From assembly GCA_951406725.2 (NCBI GenBank), contig OX597824.1:4092001-4156000 (forward strand): a stretch of 64,000 bases of DNA, read 5' to 3'. Below, piece by piece: positions 1 through 64,000 of the stretch. Within the stretch, counting starts at the first letter, position 1. Each line of letters starts with the position of its first letter. Source of the DNA: Octopus vulgaris. Its lineage: Eukaryota. Below the pieces are notes generated by a model. The model was not told the DNA's origin, ran no database searches, and saw only the letters and a program-made list of their open reading frames with translations. Both the position numbers and the translations under genes were made by a program.

Positions 1-267
1 AATAATAATAATGTATCCATCATAAAAATTAACAAGTCTAAGTAAACATTCTAATTGCTTCTTCTTCTTTGGTGGTGTTATGTCCATATTTCTCACAACT
101 AAATGATGATCAGGGAATAAACCTTCCTTTGTCAGCCTCTATCCCTCATAAGATAATTCACCATATCTAATTCTAACCCTTTTATGCTCCTGTTTGTCAT
201 ACAATGTAAATTTTCAACAGTTTTAGCATCAATGCATACACTATATTGATAAGCACTATATTAATAA

Positions 268-498
268 GGCAGCAAGCTGGCAGAAACGTTAGCACCCTGG
301 GCGAAATGCGTAGCCATATTTAGTCTGCCGTTACGTTCTGGGTTCAAATTCCGCCGAGGTCGACTTTGCCTTTCATCCTTTTGGGGTCGATTAAATAAGT
401 ACCAGTTATGCACTGGGGTCAATGTAATTGACTTAATCCCTTTGTCTGTCCTTGTTTGTCCCCTCTATGTTTAGTCCCTTGTGGGTAGTAAAGAAATA
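268..498 (+). mobile_element. tRNA-derived SINE, family 1 (GCCTTTCATCC...GTACCAG central domain), full length
   Basis: A-box-like AGCTGGCAG, B-box GGTTCAAATTCC, central GCCTTTCATCCTTTTGGGGTCGATTAAATAAGTACCAG resembling the Meta-type SINE domain, 3' end GGGTAGTAAAGAAATA; closely similar copies recur across the window. Confidence 0.85.
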
Positions 499-499
499 T

Positions 500-1230
500 A
501 TATTGATAAGCAATGATATCATCATCTTCTCTCTGGAATTTAGTATCAGTCTGTCTTAATTCTGTACGGTAGACATGACAATCATAAAAGAGCCATTGGT
601 GTATTTATCATGGTAACTTCTCCTGCTTTTGAATACATTTTATTTGATGATAAGATCACTTTCAATAGAATTCATCACAAACAATTTATGCGATAGAGAG
701 AATGAAATATCGATAAAGTATCTGTAGTTGGATAAGAATCGGCAAATGTTTCTTCATTTTTAAACCTCTTTTATTGTCTGCACAAATCCTAAGATCTCTG
801 TCCCTACTTTTTCACAGCCACAAAAGGAATGGCCCTTAAACTCCTTCAGAAAAAGGAACTCTTCTCAAGACCCTTTATTAATGTTTCTTCAGTTTCACTT
901 TGATTAATGATTGAATGGGTTCTGGCAAAAGCTTGCTCTCCAAATAATAAGGCCTAATATTTCCTTTGGGGACAATGTTACCCTTAACATTTTTTAGTCT
1001 CCTAAACTGTGTTGGAGTTTCAATTGTTAAATTCTCAACATTCATCACCTTCAAATCAAGGAGACCCTATTTTTTCGTTTTGAAATTTAGCAGCAATAAC
1101 ATTCACAGCCTCCTCCACTCTTGTCTCACTTTCATTTAATGCATCAAACTTTATGAGTGATCCATCAAATTGTTTTAGTTTGCTATCAACACTTTCTTAA
1201 TTTTGGCTTCTTCAGAGTCAACCAGATATT
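500..1230 (-). mobile_element. Possible highly decayed LINE 5' region (ORF1 and start of APE)
   Basis: Minus-strand translation gives only weak patches reminiscent of L1/CR1-type ORF1 and APE; many stops and frameshifts. Confidence 0.2.
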
Positions 1231-2359
1231 CTAACACACTCTCTCTCTCCGCACCCATCTACATACACACACACACCCATAAATATACATCAATAGCAAT
1301 ACACACACACACACATATATACATGCACACATAAAAATACACATCAATATCAATACACACACACACACACACACATTTTGATGAAATAGAGAAATAGAAA
1401 TAGCCAAGAAAGAGCGAACTACAAAAGATATTAGATTTATAATATTTCAAGCAGCCATGGCGTTTGAACACCACTGGAGGCATTCTGCTGACCCTTCAGG
1501 CTCAGCTAACATAATTAGCGACATAATTAGCTCTTGCTACTAGTGTAAGGCTTCTCATCTAATTAAAGAATCAAGTGTGTGTGTATGTATATATGGTGAG
1601 GTAGGCGATGCAGTGTTGAACCATCATTTCAAGAGCTGTGGACTTACATCAAATGCACGTATCCGTTCTTATCTTCTGTCTCTGAGCATCACACTTATTT
1701 CTGCATTGTTTAGGTGACCTTAGCCGTAAGAAATAAGTCCGAGATCTTCCAAGACATTCCCTTCATAACTACACAGTTATCAGGTTCAAGTGACTTAGTT
1801 ATGAGTCTGAGTTCTTTAAAAAGTTCACTTTACAAGTAGTACATAATTTTGAGGTTCTGGCTATGAGAAATCAGTCCTCGAGATTCACCTTGCCATGGTG
1901 ACACTGTGTGGCCCCTTAAACAAACATCATCTGCCATAGTCTTGCAATGACCTCAGCCTTGCGAAGGAAATTTATTTTATGAGAAACTGTGTGGAAGACT
2001 GTTGGATGTACACAGACACACATATATGCAGAGGCTTCTGCACAGTTTCTGGTGATTGAATTCTGCTTGTGTGATACGACATAGTTGGGAAATGAGAGTA
2101 CCATGGAGTGCTGTGGGGAAGTACGAATAGATAGGGCATGAAGGTGTGTGGGTGGTGTGAAGGGATCAAGGGAGTAGGGTAAGTGAAATGAATGGTCAGA
2201 TTGTGTCCATGTACATTTGCACAGCAAGAGTCAGGTGTGAATATGGTGTTCCACCTGTGTGCTGGTGTGGTGTGTGTTAAGAGAGTGTAGAGATGGGGAG
2301 GATTTTGAAGTGCATATGGAGGTACTTATCAGGTGTGTGTGGGGTCGCTTGTTTTAGCA

Positions 2360-3300
2360 GGAATTCAGCTCAGTTATTAATCCTGCCTGGGGATAGTTGT
2401 GTTGAAGTAGAAACTGAATTGCTGTCCATGATACAAACTGAGTATAAGACTTCCATATTCTAAATAATTAGATGGATTTGGAAATGGCCCGAAGGATTAA
2501 TGGGCTGGGCTACAATCCTCACTGATCTTGTCTTATTGTGACATATATCCAGGAAGTATTCTTTAAGATAACTGGTCAGTCAGCCAGCCACTGGCCAATT
2601 TTTCCAGTATACAATGACCTGCAGAGTTGATATTTTATGCAACGGATGATGTTTGAGATGGCAGGACAAGCTTGGTGCATGTGTCGGGTGGTGATATTCT
2701 GGATGAAGGAACAAGTGTTGCAAGAGGAAGGGGAGTAGTTAAAAAGGGTCCAGGTTGGGTGTGGTGGGAAATGAACGAACTGTGGACAAGAAGGCCGCAT
2801 CTGAAGGAAGGGAGGAAAGATGTGAGCGATAACAGGGCTGGATTGAAGGAAATGGAAGTTCTGGAAGGTCCATAAGAGGATGGTCCATAAGAGGAAGGTC
2901 CATAAGAGGTGGCAGAATGGAAAATATGGGGGACTGGAAGGTGCTTGGCAGGAGGGTAAATATACAGTAGGAAGATGAAGATGGAGTGAACAGAGCAGGT
3001 GTTAATGGTGGGGCAGCAGGAGTGAGTGGTTGGTGGTAACCACATTGTATAAAAGTGATGTGAGTAACTGAATCAGAGTTTGATGTAACCACAATGGTTA
3101 GAGAGGAAGGTTTGATGTGAGTGCAGTTGGAGAGATTGAGTGAGATGACTTGAGTTGGAGTGAGATGTCCAGGAAGTTAACAGAAGTGGTGGATATGGTG
3201 ATGTGAATTTTAGGAAATAGTGGTAGAATTTAACAAAAAAAAGGATAAAGGCAGGGATCTACTTGTTGGGTAATGAAAGCGACCCTGGGTATGGTTGTTG
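2360..3300 (-). mobile_element. Decayed Penelope-like retroelement: RT C-terminus, CxxC linker and GIY-YIG endonuclease
   Basis: Frameshifted minus-strand peptides in PLE order: LKFT / ISTTSVNFLDISL / THIKPS (about 3100-3215), FLPSFRCGLLVHSS, CNTCSFI, CRSLYTGKIGQWLAD, LKEYFLDI..VAQPINPSGH, QQFSFYFNT then AGL (about 2375-2430). Confidence 0.8.
2868..2910 (+). repeat. 15-bp tandem repeat x3 (GGTCCATAAGAGGA[T/A]) inside the PLE remnant
   Basis: Read directly; gives the SSYGP repeat in ORF 2635..3045. Confidence 0.9.
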
Positions 3301-3467
3301 ATATAATTGGCAGATAGATTTACAGTGTAGTAGTAAGTGTTGGTGAAAAGGGTGGAGATCTTGATTTTAAATTATATAAAAAAATGCTTTTAAGATGGCT
3401 GACTCATTAGATCAGATTAACAAAACATGAGAGTAACACAGAAACAGCTTGGTTCTTATTTTCCAGA

Positions 3468-3948
<481 letters not shown>

Positions 3949-4183
3949 TGAAATAATTCTATTTTTTACATTTCTTAATCCTGGTTGAGATAATATTTTG
4001 ACATTGTGACCAATCAGTCCATGAACATGGTATTGTCTCTGAATTAAATTATTCTTTTATACGTTTCTCAATGTTTCTGTAACTGTCTGACTATTTATGA
4101 CTTACACTTCTATATTGAAGAGATGGGGAATTATCTACATTATTTACATTTGATGGATATTTGTCCTCATCTTGTTTGTTGTT

Positions 4184-4229
4184 AACACAACATTTCAGCT
4201 GATATACTCTCCATCCTTCATCAGGTGTC
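4184..4229 (-). ncRNA. Minimal type I hammerhead ribozyme motif, left arm of copy A (degenerate)
   Basis: Minus strand reads GACAC CTGATGA AGGATG...CAGCT GAAAT GTT GTGTT. Confidence 0.6.
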
Positions 4230-4524
4230 TTGGGGAAATTTCAACCCTGGGTTCTCATTCCTATGGTACTTTTCAATATTATTATTATTATTATTCAGGT
4301 CACTACCTGGAATCGAACTTGGTATCTTGGGATTAGTAGCCTGTGCTCTTAACCACTACACCCACAGGCATATAGCGTAGTGGTTAAGAGCACGGGTTAT
4401 TAACCCCAAGATTCCGAGTTCGATTCCAGGCAGTGACCTGAATAACAATAATAATAATAATAATAATAACAACAACATTGAAAAATACCTCAGGAATGAG
4501 AACCCAGGTTTGAAATTTCCCCAA

Positions 4525-4570
4525 GACACCTGATGAAGGCTGGATAGTATATCAGCCGAAATGTTGTGTT
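4525..4570 (+). ncRNA. Minimal type I hammerhead ribozyme motif, right arm of copy A
   Basis: GACAC CTGATGA A GGCTG gatagtatat CAGCC GAAA TGTT GTGTT. Stem I GACAC/GTGTT, stem II GGCTG/CAGCC; stem III palindrome AACGTT decayed to AATGTT. Confidence 0.7.
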
Positions 4571-4624
4571 AACAACAAACAAGATGAGGACAAATATCCA
4601 TCAAATGTAAATAATGTATTTCTG

Positions 4625-4840
4625 ACTTGTAATATTTCGTTTTGTGGTTTGGTTTGCAAGATTCTTTATATGAGTTCGTGTGTTGAAGCATATTCTGTTG
4701 TGTCTGGGGAGAGTCATTTTCTTTTTGTGCCTTATTATTTAACACTCATCGGTAAAATTTCCACTTCTTTCTTATTTTTTTTTTATTTTCCTAAAATTTT
4801 TGTTGCGTCTTGCAACCTTTTCAATAGTTTTGACTCTGTC
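4625..4840 (-). repeat. Probable interspersed repeat fragment with a hammerhead-like variant at 4790-4828
   Basis: Minus strand CTA TTGAAAAG GTTGC aagac GCAAC AAAAATTT TAG: stem II and stem I geometry but a non-canonical core. Confidence 0.3.
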
Positions 4841-5667
4841 CCTTATTTACGCTGTGTTCCCTTTTGTTTGTTTGTGCACATGTGTGTGGGTCAGTGTGTA
4901 TGCCTATACATGCATGCATGTACGTATGTATGTGTGTGTGTTTGCATGTGTATGTATGTATATATGTGTGTGTGTATGTATGTATATGTATGTATGTGTG
5001 TGCATCTGTATGTACGTATCCTGCATATTTATGTGCTTGCATGTCCGTGTTTGTGTATTTTCTATGTATGTGTGTGTAAGCATGTGTGTGTGTGTATGTA
5101 TGCACCTCTGTCTCCTTGTGTGTGCATGTCTGTGTGTGTGTGTGTTATGCAACTATGTACCTTGTTTGTATGTATGAATGTGCCTCTTTATATGTGTGGA
5201 TCCGTGTCTCCATATGTGTCTCTTCATATAGTCTATATACCTATCCGTCTGTATCTTGATCTATTTATTTTCATATCTATATGCTTACATACATAAAACA
5301 AAAAAAAGAAAAGTGCATACACACACACTCACACCCACATACCTACATACATTGATCCATTTATCTACCTAACAGTCCACTAACTATTCTACTCTACCTG
5401 TGTAAACTGTGGTTAAGGAGGAATGGTATTTATTGTGTATATTTCCTATTTAGTATTGGGGAGGTTTCATTTATAAGGACGTATTTGTAATAGTTTGATG
5501 GAAATCAAAGAATCACAATAAGAGACACAAGTAAATCCTTTTTTGAATAAACTGAAATTTTATTTCAAGGAATAAATTTTACAGGAAAAAAATGAGCAAA
5601 TAGACGCAAATACCTTTCCATTCGGATTATTTGTCTTCAAAAGTTTTGGAATTCACTTGACAGCTTA

Positions 5668-5845
5668 TTAGTTGCCATGCCATTTTGAAAAACTGATTTC
5701 AAATGGTGCTAGAGGGATGGCAGTATCTAAGCGCCAGAAGAGACCAGGTCCCCAATTAATGGCTGTGTCATGATGAATTTCATCTTGGTTGACAGAATCT
5801 CCTGCTTCTTTTGGCGGAGAATTAGGGCCAAAGCAACTGTAATAT
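5668..5845 (-). CDS. Putative last coding exon of an unidentified host gene (xYYSCFGPNSPPKEAGDSVNQDEIHHDTAINWGPGLFWRLDTAIPLAPFEISFSKWHGN*)
   Basis: Acceptor TTCTTATATTTGCAG at 5846-5860 (minus), 58 open codons of non-repetitive, more GC-rich sequence, tandem TAA TAA stops, possible donor AAG/GTATTT at 5613. Confidence 0.4.
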
Positions 5846-6293
5846 CTGCAAATATAAGAACATCAAGATTTGAGATTGCCAACACTAATATAAAGATACA
5901 CATACAAGTAGGTTCAAATACACACAGACACATTTTTACTAGGAAATTGTTGATAGTGACTTTGAAGTTTCAGCTCAGTTACCCTCATTTGAGAGTCTGA
6001 CAAAAGCAACTGAGTTGCAATTTTGATGTCCACTGACAAGCTTTTCTTTGTAAAAGTAAATGCATTATTTGTGCTTAAATAACAATTCGGCTAATGGATG
6101 TTTCTACATATAAACAGTAGACGAAAATGAAAATTAAAACACATACCAACCCCACCAACACACATTACAGACTATGAGCTTCACCTTTCAGCTTGATTGA
6201 CCCCCATCCCACCCACCAAAAAATAAAATAGAATAACAAACAAAAACAGAGGCAGCAATTTATATTTCATTTAATATATGTGTGTCTGTGTAA

Positions 6294-6524
6294 GGCAGCG
6301 AGCTGGCAGAAACATTAGCAGGCCGGGCAAAATGCTTTGCAATATTTTGTATGCCACTATGTTCTGAGTTCAAATTCCGCCAAGGTCGACTTTGCCTTTC
6401 ATCCTTTCGGGGTCGATAAATTAAGTACCAGTTACGCACTGGGGTCGATATAATTGACTTGATCCGTTTGTCTGTCCTTGTTTGTCCTCTCTGTGTTTAG
6501 CCCCTTGTGGGTAGTAAAGAAATA
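6294..6524 (+). mobile_element. SINE family 1, full length
   Basis: Matches 268-498; imperfect TSD ATATGTG(TG)TCTGTGT. Confidence 0.85.
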
Positions 6525-6737
6525 TATGTGTCTGTGTGTCCCCACACACACACTGTAAGTGTTATGTATGAAACTCTGAATCCTTGAGTCAGTTTGTAAC
6601 TTCTGCTGGTTTTAAATTACAAGATATTTATAATCAAGCGTTGAAAACTAATGTAATAAGTTCTATCTATCCCCTGCTTTTTCTCCCAAATTTATCTATG
6701 TATGTGTGTGTGTGTATGTGTGTGTGTGTGTGTGTAT

Positions 6738-6935
6738 ATACAAAATTTAGAGGACTGACCACTAAAAAAAAATGGACAGCCTATATGCTAGATATAGATG
6801 TTAGGCTGCCCATTTTTTTAGTGGTCAGTTCTCTAAATTTTGTATGTAAAAAAAATTTTAATCTTCGTTTTTTTTAAAAATATGCTTGGCCACTGGTTTT
6901 AATTAATATCAATTTCTACCCTTATTTAATTATAT
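6738..6935. repeat. Asymmetric foldback element (about 45-bp arms plus right-arm extension)
   Basis: 6738-6783 is the reverse complement of 6802-6845; sequence is related to 37880-38060. Confidence 0.75.
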
Positions 6936-7723
6936 ATATATATATATATATATGATCCAAAGTGTACAGTATTATATAATATGATGATATATGTAGCGAG
7001 AGAGAAAGGCAGAAAGTGATAAGCATTCTCTGTAAAGTTGCAGCCCATCAAAATAGTGAAGATGTAATTTCTAAGGGTTTGGACCCAAAAGTGATTTCAT
7101 GTCCCAAATAATATTGGTAAAAGCAGAGTTGTCTCCCTTCCAATCAACAAGGCTTTCAACTGTATTTGGCACAGAAATATCTTACAAATCTTACTTGTTC
7201 AAAACCTACTCACAAATAATAATAATTGCTATTATTTTAAACCTTTTGATAAACCCTTCCATTGCAGAATATATATCAATAAATCCTTCCCTAAGCCCCA
7301 TGCCTTTTTCAACAATAATTCTTTGTTGTGCTGGACCCATTGACATAGACAATGCTAAGCAGTAATCTTGGGGTTTATTCAAATCTTTTTCTTGAGAAAG
7401 GGATTTACGATTATTCTTTGTTTTATTCACTCTAACGATCTGTGTTGTTCCCACAACTATATTCTAGATGAGGGAACGAGGAAACCTATTTGTGGTCACT
7501 TGATCTGTTAGAAATAGCAGCCAAATGTTTCACAAATAATGTTCTACAATTTAGAAAAAAAAAAGCACAGTGGGTTATAGCAGTCCTTATCCACTACAAA
7601 GTGAAGGAAAAGATGGGATGGTCATAGCTGGAATGCTTTTGTTTAATATCCAAGTCAGCCCTGAATCAGAGCCAAGTTGGGTATTGAAGGAAAAGCTACT
7701 CCTAATCTCTCTCTCAATCTATC

Positions 7724-7796
<73 letters not shown>

Positions 7797-8324
7797 TAAT
7801 TGGTCTGTCTGTCTAACTCGCTATCTAGCCATCTAGCTACCTATCTTTCTGTCTATCTATCTATCTATCTATCAATTGATCAGTCTACTTGTTTGGCTGT
7901 CTGTCTGTCTGTCTCTCTCTCTCTATATATATATATGTGTGTGTGTGTGTGTATCACTATTCCTTAATAAATGCTAGGCATCACTACAAGAGTAATTCTT
8001 CAGTTAGAGAATGGAAAGAATGGCAGTCACTACCAATCTCGTGCAGTATTTTATTCCATACCAATGCGATCCCAGTACTAGGACTGGTTGTTTTACTGCT
8101 TCTTGTCTAAACAGCCAGTCTGTCTTCTTCTTTTTTGTTTTAACATTTCTATGATCTTATTATATTCACAGAATATAATTTGGTTGTTTAAAGAGCATTT
8201 GCTAGTAAAACTACATTTCTAGTCCATTACTATAGTTACTCGCATGTAAGTAAATAGTATTACCATTCAATCTAGTATTATACACCTTACTATTTACATA
8301 CCAGCACAATTGTCTCTCACTTAA

Positions 8325-8617
8325 TCCATATGGCTTAGTGGTTAGGGCAGTGGACTCGCAGTCATAGGATCGTAGTTTCGATTCCCAGACCGGGCATTGT
8401 GAGTGTTTATTGAGTGAAAACACTTAAAAGCTCCACGAGGCCCCAGGTGGTAACCCCTGCTGTATTATTTCACCAATCTTTCTTCCTGTTTCTGTTGTAC
8501 CTGTATTTCAAAGGGCCAGCCTTGTCACTGTGTCACGCTGAATCTCCCCGAGAATTACGTTAAGGGGTACACGTGTCTGTGGAGTGCTCAGCCACTTGCA
8601 TGTTAATTACAAGAGCA
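8325..8617 (+). mobile_element. tRNA-derived SINE, family 4
   Basis: A box TGGCTTAGTGG, B box GTTTCGATTCCC; body homologous to 62143-62392 on the opposite strand. Confidence 0.8.
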
Positions 8618-8652
8618 TGTTAATTACAATGAGAGATATTCAGCAACAGTTC

Positions 8653-8829
8653 TTGTTTGCCAACATAACATGGCAGTCCAGGTTTAGGACGAATGTTGCT
8701 GTAATTTAGCCCCAGGAGACATCGTCTCCAGCTGGCTATACGGCATGATCTCTATCCTTATGTCTCCTGGGACTAAATTACAGCAACATTTGTCCTAAAC
8801 CAGGACTGCCATGTTATGTTGGCAAACAA
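8653..8829. repeat. Foldback inverted repeat (about 70-bp arms, about 37-bp spacer)
   Basis: TTGTTTGCCAACATAACATGGCAGTCC...GGAGACAT pairs with ATGTCTCC...GGACTGCCATGTTATGTTGGCAAACAA. Confidence 0.85.
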
Positions 8830-9448
8830 TCTTTACTACAGTAATGATGAGGTATTAGACTGTGCACTCAAGGTTCGAGAAGATGAATAGAAGTGAGTGT
8901 AGGGCCCTCAAACTCTCATGGAATTGTAGGGCAGTTGTGGTACATGGTATGGCTTGGGCATTTTAAAGTGGTGGATCTCATTCCGCTCCAACTATGAACA
9001 CAACTGAGATAAAATGTATGAGCATGTGTGTGTGTGTGTGAAGAAGTGACCTCAGTTTTTAACTGGTACTTAATTTATGAAAAGTAAAGTGCACTGCAAT
9101 GGGATTTGAACTCAAGGTTCAGAGTCTCGGAATGAATACTGTACAGCACTGAATCCAACACTCTAACAATTATGCCACTTGACTATTGTGTGTGTGTGTG
9201 TGTGTGTGTGTGTGGAGGACTTTTAAATCACAAATGAATGTAATTCAGTCATCAACCTTCTTATACCCAGGAACAGGATATGCTACAAAATCCAAATGTT
9301 ACCACAGACAGGAGTCTGCCTCATCCTTTTTTCACACAATCTAATTTACCCTCTTTCCCTGTTTTCACTGGGCACACAAAAAAGGGTAAAGGATGATGTA
9401 TCATGGTCACTGAAAGACAGCCATGCTATCAGGATCTATATTCTTCCT

Positions 9449-9702
9449 TATTTCTTTACTGCTAAACACAGAGAGGACAAATGGATTAAACACAGAGCTA
9501 AACACAGAGAGGACAAACAAGGACAGACAAATGGATTAAGTCGATTATATCGACCCCAGTACGTAACTGGTACTTATTTAATCGACTCCGAAAGGATGAA
9601 AGGCAAAGTCGACCTCGGTGGAATTTGAACTCAGAATGTAACAGCAGACGAAATACCGCTAAGCATCTCGCCCGGTGTGCTAATGTTTCTGCCAGCTCGC
9701 CG
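9449..9702 (-). mobile_element. SINE family 1
   Basis: Reverse complement of the 268-498 family with a local duplication near the tail. Confidence 0.85.
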
Positions 9703-11995
9703 TCTTCTTTCTTACTAAACATGGACAAGTGCCCAAAACATTGGATTTTTTATTCCTTACGGTAAATTGGCTCACTACAATTTTTCCTTTCTTTCATAAA
9801 CATTTATGGATTGGAATTTGATGATGCAGACCACTGCCAGTGTCCTTGGATTCCAAATGTTATTTTATACAAGGCCTTAATTTGCTTCTACACTATAGAA
9901 GCCACTCAATTAAGAAGTACCAGTAATTAATACCCATAACTTTAGAAATTAACAAAGTTTGGTCGTTGATTCAATGAAATATGTTCCTTCAACATAGCAA
10001 AAAACGAAAAGAGGGAAATAATCTGCAGATGGTGCCGATGTTGGCAGGTTTGATACCATTTCAAAAGAAATCAGTCTTCACACGATTAGCAGCTCAGGCT
10101 AAGATTTCTAAGGAAATGGCAACTGAAACACTGAGACATTTATTCCTTAAGAGTGTTCTCATTTCACGAAGAGCAACGTAGCTCTAACGAGGAATGGAAT
10201 GGTCTGTAGACTCAGTTTGCCAGAAGCTAACTTCTCTCTGCTCTGGCAATTATTTATTAAATAACAATAATATCTACATATAAATTATTCCAATATTACA
10301 TGCTTAAATAGTTTAGATGAGTTATTCATGATAATAATTTAAAATTTCAGGGCTATTAACCTTCTCGTTAGTGTTTTATGCTTCGTCTATGTTTCCATTA
10401 GTTCTGTTTGCAATCACGTGTCTGTGTATTCCGTGTCTGTGTGTGTGTGTATATATATAACTATATATAGGTGATATATGAGCATGCACACACACACATA
10501 TGTATGTATGTGAGTGTATATATATATATGAATACATACATAAATGTCTGGGAGGGGTGCATGTGTGTTTGTGTGTGTGTGTTTGTTTTTTGTGTGTGTG
10601 TGTGTGTTTGTGTATGTGTGTATATATGTGTGTGTTTGTTTTTGTGTGTGTGTGAATGTGTTAACGTTTCCCTGCTTTGAAAGTGAAAGGAGATTTAAGC
10701 CATTTGCATGATGATGCTAATAGTGAAAAAGACAAAAAAATATGCAAATTAACATTTATATGTTAACTATAAAAGGTATATATTATCATAATTATAATAT
10801 TTAAGAACTAAAACGGTGGTGTGTAGGTAGTTATGATAATTTCCCATAAAACTGAGTTTCTGATTTCAAATTCCACCAGGGGTTTCCCTTTATTTGAAGT
10901 TTCTATCTGTAATAAATTGGCCTTCGTTCTCAGCTAAATGATTCAGTAATTAACTGGAATTTCAATTATGATATTTGACTTTAATTACTTATGTATGTAT
11001 CAAATAAAATCTCCGATATTTAAACATTATAATGACTATATTTACTTCCTAACTCACTCAGAGGTGGCATGAGACAGTCAGGTGTCTGACTAAATGCCTT
11101 ATACTATTTAACTGTGTTCCTTGTGGTCATGAGTTCAAATCCCTGTGATGGTGATAAAAAATTGTATTGAGTAAATAAGAATAAAATAACTGGATAACTT
11201 GAGGTAGTCGAAATTAATCCTAAATGACCATCCCCCTAAAACATTTTTTGCTTTGTAATCAAAAAACCGATATTTAAACTTACCGCTACTTACCTGCTTT
11301 CGCGTTAGTCATAAATTGGTAGAAAGATGGTGGGGGGGGGAAAGGAGAAAGTAAAAAAAAAATATTCCCTTAGAAAAAATAAAATGACTTTGTTGACAAT
11401 AGGGAGTGAAGGGGGAAAGGCAGTGGCGAGGGTGGGGGCAAGTTTGATAGACTTGTTGTATGTAGGAACACTTGTAAATCACTCACATAATTTAAGACTT
11501 GAGGGAGTTGGAGGGAGTAACTTTGGGGGGTGGAAAAACATAAATAAAAAGGGACATACATTAAATATGAACCAGCACACACACACACACACACGATGTG
11601 AACTGACATGACATGACATGATCTGACATGACATAAGAGTGGTGCAGACCGAGAGTGGCACCACATTAGAACTACTACTTGGTGACAGCTGTAATCATCA
11701 CCACCCACACCCACCAACCCACCCTTCCTACCTACCTACCTACCTACCACGACCACCACTCCCCCCACATTGGCCAATACTACTGTTACTCACAAGGGCT
11801 ACTGTTTATGATGTTGTAGTTTATCCTGATGTTAGCCTGGTCCAGCAAGGCTTACAACCAAAACTGTTCCAACCATGACCATCCCATCAGAGTAAGGTAA
11901 TCTGATCTGGCAGGTAAAGAAATGGCATGATAGAGGCCCCTTCCATTGGTCTGTTGTGATAGGGTTATCTTTCAAGAGATGTATGTTTTGTACTG

Positions 11996-12237
11996 TACAG
12001 GGTGACCCCCAAAGTAGGTTTCCAGTTGTCATGTAGGCATTTGAAATTTCTTTTAAAACATTTTATTACATTTAAATTCCTATCTTACAAACTGAAAAGG
12101 GAACTTGACAAAATTAACTAAATTAGCAGAGAATAATGGTTTCATATTTTTTTTTATAATTAAGATCTAAATTGTTAATATATGACTGTGAAAAAGACAG
12201 TCGAGTAACTGTAAAGCTACGTTTGGGCCACCCTGTA
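11996..12237. mobile_element. Tc1/mariner-type MITE
   Basis: Imperfect TIRs TACAGGGTGACCCCCAAAGTAGGTTTCCAGTT and AACTGTAAAGCTACGTTTGGGCCACCCTGTA, with TA at both ends. Confidence 0.75.
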
Positions 12238-12401
12238 TATTATGGGCCTTCCTATACCCGCTTCTTCCATGACCATCCAGATGAACGTATGGAAGAGTGT
12301 GTAAGAGATTGAATTCAAAGTTGGATGGATTACAGAGGGAGTGAGAGAATGTGTGCATAAGAGATTGTGTTTGCATAAATATACACGAGTATATGTATAT
12401 A

Positions 12402-12770
12402 TCATTATCATCCGCTTTCCATGCTGGCATGGGTTGGACGGTTTGACTGAGGACTGGTGAGCCGGAGGCTACACCAGGTTCAATCTGATCTGGCAAGGTT
12501 TCTACAGCTGGATGCCCTTCCTAACGCCAACCACTCCAAGAGTGCAGTGGGTGCTTTCTACGTGCCACCAGCATGAGGGCCAGTCAAGTGGTTCTGGCAA
12601 CGACCACACTCAAAAAGTGTTTTTATGTGCTACCTGCATGGGAGCCAGTTTGGTGGCACTGGCAACAACCACGTTCGAATGTTGTTCTTCATGTGCCACC
12701 AGCACTGCCGGTAAGGTAACACAGGCAACGATCACACTCGAATAGTGCTTTTCACGTGTCACCAGCACAT
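12402..12770 (-). mobile_element. SINE-like family 3 (RTE-type tail ending in (GAT)n)
   Basis: TCCGCTTTCCATGCTGGCATGGGTTGGACGG...GGATGCCCTTCCTAACGCCAACC; homologous to 23935-24225 and 59841-60092. Confidence 0.8.
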
Positions 12771-12787
12771 ATATATACACACACACA

Positions 12788-12981
12788 CAGTAATCCCTCG
12801 ACTATCGTGGGTGTTACGTTCCAAAACTTCCCACAAAAATGAATAAAACCTAAAAAAAATATAAATAACTATCAGCTGCAAAAATCTGTGATATACTGAG
12901 GATTCTGTGATAAGAATTTACATCTATTAGCCAGAAAAATCTGTGATGTACTGAGTGCGCGATAGGTGAGGAATTAGTGTA
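12788..12981. mobile_element. Tigger/pogo-type MITE
   Basis: Imperfect TIRs CAGTAATCCCTCGACTATCG and CGATAGGTGAGGAATTAGTG, followed by TA. Confidence 0.6.
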
Positions 12982-13018
12982 TTATACACACATTATCAGT
13001 AAATTTTAATGTAACCCA

Positions 13019-13221
13019 AGGCGGCAAACTGGCAGGAACGTTAGCATGCCAGGTGAAATGCTTAGCGGTATTTCATCTGAGTTCAAATTCTGCTGAGGTC
13101 GACTTTGCCTTTCATCCTTTCGGGGTCGATAAATTAAGTACCAGTTGTATACTGGGGTCAATCTAATTGACTGACCCCTCTCCCCAAAAATTTAGGGCCT
13201 TGTGCCTAGAGTAGAAAAGAT
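13019..13221 (+). mobile_element. SINE family 1 variant with TSD
   Basis: Family 1 head and central domain; TAATGTAACCC on both sides (13007-13017 and 13224-13234). Confidence 0.85.
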
Positions 13222-14024
13222 TCTAATGTAACCCCTACATCTTTTAATTAAGACTTGAAAACATTTAACGCTCCACTCACTGGGACTCATCTAACATTCA
13301 CCCAATCCCATAAAAGCTGCAAATCTGATTTTGTTCTCTACAGTTGAGAACCACGCAGCCAAGGGTGAGGTTCAGAGCAGACTACTTTTGATATAACAAT
13401 AAATATGCCTGTCCTCTTTGGCAAGTATATTGATTTCTGTATCAGGTGATGGTTGCCCTGTGAGAAATATATTCTTAAATACTTTACAACTCCTACACTA
13501 CAAAATGCACACACACACACACTGACATATATATCTGTATATTGTCAGCTCACTCTGCATGTCACTGGCCACATGTAATCCTGTACAACCTGTTACATGG
13601 TCAGCAATTAAACTGGCCCTACCACCTGGCTGGCCTGATGAGGCAAGGTGCTAGAAACTCAGCAAGACCTGTCCAAAGGATTGATAAAGACTGGCAAAAG
13701 ATCAATAACAATCTAGCAAAGGGATACAGAGCTAATGGAGATGGTCAACAAGTGCATTATCCCTGTACTTCACTCACAGCTTATTTTATCAACCCATCTT
13801 TGAAGGGATGAAAAGTGAAGGATTTGAACTCAGAATGTAAAGGACTGTAACTAAATACTGCACAGCATTTTATTTGATGCTTTAATGATTTTTGCAAATC
13901 CATGGCCTTTTCAATTCGATAATCAGACAAAACAGAAAGAGGGCAGAGGCTAGGAAACTACGTCAGTCTTTATGAGAGAATATAGAATAGAGGCATGAAT
14001 ATATATTGACAAGATGAAAGAATA

Positions 14025-14545
14025 AGAGTCAAACTGACTAATAGATAAGATATGAGACTGACAATCCATGTAGGTGAGGGCCACAAGCTGCAGGGAGGCA
14101 AACCAAACACTGACAAAGTAAGTGGGGTATCAGACTGACAATCTCTGTAGATAGGGTTACCAAGTAGATAAGGGGTCAAAGAAAAGAGGAGTGTTAGAGT
14201 GACAACAGAAATAGATAAGGGTAGCAGGCTCACAATCCAAGTAGCGAAGGGTGTCAGACCGCCCCCCCCCCCCGATAATCCAAGGCACATGGGAATATCA
14301 AACTGGCAATAAAATTAGATAATGGATGTTAAAGAGACAATAAAAAAAAAAAAAAGAATAAGGGTTCCAAACTGACAATCCATGTAAAGGGTCCCAGACT
14401 GACAATCCACATCAGTGCCATAGTTAAAGAAAGAGGGTGTCAGAAGAATAATCCATGTAAATAGGGGTGTGTTAAACTGATAATCCAAGGTAGAGATGTC
14501 ATAGGGACAATCAAAGCAGACAAGAATGTTAGACTGCCAAGTAAA
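14025..14545 (+). repeat. Degenerate tandem array of roughly 30-bp units (core GTCA[A/G]ACTGACAATCCATGTA)
   Basis: About ten diverged recurrences of ACTGACAATCC-like cores. Confidence 0.7.
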
Positions 14546-14557
14546 GAACATACACAG

Positions 14558-14706
14558 TTCTATATTTAAGAGATGAGGAATTATGTACATTAGTTACAAT
14601 TGACAGATATTTGTCCTCATCTTGTTTGTTGTTATACCCTCCAGCCTTCATCAAGGGTCTTGGAGAATTTTCGAACCTGGGTTCTCATTCCTAAGGTATT
14701 TTTTGA

Positions 14707-14739
<33 letters not shown>

Positions 14740-14890
14740 CATCATTTTTCAGGTCACTACCTGGAATCGAACTTGGAATCTTGGGGTTAGTAGCCCGCAC
14801 TCTTAACCACTATGCCCATGGGCATATGGTGTAGTGGTTAAGAGCGCGGGCTATTAACCCCAAGATTGTGAATTCGATTCCAGGCAGTGA

Positions 14891-14946
<56 letters not shown>

Positions 14947-15084
14947 TTGAAAAATACCTTAGGAACGAGAACTGAAGTTCGAAATTTCCTCAAGACACCT
15001 GATGAAGGCTGGAGGGTATATCAGCCGAAATGTTGTGTTAACAACAAACAATATGATTGACAAATATCTGTCGAAAGTAAATAA
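14558..15084. mobile_element. Head-to-head inverted dimer of the tRNA-head/(AAT)n/hammerhead element, copy B
   Basis: Same architecture as 4108-4618; palindromic centre TATGCCCATGGGCATA; left-only tail TTCTATATTTAAGAGATGAGGAATTAT; left HHR partly deleted. Confidence 0.85.
14994..15039 (+). ncRNA. Minimal type I hammerhead ribozyme motif, copy B right arm
   Basis: GACAC CTGATGA A GGCTG gagggtatat CAGCC GAAA TGTT GTGTT. Confidence 0.7.
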
Positions 15085-18000
15085 AGAGCATATAGTATGT
15101 CCCTTGTTACTGAAGTACTATTCTGTTACGTCCACGGCCATATATTGAATATCCCAGACCATCAGGCAGAAATAGGTGACATGAGCATGGTGTAGTTTGT
15201 CTTTGTAAGCAGGGGCCAGTGGTGTTTAACTGGTGTTTTTTATGAGACACAATGGTGACTTCAACTATTCTTAGGTGTGAAATGGGGGATGAATATGACC
15301 AAGTGGACTTTCTTCTACAGACATCGAATGAAGACAGACAAAAAAGCACCACCCAGGATCCAATGGCTTACAACATACCACATTATTTTCCTTCACTGCT
15401 CAGTTATCTCCTTCACCTCTCTTACATCTCTCCCTCCACTCCACATCTCTCAACTCAGTCCTTTCTTTCTTTCTTTTTTTCTCTCTCTCATTCTTCCATT
15501 TTCCTCCTTTGACCACTTCACTCATTCTCTCTCTCTCTCTCTGCTAGCTTCTCCTCCTTTTGTACCATTCAGGCCACAATTATTTCCCTCCAACCTGTCC
15601 TGTTGCTCCTCTTCTTCCTCTTCTTCTCTCTTTTACAGTGTTCCTCTTCTGCTCTTTTACTGTCATTTCCTCTTCACTGGTTTCCCAAACTCATCAGTTG
15701 GCATTCATTCCTGCAATGAGAGAAACGAAACAAAAATTTCATTAGTAAATTACTTATGAGTGCTTATGAGCTTTTAATGAGTGTGTCTGATTTTTAGATC
15801 TTAGAAAACAATTAACCAATGTCAAGACTTGGTCACTTAAAGTGCTTTGATCTAGAGATCAACATGGAACATATTGAAACTATAAAACTCTCATATTATT
15901 ACAAATTCAAGATGTTGCCCCAGCATGGTCACAGTCAAATGCCTCAAACAAGTAAAAAATAAAAGACAAGTTATCCTCTCGAGGTTTGTTTAACGTGTGT
16001 CTAATCAAGTGAAAACAGAAACTAATTATAACATTTATAATCAATTAGCAACTCTCGTTAACAGAATTCCCTTTTTTGCATCAGAATTTTATTTTAAATT
16101 AAGATGGATACAATACTTCAAACTTACAGATGATCATGACAAGAATTGTGCATAAAATTCCTAAAGTGTCGACATTTCAAACTTTATTAATTTACATAAC
16201 AAAATAGAATCCAGGAGAAATGGTACAATATTTACGGAATTCAATTGATTTCAGTTCTTATATCTGATCGATACAAAACGAATGGTCTTTGACTGAGGTA
16301 CTCAAGTACTTTCACATAACGGTACATGTGTGCATAAAGAAGATCACCACCATTACTTTAACATCCATTTTTCCATGGTCTCATGGACTGGAAGGAAGTT
16401 AGTTGAAGTACATTTGCTACAGCCAAATGCTGTTCCTGTCACCCACCCTCACCTGTCCCCAAGCAAAGTAATATTTCCCCATGACCAGACATGTTTTCAT
16501 GGAAGATTTTAAACGAAGGATACTAATTGCCATGACCGTGACATGCATTTACCACCATTATACAATGTCAGAGCAACAAGACTAAAACACACACACATAC
16601 ACATCTATATACATATATAAATAAAGAGGCTTCTTCTTGTTTCCTCACTCACAAGCCTTTGGTGAGCCCAGAAGACATTTGCCCCAGGTGCCAAGCAACA
16701 GGACAGAACCTGGAACCAGATGATTTGGAAGTCATTCGTGCATCTATGTATACACGTATTTACGCATGAATGCATACGTTTGAATATACACCCATGCGTA
16801 AAATATTATGACATGTATATTTAAAAACATTCAGACATAAAGTCTTATCCAAATAATTGTCAAATGAATTGTATTTTTGCTTTCATTTATTTGTTTGTAA
16901 TTATTTTTTTAAAAATTGTGTCAATAATTTTAAAAGATGGTATTTCACACAAAACAACACTGCAATAATGACGGCTTTTATGCTTCTCTCTCTGTGCCAT
17001 TTTTTCAATTATTTCTGCTTTTATGTAGTTTCTATGTTATTATAATGATTCTAATTTCATAAATATAACAGACTTAAATTCCATCATTATCATAATTCAC
17101 ACACTCTTAAGATTAGTCTAGTATATATATGTGTGTATATGCATACTTATACACATAACCTCTCTCTCTCTCTCTACAATTTACACACACACACATGTGT
17201 TTGTGTGTGTGTGTCATTTTGAGAAATTTCATATTGGTTTTTCTTTGAAATTCTGACATATTTCTTGAATCTTCAAAGAAAAGAAAATTTTTTTTAAAAA
17301 TCTAATAAACTATGTTACATCCAATGTTTAAATGGGTTCACAGCCATTATCAAGAATTTGATTTGAAGTAAAACCATCATAATAACAAAAAGAAAGGGAA
17401 AAAAGGAAAAGGAAAAGAAGTGGGGCAGGAGTTAGAAGCTGCTGAAAGCAATAAAAATCAATGTTGGTTCTAATGGCAATATGAATACTTAATCTATTGT
17501 GTCTGGAATATCTCAGCATGTATGCCAGATGGCATTATATATACATGGAGTCAGTGTACACCAAACAGCTGTCTGGCAAATGAGAATGCAATATTTAAAA
17601 TTAACAAGGACTGCTACAGCAATCTTCTGGTTATTTTGGTGTTTGAATTTCCATAGGATTATCCTATTGCCAATCAAGATTTCTCGGCCTAATTTGGAAT
17701 TACAAGTAGTGATTAGGTGTGTGGAAGCTGTCATCATGCCCAGCACAGGAATGAGAAAAAAAAAAAAAAACAGAAAGAAGTCTGCTATGATTTGTTTAAG
17801 AATCACTGATGGAGGCCAAATTTGTATTTTGGCAACTGTCTTATGGCAAGTGAATTCATAAATAATGTTACTTTTCTATGACTGCTTATCATTAAATGAC
17901 AAAATTTGCTTTAAGTTCTATTGATTTTAAAGATTTTCTCTGAGCTAATGCTTCGGTATATATATGCAGACTTAACCAGGCAAACATTATGAAGAAATGC

Positions 18001-18553
18001 TCAAGCAGTTCTCTTTCATTTCTTGTTAAGGTAATTTTTCCTGACGCATTATTTTGCAGTTAGGATGCTTTTCCTGTCACTAACCCTTAACTGCTTTTCA
18101 AGTAAGGTATTTCTTTTTTTTTTTTAATTCCACATGTCTTCTAAAGTTCAGAGCCAAAGGATGGTTTGTTACCAGGAAATACAAGCATAACATCATTGTT
18201 TCTGCTTAGATGGGTTTCATGAAAAGACACAGAATGCAAACATTCACACACACACACACATTAATATACAGTTTCCATCTACCAATTTCATTCACAAAGC
18301 ATTATCTGGTCTAAGGCTACTGCAAAAAAACATTTGCCCAATGTGCCACACTGAGATAGAATTCAAAAGCCCCAGGGTTATGAAGTGAACTCCATACCCA
18401 TTCTTATGACATCCTTTATTCATCTCATCCTTTTAAGGGCCACTTTTCTCTGCTTCCATGACTCAAACAAAATTTGTTGAAGCAGATTTTCTACAGCCTG
18501 ATTCGTGTTTCAGCTCTGACCATCCATACTTTATTTCAAAAAAGATAATACCA

Positions 18554-18952
18554 TTCTATATTTTAGAGTGTACAGTATTTACAGTGATGGACAGGTGTCC
18601 TCACCTTGTTTGTTGTTACCGCAACGTTTCGGCTGATGCACTCTCCAGGCTTCATCAGGTGTCCTGGTGGAATTTCGAACCCAATCCTTTAATTGACTAA
18701 TGGGGTCTTCTCTTCTCATGCTTAAGGTATTCTTTCTTCCTGATGTTATTTTTTCTGTTGATATTATTTCCCAAGTCTCTGCTTGAGATTGAACTCAGAA
18801 TCCGTGGGTTAGTAGTACCCCATTAGTCAAATAAAGAGTTGGATTCGAAATTCCACCAGAACACTCAATGAAGGCTTGAGAGTACATCAGCTGAAATGTT
18901 GTGGTAACAACAAACAAGGTGAGGACACCTGTCCATCCTATGTAAATAATGT
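18554..18952. mobile_element. Diverged subfamily of the inverted tRNA/hammerhead element, copy C
   Basis: Starts with the same TTCTATATT tail. Long left arm carries a minus-strand HHR (18618-18663) with intact GAAACGTT and part of the tRNA-like head; shorter right arm about 18817-18952. Confidence 0.75.
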
Positions 18953-19316
18953 TAAGAAAAGATGTTAACTTCCAGTTCTTTCAGTTTCCATTTACCAAAT
19001 TCACTCGTGGTTTTTGTCAAACCAGGACTATAAGTAAAAGCCACCTGCCCAAGGTACCATACAGCAGGACTGAACCTAAGACCACATAGTTAGGAAGCAA
19101 GCTTAACCATACAGCCACATTATATATATATACAAGTATAATTGATAAACAGATTTATAATTTCCATACAGTTGTATTGACATAATCACATGCATCATCA
19201 TCGTTTAACGTCCGTTTTCCATGCTAGCATGGGTTGATAATATCTATATTTAATATTGCTACCTTGTACACTCATATGACATTGCAGGTCCCTAAATATT
19301 TGCTTAAATTGTTAAG

Positions 19317-19510
19317 GATGTGAGCTGGCAGAAACATTAAGCACTCCAGATAAAATGCCGCTAAGCATTTGGTTGAAATTCCGCTGAGGTTGACTTTGCC
19401 TTTCATCATTTGGGGATTGATAATATAGGTACCAGTTGATTACTGGGGTTCATAGAATTAATTTTCCCCCTCCCTTGAAACTGCTGGTCTTCTGCCAAAA
19501 TCAGAAATCA
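19317..19510 (+). mobile_element. Older SINE family 1 copy
   Basis: GAGCTGGCAGAAACATTAAGC...GACTTTGCCTTTCATC...GTACCAG. Confidence 0.7.
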
Positions 19511-20797
19511 ATTTTAGGTTAGTCACCAATCTAACCACATATATAAAATAACACACATGCACACACTCTCACTCTATAATGGAACTTAACAAAAACTGCC
19601 TAATTTCTCTCTAGATTTCAAGTACGCTTTATTCTATTAAGGAGCAAAACCAACAGCATGGATGCTAAATAGCACCAGCCATTAGTATATAAAGTTGAAA
19701 GGCAATGGATATTGAGTCTGCCTGAAATCAAAATTGTTGCTATTTATGGAATCATAAACACTGAATTCCATGCAGCAAATTAGAAGCTTTGCAATGAATT
19801 GGAAATCGTTTACTGTTCATATTTATTAATTGATATTTTAGATTTTAGTCTCTTTAGATACACTCTGTGTGTATGTGTGTGTGTGTATGTGTCCCTGACT
19901 TGGTACCACACACTAATTGTAAGTAGACATTATCATCATAAAAGCAGTCTTGTTAGTTTGTAATCTTCCAAGAAAATATGTCTGGCCTTTGTACTTGTTC
20001 ATGTCTGAAGGATTAGGGGGGAAATATTATTTTGTTGGAAATCAGGTGAGGATTGATGAAAGGAAGGGCATCTGGTTGTAGAGAATCTGCCCCAACAAAT
20101 TTTGTGAGACCCATTCGAACAAGGAAAAGTGGAGATTCAAACGATGATGGTGCTAAATTTATTTGATTGTTTTTTAGCTGAGCCCGAACAATAGGAAGGG
20201 AGCCTGGTAAAGGGAATGCCAACCAAGGCTAAAGGTCTGGAGGCTGAAAGAGGCGACAGTGGGGGAGGCCTAGGAGAGGAATCGAGAATGGTAGAGTTTG
20301 TTAAGAGTTGAGTAGATAAGAGGACCATGAAGAAACTTGGGAAAATGGTGATGGGAGGACAAAGGTGGGGGGGAAAAATAAAATTGATGGGAAGAGGAAG
20401 AGGTTTCGAGAGTGAAGAGGGCAAGGGTTGCAATGACAGAAACAGTAGAACATGAAATGGTACAAGGTAATTGAGGAGGCTGCCAGAAAAATAGGGAGCA
20501 GAGGTATAAAGGAAAGCATTTCGAGGGTGTATGGATTCAGTGGAGGATAAGAGAGAGGTGTTTAAGATTGTAAAGCAGTTGGTAAAAGAGAGATGTGATA
20601 AGGATGAGCTATTGAGAGGATTAAATGGAGAAAATAGTTGCGGATCCAGATAGAATTATGGTACTTATTTTATTGACCCTGAAACATTATAACAAAGAAA
20701 GTGTAGGTTGTCAGATCCTCATATGTCAAAATCAACGAGAGTCCATCAAATAGTTTTAATGTTTTATTACTAATTTTAATGTTTATATATTTATATG

Positions 20798-21066
20798 CTG
20801 GGCTGTGGAGTCAGAGTCAGAAACAATGGGTAACTGGAGTCGGAGTCTGTAAAACTATACTGACTCCAACTCAGAATGTCTTTAGTCTTTGATATAAACC
20901 AGTTATAACATGTAGACCTACTCAGAGTACAAGCGTATGCATATGCTTTATGAGATATGTAGACCACAATCACTTGATTATATAAAGAGGAGTCAGAATC
21001 AGAGTCGGAGGAGCCAATAGTACAGGGGTCAGAGTCAGAGTCTTTTGTTCCAACTCCACAGTCTTG
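20798..21066. mobile_element. hAT-type MITE with GGAGTC subterminal repeats
   Basis: TIRs CTGGGCTGTGGAGTCAGA and TCCAACTCCACAGTCTTG; exact 8-bp TSD TTTATATG (20790-20797 and 21067-21074). Confidence 0.85.
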
Positions 21067-21362
21067 TTTATATGTATATGACTACTTTTTTTTTTCTATT
21101 GTCATTTGAATCCTCATTTTTCACTTCCATGACTTCCCCCTTTTTTTCTGTATCCCTCACCACCCAGGCAACCCATATTTACCCTAAATACAGTGGTTTA
21201 CAATAAAGCCTTCAGTTCTGTGATCAGCAGGGAGACCAGATGGCACCCGGCATACTATCACATTGACTAGCCACAGCGCTACAATAAGTAATTACACTCC
21301 GATTCTCAATTGAGGTAGTTTTTTGCTCCCTCGTTTGTGAATTCAAATGCATTATACACACA

Positions 21363-21495
21363 CACACACACCATACCCCAGCCCTTCACACACACCATAC
21401 CCCAGCCCTTCACACACACCATACCCCAGCCCTTCACACACACCATACCCCAGCCCTTCACACACACCATACCCCAGCCCTTCACACACCCATAC
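21363..21495 (+). repeat. 24-bp minisatellite, about 5.5 copies (CACACACCATACCCCAGCCCTTCA)
   Basis: Perfect tandem units read directly. Confidence 0.95.
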
Positions 21496-23025
21496 ACATA
21501 CATTACAATTGATGTATCAAATCTTAGAAGTCCTCCTGTTTACTTCCAAAATCTGAAATGTCTGGATTTTTAGCAATTACCATTCTTCATTTCTGTTTCC
21601 TTGTTATTTTGATGTAAGCAAATATTATTGATGTTGCTGTGGACTCTGCTTCGGTGCAGCTGCTGCCGGCCACTCACAGAGTCTGTGATGTCAACAATAT
21701 AACTGTCTACGCATATTTTATAGGAACTACAGAAAGATTCCTATCACAATCAGCTTTTATTAGTATTATTAAAAAAGTTTTGATTCAGAGAACTTGTAGT
21801 TTGAATTGTTGTTGTTGTTTAACTCCGAGATGATCAGCATTGACTGAACAGGCCTACGATCAAAGGCATTTAAGATGAAACCAACTCATTTCTTTTTTAC
21901 CAGTAGATCGATTGACCAACAACAGAGAGAGACTCCCTTTTTGTAGTTGTTATTCCTGTGGCTACTGTAGTTATGTTCCATTGTTGTGGTCATTGTTTTT
22001 TGTTCCTCATTGGTCCTGACTGAATAGATCTATGATCAAAAGCATTCTAGCCATGACCAACACATCTGTTCTATTCTTTTGGAGTTATGACATCGTTTAT
22101 ACAACGCTCCGTTATGCAATGAGTTCTTTTTTAAGACAGCAGAATGTAAATTGAGAGAGAGAGAGTTAGCTGCTATTTCTAGTAGATTAAATGACTTCTT
22201 TGATTTGTTGCTGTGGTTGTTCCTGATAATATTTCTTGATCATGATTATTTGTGATCTCGTTAGCTCTACTCCAGCATAATTATGTTAGGCGGATTAATT
22301 GATTTCCAGATTGGAAAGAAAACCCTGGTTCATTCTGCATCCAGTGGTCTGAGGTCCTCCCCATCCTAATCCCATGTTGCTACGAGTGCAGGAAAGGTTG
22401 TGTGCTTAAGCAGTTCTCTGTACATCCATGTGGTACTGAGTTCAATCCTACTGTCAAGTGCTTCAAATAAGAGCTTTCTGCTATGGCCTCAGATGTTCAA
22501 AAACTTCCAAATGAAGTTTGGAGGACATAAACCATGCAGAAATCTCTCACCATTGTTAACATCATCCTTTCTTGTTCATTTTTGCATGGATCAGATCTTC
22601 TATGGCCAGACACACACCATAATATACACTATCACGCTCATCATGTCCTAAGCAGTTACAGCCCATGTTTCACTCTGAGTAAAAGGCCTTTTGTTACCAG
22701 CAGAAGTAGGAGCTCTCTGAACTTTGCCTAGGCTATTCTTATTCTAGCAGCTATGATCTCAGAGCATCTGGTCACCAAGGCAATAGAAGCTAAACTACTT
22801 CTAGTTTTTTTCCCTGGCATGTGATGGTTAGATAAAGTTTATTGAGACAAATTTTCTACGAGATGCCCCCCCCCCTCCCGTCTCCAAATCTGACTTGTTT
22901 TCTAGCAAGGTCATATCTCTCCATGGCCAGACATGCTTTCGCAGGATACTGGAAATGAACAACACTGCTTGTATGACAGTGACACTCCTTTACAGCTATC
23001 ATGTGATATCAAGACACGGACACAC

Positions 23026-23094
<69 letters not shown>

Positions 23095-23248
23095 ATGAGC
23101 TTGTTTTAGTTTCTGTGTACCAGATCCTCTCAGAAAGCTTTGGTCTGCCCAGGGCTATAGTAGAAGACATGTACAGCATGTGCTATGGAGTGGGACTGAA
23201 CCCAGAACCATATGGTTGGGAAACAAACTTTTAAACCACACAGTCACA

Positions 23249-23294
<46 letters not shown>

Positions 23295-23781
23295 CATGTG
23301 TATGAGAAAGCATTTCACAAATTTATGGAAATTGTAAATAATGCCATGGAAAGTTTTCTATAAAACAAATTTTTTCTAAAGCAACATAGTTTTGAGGTAT
23401 TTATTCTGCCTGATTTACACTGATTATTTCTTGTCAGTCTCACCATCATAAATGCTGTAAAACAGCAATTTACCTGTTCTAAATCTGTAACCAATGGTAA
23501 TGTTGTTCACAAGAGATGAGATAAAATACCTGGAAAGACCTCTCTCATCCTCTTGTTACCAATATACCTGAGACTTTCTTCTTGCCTGTTGCTATGCTAT
23601 GAACTCCCTTAGGAACACCCTTCCCTTCATTTCATGCTATCAATTTTCTGAAGCTGATTGTAAATTAAAAAGTTATTTTAATTAAAATCTCAATCAAAAT
23701 CTTATTAGTTTATGAACGATAATGTGAAACTTCAGCAGAGTGTTGTGTATGCAAGTATGTGGGTGTGTGTGTGATATGTGT

Positions 23782-23812
<31 letters not shown>

Positions 23813-23934
23813 TAGTTGTTCAGATGATCAAATGACTAGAAGCTCATACACTGTTCTTGGTTGGAGAATCCATCATATATACGCACCCCCAATATATGAT
23901 AATAATAATAATAATAATAATATTATAGCAAGGT

Positions 23935-24225
23935 ATTCGAGGGGTCATTGCCAGTGCTGCTGGACTGACTCCTGTGCAGGTGGCACGTAAAAAACACCAT
24001 TTTCGAGCGTGACCGTTGCCAGTACCGCCAGACTGGCCCTCGTGCCGGTGGCACTTTAAAAGCACCCACTACACTCTCAGAGTTGTTGGCATTAGGAAGG
24101 GCATCCAGCTGTAGAAACTCTGCCAGATCAGATTGGAGCCTGGCGCAACCATCCGGTTCGCCAGTCCTCAGTCAAATTGTCCAACCCGTACTAGCATGGA
24201 AAGCAGACGTTAAGCGATGATGATG
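23935..24225 (+). mobile_element. SINE-like family 3
   Basis: GTTGGCATTAGGAAGGGCATCCAGCTGTAGAAAC...GCATGGAAAGCAGACGTTAAGCGATGATGATG. Confidence 0.8.
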
Positions 24226-24628
24226 ATATACATACACATGCATACCAAAATAATGCATACCTGCATACATACATATAGATGATACCTGGTCTTTTATGAT
24301 GAAGGGAGCAGAGTTTGGGATGATTCTTTTTTTTGTTTCATTTTGTTCTGATTTGTAATTGTAATTGCCTCCAAGGTAAAAAGTAGGTTAAGGTCTCACA
24401 CAGAAAACAGTGAGTTGAAAAACTCTCATCAACTCAGATTATTCAAGCAAATCTGACATTGTTCACCAATAGTTCTTATGTATTACTTGCATATTCATGG
24501 AATCGTTTCTTTTATTTTGTCCAAATGTTGTTTGAGTGCTTTCAGTGTATTTAACCTCTTTTTTTCTTTTTGGTTGTATTCATTTCAACAAATATGTTTG
24601 CTATTGATGTGTTATATCTAAAGAAGCT

Positions 24629-24678
<50 letters not shown>

Positions 24679-25353
24679 TAACTTATTCCCTTTCGGGAAC
24701 TTTATTAAACTGATTTTTGTCGGCACAGACCACCACTTATCCTCTTCAATGTTAGTATTTTATTTTGTTTTGTGCAACCAAAGAATATTGATTTTCCACA
24801 CGAGAGAGAGGGGGGGGGAGGGGAAGATGTTGGGGGTAGTTTGGTGCGATGTGTGGTAGAAAATCATGGTGTCTAGTGAAGGGAGTAATAGATTTGATTG
24901 GTCCTTGCAGAGGTAGGATTCCATCTAATTTGTTAATGTATGATTGAAATGCATGTGGATGAGATGGTAATGTATAAATGGAAGAGAGAGAGATGATGCT
25001 ACTAGGATGTACCAAAAGGCTTTAGCCATGAATCCAAAGAATTGGGAAACATAAAAGGATAAAAAACCTTTTGTTGCAACACAGAATATATATATTTTTG
25101 TATAGAGATGAAGGAAGGTTGTGCATTAATAAGTGGAATTGCAATGGACCAGAACATTATTTGTGGCTCCATTTATAACAATAAAAAATGCTAGGAAGTT
25201 TTGCTAGATACAAGTGAAACTTGAAATCTTGAGAAGTCATTTACAAGTCAGTGTTGTTGTCACCAGGAAAGATGGTAACATATCATTATTGTTGTATTTA
25301 TTGCAGGGTTTGTTGTTTCTGTTGACTCCTTGGCTTGGTTCTCTTTTGTCTTC

Positions 25354-25356
<3 letters not shown>

Positions 25357-25399
<43 letters not shown>

Positions 25400-25542
25400 C
25401 AATATTATTATTATTATTATCAATATTATTAATATTATTATCATTATTATTAATATTATTATCATTATTATTATTATCGTTATCATTGTTATTATTAATA
25501 TTATTATCATTATTGTTATTATTATTATTATTATCATTATTG

Positions 25543-25573
<31 letters not shown>

Positions 25574-25866
25574 TATCAATATTATTATTATTATCATCAT
25601 TATTATTAATATTATTATTATTGTTATTATTATTATTATTATCATTATTATTAATATTATTATCATTATTATTAATATTATTATCATTATTATTAATATT
25701 ATTATCATTATTATTATTATCGTTATCATTGTTATTATTAATATTATTATCATTATTGTTAATATTATTATTATTATCGTTATCATTGTTATTATTATTA
25801 TCGTTATCATAATTGTTATTGTTGTTATCATCGTCATCGTCATCATCATCATCATCATTATTATTG
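25357..25866 (+). repeat. Long interrupted (ATT)n microsatellite ending in (CAT)n, with higher-order subunits
   Basis: Read directly; source of the poly-I, poly-L and poly-Y ORFs. Confidence 0.95.
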
Positions 25867-27123
25867 ATGCATTACTCTTGCGATTAGTAATAAAAGTAAT
25901 TTTGTTTGAGTATTGAGACTGTATATTAATCTGTCAAAGTATCTAGTTTGTTTATAATATATTGTCATATATGTGTGTATGTTTATATACACATGTATGT
26001 ATACATGTGTGTGTGTGTGTGTGTATGTGTGACTGAGTGCACATTCCATCTCATTTTGACATGTGTGCACTGATTGTTGCATGCATGCATGTTTGTATGC
26101 ATGTATGTATATATGTTTGTTTGTATGTATGTATGTGTATATATATATGTACTGTGTCAAGTTGTGCCCCTTGTATAAAGAAAAAAGAACCTAACTTAGT
26201 GATCTGATGAATAGAAATTTTATGAAATAAATCCCAGGATGAAACAGATATTGAAATCAATATGATCAATGAAGACCATTGGAAATAGTGCACCAGCAAG
26301 GTTGCACTCCAATGACTGAAAAGCCATTAAAAAAAATAATAATAAAACTGAAATGATTATATAACAATTTGTTTATAAAAATGATGTCTCAGATAATAGC
26401 TTCATGCTTTAAAGTCAGCCTGAAACTATTCACTTTCTAATATTCATTTAAAATATGTGCAGAGGAGGTTTATGAATGTTAATCACAACAGTGTATTAGA
26501 AAAGTTATCATTGAAAACAAGAAATCTATTCAATTTTCGTTTGATTTATGGACACTATTAGACCTTTAGCACAAATCAGCAATCCAGAGAAGAGATTTTA
26601 GTCTCAAACAACAGATGTTGCCAAATTATAGATTTTTAGCTTTGATAAATAAAGGCAACAATTTTGACAAAAATCACAAATAGTTACTATGTTCATGACC
26701 ATGTTGTTGCATAGTCACTGCTACACAGCCAAGGACCAGATTTGTACTATCAGTTGATAACAAGTTACAGCAAGCTATTGGCTAATGTTTGATCATTGAT
26801 AAGTAACAAGTTACAGCAAGTTGCAGATCAGATTTAACTATCAGAGGCATTTGCCAATCGTTACTAGTGAAAAACGGAGCCAATCAATAAGTATCAAACT
26901 GTACAGATACATGTACACACATGCACATCCATGCGTGTGTGTGTGTGTATCTAAGTGCTGTATGGCCAAATAGTTAAGTTTGTTTTACAACCATGAGATG
27001 CTGGGTTCAATCCCGTTCTGAGGAATCTTGGACAAGTGTCAATTTCCATAGCCTTGGCTCAGCCCATCCCTTGTGAATGAAAATGAGTGGACAATGAATT
27101 CATGGAAACCTGTCAGATGTACC

Positions 27124-27315
27124 TATTTCTTTACTACCCACAAGGGGCTAAACACGGAAGGGACAAACGAGGACAGGCAAACGGATTAAGTCAATTATAT
27201 CGACCCCAGTGCGTAACTGGTATTTATTTAATCGACCCCGAATGGATGAAAGGCAAAGTCGACCTTGGCAGAATTTGAACTCAGAACGTAGCGGCAGACG
27301 AAATACCGCTAACGT
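27124..27315 (-). mobile_element. SINE family 1, 5'-truncated
   Basis: Reverse complement of the family consensus. Confidence 0.85.
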
Positions 27316-28049
27316 TTCAAAAGAAACGGCCATGTCACTGACTATTTCAGGCTGATTCTGCCAGAGAATTACAGAAAGGCTGCACAGTTCTGTGGAAGGT
27401 TTAAAACAGTTATTCATTAACTGAAGACCAGCTTATTTAGGTGATCAAACAACTGAATCCTTATTGTTGGATGACAAAGATCCACCCTGCATATACATAT
27501 GTGCAGACATATATTTATGTACGCACACACACACACACCAGGGGCTTCCACACAGTTTCCATCTACAATATTTCACTCACAAGACATTGAAATTATAATA
27601 GAACACCCACCAAAGACATAAAAGAGGATAAATAAACGTAGATATTCACTCAGGTTGATATGCAGTCTCAATATAAAAAAAAAAATGCATTACAAACAAC
27701 AACAACAAGATTAAGGTATCAAGAGTATTACTACGAATACTAAAACTAATAATTTTTAATTAAATTCTAGTATTTTCTGCCCTGTTTTTTTTGACCAGAA
27801 TTAATAATTAAGTAATAGTTTTTTTTCTCATTATGTGTATAATTTTAATAAATTTTTGGGATGAAGTATTGAGGGTTGGAGTTTCTCTATATTCTGTATG
27901 TTAATGCTAACTTAACAATTTGGTTTCATGCAGAAGGGGAACTTGAATAATTATCCCCCCTCCCCCCATTCCAATATTCTTACAATTAGTGATCTTTGTG
28001 AACTGAGAAATATCTTAAGAGTTCTATATTGCAAATGACTTAATCAAAA

Positions 28050-28335
28050 TGGCAAACACTCACCTAGCGCTTATTGCCTCTGTTTATTCCATTGCAACTA
28101 CAACAGTATCTGCTCTTCTGACCCAGTTACTTGCATGTCCCTTCCACCTCGACACAGCCAACACATCAGTCTCTTCTCCTCTCATTACCCCAACTGTGTC
28201 TCCCTACCCAAACCCCCAATCACTGTTCTCACTCCTTCCTCTCTGGAACAACAACCCAATGCAATTCTGTCTCTACTCATGATTTTCTTGAAGATATCGA
28301 CTTGCAGAGAAATAATAAATACATTAGACCTCCCT
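28050..28335 (+). mobile_element. Decayed CR1/L2-group LINE 3' end
   Basis: Peptides CLFHCNYNSICSS and HCSHSFLSGTTTQCNSVSTHDFLEDIDLQ resemble the LFYRYY..CS and SFFPRT..LWNSLP..VFP C-terminal motifs. Confidence 0.55.
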
Positions 28336-30835
28336 ATTTCTAAGGACAGCCCTAGAAAGATCATGGTGCCATGGTGACACTAAACACTTAAAATAAGTAT
28401 TGTGATTTGAGGTGTGTATATTTATATGTATGTATATAAAACTGGTAATCTGTATTTGATGTATGGCTGTTAAAAGAACATGCATTTGTATTGTTGAAGT
28501 AGAGATGTTGATAATGGTAAGATAAGATACTTATATATCAATAATGCCAAGACACAGATATCATAATAACATGCCAATCTCCACAGTTACCATATTACGC
28601 TTTACATAATATAAAAACTGTTCAGATGGGGGAGGGGGTCATTTAGGTACTGCTCTTTGCATTCTGTGATCAAATTCTGTTAAGGTCAACTTAGCCTTTT
28701 ATCATTTGGGTGTTGATAAAGTCATCACTCAAGTACAAGCATTGATTTAATTGACTGATTCCATGCGACCCCTAATCTGAAGCCTTGTGTCTATGTTAGG
28801 AATTATGTTAAGTTACAAAAATCAATAAAATGGTACACATGCAATAAAAACACTTTGGGGTCACTAGTGTAGCTGGAGTGTGTACCATCCAGGGTGGCCC
28901 TTCCATTTACCACCACCCCTAGACCCCACAAAAAACACATACTGCCTACAGCAGATCCAAAAGTGGTGCCTCTTTAAAAGTGCTGCTTGGGGCAGACTGC
29001 CCCTACCAGTCCCCTAGCTATACTAGGTACAGATTTTATTTAACATGTTTGGGGTACATATTATATTTACCTGCCCATGGTGACAGTGTTGTGTTAATTA
29101 TATACATCAGTAAAACTGCAGCAAGTGTGAACATCTGTTGTTGAGACACATTTATAATAAAGTTACCTGCCAATGATTTTGCAGGACAAGTGTATACAAC
29201 AAAGCTGTCCCCATGTGTCTAAGGTGTTGTGTGGAGATCAGATGAATTTATACCTGAGCCACATTAACAATTGACCTACATTTTCGATGAAATTGCAGCA
29301 CATGTGGATGTGACATTGTTGATGGATATGTGCGTAATAAATGGGAGAATATGTGTTTCAGTAAAAAGTCAGAAGATTTAGAGATTTCAGTTAATCAGTT
29401 TTATAAATAAAAATTAATTTGGTGTAAAATCAAATGATTACTGTCAGACATCACTATTTTCCTGAGACCGTATGCAGCCTCAGGTACATATATGCACATT
29501 AAACTGCGGTTTGCATTTACTAGTGAATCCATTGAACACAGCAACAATGGTAATACTGAATATAACGACAGTAAAATCGAGAGACTCAAGAAAATTCTGA
29601 CAACACTTGAACGAAACAAACAAAACGAAGACTGAACAATAATTAATTATTTTTAAAAACCTTAATCTTCTCCAATGTTATCAGAAAATGAATTCTCCAG
29701 AGCAAAATTTGAATTTTAAAATATTAACCATTTTGTCTTGAAACAATACAATGCAATATTAACTGTATAAAAATGCACCTTTTTTTTTCTGGGTGCTGTT
29801 AAAATGCAGATATATAAGCATTACTTAATACTTTTACAACAATGGATCCACATTAATTTGCCTCCTTGCAATTTATACAATTTTATCTTATTGTTCTCTT
29901 TCTCTCATTTCTTTTCTCTCCTTGTTCAGTTTCCCTTTTGTGTTTTCTCTCAGTTTTTGACATTCCCTTTTGTCAATTCTTTTCTAGATTTATTCCTTTA
30001 TTCATCTCATCCACTCTGCCACTTTGCCACTGGCAGCAACACTTCCCAGCCTGAAAACCCATCCCACATTCAACCACTGTCATCTCATTCCTTTATGGTA
30101 CCAAGGTCTGCTTCCACTTTTACTGACAAAACCACTGGAGGTTGTTGCAGCTTAAACCACAGATCAGCCTTGATTGAGTAGACTTACAATCAAAGGTAGT
30201 CCAACCATGACAATCCCATCTTTAAGACATTCTGTATTTAGAACTACATTATTCAACAGAGAACAGGATTTAAATTTAGGGAAATGTGGTTTATTTCTTG
30301 CAGTTCTTTTGACCACATAAACATTTCCATGATGCTTCTTAGAAAAGCAAAAGATATGCAAGAACATGGCAGACAATTGAATACATTTTTAATAGATTTT
30401 TTGGTTGTTGTTAATATACTATTACTGGCACCAATTCCTTCTCATGGCCACTTAACCCTGAAATAATGGTTCAGTTCATTTAGCTCTAAGTTGATATTGT
30501 TTAGAATCAAGTAATTCCATAGAAGCTCATCTCATCTTTTTTATTTTTTGTTAAGGAGTGTGTCTGTGAATATATTCATCAAAATGGCCTTCCTATTTCT
30601 AAGCTGGCAAGTTTTGATATGAGGGAAATTCGGTTGCAATTTCTTGCAGATTGGAGTGATCACATAGAGGCTGCCTCATTAACTCATGCAGAAGCTTTAA
30701 TGCTAACCTATAGAGGCTCTCCCTCATTAGTCTGTAGAATCTCCCTCATTTGTCTGTAGAGGCTGCCTTGTTAGATATCACACTAGCAACATGATATTTC
30801 CACTCAAATGTCTAAAGCAATTTATTTTACTCTTT

Positions 30836-31239
30836 ACTCTTTTTTACTTGTTTCAGTCATTTGACTGCGGCCATGCTGGAGCACCGCCTTTAGTCGAGCA
30901 AATCGACCCCGGGACTTATTCTTTGTAAGCCCAGTACTTATTCTATCGGTCTCTTTTGCCGAACCGCTAAGTGACGGGGACGTAAACACACCAGCATCGG
31001 TTGTCAAGCAATGCTAGGGGAACAAACACAGACACACAAACATATTCACACACACATATATATATACATATAGACGAGGCGCTTCTTTCAGTTTCCGTCT
31101 ACCAAATCCACTCACAAGGCATTGGTCGGCCCGAGGCTATAGCAGAAGACACTTGCCCAAGATGCCACGCAGTGGGACTGAACCCGGAACCATGTGGTTG
31201 GTTAGCAAGCTACTTACCAAACAGCCACTCCTGCGCCTA
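30836..31239 (-). mobile_element. SINE family 2, full length and young (CpGs retained)
   Basis: Minus-strand head AGGCGCAGGAGTGGCTG...GGTTCAGTCCC; short internal microsatellite. Confidence 0.9.
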
Positions 31240-31522
31240 TTCTTTAACAATAAGTGAAAGTCTAAATTTGAATTAGAAATGGAAGAAGAACTGATGAAAA
31301 ATAACACAATGGACATGTATGTGCTCCTACTTCAGCAAAGAAATAGAGAGCACGACTTTTAATATAAACACTATTTGCTTGGTATTATGCGTGTCCCTTT
31401 CTAATGTCAGTTGTTATCCATGGATCTTTTAGTTCAATTAATAATTCTTTGTCACACGTGACCACACTTTCCACTAAGATATTCTACTCATTTAAAAATG
31501 ATACATTCGGTTACTATATCCT

Positions 31523-31554
<32 letters not shown>

Positions 31555-31740
31555 GGCAAATGAAAGATGGAATATATGAGAATACATTAATCACGACAAT
31601 TGTTTCGACACATCTAGCATCAATCTCTCATTTGCCATATACATAACGATTAATGTGGAAGTGACCATGCTTTACCAGTAAGCTACCAGGTATAAACCAT
31701 TTGTTTTATTATCCAATATATAGATATATATATATACATA

Positions 31741-32250
31741 TCTATATATATAAAACTCTAGTTGTGTGAGTGTCTGTCCCCTTCGATTTAGATTCCTAAC
31801 TCCTCCCACATTTTGCGGTGCAGTTTAACCAAATTCGGGTATCTTATAGTCGTGATTCATATCAAGCCCGTCTGGGTATTAGCGCGCGTCAACGATGAGT
31901 CTACGATTTTAAAAATAATTTAACATAATTTTTTATTCCATTTTAATGCATAATTTTTCGTGTGTCGATGGCGGCGGAGTTGGCGTCCACGCTCACAGCT
32001 GCACCTGTTTGCTTCTCCCCCTTCCCTCCCTCGTGAAGCTGTGGGGAAGGGAGTGTAAAGAAATCAACGTCGTAATGCGTTGTCAAGGAGACCAGCATTC
32101 TTTTAGAACAACGACTTCATGGCTTGAAGACACCAAAACAGAAATGGCTAAGAAAGCCCGAATTGGCATCTATAAGGGAAGTAACTCTCTAAAAATGCTT
32201 ATATAGTTATTTCCCTTACAAACCCGAGCAACGCCGGGCGATACTGCTAG
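31741..32250 (+). mobile_element. Complete non-autonomous Helitron
   Basis: 5' TCTATATATATAAA after an A; 3' hairpin CCCGAGCAACGCCGGG, 8 nt, then CTAG followed by T; no TSD; CpG-rich. Confidence 0.9.
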
Positions 32251-32269
32251 TATATATATATAAGGAAAT

Positions 32270-32520
32270 AGGAGTATAGGAAAGTGGTGTGTAGAAATGG
32301 TAAAAATGCTTCTTGTCCATGGTATGTAAATTCCAATAGGGGTTGATATTTTGTAATTACAAATGGAAAGTGTGGAGCCGCAGATTCCATGTGCTGTTCG
32401 TTCAAAGGGGACTTGTGGTGTGAATGAAAATTTGAGAATGTAGTGGTTGTATTCAGTGGATAGAGAGGGGAGATGTGTATGTTAAAATGAGGAGAGAGGT
32501 CAAAAGGAAAAGGTCAAGTA
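32270..32520 (-). mobile_element. Penelope-like RT fragment
   Basis: Minus-strand peptide KYQPLLEFTYHGQEAFLPFLH (about 32288-32352) resembles the PLE RT motif P.+.FT.E.....LPFLD. Confidence 0.55.
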
Positions 32521-32570
32521 ACTCTTTATATTGAACTCTAATATTTCCCTCTATTTAATCATCTCACATC

Positions 32571-32618
32571 GTTTCTGATGAAGCGATATCCCTAATATCC
32601 CAGAAACAGCTGTAAGAC
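32571..32618 (+). ncRNA. Type I hammerhead ribozyme motif
   Basis: GTTT CTGATGA A GCGATAT cccta ATATCCC A GAAA CAGCTG TA AGAC; palindromic stem III ACAGCTGT, GUA cleavage triplet. Confidence 0.75.
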
Positions 32619-35314
32619 TAACTTTCTCTTTATAAATGTCCTGAAAATTCCCCACAGCCTTGGCTTTGTTGCCTCATCTTATTTAACACACACACACACA
32701 CATATATATTCTTTCATAGTTTATATTGCTATTTTAGTGGTTATCGTTTCAAAGTTTACTTAATTATTTTGGACATAATTCAAGACTTGAAAAACATGTC
32801 AACGAACTATAAACACTATAGATGAAATTTAATAATAGAATTGTGGGAGGAAGCAAATGTGGGTGAATAATGCAGCTGTTAACAGATTACAGAGACAGCC
32901 TATTTAATGGGTAATTCACTGGGATTTAGGCTCATTATCAAATAGAATTGAAAATATCCATTGATTCAACTTGTTGATTGCAATCGTATGCAAATGATGT
33001 TTCGGAAATAAACTCTGAACAGAAATTGAGCCAAGTCAGATTTGACTGACTCTGTTCTTGCTTCATCATACAACCACAGCACAAGTTTTGTTGGCTCCCA
33101 GTTTATAATAAATAAAATTCCAGGCAATTATTTATGTAATCTTCCATATGACAGAGGAAAACGTAGAGATCTGCTCATTGAAATGATATACTTTCAAGGC
33201 ATTAGCAGTTCTAATACTTTTCCGATCTGTCAGCATTCTCTTTGCAAGAATCCTTTTCAAATATCTCTCTATGTCTTGCAGCACATAATTTGATGTACAT
33301 TTGAATATTTCCAAAATCCATTTAGAAAAAATATATCTTTATATAAATTTAAATGACTTTCTTCTAAGTTAGCCAGAAGGATTCTTGGTATAATTCGTTT
33401 CATTTCATAGAGCTGATGCAAGCTTCAAGCAAACTGATTTTTGTTACTCACAGTTTTGATTTCAGGCTATTGCCACATATCAATCGATTGGTGAGGCTAA
33501 TTCTCTCAGTAAATTCACAGACACCACAAATCCGATTCCTCACATTGCCTTCTTTCCCGAAGTCAATAATTGTAAAGATACCCCACTGACTACAAACAGT
33601 CAAACATGATACGAGAGTTTCTTTATTCATTTATTTCGTCTTTTATTCTTTTATGTGTTTCAGCCAGGTGGCTGTGGTCATGCTGGAGCACCACCATGAT
33701 GAAATTACAATATAACTGATGAAAAGTTTTTTGTCATCGTTCAACAGCTTTGTGTCCAAAATAGAAAAGATGTATATTTTTTCATTTTTTCAGTCACTGT
33801 TTAGTGTGGCCATGCTGGGGCACCTCCTGGGGGTGGTGGGGGTGGAGTTAGTCAAACAAATCAATCTCAGTCTGTATTTTAAGTCTGGGACTTATTCTAT
33901 TGGTCCCTTTTGCTGAACCAGTCAGCTTCAAGAACAAAAACAAACCAACACCAGTTGGTTTTCAAGTAACAGGAGACAAACACAAATACACACACATACA
34001 TGTATGCACACACATACACATACATGTATGTGTGTGCATGTGTACATACACATAATGGTCTTCCACACAGTTTCCGACTATGACATTCACCTGAAAAGCA
34101 TTGGTTGATCTTTGGTTAGAGTATGAGTCGTTTGCCCAACGTACCACACAGCTTTATATAAATTTAAATGACTTTCTTCTAAGTTAGCCAGAAGGATTTA
34201 ACTTTTGTGATTTAAAATCCAATTTTTGATCTTTACAGATTTCAAATTAGCATTCAGTTATAATAATTAAGATCTTTATTCAATAATCCACTGTAGATAT
34301 TGCATTGTCATTTTCTGGACTAAGACCATAAATATCTATTACTTGAGCTAATCTCTCTATCGGACAGTTGCTAAGCCATGAAGATAAGATTACCATAATA
34401 ATCTAGATGCCTGTCTGGGACGAAACTTGTCTTTCTTACAAACCAAAGTCTACCAGTGGCCTTCAGTGAATGAATTAATATTTTATTTTAAAATATTTGG
34501 TTAGGGATTTTTAGGGTTACCTGTAATCAGTTTGGACTTCTCTGTTCACTGTGAGATCTCAATATAAGTACATTACTTTCTGTTGTGTGTCTGGTAGAAG
34601 ACACTTTTCTTTAAGCTATATCTATGAGAAAACTTGGTTAGTCAAAAGTCTGCCTTGGTCAAGCAGGTTTATACTTAAAGGCATTCCAGTCATGACCACC
34701 CCAATTTTCAGATATCATATGTCTATGACATATAATATTAATTTCTACTCTTATCATTTAATTCCATATATCTGTGTTCTCTAGCCAGTTGATTCACTGC
34801 TGAATATCATTCATTTGCAGTTGTTTTCTAGTTTACTGTGCTAGTAAGAGGGCGTTGGAATCGGAATTTAAATACATGACATTGGAAGTCTGTATATATT
34901 TGTATCCTCTCATGGAGATGGGTTGTGTCCAGTTCCATTGTTGTGTCAGCACCAATTTCACTGAGGAGACACACACAATTGTTGAATTGTTCATGTTGAA
35001 ATCTTAAGCTATGGAATGAAGTGCTATGTTTATTTCCTTACATTTGTCTGACTCATTAACATATAGCGTCTTACTAAGTTGAGAACACAGATTTAGTGGT
35101 AAGATGGTTTGACATCTATTTTTAGCATACAAGAGATCCATAGAGTGAGCTCTCATATTGTTTATATCATTCATTACTTAATTTTAAAGATGAAATAGTC
35201 AGATATAAAATGAAATTGGCTGATATTTCTAACTGGTCAAGTAACTGCATGGAGAAGTTGAACTTAGCAACAAAACCTTTGGAAATCTCATTACTTTTAG
35301 AATACTTTTGTTGT

Positions 35315-35533
35315 TTAACCCTTTCCTTACTGTATTTATTTTGAGATGCTCTGTGTTTCTTTCAATTACTTTAAATATAACAAAGAATTTAGTAAAACAA
35401 CTTCGTTATCATTAAGCTAGTGTTAGGAACATAAATTGTGATGAAGGTTTGGTGGAAGATTTTAATTCAGAACAAGACATTTGTACTACAAAGCCAGGGG
35501 CGGTTTCAGCTGGGTTGGTAACAAAAGGGTTAA
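35315..35533. mobile_element. piggyBac-like MITE (TTAA-CCCTTT...AAAGGG-TTAA)
   Basis: TTAA on both sides, CCCTTT termini; homologous to 56824-57042 and 57349-57637 in the opposite orientation. Confidence 0.85.
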
Positions 35534-36594
35534 AACAGTAAATTTTCACTACTCCGTGGTACACAGAGTAGTGAAAATTCACACACATCTAAGCGGAGAG
35601 AATGGTTGAAAAGAGGGTTCATCGAAGAGTTTAGTAATTACAATTGCTATGGAAACTGAAGAATTGAAAGCTTCGGGCCATTTCTTTCCATCTGATAGCA
35701 AGGGGGGAGAAAGTGGGGGGTTGTAACTTGGGTTGTGGGTAAATATATACGTTAGTTGGAAGTTAACTACCTTCACCAGAAGCAATTGAAAACCAATGAC
35801 AGGATAATACAAACCACAAAACCATTCAGCTCCCTTTTGATACACTAACAGCATCTGCTTTCCACAATACACTTTGATAAAACAATACATTCTATTTCAA
35901 AAATGACCTCTGGAATGTTTCAAGGCACATGACAGTTTTCAGTAATTAAATTAATTATGCTATAATTTAATTAATGTAAATCAATAATATCCAAATCATC
36001 TTCATTATTATGTTATGTTTCATTTGTGTTTCACTTTTTATTCCCCCCCCCCCCTACATAAATCATTAGCAATAACATCCTTCTTTTTGTTACTTGTTTA
36101 TTATATTTTGTTACATATGTTCTCGCATTTTATCAGAAATCTAGAACAAAAAATAATATTCAATTATGCTAAACAGCATAAGCTCCACATACACCCTTCA
36201 CACGCTCTAAAACACCTTAATATTTGTAATCGGACTGAGTCTCAAGATACAGAACTTAACACACACGTTCATTATTACTGCATATTATTATTATTATTAA
36301 ACAGCAGTAATAATATATAACTGAGAAAATGTCTATGTATTACTGCTTAATGAATCTAAGTAAATAGGTTGAAGCAATTAACATCAACATACCAGCTTAT
36401 TGATTTTGATTTTGATTTTGATTTTGATTTCAGCTGCCTTTGATCCGAGGTCAGCCTTTGCAAGAACTGAGGTTTGGAGGAGTGATTAGAACCCTTCCCA
36501 CTGCTACTTGTTTCATTACTCCCTGAATGGATGAAAGCCAAAATATACTCGACAGAGAGGAACGTAGAACACAAGCAGAGACACAACTGAATAC

Positions 36595-36918
36595 TATGTA
36601 TGTGTGTATGTATATATATATATATATGTGTGTGTGTATTATATCAAATAATAAATATACATATAAGTGTATGTATATATGTATGTATATAAGTGTATAT
36701 ATGTATGTATGTATATAAGTGTATGTATATATGTGTGTGTATATATATGTGTGTGTATGTATATCATATCAAATAATAAATATATGTATAAGTGTATGTA
36801 TATATGTATGTATATAAGTGTATGTATGTATATAAGTGTATGTATATATGTGTGTGTATATATATGTGTGTGTGTGTGTGTGTATCATATCAAATAATAA
36901 ATATACATATAAGTGTGT
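36595..36918 (+). repeat. Tandem triplication of a compound microsatellite unit of about 120-125 bp
   Basis: Anchor ATATCAAATAATAAATATA at about 36641, 36767 and 36887. Confidence 0.85.
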
Positions 36919-37067
36919 GCGTACAATATATCTGCATACAATAATATAAACTCAGAGGTCTAATCTCAGGAAACATGAATTGATTAATCTTCTCCCTGAT
37001 TACAGAAGTGACTCTTCTGAAATACGTGGGATAAATATATACACACTTTATTGCATCTACATAGATG

Positions 37068-37278
37068 AGGAGCTGGCAGAATCATTAGCACACTGGGTGA
37101 GATGCTTAGTGGCATTACAGCCATCTTTGTGTTCTGAGTTCAAGTTCTGTTCTGGTTGACTCTCCCTTTGATCATTTCAAGGACGATAAAATAAGTACCA
37201 GTTGAGCAGTGGGGGTCAATGTAACTGAATTAGCCCCTCCCCTCAAAATTGCTGGCCTTGTGCCAAAATTTGAAACTA
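37068..37278 (+). mobile_element. Older SINE family 1 copy
   Basis: GAGCTGGCAGAATCATTAGC...GAGTTCAAG...GATAAAATAAGTACCAG. Confidence 0.7.
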
Positions 37279-37528
37279 TTATTGTATCTATATGTCACTG
37301 TTAGGGTATTCCTTGTGAATGTAAAACACATACGTCCACACACACACAGACACAGAGTTTATTAAAGTTAATCTGGTGACATGATAATCTAGAGCTATGT
37401 TAATGTGCAGTCAGTTCCTCAGACATGAGGAGATTCTAGAATAACAGGACACTGGATTAACCTAGAAAAAAACTTGCTCTCAATATCAGAACAGAACACT
37501 TCACTTTTTCATTATCACCAATGAAAAA

Positions 37529-37576
<48 letters not shown>

Positions 37577-37622
37577 TATAGGCGGGCAAGACAGATGAAA
37601 ATTATATAAAAATCAAGAATTA

Positions 37623-37696
37623 ATCGTATACCAGTTTCGTCTATTACCGAATAAATTACTTACGTAATCCTTCGTCCATAGATTCATCAGTACGAT
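37623..37696 (-). ncRNA. Type I hammerhead ribozyme motif with extended stem II
   Basis: Minus strand ATCGTA CTGATGA ATCTAT...ATAGAC GAAAC TG GTA TACGAT; perfect 6-bp stem I. Confidence 0.8.
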
Positions 37697-38064
37697 CGTT
37701 CCAAAATCAATATAATTTGTAAAACTAACCACCAGTTTTCCGTATAAAAACAGACACGTGCTTAGTTCCACCGATTACATTGGGGTTAATTTTAAATGTC
37801 TGAGTTCTGGCATGCTAAATACCTATGTTCTGGTGTTCGCTGAATTTTCTCTGGAGAACATTTTTTCTTTGTAATTTGATTGTATGTGATCTACTTCTAG
37901 CATATGGCTGTCCACATAGTGGTTTTTAGCCCTAAATATACACATGTATTGGAATGTTCTCTGATTTTTCAGATTTTTATATGCTAGGCTACTGGTTTTA
38001 TATTGATATTAATTAAATTAATATTCAATTTATCTCCCTCATTATTTAAATTTTATATATATAT

Positions 38065-38250
38065 TAGTATTAAGAAGTTCCTGGACAAGTCATGATTGAT
38101 AAAAAATTATTTACCTGAGTTTTAACATCACCTTCATTGAAATTGTTACTTTGCGTAGCAATCCACTGGTTCCAGCATTCCTACCATTTTTAGAATCTGG
38201 CTTGGAAGTCATTTTCCATAAGCAAGCAGAAGACCTGCAATTCTCTCAAT
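38065..38250 (-). mobile_element. Mariner transposase C-terminal remnant and probable 3' end
   Basis: Minus-strand peptide ENDFQARF*KW*ECWNQWIATQSNNFNEG resembles the mariner C-terminus (F..W..RW..CI...G.YFEG). Confidence 0.65.
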
Positions 38251-38624
38251 GCCACAAGCTATTTAAATGAGGCGTTTTACCACTCTAAGCACTGAGAAGG
38301 TTGTACAAATGACCTTCAACCCACATGCGGACATAGTTAAGAGGAGTGAACCTAGATGGTTGATGTTGGAACAGTGTAGTGTTGCTCTGTTCAAGACCTT
38401 CTTGGAACTAACTATTCCAGTGAGAGATTTATGTCTATGATGTGCTCATAGAGTACAATTCCAAATGACTGGATAAGAAGTTCCCAGATAATTGAGGAAG
38501 GCAGGAGAAGGATTTCATGAAAGAACCTATGCTGACATGTTTGATGCAGCATAAATATTTGCTTTGCTAAAAAAGAAGTGATGATAATGATAATAATAAT
38601 TCTTTCTGCTATAGTGACCCCTGT

Positions 38625-38965
38625 GTTCAACTGGTACTTATTCTATCAACCCCGAAATGATGACAGGTAAAGTCAATCTCAGCAACATTTGAACACAGAA
38701 TGAAAGGCCAGAAGAAATACCTATTTCTTTACTACCCACAAGGGGCTAAACACAGAGAGGACAAACAAGGACAGACAAACGGAATAAGTCGATTATATCG
38801 ACCCCAGTGCGTAACTGGTACTTAATTTATCGGCCCCGAAAGGATGAAAGGCAAAGTCGACCTCAACGGAATTTGAACTCAGAACGTAGTGGCAGACGAA
38901 ATACTGCTAAGCATTTTCGCCCGGCGTGCTAACGTTTCTGCCAGAAGAAATACCACCGGGCATTT
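38625..38965 (-). mobile_element. Young SINE family 1 copy (38722-38945) nested in an older related copy
   Basis: 15-bp duplication GCCAGAAGAAATACC at 38707-38721 and 38940-38954. Confidence 0.85.
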
Positions 38966-39827
38966 TGTGCAAATAATTTTGTTGTTGTTGTTATTGTTAA
39001 TGATGATGATGATCGTGTGTGTGTGAGGGTCACTGATTTGTGGAGTAATGAGTGGACAGAATCTTTTAGGGAAGAGGTGATGTGTCTAGAAGGTAAGAGA
39101 TAGAGTAAAGGCTGAGAGGAGAAGGAGGAACCAGGGCTACATTTACGTGTGCTTGTAGGCTTGAGTACCAAAGAAGCTGGTTAGTACCGACCCTTTCAGC
39201 CAGATGTCATATATGAATGAGTATGGTTTGCTTAGCTATGCTTTTGCTACTTGTTTACATGTCTAGTTAGTGACCAACAGACAGAGATGCCCTTTTCACT
39301 CACCTTTGATCCAATGGGACATCTAGAATCTAGAATATGGCAGCAAGGGAGAAAGCTGCAACAACCACAGCCTGCTGCAACTCATTACAATTGAATGAAT
39401 GGAGCAATGCAAAAATGAAAAGACTTGCTCATTGACACAAAGCATTGCTTGACCAAGGAATTGAACCCATGGTCTTATGATCAGGAACCCTCTAAATACT
39501 AGGCCATGGGCTTTAACAACTAGCAAAATCTGACAAAATTACATTATTCATTGGTTGACAGGCCGTCCCAGGACCTGGTGCTAAAGCACTCATAACACTT
39601 ACCTTAAGATGGTTTCGGGTGGAATGGTTGGACGAGTGGGTTCTGTGTAGAGGGGGGTGGGGTGGAAATCCTTAGTACAAAATCACCTGAGCAGCTCAGC
39701 TCGGCCAGTTAAAACACTGTATTTACATTTTCCATTTTTAGAATCAAGTTGAAAACAAAATAATTATCGTCTCTAGATTCTTTGTTCTGCTTGTTAAAAA
39801 ACAGAACATACATGCATACATACATAC

Positions 39828-39871
<44 letters not shown>

Positions 39872-41702
39872 CACATACATTTACATATATATATATGTGT
39901 GTGTGTGTATATATATATATATATGCATGTTTGTGTGTAAAGGCAATGGTTATGTAAGATTTGCTAATTATACTATTTTTTTTTGGTTTTTGTAATTAAA
40001 GAGAAAATAGTTTGGTGTGTTAGATGTTGTTTAATTATAATACAAACTCTAATGTCTTAATTAGCATTGGTTACAATATATCTTAACATTTACAACTTTC
40101 TTTAGCTCGGTCTTTTTTTTTCTTTCTTGTTTATTCCTCACCAAAATTTATCCAAGACATGGGTGTGTGTGTGCATGTGAGTGCACATGCAAGTGTGTGT
40201 ACCTGTGTGTATGTATGCAGGTCTGTATATGTACATGTGTTTGAATGTGTATGTATGTGTGTGTGCAGAACTGTATTTGTATGTGTGTTTGAATGTGTAT
40301 CTCCACCCCAGCGTTTCTTTTTACTAGTGTCCTGGTAAGTTATTAACATTGTAATAACTTCACATCACTGTCACCCCTGCCACCACTCCTCCATTACCAC
40401 CACCACCACCACCACTACTGCTATTGCTCTTCCCACTCCCTTGGCCGTTCTAATGTCTGTGATGATTGTTGTGTAGTAAAGTCGGTAGTTGTCCACTCAT
40501 TTGTCATCAGTCATCATCACATTCCAATCAGCTTTAGTCATTGCGATGATATTTACTTGGAAATCTCTTGTCTTCTACTCTATAATTTACTCACCCACCC
40601 ACCTGCCCACCTCTCCCTGTATTTCTTTCTTTTCTTGGTTTTTTTTTTGTTTCCTTAATTTAATTTCTCTCAGGCTTTCATTATGTGTTATTTACATGAC
40701 AAATTTACCATGCCTACCACTGCTACTACTACTACTACTACTACTACTGCTGCTGCTGGTTCACCTCACCTGCACAGACCCACACCCGGCACACTGACAC
40801 TCTTGTTGCCTGTCACCAGGGTGGCTAAATAATCTCCTAATCTCATTTATGGAGCAGTCTACTGCTATTGCAGGCAAGCAAATGTACTCAGCTTTTGTAC
40901 TCAAGCACGTCCACCCCAGTGTCAATATGGAGAGAAGAAAAGAAACCCTGATTAAGCCATAACAAAAAAAAAAACAGCAAAAAATTCTTTTTTAAAATGA
41001 ATCCTAACCTGATTTCACTTTCAGCAATGTTAAGCAAATAAGAGATGAATCTTCCCCTGGGATAGGACAACAAGCTATTATAGTTAACTTCCTTTCAAAA
41101 CAACCAGCTAATATTTCAGACAAATGGGCAAAATAAAATAAGATGCTTTACCAGTCTTAGGTTTTGTGCAAATCAGAAGAGGTACCTGAAATTCATTCCT
41201 TACATGAGCTCAGGACCTTAAATTTAGGTGAAGCTAGAGTCAAAGGAATCTATCTCCTTCTTGACTGGTGCCTTCTTTTATCGATCCTTGTAAGACAAAA
41301 GGCTAAGTCGATACCAGCAGGATTTTGGAATGGTAAAAGATGGTCGCTAAATCCTGCAAAGCAATTTGTCTGCAGCTTAAAAGGATTTTGATGTCCCAAC
41401 ATCATGAGTGATTCATTACTGTTGATAAAAGTCATCAAGAGAAGTTGAAAGTAGAATTAAGGATAAAATCCGGGGGGAAAAGAAAAGAAACCTTTGGGTC
41501 TTTACAGTAAATTTCAAGTTTTGATGAAGTGGCAATTTGAAAAAACATTGGAAGTAAATATGAAACACAAGTGTTTGATTGTTTTTGAAGTATGAAGTTT
41601 GCTTTGTAACCATGAAGTCTCAGGTTTGAACATGCAGCGTATGACACCTTAGGCTGAGGCCCTTTAGTGTAGCTTTGGGTTGTATCTAAATCTATTTTGT
41701 GA

Positions 41703-41750
<48 letters not shown>

Positions 41751-42234
41751 ATCGGGGAGTGTATATTGTCCTGAATTCACATGTTAAAACCTATTCTAAT
41801 ATGAAGTGCTTCTTAAGTTATTTTATAATTGAAATTGAGTTTGGTGTGTAGCACTGGACAACGATCACAGAGAAGGATAGCAAGAACTAAATCAAAAAGG
41901 GAGAGAAAGGGCAAAAAGAAGAAATAAAAATTAGGAATAAAGTGTTAATGAAGCTGATAGGGAAAGGATGAGAATTGTTAATCAAGAAAGAAGGCAAAAT
42001 GATGAAGAAGATGATAGGCAAGAATATTTTGCGAAAGCCAGAATGAGAAAACTTGCTGGAAGAGAAAACATGACTGCAGAGAACTGAAATTAAGCAAACG
42101 ATCATGGAGGAACTGACAGGATTATTATTATTATTATTGAGGAGAGAGATATTTATGGCTGACACTGTATTACAAAATGGATGGCAGAATTTCCATAAGT
42201 ACTGCTAACATACATACATACAGATATATATATG

Positions 42235-42296
<62 letters not shown>

Positions 42297-44170
42297 GATA
42301 CACACACACACATACACAGATACACACATACAAGTGCAGCCATGGCTGTGTGGCAAAGAAGTTGTCTTCATAACTATATAACTCATGTTTAATCCAACAG
42401 CACAGAACTTTGGGCAGACGTTTTCTACTATAATCCTGGAGTTTCCAAACAAAGCCTTGTTGGGGGTTTGGTAGACAAAAACAGAAAGATGCTATATGAG
42501 TCTCTCTCTCTCTCTTTGTTTTGACATCATGAGACAGTTGTAGACAAGCACCACTGTAATATAAGCAGGGTCCTTTATTTTCCAGTCTTCCATGTAAAGA
42601 TGTCTGACTATGGGAAAATATTACCTTGTTTATGAATAAGTGAGAGTTGGTGTGATGAAGGGTATCAGGCCGTTAAAATATATTCCTCAATGAATTCCAT
42701 CTGATCCAAAAACAAACGTTGCAAATCATTTAGAGTGGAATAAAAACCCCAGAACTTATTCTTTGTAAGCCTAGTACTTATTCTGTCGATCTCTTTTGCC
42801 GAACTGCTAAGATACAGGGGCATAAACTCACCAGCATTGCGCCTCCATACTAAAACTGAAAGTCTGAGTAGAACATATATTTGTTTTAATTATTTGTGAT
42901 ATTTTTTATAGTATAATTACGTTATATTATAATGTTAATAAATTTATAATATGTCAATTGTGTTTCTCTATTTCCTTTAATATTCCTATATGTATGCATG
43001 TATCTAAGTACATACATAAAATTTATCTACCATCTGGAAAGCTTTTAAAAAGAAACTTTCACAAAAGACAATAATGTCTCTTACTCTCAACAGTCTCGCT
43101 CTCTACACTTTGCTCTCCATAAGTGGACTGGGAGCTGTTGTCAACTCTCCAACTTTTGTTTACCGCATACTCTCCAACCCACTCTATAGAAAGTCAAGCT
43201 ACAACAACAGCTATTTATTTTATTTGTGAACAAGCTGGAAAATGTTAAGTAAATTTAACTAAGAAATATTAAGTACAATTAAGACAATTAACCAAAGTTA
43301 CTTCTGAGATATTTGAATTTGGTGGGAGACACATGCACTGCCTTCTGGTGTTCAAGAAATACATTAGCTTTTGGTTTTTTTTTATATGAAAGCTAATGAA
43401 TTTCTGGAAGAGTTTGCTATTTGGGGGTCATCGATATCAAAATGCTCAAGAAATACATTAGCTTTCATATAATTGGTGACCCATTGGTAAACATTAACCA
43501 ACCAAATGAAACAGGTTGCCTTAGGCATACAGCAGATAATACTGAAGACTAGAGATGCAAGACTGGATAAACTGGCCACAGATAACAAGGAATAAAGAGA
43601 TGCTGAAATACACACACATACACACACACCATTATCACCATTTAATGTCTACTGTTCCATGGGTCAAATGGAATTTGTTGAGGCAGATTTTCTAGAACTG
43701 GATTCCTTTCCTGTTGCCAACCCTTACTTGTTTCCAAGCAAGATATTTTCCCCAGGGCCAGACATGTTTTTACAGAAGATTGGAAATGAACAACTTTGCT
43801 TGTATGACGTTGACACTCACTTATGACCATCACATGATGTCTTAACTAGAGAACACGCAAAAACACAGACTCACAAGATGGGCTTTCTTAAGTTTACATC
43901 CAAATCTACTCACAATATTTTGTTTGGCCCAGGGCTATAGTGGAAGACACAAGCTGTCACACAGTGGGAATTGAACTCAAGATTACATGGTTAGAATGCA
44001 AACTTCTCAACTATATGTATGCCTACACACACATACACACACACTCACACACAAACATGTGTGTGTGTGTGTAGATATATATACACATATTTCTTTACAC
44101 ACATTCATTTTCTTACAACAATATTTGTTCAACACACATATACATATAACTCTTTATGAAAAGTTTCCTT

Positions 44171-44205
<35 letters not shown>

Positions 44206-44310
44206 CACACACACACACACAAAAGTTTATATCATTTTTCTAACATGACGATTTTAATATATTTTTTTAACCATATAATATAAATATTCTGTAGTTTTTT
44301 CATTCTATTT

Positions 44311-44362
<52 letters not shown>

Positions 44363-44729
44363 GTGTGTGTGTGTATATATATTTGCCATCCGTAACCTTT
44401 TGCAGGGTCTCCTTGAGAGGTGGGTGAAGGCAGTTATTTTCAGAATGGAATCCCAGGGCAAATGCTTACAAAAGGATGAATTCCATTAAAAGCACCTGAG
44501 CACTGAAGAGTGATGTTAAACAAGGTGTGACAAATTAAGTCTGCCACCCAAGGCAGCTACAGTCTATCTTTTGAAGTTCCACAATTTTTTCTGTGCAGCT
44601 AATTCCATTAATCTCCTCAGTTGAAAACAGATACTGGTGGAAAATGGTAGCCATGGTACTTAATAGTGAATGTCGACATAACTGTGTAGTATTTCCCAGA
44701 TTAATGAATCTGGCCAAGAAGACTCTCTA

Positions 44730-44855
44730 ATTTTCGATTCTGGATTTGGTCTACTTCCTGTCTCATTGTTTTGTTATAATAATAACTACATAGTCATTAG
44801 GAGGAAAATATCAAAACAATGAGACAGGAAGTAGGCCAGATTGAGTATTGAAAAT
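44730..44855. repeat. Imperfect foldback (about 45-bp arms)
   Basis: CTACTTCCTGTCTCATTGTTTTG pairs with CAAAACAATGAGACAGGAAGTAG, with mismatched outward extension. Confidence 0.8.
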
Positions 44856-45019
44856 GAAACAGTCCTCTCAGCCCTGTGTTGTCTCTGCTCAGTTAATCAG
44901 CCACTTCACAGAGGGTGCCGGATGCATTGTTTGTGACTCCACTACTAGTGGGGTTAGGGCTGTAGTTTGCAAGATTAAAGAACCCTCGCAACTGACAGGA
45001 ATGATAGGAGGGAGGGAGA

Positions 45020-45860
45020 GCAAAGCACTGCATCTTGCACTGTTGATTGTAAACCCCTTTTCTGGGTAGTATTCCGGTATAGGCCCTTTTGAGTCCCAAA
45101 AAAGGGTTAGTATCACCTTTCCCACAGAAGACTGACTCTTGAATTTCTTTGTCACTGGTGAGCCAGGATGTTTCCACTCCATACTCTGTCTTTTGGATTC
45201 TGCCTCATAATGATGGACCCACGTTTCATCTATGCTCAAAAATTCCTTGCCATCATTGTTGTAGCAATCAAATAAATGTTGGCAGACCTCAAGACGTTTG
45301 CACTTGTGCTCTTGTCACTCATCTTGTACAAACTTTGTGGAAGCCGAGCTCATTGTGGATGATTTGATAGGCAGAACCATGACTAATCTGCAGAGAACAA
45401 GCTCCCAAATCGATGATAACTCACCAGTTCCCCGTTACCATCTCTCGAGCTTGCTGAATCTTCTTGTCAGTGGTGCAGGTTGATGGGTATCCTGCTCTCA
45501 CTTCATGCATCACACTTGTCTGACCCCTTTTAAACTTCTTCTCAATCCACTCATATGTGCTTCCACATGATAGTGTATTGTCCCCATATTGTGCTAAAAG
45601 CCTCCAATGAATTCCAGCACCTGACGCACCTTCCGACCAGAGAAATCAGATCACTGCTTTTTGTTCTTTGATGCACATTGCTTGTGGAGCGGCCAGGCTT
45701 ACACTGTAAAGCCAGAAAGAAAAATGGCACAATCAGGCTCAAACTTTGGCCACATGACCACAATAGTACCAACTATAAGCACGCATGCGCAGAAGGTGGT
45801 GTGACCCTAACAAAGGTATGTTATGGCAACAGTGTGGATAATTTTTGACTTTCCCTCGTA
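45020..45860 (-). mobile_element. Mariner transposon, 5' half with pseudogenised transposase
   Basis: 5' end TACGAGGGAAAGTCAAAAATTATCC at 45860; HTH region EQKAVI*FLWSEG..IHWRLLAQYG..YEWIEKKFKRG; catalytic region DETWVHHYEAESKRQSMEWKHPGSP..KKFK....GKVILTLFWD. Confidence 0.92.
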
Positions 45861-47053
45861 TTTGGAGTTTGTTAATTTTGTAATTTTTGGGGGCTTCAGA
45901 TGTTGGGACCAAGAAATGCTGAGTAGCAATGAGTAGCAACTCACATCTGATTCAGCTTCCAATAAATATGTTATTCTACATCACCTAAGGGTGTTTTCAC
46001 TTTGTTGCATTTAACGGCAGTGTGAATCCATCATATTCTGTTTGTCTGTCTGTCTGCTTACTACTACCACCACCACCACCACCACCATGACATCATCATC
46101 ATCATCATCATTTAGAGTCTATCTTCCATATATAGGTGTGTTTATGTACAAATATAAATGCAGTTTTAAATATATATATAATTGTGTGTTAATATGTATG
46201 TAGTGTTATACATGGGTGTGTATAAATATATTTTTACACATACATGCATACATATAAATATATACATCTGCATGTCTACATGTGCATCTGTGCCTGTGTG
46301 TGCATGCACACGCACACATATAGGCATACACAAAACACTGATAGTTCACTAGCAATAAAAACAAGTTTCTAAGGTTACGTACTGTGCCTCAAGTGCTATG
46401 AACTGGAATTGCATCCAGCTAAGCAATATCCGCAACAAAATAAAGTAGTTAAACATTAAACACGTAACGATATATACATATGAGTAGGGAAAACATGGGT
46501 GTTATTGATTATATGTAATTCTTATTGCGAATAACTGATGAGATTAATTAGACAAAGTATACAGTTAGTATAAAAACATCAAACTCTCTCTCTCTCTCTC
46601 TTGCTATATATATATATATATATATACATACATATGTATATATATATATCATCATCATCCAGTTTTTTAAATCTGGGTTTTGTCCCCATTAATGGGGGTG
46701 GCTGGATCTACCGTAATACCATAGCAACCAAGGTAGGCAGGTGCAGCTCACCCCAACCTTGGGCTGGCTGGTGCCCATTCTCCCTTGCTATCATGGCTGG
46801 TGCCCATTCTCCCTTGCTATGCCCTTGCTAACCCCCAACCTCAACATCTAGACATGAGGGGTCCTGAGACCAAGGCTTCTACGACAATTTTATCTAATGT
46901 TCTACCTAGAAGTAAGATAAAAATTTTTATGTTTGCTGCCCTCACACACCTTTCACAGTAAAGCTTTACTATAGCATTGTAAAATTATCAACTGCTCTTT
47001 CCAGTAAACATTGGTGCCTTGTTGTACCACTATTATATATATATATATATAAT

Positions 47054-47211
47054 GTTTAGCAACGATTTGCCTCACCACACACCGAGTTTAGAAATAGCAG
47101 TCTAAGTGCTGTGGTTTTACTGAGATCTCCCTTTTAAGTAGAAAGAATAGCCATAACTCTTTGACTGCTATTTCTAAACTCGGTGTGTGGTGAGGCAAAT
47201 CGTTGCTAAAC
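47054..47211. repeat. Perfect 49-bp inverted repeat with 60-bp spacer
   Basis: 47054-47102 is the exact reverse complement of 47163-47211. Confidence 0.95.
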
Positions 47212-47325
47212 CCTTAATTACTTAGTATTACTTAAACCTTCCTCGAATGGGGCTTTTACATGCCGAAATCTACTTGGTGAAATTAATGATTATTCCAAAT
47301 TAATTAATTTCACCCTATATTATTA

Positions 47326-47365
<40 letters not shown>

Positions 47366-47419
47366 CATATACATATATATACACACACACACACATCAAC
47401 GTAAGCACATAAATGTAAA

Positions 47420-47639
47420 GCAAGGAGGGAAAAAATAGTACTCGAATACCCGAGGTAGAGTAATATGCTTTATCATTATTAAAGCTGCAAAAACACCACA
47501 GAAAACTGCTACTCAGAGTTTCACATTCCTGTTCATCGGACAGTTTAGATTGAGAACTGTCTGACGAATGTCAATGTGAAACCCTGAGTAGCAGATTTTG
47601 TGATATATATTTTTGCAGCTTTGATAATAATAAAGTATA
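47420..47639. mobile_element. Inverted dimer of a short hammerhead-containing element with left-only tail
   Basis: Arms about 47464-47546 and 47555-47639. HHRs: 47505-47544 (minus) ACTGT CCGATGA ACA GGAA TGT GAAA CTCTGAG TA GCAGT; 47556-47595 (plus) ACTGT CTGACGA ... GAAA CCCTGAG TA GCAGA. Confidence 0.75.
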
Positions 47640-48247
47640 TATATATATATATATATATACACATGTGCTTTTTAAAAGGTTGAATGTGAATTTGTCCTTT
47701 AATTGGAGCAGTTTCCAAAAGATTTCTAATGTTATTTCTTCGTACTTTGAATTTACTGGTGTAAATTAGGGGTAGATATGAAAAGTTACGTAGATATATA
47801 AAATATATGATTTCACTTATAAAACAAAGTTCAACAAATTCAATTCTATTTTACATAAATGGGGGAGATTAGAGGTTAATATGGATGATAATTTGGAATA
47901 AAAAACATTATCATCCATTTTAGCATCTACTCTCCTCCATTTATGTAAAATAGGATTGAATTTGTCTGTCTGCCTGTCTGCCTGCTTACGTGTGTGTGTG
48001 ATACTGTCTCCTTGTCCTGATGTTGCATGATAGCCGTAAGCGTGTGTTACAGTTATGCAGTCAGCATCCCTCATTTCCAGTCTTCCATGAAAACATGTCT
48101 GGTCATTGGAAAACATTTTGGGAATGGATGAAGGTTAGTTATAAGAAGGTCATCTGGCTGTAGAGGGAAAGTCCACCTCAACAAATTCCATCCAAATTAG
48201 GCAAGCATGGAAAAGTGGAAGTTAAAATATTGTTGATGATGTTGATG

Positions 48248-48284
<37 letters not shown>

Positions 48285-48341
48285 AAAGTATGCGTATATG
48301 TGTATATATACTTACACACACACACACTCATATATCTATAT

Positions 48342-48372
<31 letters not shown>

Positions 48373-48467
48373 TATATAGTTAATCCAAACATGAAAACAC
48401 AACAACGCAAGGACATGGAACACGTATAATGTTATTGGACGCTCAGGAAAGGAAAGAAGGAAGGAGG

Positions 48468-48502
48468 ATTTAACGTTTCGAGCAGAGCTCTTCGTCAGAA
48501 AC
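48468..48502 (-). ncRNA. Minimal type I hammerhead ribozyme motif within a probable repeat of about 200 bp (48380-48572)
   Basis: Minus strand GTTT CTGACGA A GAGC tct GCTC GAAAC GTT AAAT; palindromic AACGTT stem III. Confidence 0.75.
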
Positions 48503-48600
48503 ATAGAAAAAGGAAAAATCCAAGGAAGGGAAGACAGAGGAAAAAAATCGCCAACGATACACACGCAGTCACAACACACACAAACATACATATATATATA

Positions 48601-48634
<34 letters not shown>

Positions 48635-50315
48635 ATCATGCACAAATGATCGACTAAAAAGTACTGGAAGGCTGCCCCCCATGTTACTGTAGTCCTATGA
48701 CAGAAACCAATAAAAAAAAAGTATATACACACATCCATATATCATTAGTCTTTTTATAGCTTTCAGCTACTGGGTTTCTACGGTCCCTACCATCATTCAT
48801 TATATTTAAAAATACATATGTCAGTCAAAGTATATCTGTGTTAATCTTTTGTTCTCTGTATGTGTGTGTCTGCGTTTGCAGATATATTGGTGGAGCAAGC
48901 TGAAATTTAGACCAGATCGCTAATCGCATAAGTTTTTCTCTTAAACAGAAATTACGAGAGGGGAGGACATATTTAGGATGTATAACTTACCATTTAATGA
49001 GTTGGATATTTATATTGGTTGGGTGAAGTTGTTGGATAGACTTAAAACCTTTACAAATGAGCAACAGCCTCTGGTTGAGTCAGATGTGGTGACTGGTCAT
49101 CAGCTTATGAATATTAAAGTCCAGTGGTGCTCTCTTGGATTTATGGATTTGCTGTTAATGGTTTTTAACAAGCTGGAATGCTGTAAATATATAGGAAGAT
49201 GAAAATACATAAATTACGGGCTTTCCAGAATAATAACAACAATAATAAGAAGAAGAATAAGAAGAACCATAATAATGATGATGATAATAAATAATAATAA
49301 TAATGATAAAAATTCATGATTCAAAATATCAGAAGTGTAATAATATTATGAAAAATATAAAGTGCAAATGAATAGACAAAGAAATAGATGAGTACATCAA
49401 TAAATGCCATATGTTTGGTATGATTGGTGAGAAGTTGTCCATCTGTATTATTAGAGAGGAGAGAGAGAAAGAGAGAGAAAGAGAGGTGATATTACTAGCT
49501 TATTAGTTTCAAATCTCTTTGCTTCTGTCTCCGGTGTATGTATGTGAACATGTGTTTCTGTGTATCATAGATTATGAGAGCTTATAAACACACACACATA
49601 CACGCATTTACATACATTCATACATTCATGGTAACATATAGAAAGAGTACTCAATACTAAAGTACAATTAATTCAGTAACTGGAGCCAGAACGAACCTCA
49701 TCCTGGACTTTACAAGAGCTAATAATGTATCCCAAACATCGACTTGTAGTTTTGATTCTACAAAGCTACAAGCTGGATGATTGAGATATAAATTTTCAGG
49801 TCATACGAAACCTGAAGGTACTGGGGTGGATTTTTGTTCTGGATACTTAATCGAATATATAAAAGCCTGACGATGCTGCTAATACTTTGAAATCATGGTC
49901 AGCAAGCATTTCATTTGAAGACTATAAACAATAAAATCTCCACCCTCCTCTTTGTAATCAGTGTTATTGAATACTCTACAAAATATCTGCAGTTCTGAAT
50001 AGGAACATGGAATGACCCAAAGAATGAAGTTACCAGTTCTTAGTATCTCTTTCTAAGCTTGAGTTCTATGTGAGGGCCATTGTGGATAGCAGGCATCTAA
50101 ACCAATTTGACCATCAGGGTCAAACGTGGAACTGCACAAAGGGAACTTCTTAGGCACAGAGCCTTCAACCATGGCCGTATCTGCATCAATTATTAAATAC
50201 AGACTTTACATATCTACACAGGTTGATCTCTGTACAACTCCTTGGTTCCGTGTGATATAGCTGTATCTCTTGTCAGTGAAATAAATACAGGCACAACATC
50301 AACAACAATGATATT

Positions 50316-50521
50316 TTCTGCAACAGGGACAAGGCCTGGAATTTGGGGAGGGTGGGGCAGTTAGTCAATAACATTAATCCCTGTACACAACTGGTACTTA
50401 TTTCTGGAAAGGATGAGAGGCAAAGTCGATCTCGATGGAATTTGAACTCAGAATGTAGAGATGAAGGAAATGCCACAAAGCATTTTGCCTGGCATGCTAA
50501 TGTTTCTGCTAGCTTGCCACC

Positions 50522-50522
<1 letters not shown>
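50316..50522 (-). mobile_element. Older SINE family 1 copy
   Basis: CTGGTACTTA...GGATGAGAGGCAAAGTCGA...GGAATTTGAACTCAG. Confidence 0.7.
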
Positions 50523-50579
<57 letters not shown>

Positions 50580-50590
50580 TAATAATAATG

Positions 50591-50642
<52 letters not shown>

Positions 50643-50646
<4 letters not shown>

Positions 50647-50843
50647 CAATCTGAAGAAAATTCTAACTGGGCCTCACTTGCAAGGTCATGCGCTGTTTGT
50701 CTTGATATAAAGTCATGATGTTGCACACATGTGGTTGTGATGCCTGGTGTACCCTTATCAGACAGGTAGTTATGATGGGTACATTGGGCTTTGTATATTT
50801 GTACCCCAGGGCCACTGTGATGGCATGCATTATGCTCTCACTC

Positions 50844-50875
<32 letters not shown>

Positions 50876-50882
50876 TAATAAT
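50643..50882 (+). mobile_element. Probable 5'-truncated non-LTR 3' end with (AAT)n tail, lying within an (AAT)n tract
   Basis: About 200 bp of complex sequence between (AAT)n runs 50523-50643 and 50844-50882; recalled as a recurrent octopus repeat, not verified. Confidence 0.5.
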
Positions 50883-50892
50883 GAATTAAAAT

Positions 50893-51091
50893 TTTGGCAC
50901 AAGGCCAGTAATTCTGGGGAAAAGGCTAAGTCGATTACATGAACCCCAATACTAAACTGCTACTTATTTTATCGACCCCAAAAGGATGAAAGGCAAAGTC
51001 GACCTTGGCAGAATTTGAACTCAGAATGCAAAGACAGATGAAATACCACTAGGCATTTTGCCCGGCATGCTAACGATTCTGCCATCTCACC
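50893..51091 (-). mobile_element. SINE family 1
   Basis: ATCGACCCCAAAAGGATGAAAGGCAAAGTCGACC...TTTGAACTCAG. Confidence 0.8.
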
Positions 51092-51147
51092 ACTCGGTAG
51101 TGCAGTGAAAGCACGCAATAAAAATGGGACTACTAAATAACAATAAC

Positions 51148-51178
<31 letters not shown>

Positions 51179-51876
51179 GTGATGAGAATTTATTTCATTG
51201 TATCTTTTTGCTTTTCTTTTTCTGTTTTTGGTCTGGTTATAGAAATATTTATGATCCTAAAACAGCATCAAATCTGGTTTAGCGTTGTCTTTTATTTCGA
51301 TGTTATTTGTGAGATAACTTTTCTGTCATGATAATCTGCAATTTTGAAATGGGATATCTTTCTTTACAAACACTGATAACTAGTTTTACACATTTTTGTT
51401 CATATATTGTTATTTTACTGCTTTGAATTCCTTTTTATTATTTTTATCAACCCTGGAATAAACTGGATGCTAATTTGTAATTCTTGCATGTGCATATTTG
51501 CGTGTGCATGTCTGTGTGTGCAAGTATGGGGGTTCTTTTTGTTTTTTTTTTACTATCAATTTTTACTTCTTAAATTGTTTATATATGTGTGTATATATTT
51601 TACAGGTATATTGACAAATGTGAGTCAAAATGACATACTGCTTGCATCTGAGAAGGGAAACAGGAAAGAAAATAATAAAGAAAGAAAGTCATAAAGGAAG
51701 AATACAAGGAATTTGCAGAGAGGAAAGCGGAACAGGAAGAATATTCCAAAGTGATTCTGTAATGATGGATTGACAAATATTTAAAGAAGATGGTCAATAG
51801 AAAGAGCAGTGTGTAGAATATATATATGTATGTATGTATATATAGAATATACAGAATATATATATGTATGTATGTA

Positions 51877-51922
<46 letters not shown>

Positions 51923-51923
<1 letters not shown>

Positions 51924-52139
51924 TCTTTTATTTGTTTCAGTCATTTAACTGCAGCCATGCTGGAGCACTGCCTTTTAGTCAAACAAATTGACCCCAGAAC
52001 TTATTCTTCGTAAGCTTGGTACTTATTCTATCAGTCTTTTTTGCTAAACTGCTAAGTTACAGGGACATAAACACACCAATATCAGTCTTCAAGTAACGGT
52101 GGGGGGAAAAAACACAGACACAAAGACACACACACATAA

Positions 52140-52176
<37 letters not shown>

Positions 52177-52338
52177 CGACAGGCTTCTTTCAGTTTCCAT
52201 CTATCAAATCCACTCACAAGGCTTTGGTTGGTTGGCCCGAGGCTATAATAGGAGACACTTGCTCAAGGTGCCATGCAGTGGGACTGAACCCAGAACCATG
52301 TGGTTGGGAAGCAAGCTGCTTACCACACAGCCATGCCT
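51923..52338 (-). mobile_element. SINE family 2
   Basis: Homologous to 30836-31239, with internal (TA)n. Confidence 0.85.
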
Positions 52339-52782
52339 CTGTGTGTGTGTGTGTGTGTGTCTTTCACTTGCTCCAGTTATTAGGTTGAGGTACTGCTTTG
52401 AAGAATTTAGCTGTGGTGGGGGATAAATATGGACACAAAAACATGCAATGAGCTTCTTTCAGTTTCCATCTACCAAATTCACCCACAATGTTTTGGTCAG
52501 TCTGAAGTTTATCATAGAAGACTCTTGTCCAAGGTGCCATGCAGTGGGACTGAACTCAGAGAAACATGGTTGGGAAGTAAACTTCTTACCACACGGCCAC
52601 ACCTGTGCCTATACATTATTTTTTCGCTATCTACCATCAAGTGTGAGTTAATCTTTTTAGCGATGTTTTCATATTATTTATAATTTTTAAACAACTAATT
52701 TGAAGATGCAATATCTTCCAACTGAAAAAGCCATGTTAAAATCTTCATGCACAGAAGTGGTACTAGTATCCGTTTCTACTCC

Positions 52783-52908
52783 AGGCACAAGGCCTGAAAT
52801 TTTTGGGGAGGGGGCCTGTCGATTAGATCAACCCCAATATGCAACTGAAAGGATGAAAGGCAAAGTCGACCCCGGCAGAATTTGAACTCAGAACGTAATA
52901 ACAGACAA
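52783..52908 (-). mobile_element. SINE family 1 variant, truncated, with TSD
   Basis: AGAAGTGGTACTA[G/T]TATC on both sides (about 52753 and 52910). Confidence 0.8.
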
Positions 52909-53665
52909 AAGAAGTGGTACTATTATCATCTCATGTTTACAAAGGTACCAAGCCATATCTATTTTGTAAGGAATAATTCTGGTTTCTCAAATCAATTTCT
53001 ATCATTTAGGCATTTAGTGACAACATGAAATCTGTTTAAGTCATTTTAAATATCATATTGTTGTTTAGCAGTTTTGCCTCAAGTTTGGATGCATATTCTA
53101 TAGAATCTTTGTGTGTGTGTGTGTATATCTGCCTGTCTATTTAACTTCTCTTTCTCTCAATACACACACACACACACACACATACATACATACATACAGA
53201 CAGACACACACACACACACACAGAGAAACATAGCATTTCCTGCCATTCCCAGTTCACAAGAATAAGGTATACACAGACATGTTAAAAAAATCTAGCAATG
53301 TAATTCTGCCATACAGTATAGCAATGAAAGAAAACCCTGTTAGCATACTGGGCTGGTTGTTGTTGTTGTTGGGGATGCTGCTTCTCGTGAGCCCTGATTA
53401 AAAGGATTGAAATATAGCATGTTCAGTTGGCCCCTGCTTTCCCTATTCACAAAAATACTATATACACCAGATTTGCTGTTTACATTCATTGATGAATACA
53501 GAATGTTTAAAAAAAAATCTACAGACATATTCTTTAACACAATGTAATAATGAGATAAAATACTGTTAATGCACTATATATATATATATATGAGTATATA
53601 AATGTATATATGTGTATATATATATGAATATATAAATGTATATACATGTATATATGTGTGTGTGA

Positions 53666-53699
<34 letters not shown>

Positions 53700-53734
53700 G
53701 TATATACATATATACATGTATATATGTATATATA

Positions 53735-53784
<50 letters not shown>

Positions 53785-53800
53785 AGTGTGTGTGTATGTG

Positions 53801-53846
<46 letters not shown>

Positions 53847-55379
53847 AAGTAATTAATTAGGAATTTGGGAAATGGTGAGAAACCAATAACCTACATGCTT
53901 GTGCATATATTATACACATACACACACAATATAGATTAACACACACACACACACATAATAAATAGGTTACAGCTGCCCTCCCCCCCCACCTAATTTCCAC
54001 TTGATTGCTTTCTATTTAGTCACTTTCTGACAATGTTAGAATTTCCCTCACACAGCAGCTCTACCCCCCCCCCTTTGTCAGTCTTTTAGGAAGGACTTTT
54101 TTTTTTTTAATTATATTAAAGTAATCCCAGTGTCTTGTTTCAGAACACCTTTTGCTGATTCGTTTTGCTTTTCTTCTCTGTTTTCTTTTTTTTCTTTTCT
54201 ATTCTATTATTCCAATCTTAGGTGTTTAGAAGCTAAACTGTTTCCTTACACTTGAGGAATGTTCCTCTGTAGACAATAGTCTTCTTTAGATTAGAGATAT
54301 TATTTGTTTGGGTCTGGATGGATGTTGTTGCTTCGCTTGCATCTGTTTATTTTCTTCATCTCACAAAGGTATCGAGTGAATGTCACAGCAATTGAATATG
54401 AACAAGAATCTATTAGCCAGAAAGCTGGTGCATTAATTCGCAAACACACGTACGCACACACACAATTCCAATGTCGTCAATCACTGTCACGAGGAAGCTC
54501 TGTAGATTTACAATCAATCGAGATTAAACACAGAGTGTGTCTACTGTTGCAAGTAATTTGAGAAAAAGGCAGCATTTTCTGAAAACTTTGCTTATTTTTA
54601 ATTTTCAGTTTGGTTTTCCTTGTCCCTTACTCTATAGGAAATGTTGTTGTTATTGTTGTTGTTAGTTTAATATGTGGTAGATGTGACCTACAATAGGGGT
54701 TGCTTGCCAAAGCTGCTCATTCCCAGCTTCACTGCTTGGTGTCATGGCAACTGTTCTGTTTGGCAGAGCTGCAGGCCAAAGATGCTTGAACACTTCTTTG
54801 TTGCTAAGTATCCATCACACACCCAACCAGGTTCCACTCTTTCTCAGTCATCATCTTTGTTTCCAGCAATCATTATTTTCATTTTAAACACCTTTACTAT
54901 TCTCCGAGTCTTGACTCTGCTGAAAGTAGCTTTAACATTCAACTGTTTTAGAAAGAAATAATTTAGTTTGGGATTGTTATTGGTCCTGCGGGTCTCACTC
55001 CAGATTAGCCGGATCAAAAGCCTTCTAACTGTGACCATCCTGTCTTTCCGCCACAGTTTTTCTCACACTATAATATCCAATGTATCTTTCCTGTCTTTTC
55101 TTCGAATGCAGTAGCATATTTTCGAAAGATTTGACTGCTATTTCTAGCAGAGTATGTGACCAGAATCTGGGATATGTTGTTTGCTTACGTTGTTTAGCTC
55201 CCAAGTCAAATTTGACAGAGTACCCCTAAAATCAACCATTACCATGCAACCATTACCAACCCATTATTTTCATAAATATATTTAAGACAACTCTGTCTGA
55301 TGTATTCTTCCATTTTTTAAGATGTGACTTAGCAGCTACTTTGAATCATATCTATCTGTGGTCTTCTTTATTCCATAGT

Positions 55380-55630
55380 CATCATCATCATCGTCGTTTA
55401 ACATCCGCTTTCCATGCCACTTCAAAGCACCCACGATGGTGACACGTAAAATGTACCCAGCACTCTCTTTTAAGTGGTTGGCATTGGGAAGGGCATCCAA
55501 CCATAGAAACCATGCCACAACAGACAGCTAGACTCTGGACAGCTCCTTACTAGCCAGTTCTACGTCAAACTATCCAACCCATGCCAACAGGGAGAACCAG
55601 ATGTTAAACGATGATAATGATGATGATGAT
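55380..55630. mobile_element. SINE-like family 3 copy preceded by an inverted tail fragment
   Basis: 55380-55418 is the reverse-complement tail; 55419-55630 is a plus-strand copy ending GTTAAACGATGATAATGATG. Confidence 0.7.
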
Positions 55631-55791
55631 AATGGTGTCTACTGTAACTTGATGATGTTTCTCTTTACAGGTAACTTATCTCAGTTGGGGTGGGCATCTA
55701 GCAATGCAAACTATTTGCATCGACAATTCAACATGCAATGTATCCAAATTCACATAACCAAGACTCTCCAGGCCAACATGGGAAGATAAAG

Positions 55792-55907
<116 letters not shown>

Positions 55908-56823
55908 AAACTAAATAAACAATTTATTATTAAGTTTTACAACTATTCTTCTCTTTCTCTTTGTGTTTGATTAATTCCTTTGAATTCCATCAGTTTTATT
56001 TTCTTCCCTTCTTGCATTCCTTCAATCTTCTTGAATTTCTCACAACCATTTCTGCTCATAGTTTCATTCCGTTACCATTTCAACTACCGTTAGATCCAGA
56101 GGCAATAAAAGATAAAGATAATTTTGTTAAAAAGAAAACAAAAATATCTAAACAAGACATTAACCATTCTGTTGTTATAGCAATAACAATAGCAACATGT
56201 TCCGTATAATAATATCGAATACGGTATTGGCATGTCTTTTTCCTTGTCGTAGTTTACAGCAATCAGTCAAATGTTGAATAAACCTGAAATTTCTGGTTTA
56301 GGTTAACCCAATGTTTTGGTATTTATATACTTTACATGAATAGAAAAGAATAGAATAGAATTTGTTCTTAATTATTTCCAGTAAAAGAATACCAATATTG
56401 ATAAAGAAGGAATAGAAAAGAAAGGCTTACATTCTTTACAATGCAGTTACCAGTTTTAGACACACACACACACACACACACACACACAAGAATGCCATAA
56501 CATTTCACATTGTTAGGTAACAATAAAATGATTGTATTAATGCAAAGTGCAAATAGGAACACAATCACTGATAGAATAGAACTTTCTTAAAGATGTGGCA
56601 AGAATTGAATTTAAATTTATTAGTATCAATTAACGAACCACTCATCAATTACATAATGCTTCTCATGCCTCTTATGCAATCTGTGGATGGAAGCTGTGAG
56701 AGTTCCCTGTCTTAGCCATGGATATTACAGTGTTTTTGGCAAATGTGTACATTCAGCCCCACAGATCCCTAAAATGTAAAGTTCTGAAGCAATTGAAAAA
56801 AATTTAAAGAGACATAAATATAT

Positions 56824-57042
56824 TTAACCCTTTCAATACCAACCCGGCTGAAACCAGCTTTGGCTCTGTAGTACAAATGCTTTGTTTAAACTAAAATCTT
56901 CCATCAAACCTTTGTCACAAATTCTGTTCCTAACATGAGTTTAGTGATAACAAAGTTATTTTACTAAATTCTTTGTTATATTTAAAATTAATTGAAAGAA
57001 ACACAGAGCATCTCAACAGAAATTCGGTAATGAAAGGGTTAA
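56824..57042. mobile_element. piggyBac-like MITE
   Basis: TTAACCCTTTC...GAAAGGGTTAA. Confidence 0.85.
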
Positions 57043-57348
57043 AGTTAAAGTGAGACAGTTATTATTTTGTACAGACACAGATTGGCAGTTACATTTTTTT
57101 GTGAAGTTACACACACACACACATGCATGCATGTTTGTTACTGTTATTATTTTATATATATATATATATGTGTCTTCATCACTGTAGAGTGATGAAATAA
57201 CCAATTTGGAATATATGTATCTGCATACAAACATCATTTGTTGGGTGTAGTACTGTTGTACACAGAGCAGAAGGTCACTCCCCACTCTTTCCAGTGGTAG
57301 ACACATCACACTGTCCAGTTTAATACTGTCTTCTGCTTATAAGGGCCT

Positions 57349-57637
57349 TTAACCCTTTTGATACCAACCCGGCTGAAACTGCCTCTGGCTCTGAGTACAA
57401 ATGTCTTTTTTTCGTAAGTTCTGAATTAGAATCTTCCACCAAACCTTAGTCACAATTTATGTTCCTAACACTAGCTTAATGATAACCAAAGAATTTTACT
57501 AAATTCTTTGTTATATTTAAAATTAATTGAATGAAACACAGAGCAGTACTACACCCAACAAATGATATCTGTATGCAGATACATACATTCCAAATTGGTT
57601 ATTTCATCACTCTACATATGGTAACAAAAGGGGTTAA
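57349..57637. mobile_element. piggyBac-like MITE carrying a 73-bp inverted copy of nearby flank
   Basis: TTAACCCTTTT...AAAAGGGGTTAA; 57544-57616 is the reverse complement of 57183-57255. Confidence 0.85.
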
Positions 57638-58389
57638 GGAGCACTGTAAGCTTTTAGCATTTAGCCCAGGCTCTCAGCAGAAAGTTATTGCGACTTCATA
57701 GCAGACTGTGACACCCTCCACACACTTCTTTTGATGCCTAAAACCCAGGACAATTCTCCTTTCTCTTCTCTAACATGCAAACCACATGTTCCATTCTATA
57801 AAACATAAATCTTTCAAGCCTTATCTGTGCCCACATGCAGGCTCTCTCCTATCGTGTGTTGTATCACGCATGACAAATGGCCGATTACATCAGAACCCAA
57901 AAGCAACAAGCTATACTCCTAAATTACACCTGTAAATGAATTAGAACAATGTAGATCTATCTACAAACACATGAATGTGTTTGTAGATAAATATACACAC
58001 AAACATATACATACAGACACACATATATACACATATACACACAAATAGTTGCATCAGTTGCAATGAATAGGTTCTAATTTGCTAGTATTCTTTCCTTAAT
58101 ATTGCTGATACACCATTATTTAAAGAAATTTGATACTTATCAATTACAACTGTAGGTTCTTTGACTACAAGTTTTGTATCCTAAACTTAACTTTCTTTTC
58201 TTTGTATTTTTCTAACAAATTTTGATGAGTGAATTTGTTCTTCATTGCAACTTCCAAATTCCTTTGATGAGGTGACTGACGAGGCACTTTGCCAGGGTTT
58301 GTGAAGCAGTTTTTCTCTTTCAATGTGTTACCAAAATGTATGTCAGAAATGAGAGCTGAATAGATTTAAATATCAATAATGTTTTCCTT

Positions 58390-58460
<71 letters not shown>

Positions 58461-58551
58461 ATGCATGTGTGTGTGAGTGCAATAAATCAAATAAAACTGC
58501 TGAATATCTACATTAATAAAGAAACCTATGGCCAGTATTAAACAAGGCAAA

Positions 58552-58782
58552 GGCGGCGAGCTGGTAGAATCGTTAGCACGCCGGGCGAAATGCGTAGCCG
58601 TATTTCGTCTGCCATTACGTTCGGAGTTCAAATTCCACTGAGGTCGAATTTGCCTTTCATCCTTTCGGGGTTGATAAATTAAGTACCAGTTACGCACTGG
58701 AGTCGATGTAATCGACTTAAGCCCTTTGTCTGTCCTTGTTTGTCCCCTCTATGTTTAGCCCCTTGTGGGTAGTAAAGAAATA
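58552..58782 (+). mobile_element. SINE family 1, full length with TSD
   Basis: Family consensus; AGTATTAAACAA[G/A]GCA on both sides. Confidence 0.9.
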
Positions 58783-59249
58783 AGTATTAAACAAAGCAGT
58801 TCATGTCTGAGACATTTCTGAACATTTTAGAAGGAAATTACCATTTATGGTAACAAAATTATTTAATGTGATGTGTACACTAACAATAAGAAATTATATG
58901 GTTATAAGGCTGTACGAGGTTCAGCCTCAGGCATTTTGTAATATCTAGATAAATATTTTGATTTATGATCGTAAAAATATGTTTGTTCTGAACAGGTCTC
59001 TTTTTCAGAAAGATAAATTACAAATCTTTAATTCCTTGTTTCTAAAGTTTCAATGTTTTTCAAATAATTGTGCCTGACATTATTTCTTAAAACCAGACAA
59101 ACTTATGTGTAGTGATCTTTCAAGTTTTCCAGAAGGATATTGATGTTCACTGAATTTCAACTTGGAAGGATTCACAGTAAAATGGATATGGAGTTTAGAA
59201 ATTGCATTATCTGCTGTAAATATTGACACACAATAGACTTTCAATTTCT

Positions 59250-59760
59250 AAAGATATTGGTCAGTGTAAAGGATTAAGGCCATTGTACATATTGGAATAA
59301 CTGGACATAGATAAACACTACAGCCTCTTATCGATATAACTTCTACTATCAGCATGCAAACCACATTTAAAATTTGGAGTGGCAAGGTCTGGAACTTCTG
59401 ATTCAACTGCTCCAAACACCAATAGACAAATTTTGGACTGACCATTGTATTGTATGGCTTTCTTTTGCTAATGTGGATACTCAATAGTTTTTATTCAATT
59501 CCATATTTTGTTTTTTTATTTTGTTATTACACTTTCCATTTCAAGTTGCTTTATAACTGATAAGACATACAACTCAATAAAATTGATTCTGAAATATTTC
59601 ATCAGAAATTCAGGAAAATTACAAGTGTCCCCCTATTGATATTGTTATCATGATCCATAGTTAAACACGACTGATATCTCTGATGGTTAAGATAACAGCG
59701 ACAGAAGTATTAATGGCAGAGTTGAGAGCTCATGTCTTAACACTGTGGCTTTGCACAAGA
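59250..59760 (-). mobile_element. Decayed RTE-like LINE RT C-terminal fragment
   Basis: SIHISKRKPYNTMVSPKFVYW...LNVVCML weakly resembles the RTE motif K.++Y.T+V.P.LLYG...F...CLR. Confidence 0.35.
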
Positions 59761-59840
59761 CATTATACTCTGAATAACCGAGTTCCTCTCACTGGAGGGA
59801 TGGAGTTGCTGTTGTTCATTATTCCCAGGGTGGCCCTCCT

Positions 59841-60092
59841 CATCATCATCGTTTAACGTCTGTTTTCCATGCTAGCATGGGTTGGACGATTTTGACTGAG
59901 GGCTGGCGAACCAGACAGCCGCACCAGGCTCCAATCTTGATTTGGCAGAGTTTCTACAGCTGGATGTCCTTCCTAATGCCAACCACTCTGAGAGTGTAGT
60001 GGGTGCTTTTTACGTGCCACTGGCATGGGGCCAGTCAGGTGGTACTGGCAATGGCCTCGCTCAAATCTTTTTACACATGCCACCGGCACAGG
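59841..60092 (-). mobile_element. SINE-like family 3
   Basis: CATCATCATCGTTTAACGTCTGTTTTCCATGCTAGCATGGGTTGGACG... Confidence 0.8.
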
Positions 60093-60847
60093 TATAGGCA
60101 AATTCATAATCAAAAATTTCCAGCCATGACCATCTTTCTTTATACTAAGACTACATTACCAAGAGAAAGATACATTTTGGACTCTCTAAGATGACAGGGC
60201 ATGGCTTGATGGAAACTTGGTTGTTATTTCTAGCAGGTCAAACAACACCATAGAGAGAGTGAGACCCATGTTAACTTGACCATATGGCACTGGTGTAAGC
60301 TGTGGCAACATCGTAAGAATTGATAATCATTTTGTCATCTATGGTATTAAGTTTGGGTCCTCATGTGTGATTAGGCCATAATAGAATCCTGATCAGCATA
60401 CACGCAGTCTCAACATTATTGAGTTGAAGAGGAGTGAATACGAATTCATAACCTTTCAGCCAAGTGCATTTAGAGTACTTCAAACGAATTTCTATTTGCA
60501 ATAAAATATAAATACGAATAAATATAAAAACAGACAAAATGTTTCATTTTCCTAATATGGAAAATTCAGAAAATGCAAAATAAAAAATAAAGTACTTAGA
60601 AATGAATATATGACAATAAAGAGTTAATATTGTGAATGGCTATAAAATTATCATTCATTCACAGCATAACTTTTCATGCTGAATGCACTATTCTCTATTG
60701 AAATTATTCATGCTGGATGAAAAACTGTCGTTCAGTTGTCAGTAGAAGGCATAGAGTTGGAAACAGGCTTGAGAAGGAAGTGATGCAGTCGGATTTCAGA
60801 TCTTTGGGGGTTTTCTTAGTTGGAATGACACGAAAATTTAGGGTCAA

Positions 60848-60890
<43 letters not shown>

Positions 60891-61067
60891 ATATCTCTTT
60901 CTCTCTCTCTATCTATCTATCCAGCTATCTATCTATCTATCTATCCAGCTATCTATCAATGCATCTCTACATCCAGCCATCCATGCATGCATCTATCTAT
61001 TTATCTGTCTATCTATCTATGCATCTATCTATCTATCTATCTATCTATCTGTTTATCTGTCTCTCTC

Positions 61068-61124
<57 letters not shown>

Positions 61125-61126
61125 GC

Positions 61127-61158
<32 letters not shown>

Positions 61159-61405
61159 GTCTATCTATCTCTTTCTCTCTCTCTATCTATGCATCTATCT
61201 ATCTATCTATCCAGCTATCTATCTATGCATCTCTCTATATATCCAGCCATCCATGCATGCATCTATCTATTTATCCGTCTGTCCATCCATCCATCTGTCC
61301 GTCCGTCCGTCCGTCCGTCCGTCCATCCATCCATCCATCCATCTATCTATCTATGCATCTATCTATGCATCTATCCATCCATTCATCCATCCATCTATCT
61401 ATCTA
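60848..61405 (+). repeat. Compound (TCTA)n/(TCCA)n/(TCCG)n tetranucleotide array
   Basis: Read directly; source of the LSIY ORFs. Confidence 0.95.
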
Positions 61406-62142
61406 CACACATGCATGCACACACAAACACAAACACACACACTCTTAATAATAACCTAAGGTCAAAATGATGGTTGTGCAAGATTTTATATAAAAAATGT
61501 AGACTCAACCTTTGTATCATGTACTGAGTACTACATATGAAAAAGTGGTCCACTTCAATTGAACAAAATTCAATGGAGATAATGCAATATACATACATAT
61601 ATAAATAAATACATATATATACACATTTATTACCATTGTCATCGTTGTTTCTATGCTCACATTTCATGGTTGTGTGAAAGTGAAAATGGAATTCCTTGAG
61701 CTAAATTCTCTATGACTGGTTACCCTTTCTATCAGCAGCCCTCACCTGTTTCTAAGCAAGGTAATATTTCCCCATTGCTGAATATGTATTGGGGGATGAC
61801 TGGAAACAAGGAAAACTGATAGCATGATGATGATGATGATGCTTATTTACATCTGTTGCGTAATGTCAAGACAAGGTGATGCACACACACACACCCATCA
61901 AAAACAAATACATTCACACACACATGACTGGTATTTTTTTCACTTTCCATCCTCCAGATCTACTCACAAGACTCTGGTTGGCCCAGAGTTATAGCAGAAG
62001 ACACTTGCCTGCCCTAGGTGCCATGCAGTGGGACTGAATCCAAAACCATGTGTGGTCAGGAAAGCAACTTCTTAACCAGATAGCCATGCCTCTCTCTGTG
62101 TGTGCGTGTGTGCATCCACATATGTATGTGTATATGTTACTA

Positions 62143-62392
62143 CTATGGCACTCTGTCGGTTACGATGACGAGGGTCCCATTGGATCCAATCAATGGAATA
62201 GCCTGCTCGTGAAATTAATGTGTAAGTGGCTGAACACTCCACAGACACGTGTACCCTTAATGTAGTTCTCGGAGAGGTCCAGCATGACACAGGGTGTGAC
62301 AAGGAAGGCCCTTTGAAATACAGGTGCAACAGAAACAAGAAGACAGAGTGAAAGTTGTGGTGAAAGAGTACAGCAGGGTTTACCACCCACCC
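62143..62392 (-). mobile_element. SINE family 4, 3' part
   Basis: Reverse-complement homology to 8450-8617. Confidence 0.8.
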
Positions 62393-64000
62393 CTTGGAAA
62401 CCACACATTCGACAGAACTATCTACTGGCTGACAGAGATGTAAGAAATCATGTAACAGTAGGACATAACCAATGCACCCTTGGGAAGGACACAACACTGC
62501 AAACCCTTAAGTTTACAATGTCACCATGGACAAGGTGGTGGATTAACTGTTAAAGATGTTGTGAAAGATAATTTGTGGTACTCAGTTACTTGTATTCTGG
62601 GTTCCAGTCTCAACAAGATTAACTAAATTACCAATTAAACATTGGATTTAATTTGACTACACCTTGCCCACCCATCCACCCACCCCCTCAAATTACAGCA
62701 TTATCTCCATATAAGAAATCAATAACAGAATAGAGAGGGACAATCTTATACCGAAAAATATAATACCTATTCTCAACTATTCCTGTACCAATTCTAGAAT
62801 ATCTCCACCAATCCTAATAGAGACTTAGACTGTAGTTATGAGCTTGTAATTCTCAGCAGACCTCTCCTGGCAAGACATTATATAAACTAGTTTACATTAG
62901 TTCAGTCTAGTTAAACTGGACCCCGTTACAAACAGCATTGACAGTTACATGTGAATGCTTTGGTCACAGATGCAATGATGGTAACAGGAGATGGATGGTT
63001 TGTTGTCTTTGAACCTACAGAGTCTTCACAGCAATCCGTATATGTAAAAAGGAGGAAATATATTTCTGTCAAGGTCAAGGCCTTTTGCAAACCAATAAGT
63101 CTCATTATGTCTACAAGCTAATAAGACGTTCCATACTTATAAGCGGTCTAATAACTTTCTCATTTTTCTCTGTAAAACAAAGGAGATAATTAAGAAAAGC
63201 AACAGCAGCAGCTACAATAGCAGGAACAAGAACAATAGTGACAGCAAGGAGACAAGAGACAACAACAACAACTACAATAACAAGAGAAAGAACAATTATC
63301 TGTAAGCCACAGAGTAATGCTATGAAGTAGAAGAGGCTCCTGTGTAAAAACAAACAAATCGTTCAGGTTTAGTGAAATGGGAAGAAGAGGTGAAATATGA
63401 AATGGATAATAGAGCAATGACATTCCTACTATCACACGCTGACAATGGAGAGTGCTTTAAATAGAGGACAAAGAGAAGGATGTTCTTAACTGAATTACAA
63501 GTGAGATATTGACCAATGTTATAAAAACAGAGAGAAACAAACTCAATGGAAGAAAAGTGGGGGGAAAAAAATCACATTGAAACCAAACTTAAATAGATTA
63601 TCAAAGACTGAAAAAACTCAAAGAAGATAACTAGATTAGTGTTTCTAATGATCTGGCAAAATTGTTCCCAAAAAGGATCTGAAAGTTGTAGGTAGATGAG
63701 TTATAAAGGTGTCATAAAGCTGACAAAACAAACAGAATAACAGTCCATAACTGGCCACCACTTCAACATAATGCTTTCACATAAATTTATATTTAACTCC
63801 CAATAGTTATAAATATACACATTATGAATAGGTCCCATAGTGAAGTACAGCTCACTGCTCAATGTTGCTAGTATGGTAATACTATGGATTATAGTAGACT
63901 GATATAGAGAATGTTTTAATTTACAGTACTGAGGGGATTTCAGAATTCCCTTGAGTATTCAAAGAACTGGAGGTTTTCTTTTGATCATATCAAACTAAAA

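Follow-up and report, generated by a model that had tools for sequence, protein, structure and literature searches.

Inverted pairs of end repeats from a Penelope-like element carry a tRNA-like head in the Octopus vulgaris genome

Results

Architecture of the insertion

The window analyzed here, a 64-kb stretch of the 2.8-Gb Octopus vulgaris genome, contains a Penelope-type dimer of about 530 bases at positions 14555–15082 (Table 1). The dimer reads as a minus-strand tail, core, (ATT)n run and head, followed by a plus-strand head, (AAT)n run and core. Its inverted arms (14585–14813 and 14820–15082) carry (ATT)n and (AAT)n runs of different lengths, and a 30-nt tail (14555–14584) is present on the left arm only. 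The arms, the left-only tail and the unequal (AAT)n lengths had been described correctly by an earlier sequence-only reading of the window, and a second copy at 4105–4618 has the same layout. That reading had also suspected a decayed target-site duplication in the flanks, which we confirm: AAAGAACATACA (14543–14554) and AAAGAGCATATA (15083–15094) directly adjoin the element ends, and their length equals the modal 12-bp duplication of the family. This duplication was read by eye; the decayed right end was not placed by our script.

Table 1. Features of the window discussed in the text.
Feature	Position	Strand	Remark
SINE-like family, ~220 nt	263–504, 6292–6533, 9490–9709, 27120–27312, 38713–38917, 50927–51091, 58550–58788		
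Second insertion	4105–4618	.	same family, same junction type, own 12-bp target-site duplication
Target-site duplication, left copy	14543–14554	+	12 bp; family mode 12 nt
PLE tail	14555–14584	−	absent from the right arm; continues into the ORF in parent copies
Left arm core	14585–14706	−	PLE ORF start; a 20-nt deletion removes half of the hammerhead motif
(AAT)n microsatellite, left arm	14707–14748	−	
Left tRNA-like head	14749–14813	−	5'-truncated near the A box
GCCC-RY-GGGC palindrome	14814–14823	.	putative RNA 5' end; junction hot spot
Right tRNA-like head	14820–14894	+	A- and B-box-like motifs; not a functional tRNA
(AAT)n microsatellite, right arm	14895–14947	+	
Right arm core	14948–15082	+	end just before the tail
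Minimal type-I hammerhead motif	14994–15039	+	position 15.2 decayed from C to T
Target-site duplication, right copy	15083–15094	+	2 transitions relative to the left copy

The centers of the two window copies align without gaps over 48 nt and differ at 7 positions, 6 of which are CpG sites with decay in the opposite sense in each copy: CG became TG in the 14555–15082 copy and CA in the 4105–4618 copy. TATGCCCATGGGCATA is a perfect palindrome solely by CpG decay. The junction type is therefore common to the two copies, and the distinct central junction previously attributed to one of them is thus explained by such decay.

The window holds other repeats. An older relative of the dimer at 18554–18952 has a one-sided tail, a diverged head and a core segment of about 20 extra nucleotides where its two arms join, and the AAAAAGATAATA-like flanks on both of its sides may be a target-site duplication. 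A separate, abundant SINE-like family is unrelated to the head by BLAST, and an (ATA)n run followed directly by (ATT)n at 55792–55892 is a microsatellite hairpin.

The arms are the end repeat of a Penelope-like element

The exact 30-nt tail has 3680 matches in the genome, against 0 for the reversed control. Several loci of a tail-anchored set (the first 90 matches on contig C1, taken without regard to junction) extend upstream of the head into coding-like DNA. A protein search with one such piece returned 150 scored matches, from which 15 loci and 10 longer stretches were examined. In most of loci L141–L165, head and core lie directly 3' of the end of an ORF, with variable 5' truncation and often with an inverted piece of the end repeat (pLTR) upstream. 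A frame of 321 residues at L153 has matches at E ≤ 1e-20 in 51 longer proteins, most of them with a recorded reverse transcriptase (RT) domain, and aligns at 53% with P0003 (RVT_1) across the end of the RT, the linker and the C-terminal domain. The ORF is decayed in both L153 and L156, and a Pfam scan of three L153 frames returned no match over cut-off. The C-terminal GIY-YIG domain is weakly scored, its assignment resting on the P0003 alignment and on a sub-threshold Pfam match on a homologue (E 0.017 on P0008, below cut-off).

The other end of the repeat leads into the same ORF. The tail runs into the ORF start at L169, L171, L173, L174, L178, L179, L184, L187 and L189, so that core, tail and ORF are continuous at at least 9 of the 25 loci holding the 5' part of the ORF. 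The translated core corresponds to the first ORF residues and resembles the N-terminus of P0003, and L321 is arranged as ORF–pLTR–ORF–pLTR with a period of about 2.5 kb. We therefore identify the arms as the pLTR of a decayed Penelope-like element (PLE) with an RT and GIY-YIG ORF; the sequence-only reading had overlooked this identity along with the minimal hammerhead motif of the pLTR. Outside CpG sites, the pLTR is about 4.7% diverged from its consensus.

The family shows the characters of EN+ PLEs: a single ORF with RT and C-terminal GIY-YIG domains in the parent (the latter weakly scored), a pLTR that derives from partial tandems and holds the ORF start, an inverted 5'-truncated copy with a tail of 30–40 bp at one end and a hammerhead motif in the pLTR, recognized by motif and fold against the descriptors in the available text of PMC4209133. 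As far as the accessible portions of PMC3846280 and PMC8557442 go, EN+ PLEs such as Pen2a_Av of Adineta vaga share with the octopus family the first ORF codons in the pLTR, an inverted 5'-truncated copy with a tail of about 30 bp at one end, partial tandems and a palindrome at the pLTR 5' end. They differ in having target-site duplications of 8–10 bp, compared with about 12 bp here, and TATA- or Inr-like motifs, where the octopus repeat begins with a tRNA-like head and (AAT)n. Within the text available for Poseidon_Ac of Anolis (PMC11167929), the hammerhead likewise overlaps the ORF start and RT start sites lie at both tail ends, with extension of both strands in vitro; no tRNA-like segment is reported in that text.

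Each core contains a CUGANGA/GAAA motif with a predicted fold comprising a 5-bp helix I and a 6-bp helix II. Both motifs are damaged in the 14555–15082 copy, the left one by the 20-nt deletion and the right one by a CpG change, and Rfam returned no hammerhead family match in the element. A common subfamily change inside the motif falls at what we take to be the free position 7. The minimal PLE hammerheads presented in the available text of PMC4209133 have in common with ours the 5-bp helix I, an extra base before helix II, the G10.1–C11.1 pair and palindromic positions 15.2–16.2, and differ in a helix II of 7–8 bp. Opposed hammerheads in PLE pLTRs, and Schistosoma hammerhead pairs lying 100–700 bp apart on opposite strands, are already noted there.

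Complex insertions, which have additional pieces of tail or core or show template jumping between the head and the start of the ORF, are seen at L043, L082, L157, L165, L322 and L323. Other repeats often interrupt the (AAT)n run of the pLTR or take its place (L003, L004, L009, L012, L293, L298, L316), which suggests that this run is a target for later insertions. A genome search with the Pfam GIY-YIG profile recovered other families only, with no similarity to the pLTR in 20 loci of 148 matches; L127, L132 and other matches belong to a separate family, probably a younger element, in which open frames of 781 aa are numerous.

Evidence that the inversion is rebuilt at each insertion

The sequence-only reading had proposed that the inversion is rebuilt at each integration, in which case junctions should vary and cluster at the tRNA 5' end, and arms should be more alike within than between copies. 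An adjacent inverted arm occurs at 46 of the 90 tail-anchored loci, and all 46 junction coordinates, which are BLAST ends and uncertain by a few bases, are distinct. Our script found no adjacent inverted arm at the other 44 loci (solo arms, later insertions or mis-parsed cases).

We compared arms in a set of 221 sequences (120 + 100 loci and the 4105–4618 copy, duplicates removed), 78 of which contain both cores; these 78 dimers include junction-selected loci. The tail is on one arm in 71 dimers, on neither in 7 and on both in 0. None of 143 alignment columns is arm-specific (smallest p 0.019, uncorrected), and arms with and without a tail do not cluster separately (distances 0.084, 0.086 and 0.085). 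The two arms of a copy are closer to each other than to arms of other copies (0.077 versus 0.085) and share more variants (0.82 versus 0.35), values that none of 5000 permutations reached; a rare variant is common to both arms in only 14 of the 78 dimers. Gene conversion between arms could also produce this higher similarity within copies. Flanking duplications were measurable for 61 of 71 dimers; 48 of the 61 have a target-site duplication of at least 10 nt, compared with 2.7% of shuffled pairs, and the mode is 12.

By pattern matching, the junction type of the two window copies occurs 77 times genome-wide. A symmetric type has 485 strand hits, corresponding to about half as many loci, and is about 3 times commoner. 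Among 30 of the 77 window-type loci, the tail is on the short-head arm in 11 (one of which, L224, is doubtful by eye), on the long-head arm in 7 and unscorable in 12. Since the tail side varies among loci with this junction, the same junction forms repeatedly.

The proposal of per-integration inversion is therefore upheld by the genome-wide copies: their junctions differ, with a cluster at the tRNA-like 5' end, and their left and right arms do not group separately. The two window copies, which share a junction, do not contribute to this support. A fixed palindromic DNA transposon (MITE or foldback element) would have terminal inverted arms, and would fit the junction type and tail side common to the two window copies. 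Its fixed internal structure, copied as DNA, was not found in the family: junctions are variable, tail side is not tied to junction, arm-specific sites are absent and the parent encodes an RT. We therefore give this origin almost no credence.

Two-ended priming as the probable source of the inverted arms

We consider it probable that the dimer is a 5'-truncated PLE insertion composed solely of two inverted pLTR copies, synthesized at insertion by RT primed from both ends of a staggered cut. The two arms begin at opposite ends of the tail, one at its outer and one at its inner end, and the inner ends of the arms vary independently. In 37 of 46 cases the tail-less arm has its outer end at the boundary of the tail, while its inner end is variable, as two primings from two cut ends predict. 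According to the available text of PMC11167929, a lizard PLE is able in vitro to nick both strands and extend them, with RT starts at both tail ends.

Our model of the insertion begins with an endonuclease cut with a stagger of about 12 nt, after which cDNA synthesis would be primed by each 3' end, using one of the two internal start sites on either side of the tail, and microhomology would join the two products. Most template RNAs would begin about 6 nt before the tRNA-like head, and full-length cDNAs would thus end in the GCCC-RY-GGGC palindrome. This palindrome may anneal to the partner cDNA or fold back over a few bases, generating recurrent junction classes, to one of which both window copies would belong.

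The same PLE origin could be combined with self-priming (fold-back) of a single cDNA or RNA at the 5' palindrome, as Arkhipova et al. reportedly proposed in 2013 for the inverted arm. The palindrome does sit at the commonest stop, short fold-back pieces lie upstream of many heads, symmetric junctions outnumber the window's type and arms are closer within a copy; the available text of PMC3846280 also reads junction palindromes as self-priming. Fold-back, however, predicts a fixed inner and a free outer end, the reverse of what we observe, and many pairs join non-matching positions (for example 0 with 126, or 178 with 1).

Subfamily markers bear on the same question. At one subfamily site, the arms agree in 62 of the 78 dimers, differ as A/T in 9 and show a gap or third base in 7. 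The 9 discordant pairs compare with about 1.4 expected from a background mutation of 0.9%, an excess not given by simple fold-back of one cDNA, and hint at two templates. A hypermutable site or ectopic conversion could also account for them, and few pairs of arms differ at all markers. We regard fold-back as an unlikely origin of the inverted arm as a whole. The sequence-only reading had suggested RT fold-back at the RNA 5' end, and part of this stands: short fold-back pieces at the center (for example L098, L099, L281, L282 and L318) and the symmetric junction class demonstrate that self-priming, or annealing of the palindrome, takes place as well, whereas the end pattern of the tail-less arm speaks against it as the general route.

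A tRNA-like head at the 5' end of the repeat

The head is colinear with tRNA-Arg(TCG) of the same genome, with 46 of 70 positions identical and a score of 65 compared with 30 ± 4.5 (maximum 48) for 500 shuffles, in a comparison that covered 30 tRNA loci of 6 isotypes only. It has the A and B boxes of the tRNA-related head of tRNA-derived SINEs. ARAGORN and Rfam found no tRNA in the element, the Rfam miRNA matches being hairpin artefacts below cut-off, and the head does not fold better than shuffled sequences (z 0.28 and −0.02). The head is not a tRNA gene.

Copies stop sharply at the head. Of 29 tail arms reaching +10, 22 end within −10 to +10 of the head start. Genome-wide, 2114 matches extend as far as −6 and 328 go a further 8 nt into the parent, roughly a quarter when decay is allowed for. 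Of the first 51 head-anchored loci listed, 11 were already present in other sets; among the remaining 40, the sequence of 8 runs into the parent, or 6 of 37 after near-duplicates are merged. Transcription start at −6 is the simplest reading of this stop. The position is 13 nt above the A box, the usual start spacing for Pol III, and 28 nt below a TATAA-like motif overlapping the ORF stop, a distance that would fit Pol II. As a third possibility, RT may stop at the palindrome. Within the pLTR, the copies have no T4 run in common. The Pol III start that the sequence-only reading predicted at the junction is a plausible candidate.

The SINE-like layout of head, AAT run and partner's end, the excess of short over ORF-linked copies (2114 versus 328) and the retention of A and B boxes in short copies would also be compatible with an independent tRNA-derived SINE that borrowed a PLE end and is now propagated through Pol III transcription of its own short copies. 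The head, however, lies inside an ORF-bearing tandem unit, both marker haplotypes also occur in ORF-linked copies (L156, L075, L289) and the PLE core follows in most of the 40 head-anchored loci. We found no non-autonomous family separate from the coding unit of the partner, and an independent SINE appears highly improbable.

Reads from three raw RNA-seq runs of one study, whose species label may differ from that of the window, were aligned to a diverged copy as reference. Core coverage was heavy and equal in both orientations, with almost none over the ORF, and 78–79% of the reads run into unrelated sequence; no start pile-up at the head was seen in these runs against this reference. The pattern is that of read-through of scattered copies and is silent on the promoter. 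Within read-through RNA, the stubs would provide ready-made hairpins and would probably be substrates of ADAR; heavy editing of a lizard Penelope is described in the available text of PMC5625713.

Discussion

The anatomy of the 14555–15082 copy is known PLE anatomy: the copy is an ordinary stub and its junction is not special. Inverted copies, one-sided tails, target-site duplications and 5' palindromes are described for PLEs in the available text of PMC8557442, PMC3846280 and PMC8969392, and the first two call the way in which PLEs build inverted ends unresolved. A 2026 preprint, available in part, links animal retrozymes to PLE pLTRs.

The tRNA-like head is the unusual feature of this PLE family. 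We found no description of a tRNA-headed PLE in the openly accessible literature searched. Octopus tRNA-derived SINEs, named OR1, OR2 and OK, were reportedly described by Ohshima and Okada in 1994. Likened by description only, tRNA-derived SINEs, including these, have a tRNA-related head with A- and B-box-like motifs followed by a partner's end, as here; unlike in such SINEs, the head of the present family belongs to an ORF-bearing unit, which inserts as inverted pairs.

We tentatively raise the possibility that this PLE captured a tRNA-type (Pol III) promoter in its end repeat and thereby produces short, SINE-like RNAs of its own, and that a dimeric enzyme inserts two RNAs at once, one per cut end and sometimes from different source copies. 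If true, the family would combine a protein-coding retroelement with a SINE of its own and would preserve a natural record of insertion from two templates. Its thousands of copies show a sharp 5' stop and two fixed 3' starts and carry subfamily markers, by which two-ended priming and fold-back are separable by counting. For annotation, such PLE stubs can be mistaken for SINEs or MITEs, and the head, if it is a working Pol III promoter, blurs the line between PLEs and SINEs.

What the first reader, a model, noticed from the sequence alone, without database searches (positions are those of the whole stretch)
47420..47639. Second, unrelated family of back-to-back hammerhead dimers with a one-sided tail
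Seen: two divergent HHRs 11 bp apart (stem I ACTGT/GCAGT, core C[C/T]GA[T/C]GA, 3-bp stem II with GGAA loop, quasi-palindromic ACTC-T-GAGT stem III, GUA site) in arms of about 80 bp; about 45 bp extra on the left arm; no tRNA head. Inference: the inverted-dimer-plus-tail product is a general mechanism across families, and here the unit is little more than the ribozyme and its 3' tail.
Basis: partly seen in the sequence, partly recalled or inferred. Interest (0 to 1): 0.7.

Follow-up and report, generated by a model that had tools for sequence, protein, structure and literature searches.

The report
Back-to-back stubs of a Penelope retrotransposon
This hairpin-shaped piece of DNA is a short, aged insertion of an abundant Penelope-type jumping gene whose intact parent is still in the genome; the shape is already known, but its young relatives almost always join one long and one short arm, which likely means two separate DNA copies are made and then fused.

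Summary
The sequence is real but is not a stand-alone ribozyme unit. It is a 5'-truncated, head-to-head insertion (47397-47635) of a Penelope-like element (PLE, probably Neptune clade) in (TA)n. I found the parent: 3.43-kb pLTR-ORF-pLTR units with an intact 710-aa telomerase-like RT ORF. The hammerhead lies in the pLTR. The tail is 71 bp, not 45, and is the sequence between pLTR and ORF start. Inverted copy plus one-sided tail is published PLE anatomy, and this scan noted it before in sharks.

What the family adds: (1) 32 of 34 young joins pair one tail arm with one short arm, none tail+tail. (2) In 12 of 33 neither arm can be a copy of the other, which favours two cDNAs over self-priming. (3) 5' ends pile up 1-14 nt before stem I, not at the cleavage site. 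(4) The CCGA core is ancestral; the right arm's CTGA is likely CpG decay, and that ribozyme is degraded. Cleavage is untested.

The parts
47330..47396 (.). (TA)n/(CA)n microsatellite, left flank (target; no TSD discernible)
   Evidence: 67 of 69 tail ends are followed by TATA or TATG, but the search pattern already fixed the first three letters TAT
47397..47467 (-). Tail, 71 nt: parent sequence between the short end and the long end; in the parent it continues towards the ORF start
47468..47504 (-). Left arm, pLTR segment 3' of the ribozyme, up to the short end (AATAAAG-type site)
47505..47544 (-). Left minimal type I hammerhead motif: stem I ACTGT/GCAGT, core CCGATGA (C at core position 4), 3-bp stem II with GGAA loop, palindromic ACTC-T-GAGT, GUA site; predicted cut between 47510 and 47509
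47545..47555 (-). 11-nt spacer = pLTR positions -1..-11 of the left arm; the head-to-head junction lies at its 47555 end (1 nt shared)
47556..47595 (+). Right hammerhead motif, degraded: core CTGACGA (T likely from CpG decay), loop TCAA, broken stem III palindrome, stem I mismatch
47596..47635 (+). Right arm to the short end (no tail)
47636..47659 (.). (TA)n microsatellite, right flank

Best explanation
The feature is an old, heavily 5'-truncated head-to-head insertion of an autonomous Penelope-like retrotransposon, likely made when the element's enzyme primed two separate cDNAs, one from each strand of a (TA)n target, and their ends were joined. Shown: parent element with intact ORF and pLTRs; two exact outer ends (+72 and +143 counted from the first base of stem I); one long plus one short arm per join; variable junctions; (TA)n flanks. 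Inferred from the Anolis PLE biochemistry (PMC11167929: both strands cut and extended, two internal RT start sites bounding the tail, predicted dimer): each of two RT subunits would start at one of the two sites. Inferred: both cDNAs tend to stop 1-14 nt upstream of stem I, likely at an RNA 5' end or at the base of the extended stem I, and are joined by 0-4 nt microhomology or a few added bases. Ribozyme cleavage probably plays no part in defining these ends. In this copy the ribozymes are passengers and would be masked by the perfect hairpin if the copy is transcribed.
For: Walking upstream from copies reaches about 1.2-1.3 kb of non-coding 3' region and then the ORF. Downstream of the tail the sequence runs into the ORF start. 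L284 holds two intact 710-aa ORFs in 3430-bp tandem units; 10 of 11 loci fetched are pLTR-ORF-pLTR and all 10 end at the short site followed by (TA)n. The fold's best PDB match is TERT, E 2e-9. Young subfamily, 4931 exact hits: of 82 arms, 41 end at +72 and 26 at +143/144; 32 of 34 close joins are long+short and 0 long+long (p 3.5e-8 against 50%). Older tail-selected set: 36 of 41 adjacent partners are short, 2 long, 3 other. In 12 of 33 young joins the short arm reaches 6 nt or more further 5' than the tail arm, and in 5 of these the tail arm lacks most of the ribozyme (hand count), so neither arm templates the other. 40 of 80 arms at risk end in -14..-1, against 4 of 40 in -28..-15. One of 110 5' ends lies within +34..+38, around the cut site.
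Against: No biochemistry on this family; the two-cDNA step is borrowed from a different PLE clade. Double-tail insertions exist in older subfamilies (L027, L205, L239). There is no hard 5' edge: young arms also end at -17..-59, and 26 run past -100, so a single transcription start does not explain everything. Most ORF-bearing copies carry upstream pLTR longer than 12 nt. Microhomology is only modestly enriched: 3 nt or more in 8 of 34 joins against 3-7% for random joins, while 12 of 34 have extra bases instead. Pfam gave no direct RT or GIY-YIG hit on the ORF.
Confidence: 0.72

Rival explanations
1. Self-priming fold-back: one cDNA (or antisense template) folds on a palindrome at its end and is copied back, and the endonuclease resolves it so that one arm keeps the tail (the reading of PMC3846280; tail by EN resolution in PMC8557442).
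For: The commonest young junction is a perfect palindrome on CTAG at -9: 4 exact cases, plus one with a mismatch (L305) and L354, which my de-duplication dropped. In the pairs inspected by eye both arms carry the same subtype variants.
Against: In 12 of 33 joins the short arm holds sequence absent from the tail arm while the tail arm holds the tail, so neither can be copied from the other. Longer palindromes at -26..-19 and -39..-34 were used in 0 of 34 joins.
Confidence: 0.15
2. The short dimer is a non-autonomous element of its own (SINE- or retrozyme-like, ribozyme plus tail) that is transcribed and re-mobilised as a unit.
For: Short dimers are very frequent; some junctions recur (L174, L193, L230; the CTAG join); dimer junctions appear in RNA reads of a related species.
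Against: Junction positions form a continuum from +117 to beyond -400. The same junction occurs with the tail on opposite arms (L174 against L193 and L230). Ribozyme variants match those of the ORF-bearing parent subfamilies. The RNA reads are unstranded and show no begin or end pile-up.
Confidence: 0.08
3. A palindromic MITE or other DNA-transposon derivative with a chance hammerhead-like motif.
For: Hairpin shape and TA flanks; no Rfam hammerhead hit.
Against: Asymmetric ends, variable centre, and a contiguous RT-bearing parent.
Confidence: 0.01

Closest known systems
EN+ Penelope-like elements with inverted 5'-truncated copy and one-sided tail (Craig et al. 2021, PMC8557442, passages; Arkhipova et al. 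2013, PMC3846280, passages)
   Same: pLTR-ORF-pLTR partial tandems, head-to-head inverted copy, tail on one end, palindromes at inverted junctions, microsatellite target, hammerhead in the pLTR.
   Different: Tail of 66-71 nt against the 30-40 nt quoted; 1.2-1.3 kb non-coding 3' region; near-strict one-long-one-short pairing, which I did not find quantified in the passages read.
PAc Poseidon of Anolis (Frangieh et al. 2024, PMC11167929, parts 1-2 of 4 plus passages)
   Same: Two exact start sites bounding the tail, AT-rich target, hammerhead near the ORF start, no 5' ends at the cut site.
   Different: Here the ribozyme and both sites lie in the 5' UTR (ATG about 210 nt after stem I), not inside the ORF; there is a Cys-rich linker before the EN.
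Minimal type I PLE hammerheads (Cervera and de la Pena 2014, PMC4209133, parts 1-2 of 4)
   Same: Palindromic stem III suited to dimer folding, thousands of solitary copies, pairs on opposite strands 100-700 bp apart already reported.
   Different: C instead of U at core position 4 in most subfamilies, no G10.1-C11.1 pair, 2-3 bp stem II with a GNRA loop against a large helix II. A U4C variant is described as much slower in vitro but viable in a viroid (PMC3088659, one passage).

Membership tests
EN+ Penelope-like element | Single ORF with telomerase-like RT | tested here: met
   710-aa ORF; model pLDDT 92.8, best fold match TERT 3du5 at E 2e-9; conserved F249-D250 and Y-R-D-D. Pfam gave no direct hit.
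EN+ Penelope-like element | C-terminal GIY-YIG endonuclease | tested here: inconclusive
   Conserved Y582, Y597-x-G599, R608, H612, C666xxC669, C694-R-H696 across 84 homologues; Atlas neighbours at 0.96-0.97 carry PF01541; no direct Pfam or PDB sequence hit, and the listed fold hits are all polymerases.
EN+ Penelope-like element | pLTRs from partial tandem, hammerhead inside the pLTR | tested here: met
   10 of 11 loci
EN+ Penelope-like element | Inverted 5'-truncated copy and tail on one end | tested here: met
   (L294); the tail is longer than published
EN+ Penelope-like element | Retained spliceosomal intron (some families) | not tested
   no spliced reads examined
Neptune clade | Zn-finger-like Cys motif in the RT-EN linker | tested here: inconclusive
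   Conserved CxC...CPLxGxC at 561-575; spacing is not literally the CX2-5CxxC of PMC8557442. The same paper gives this linker to Nematis too.
Neptune clade | RT phylogeny with reference Neptune elements | not testable with these tools
   No named references; none of the 120 homologues listed (of 817) carries an informative name. The label Neptune rests on recalled motifs.
Type I minimal hammerhead ribozyme | Core C3-U4-G5-A6-N7-G8-A9, G12-A13-A14, U16.1-H17 | tested here: inconclusive
   All positions conserved except 4: C 64, T 25, other 8 of 97 arms, the same ratio as at the other CpG sites (arms were pre-filtered for likeness to the motif). The youngest subfamily has canonical U4.
Type I minimal hammerhead ribozyme | G10.1-C11.1 closing pair | tested here: not met
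   A at 10.1; T, A or G at 11.1 depending on subfamily
Type I minimal hammerhead ribozyme | Palindromic stem III | tested here: met
   ACTC-N-GAGT kept while the central base changes T to A between subfamilies; broken in the window's right arm
Type I minimal hammerhead ribozyme | Self-cleavage at GUA | not testable with these tools
   Indirect only: 1 of 110 genomic 5' ends near the site; no begin or end pile-up in unstranded RNA-seq of a related species
MITE / DNA transposon | Symmetric terminal inverted repeats with fixed interior and TSD | tested here: not met
   ends differ by the tail and the interior varies

The most novel reading that the evidence does not exclude
PLE insertion is an obligately asymmetric double priming: one RNP primes both strands of a (TA)n cut, always using one of each of the two start sites, and fuses the two cDNAs. 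The short dimers are run-offs at an RNA 5' end just before the ribozyme. The C4-core hammerhead, carried through several expansions, is kept as a folded RNA signal rather than as a cutter. The intact young 710-aa element makes all three points directly testable.
Probability: 0.4. Interest if true: 0.6.

Novelty: new member of a known kind. Interest (0 to 1): 0.3.

Why it matters
The window copy itself is an ordinary decayed insertion. The family matters modestly. How PLEs make inverted copies and tails is stated as open in PMC8557442 and PMC3846280, and this genome holds thousands of young, precise products (4931 exact hits) plus intact ORFs. The one-long-one-short rule and the non-nested arms discriminate between published ideas and link the in vitro two-start-site result to genomic anatomy. 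The lineage also gives natural C4 and U4 versions of one hammerhead for a clean cleavage comparison.

Tried and rejected
Rfam scan: no hammerhead among 100 matches. Pfam on ORF fragments, the full ORF and 12 of the 120 listed homologues: no meaningful hit; PDB sequence searches were empty. C6:122.577-122.581 Mb looked like paired pLTRs but is a local duplication (L061). L057's upstream ORF is a different, more distant PLE (33-46% identity) and not the parent. A hard 5' edge at an Inr-like A (-12) was my first idea. The first automated tally over-extended in AT-rich DNA, and the young set shows a pile-up rather than an edge, so a transcription start remains only one option. Extended stem I covariation: 5.17 of 8 pairs against 5.05 for shuffled partners, 1 of 500 shuffles as high; small and confounded by subfamily, so suggestive only. 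MFE folds do not give the catalytic fold, which is uninformative for dimer-type ribozymes. No RNA holder listed for the stretch. A second read lay on the window's own subfamily gave no result, so the RNA boundary is known for one subfamily only. Literature searches: 'Twinscar' 0 papers (name recalled); octopus + Penelope + Neptune + transposable, only PMC8557442 listed; Penelope + retrotransposon + twin priming + head-to-head, 0 papers; seen as listings, in which I saw no description of this family. Repbase and Dfam could not be searched and may hold it. A recalled 2017 paper on PLE hammerhead core variants was not held and may already cover the C4 core. No supplements were read; those of PMC11167929 (Fig. 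S2) and PMC4209133 may bear on tail pairing and core variants.

Full report
Observation. The window holds two divergent hammerhead-like motifs with stem I starting at 47544 (-) and 47556 (+), 11 nt apart. Only the left one passes a structural scan. The right one has lost the GGAA loop, the stem III palindrome and one stem I pair. Rfam lists no hammerhead. Alignment of 30 genomic copies puts the element at about 47397-47635 between microsatellites, with a one-sided tail of 71 nt. The host is a 2.8-Gb genome in 227 contigs; that it is probably a cephalopod is my guess from recall.

Family. The query has 2680 candidates, of which 40 were scored. An exact 35-nt core has 271 matches, a tail motif 774, the young core 4931 and a degenerate core 5893; reversed controls give 0. 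Fifty loci taken in list order on the core alone show single arms, inverted pairs with many different junctions, long upstream extensions, and two alternative outer ends. The dimer is therefore one product class, not a fixed unit.

Parent. Walking upstream leads through about 1.2-1.3 kb of non-coding sequence to the ORF end. Of 20 ten-kb loci, six show ORF, 3' region and ribozyme arm in order (L152, L153, L157, L161, L164, L170), and five carry an inverted copy at the 5' end (L160, L163, L164, L165, L170). Downstream, the tail continues into the ORF start. A search with that region led to a young subfamily. Ten of 11 fetched loci are pLTR-ORF-pLTR; uninterrupted ORFs occur in L284 (two, in 3430-bp tandem), L287 and L291; all ten end at the short site followed by (TA)n. 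Older-subfamily ORFs are 46-80% identical to L284, and the window's left arm aligns to the L284 pLTR and tail. The 710-aa protein has 817 homologues, folds with pLDDT 92.8 and best matches TERT. A degenerate GIY-YIG-like region and a Cys-rich linker are conserved, and Atlas neighbours carry GIY-YIG, but Pfam gives no direct hit. PLE membership is secure; the Neptune label is likely but not tested by a tree.

End rule. In the young subfamily, among 82 arms from loci L295-L364 (70 loci taken from the top of 4931 matches, all on contig 1), 41 end at +72 and 26 at +143/144. Of 34 close head-to-head joins, 32 pair a tail arm with a shorter arm and none pair two tails. One of the 32 (L297) has a shorter arm reaching +94. 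The two exceptions are L337 (one arm stops at +105) and L357 (deleted tail arm) (p 3.5e-8). L345, a long pair, was left out of that count. In 69 older tail-selected loci (70 fetched, one duplicate dropped), 41 had an adjacent partner after four low-complexity or distant hits were dropped: 36 short, 2 long, 3 other. This matches the two RT start sites that bound the tail in PAc (PMC11167929).

Junctions. In 12 of 33 young joins the short arm extends 6 nt or more further 5' than the tail arm (L299, L303, L304, L310, L321, L328, L329, L330, L336, L338, L362, L363; hand count). A fold-back copy cannot give this, since each arm has sequence the other lacks. The commonest join (6 cases) is a CTAG palindrome at -9, while longer palindromes further upstream are unused. 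Overlaps of 3 nt or more occur in 8 of 34 joins against 3-7% by chance; 12 of 34 have extra bases. I infer two independently primed cDNAs joined end to end. PMC3846280 reads such palindromic junctions as self-priming, which remains possible for the symmetric class.

5' pile-up. Forty of 80 arms at risk end within -14..-1, against 4 of 40 within -28..-15 (the 31 long arms include three I reassigned by hand). In the older tail set 41 of 110 ends lie in -12..0. RNA reads of a related species laid on L076 (724-1019 reads in each of three raw runs, about 6% of each run read, unstranded) drop about tenfold upstream of about -8 and show strand-switch joints at -10/-11. These are probably host read-through of genomic copies, so they support the boundary, not a transcript end. 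The zone coincides with an Inr-like CCATTCT (motif recalled) and with the base of an extended stem I; I cannot separate the two. Against a simple start-site model, many arms and most ORF-bearing copies run further upstream.

Ribozyme. In 97 arms not selected on the exact core, core position 4 is C 64, T 25, like the other CpG sites. CCGA is therefore ancestral for the window's subfamily and the right arm's CTGA is likely decay. Across subfamilies the loop (GGAA or GCAA), N7, base 11.1 and the stem III centre change while the rest of the core does not, and the youngest subfamily has U4. This pattern suggests selection on the motif. But G10.1-C11.1 is absent, stem II has 2-3 bp, and 1 of 110 genomic 5' ends lies near the cut site, in line with cleavage not being needed for PAc insertion. 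Activity is untested.

Comparison and verdict. The inverted 5'-truncated copy with a one-sided tail is described as typical PLE anatomy (PMC8557442; PMC3846280), and opposite-strand minimal hammerhead pairs were reported in PMC4209133. Two earlier notes of this scan reached the same reading in sharks. Papers were seen as passages or as half of the text, as stated under Closest known systems; PMC6962438 and PMC3088659 as passages only; no supplements. The finding is a new member of a known kind. Its value lies in the large young family, which quantifies the end rule and offers an intact enzyme for testing.

Noticed in passing
window 4136-4618, 14582-15092, 18572-18952: A second head-to-head hammerhead family with a tRNA-like head and (AAT)n spacer, canonical CTGATGA core and long stem II. 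By eye the three copies share a 25-30 nt extension on the left arm only. No similarity to the L284 element; ARAGORN does not call the head. A tRNA-headed SINE using PLE-type insertion would be more novel than this finding.
   Followed up: partly
L284 (G000:C12:43652500-43662499): Two intact ORF units in tandem, 99.8% identical: very recent activity or an assembly duplication.
   Followed up: partly
window 47054-47211, 47834-47965, 8653-8829, 6735-6848, 44717-44868, 43382-43472: Other short palindromic elements, MITE-like or fold-back; the two tested (47054, 47834) show no similarity to the L284 element.
   Followed up: no
window 48498 (-), 32575 (+), 13635 (+): Further isolated CTGANGA...GAAA hammerhead-like cores from a relaxed scan, possibly from other PLE families.
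   Followed up: no
L269, L270, L281 (G000:C17:22.367-22.388 Mb): Array in which the ORF end joins the pLTR directly downstream of the ribozyme, so these units lack the 3' region and the hammerhead.
   Followed up: no
L057: A copy of this family sits between fragments of two other PLE-like ORFs, suggesting nested insertion in AT-rich PLE remains.
   Followed up: partly
one search run list: The family is held by DNA-scale runs labelled as at least four organisms (A, C, D, E) and a small run of a fifth (B), so it probably predates their split.
   Followed up: no
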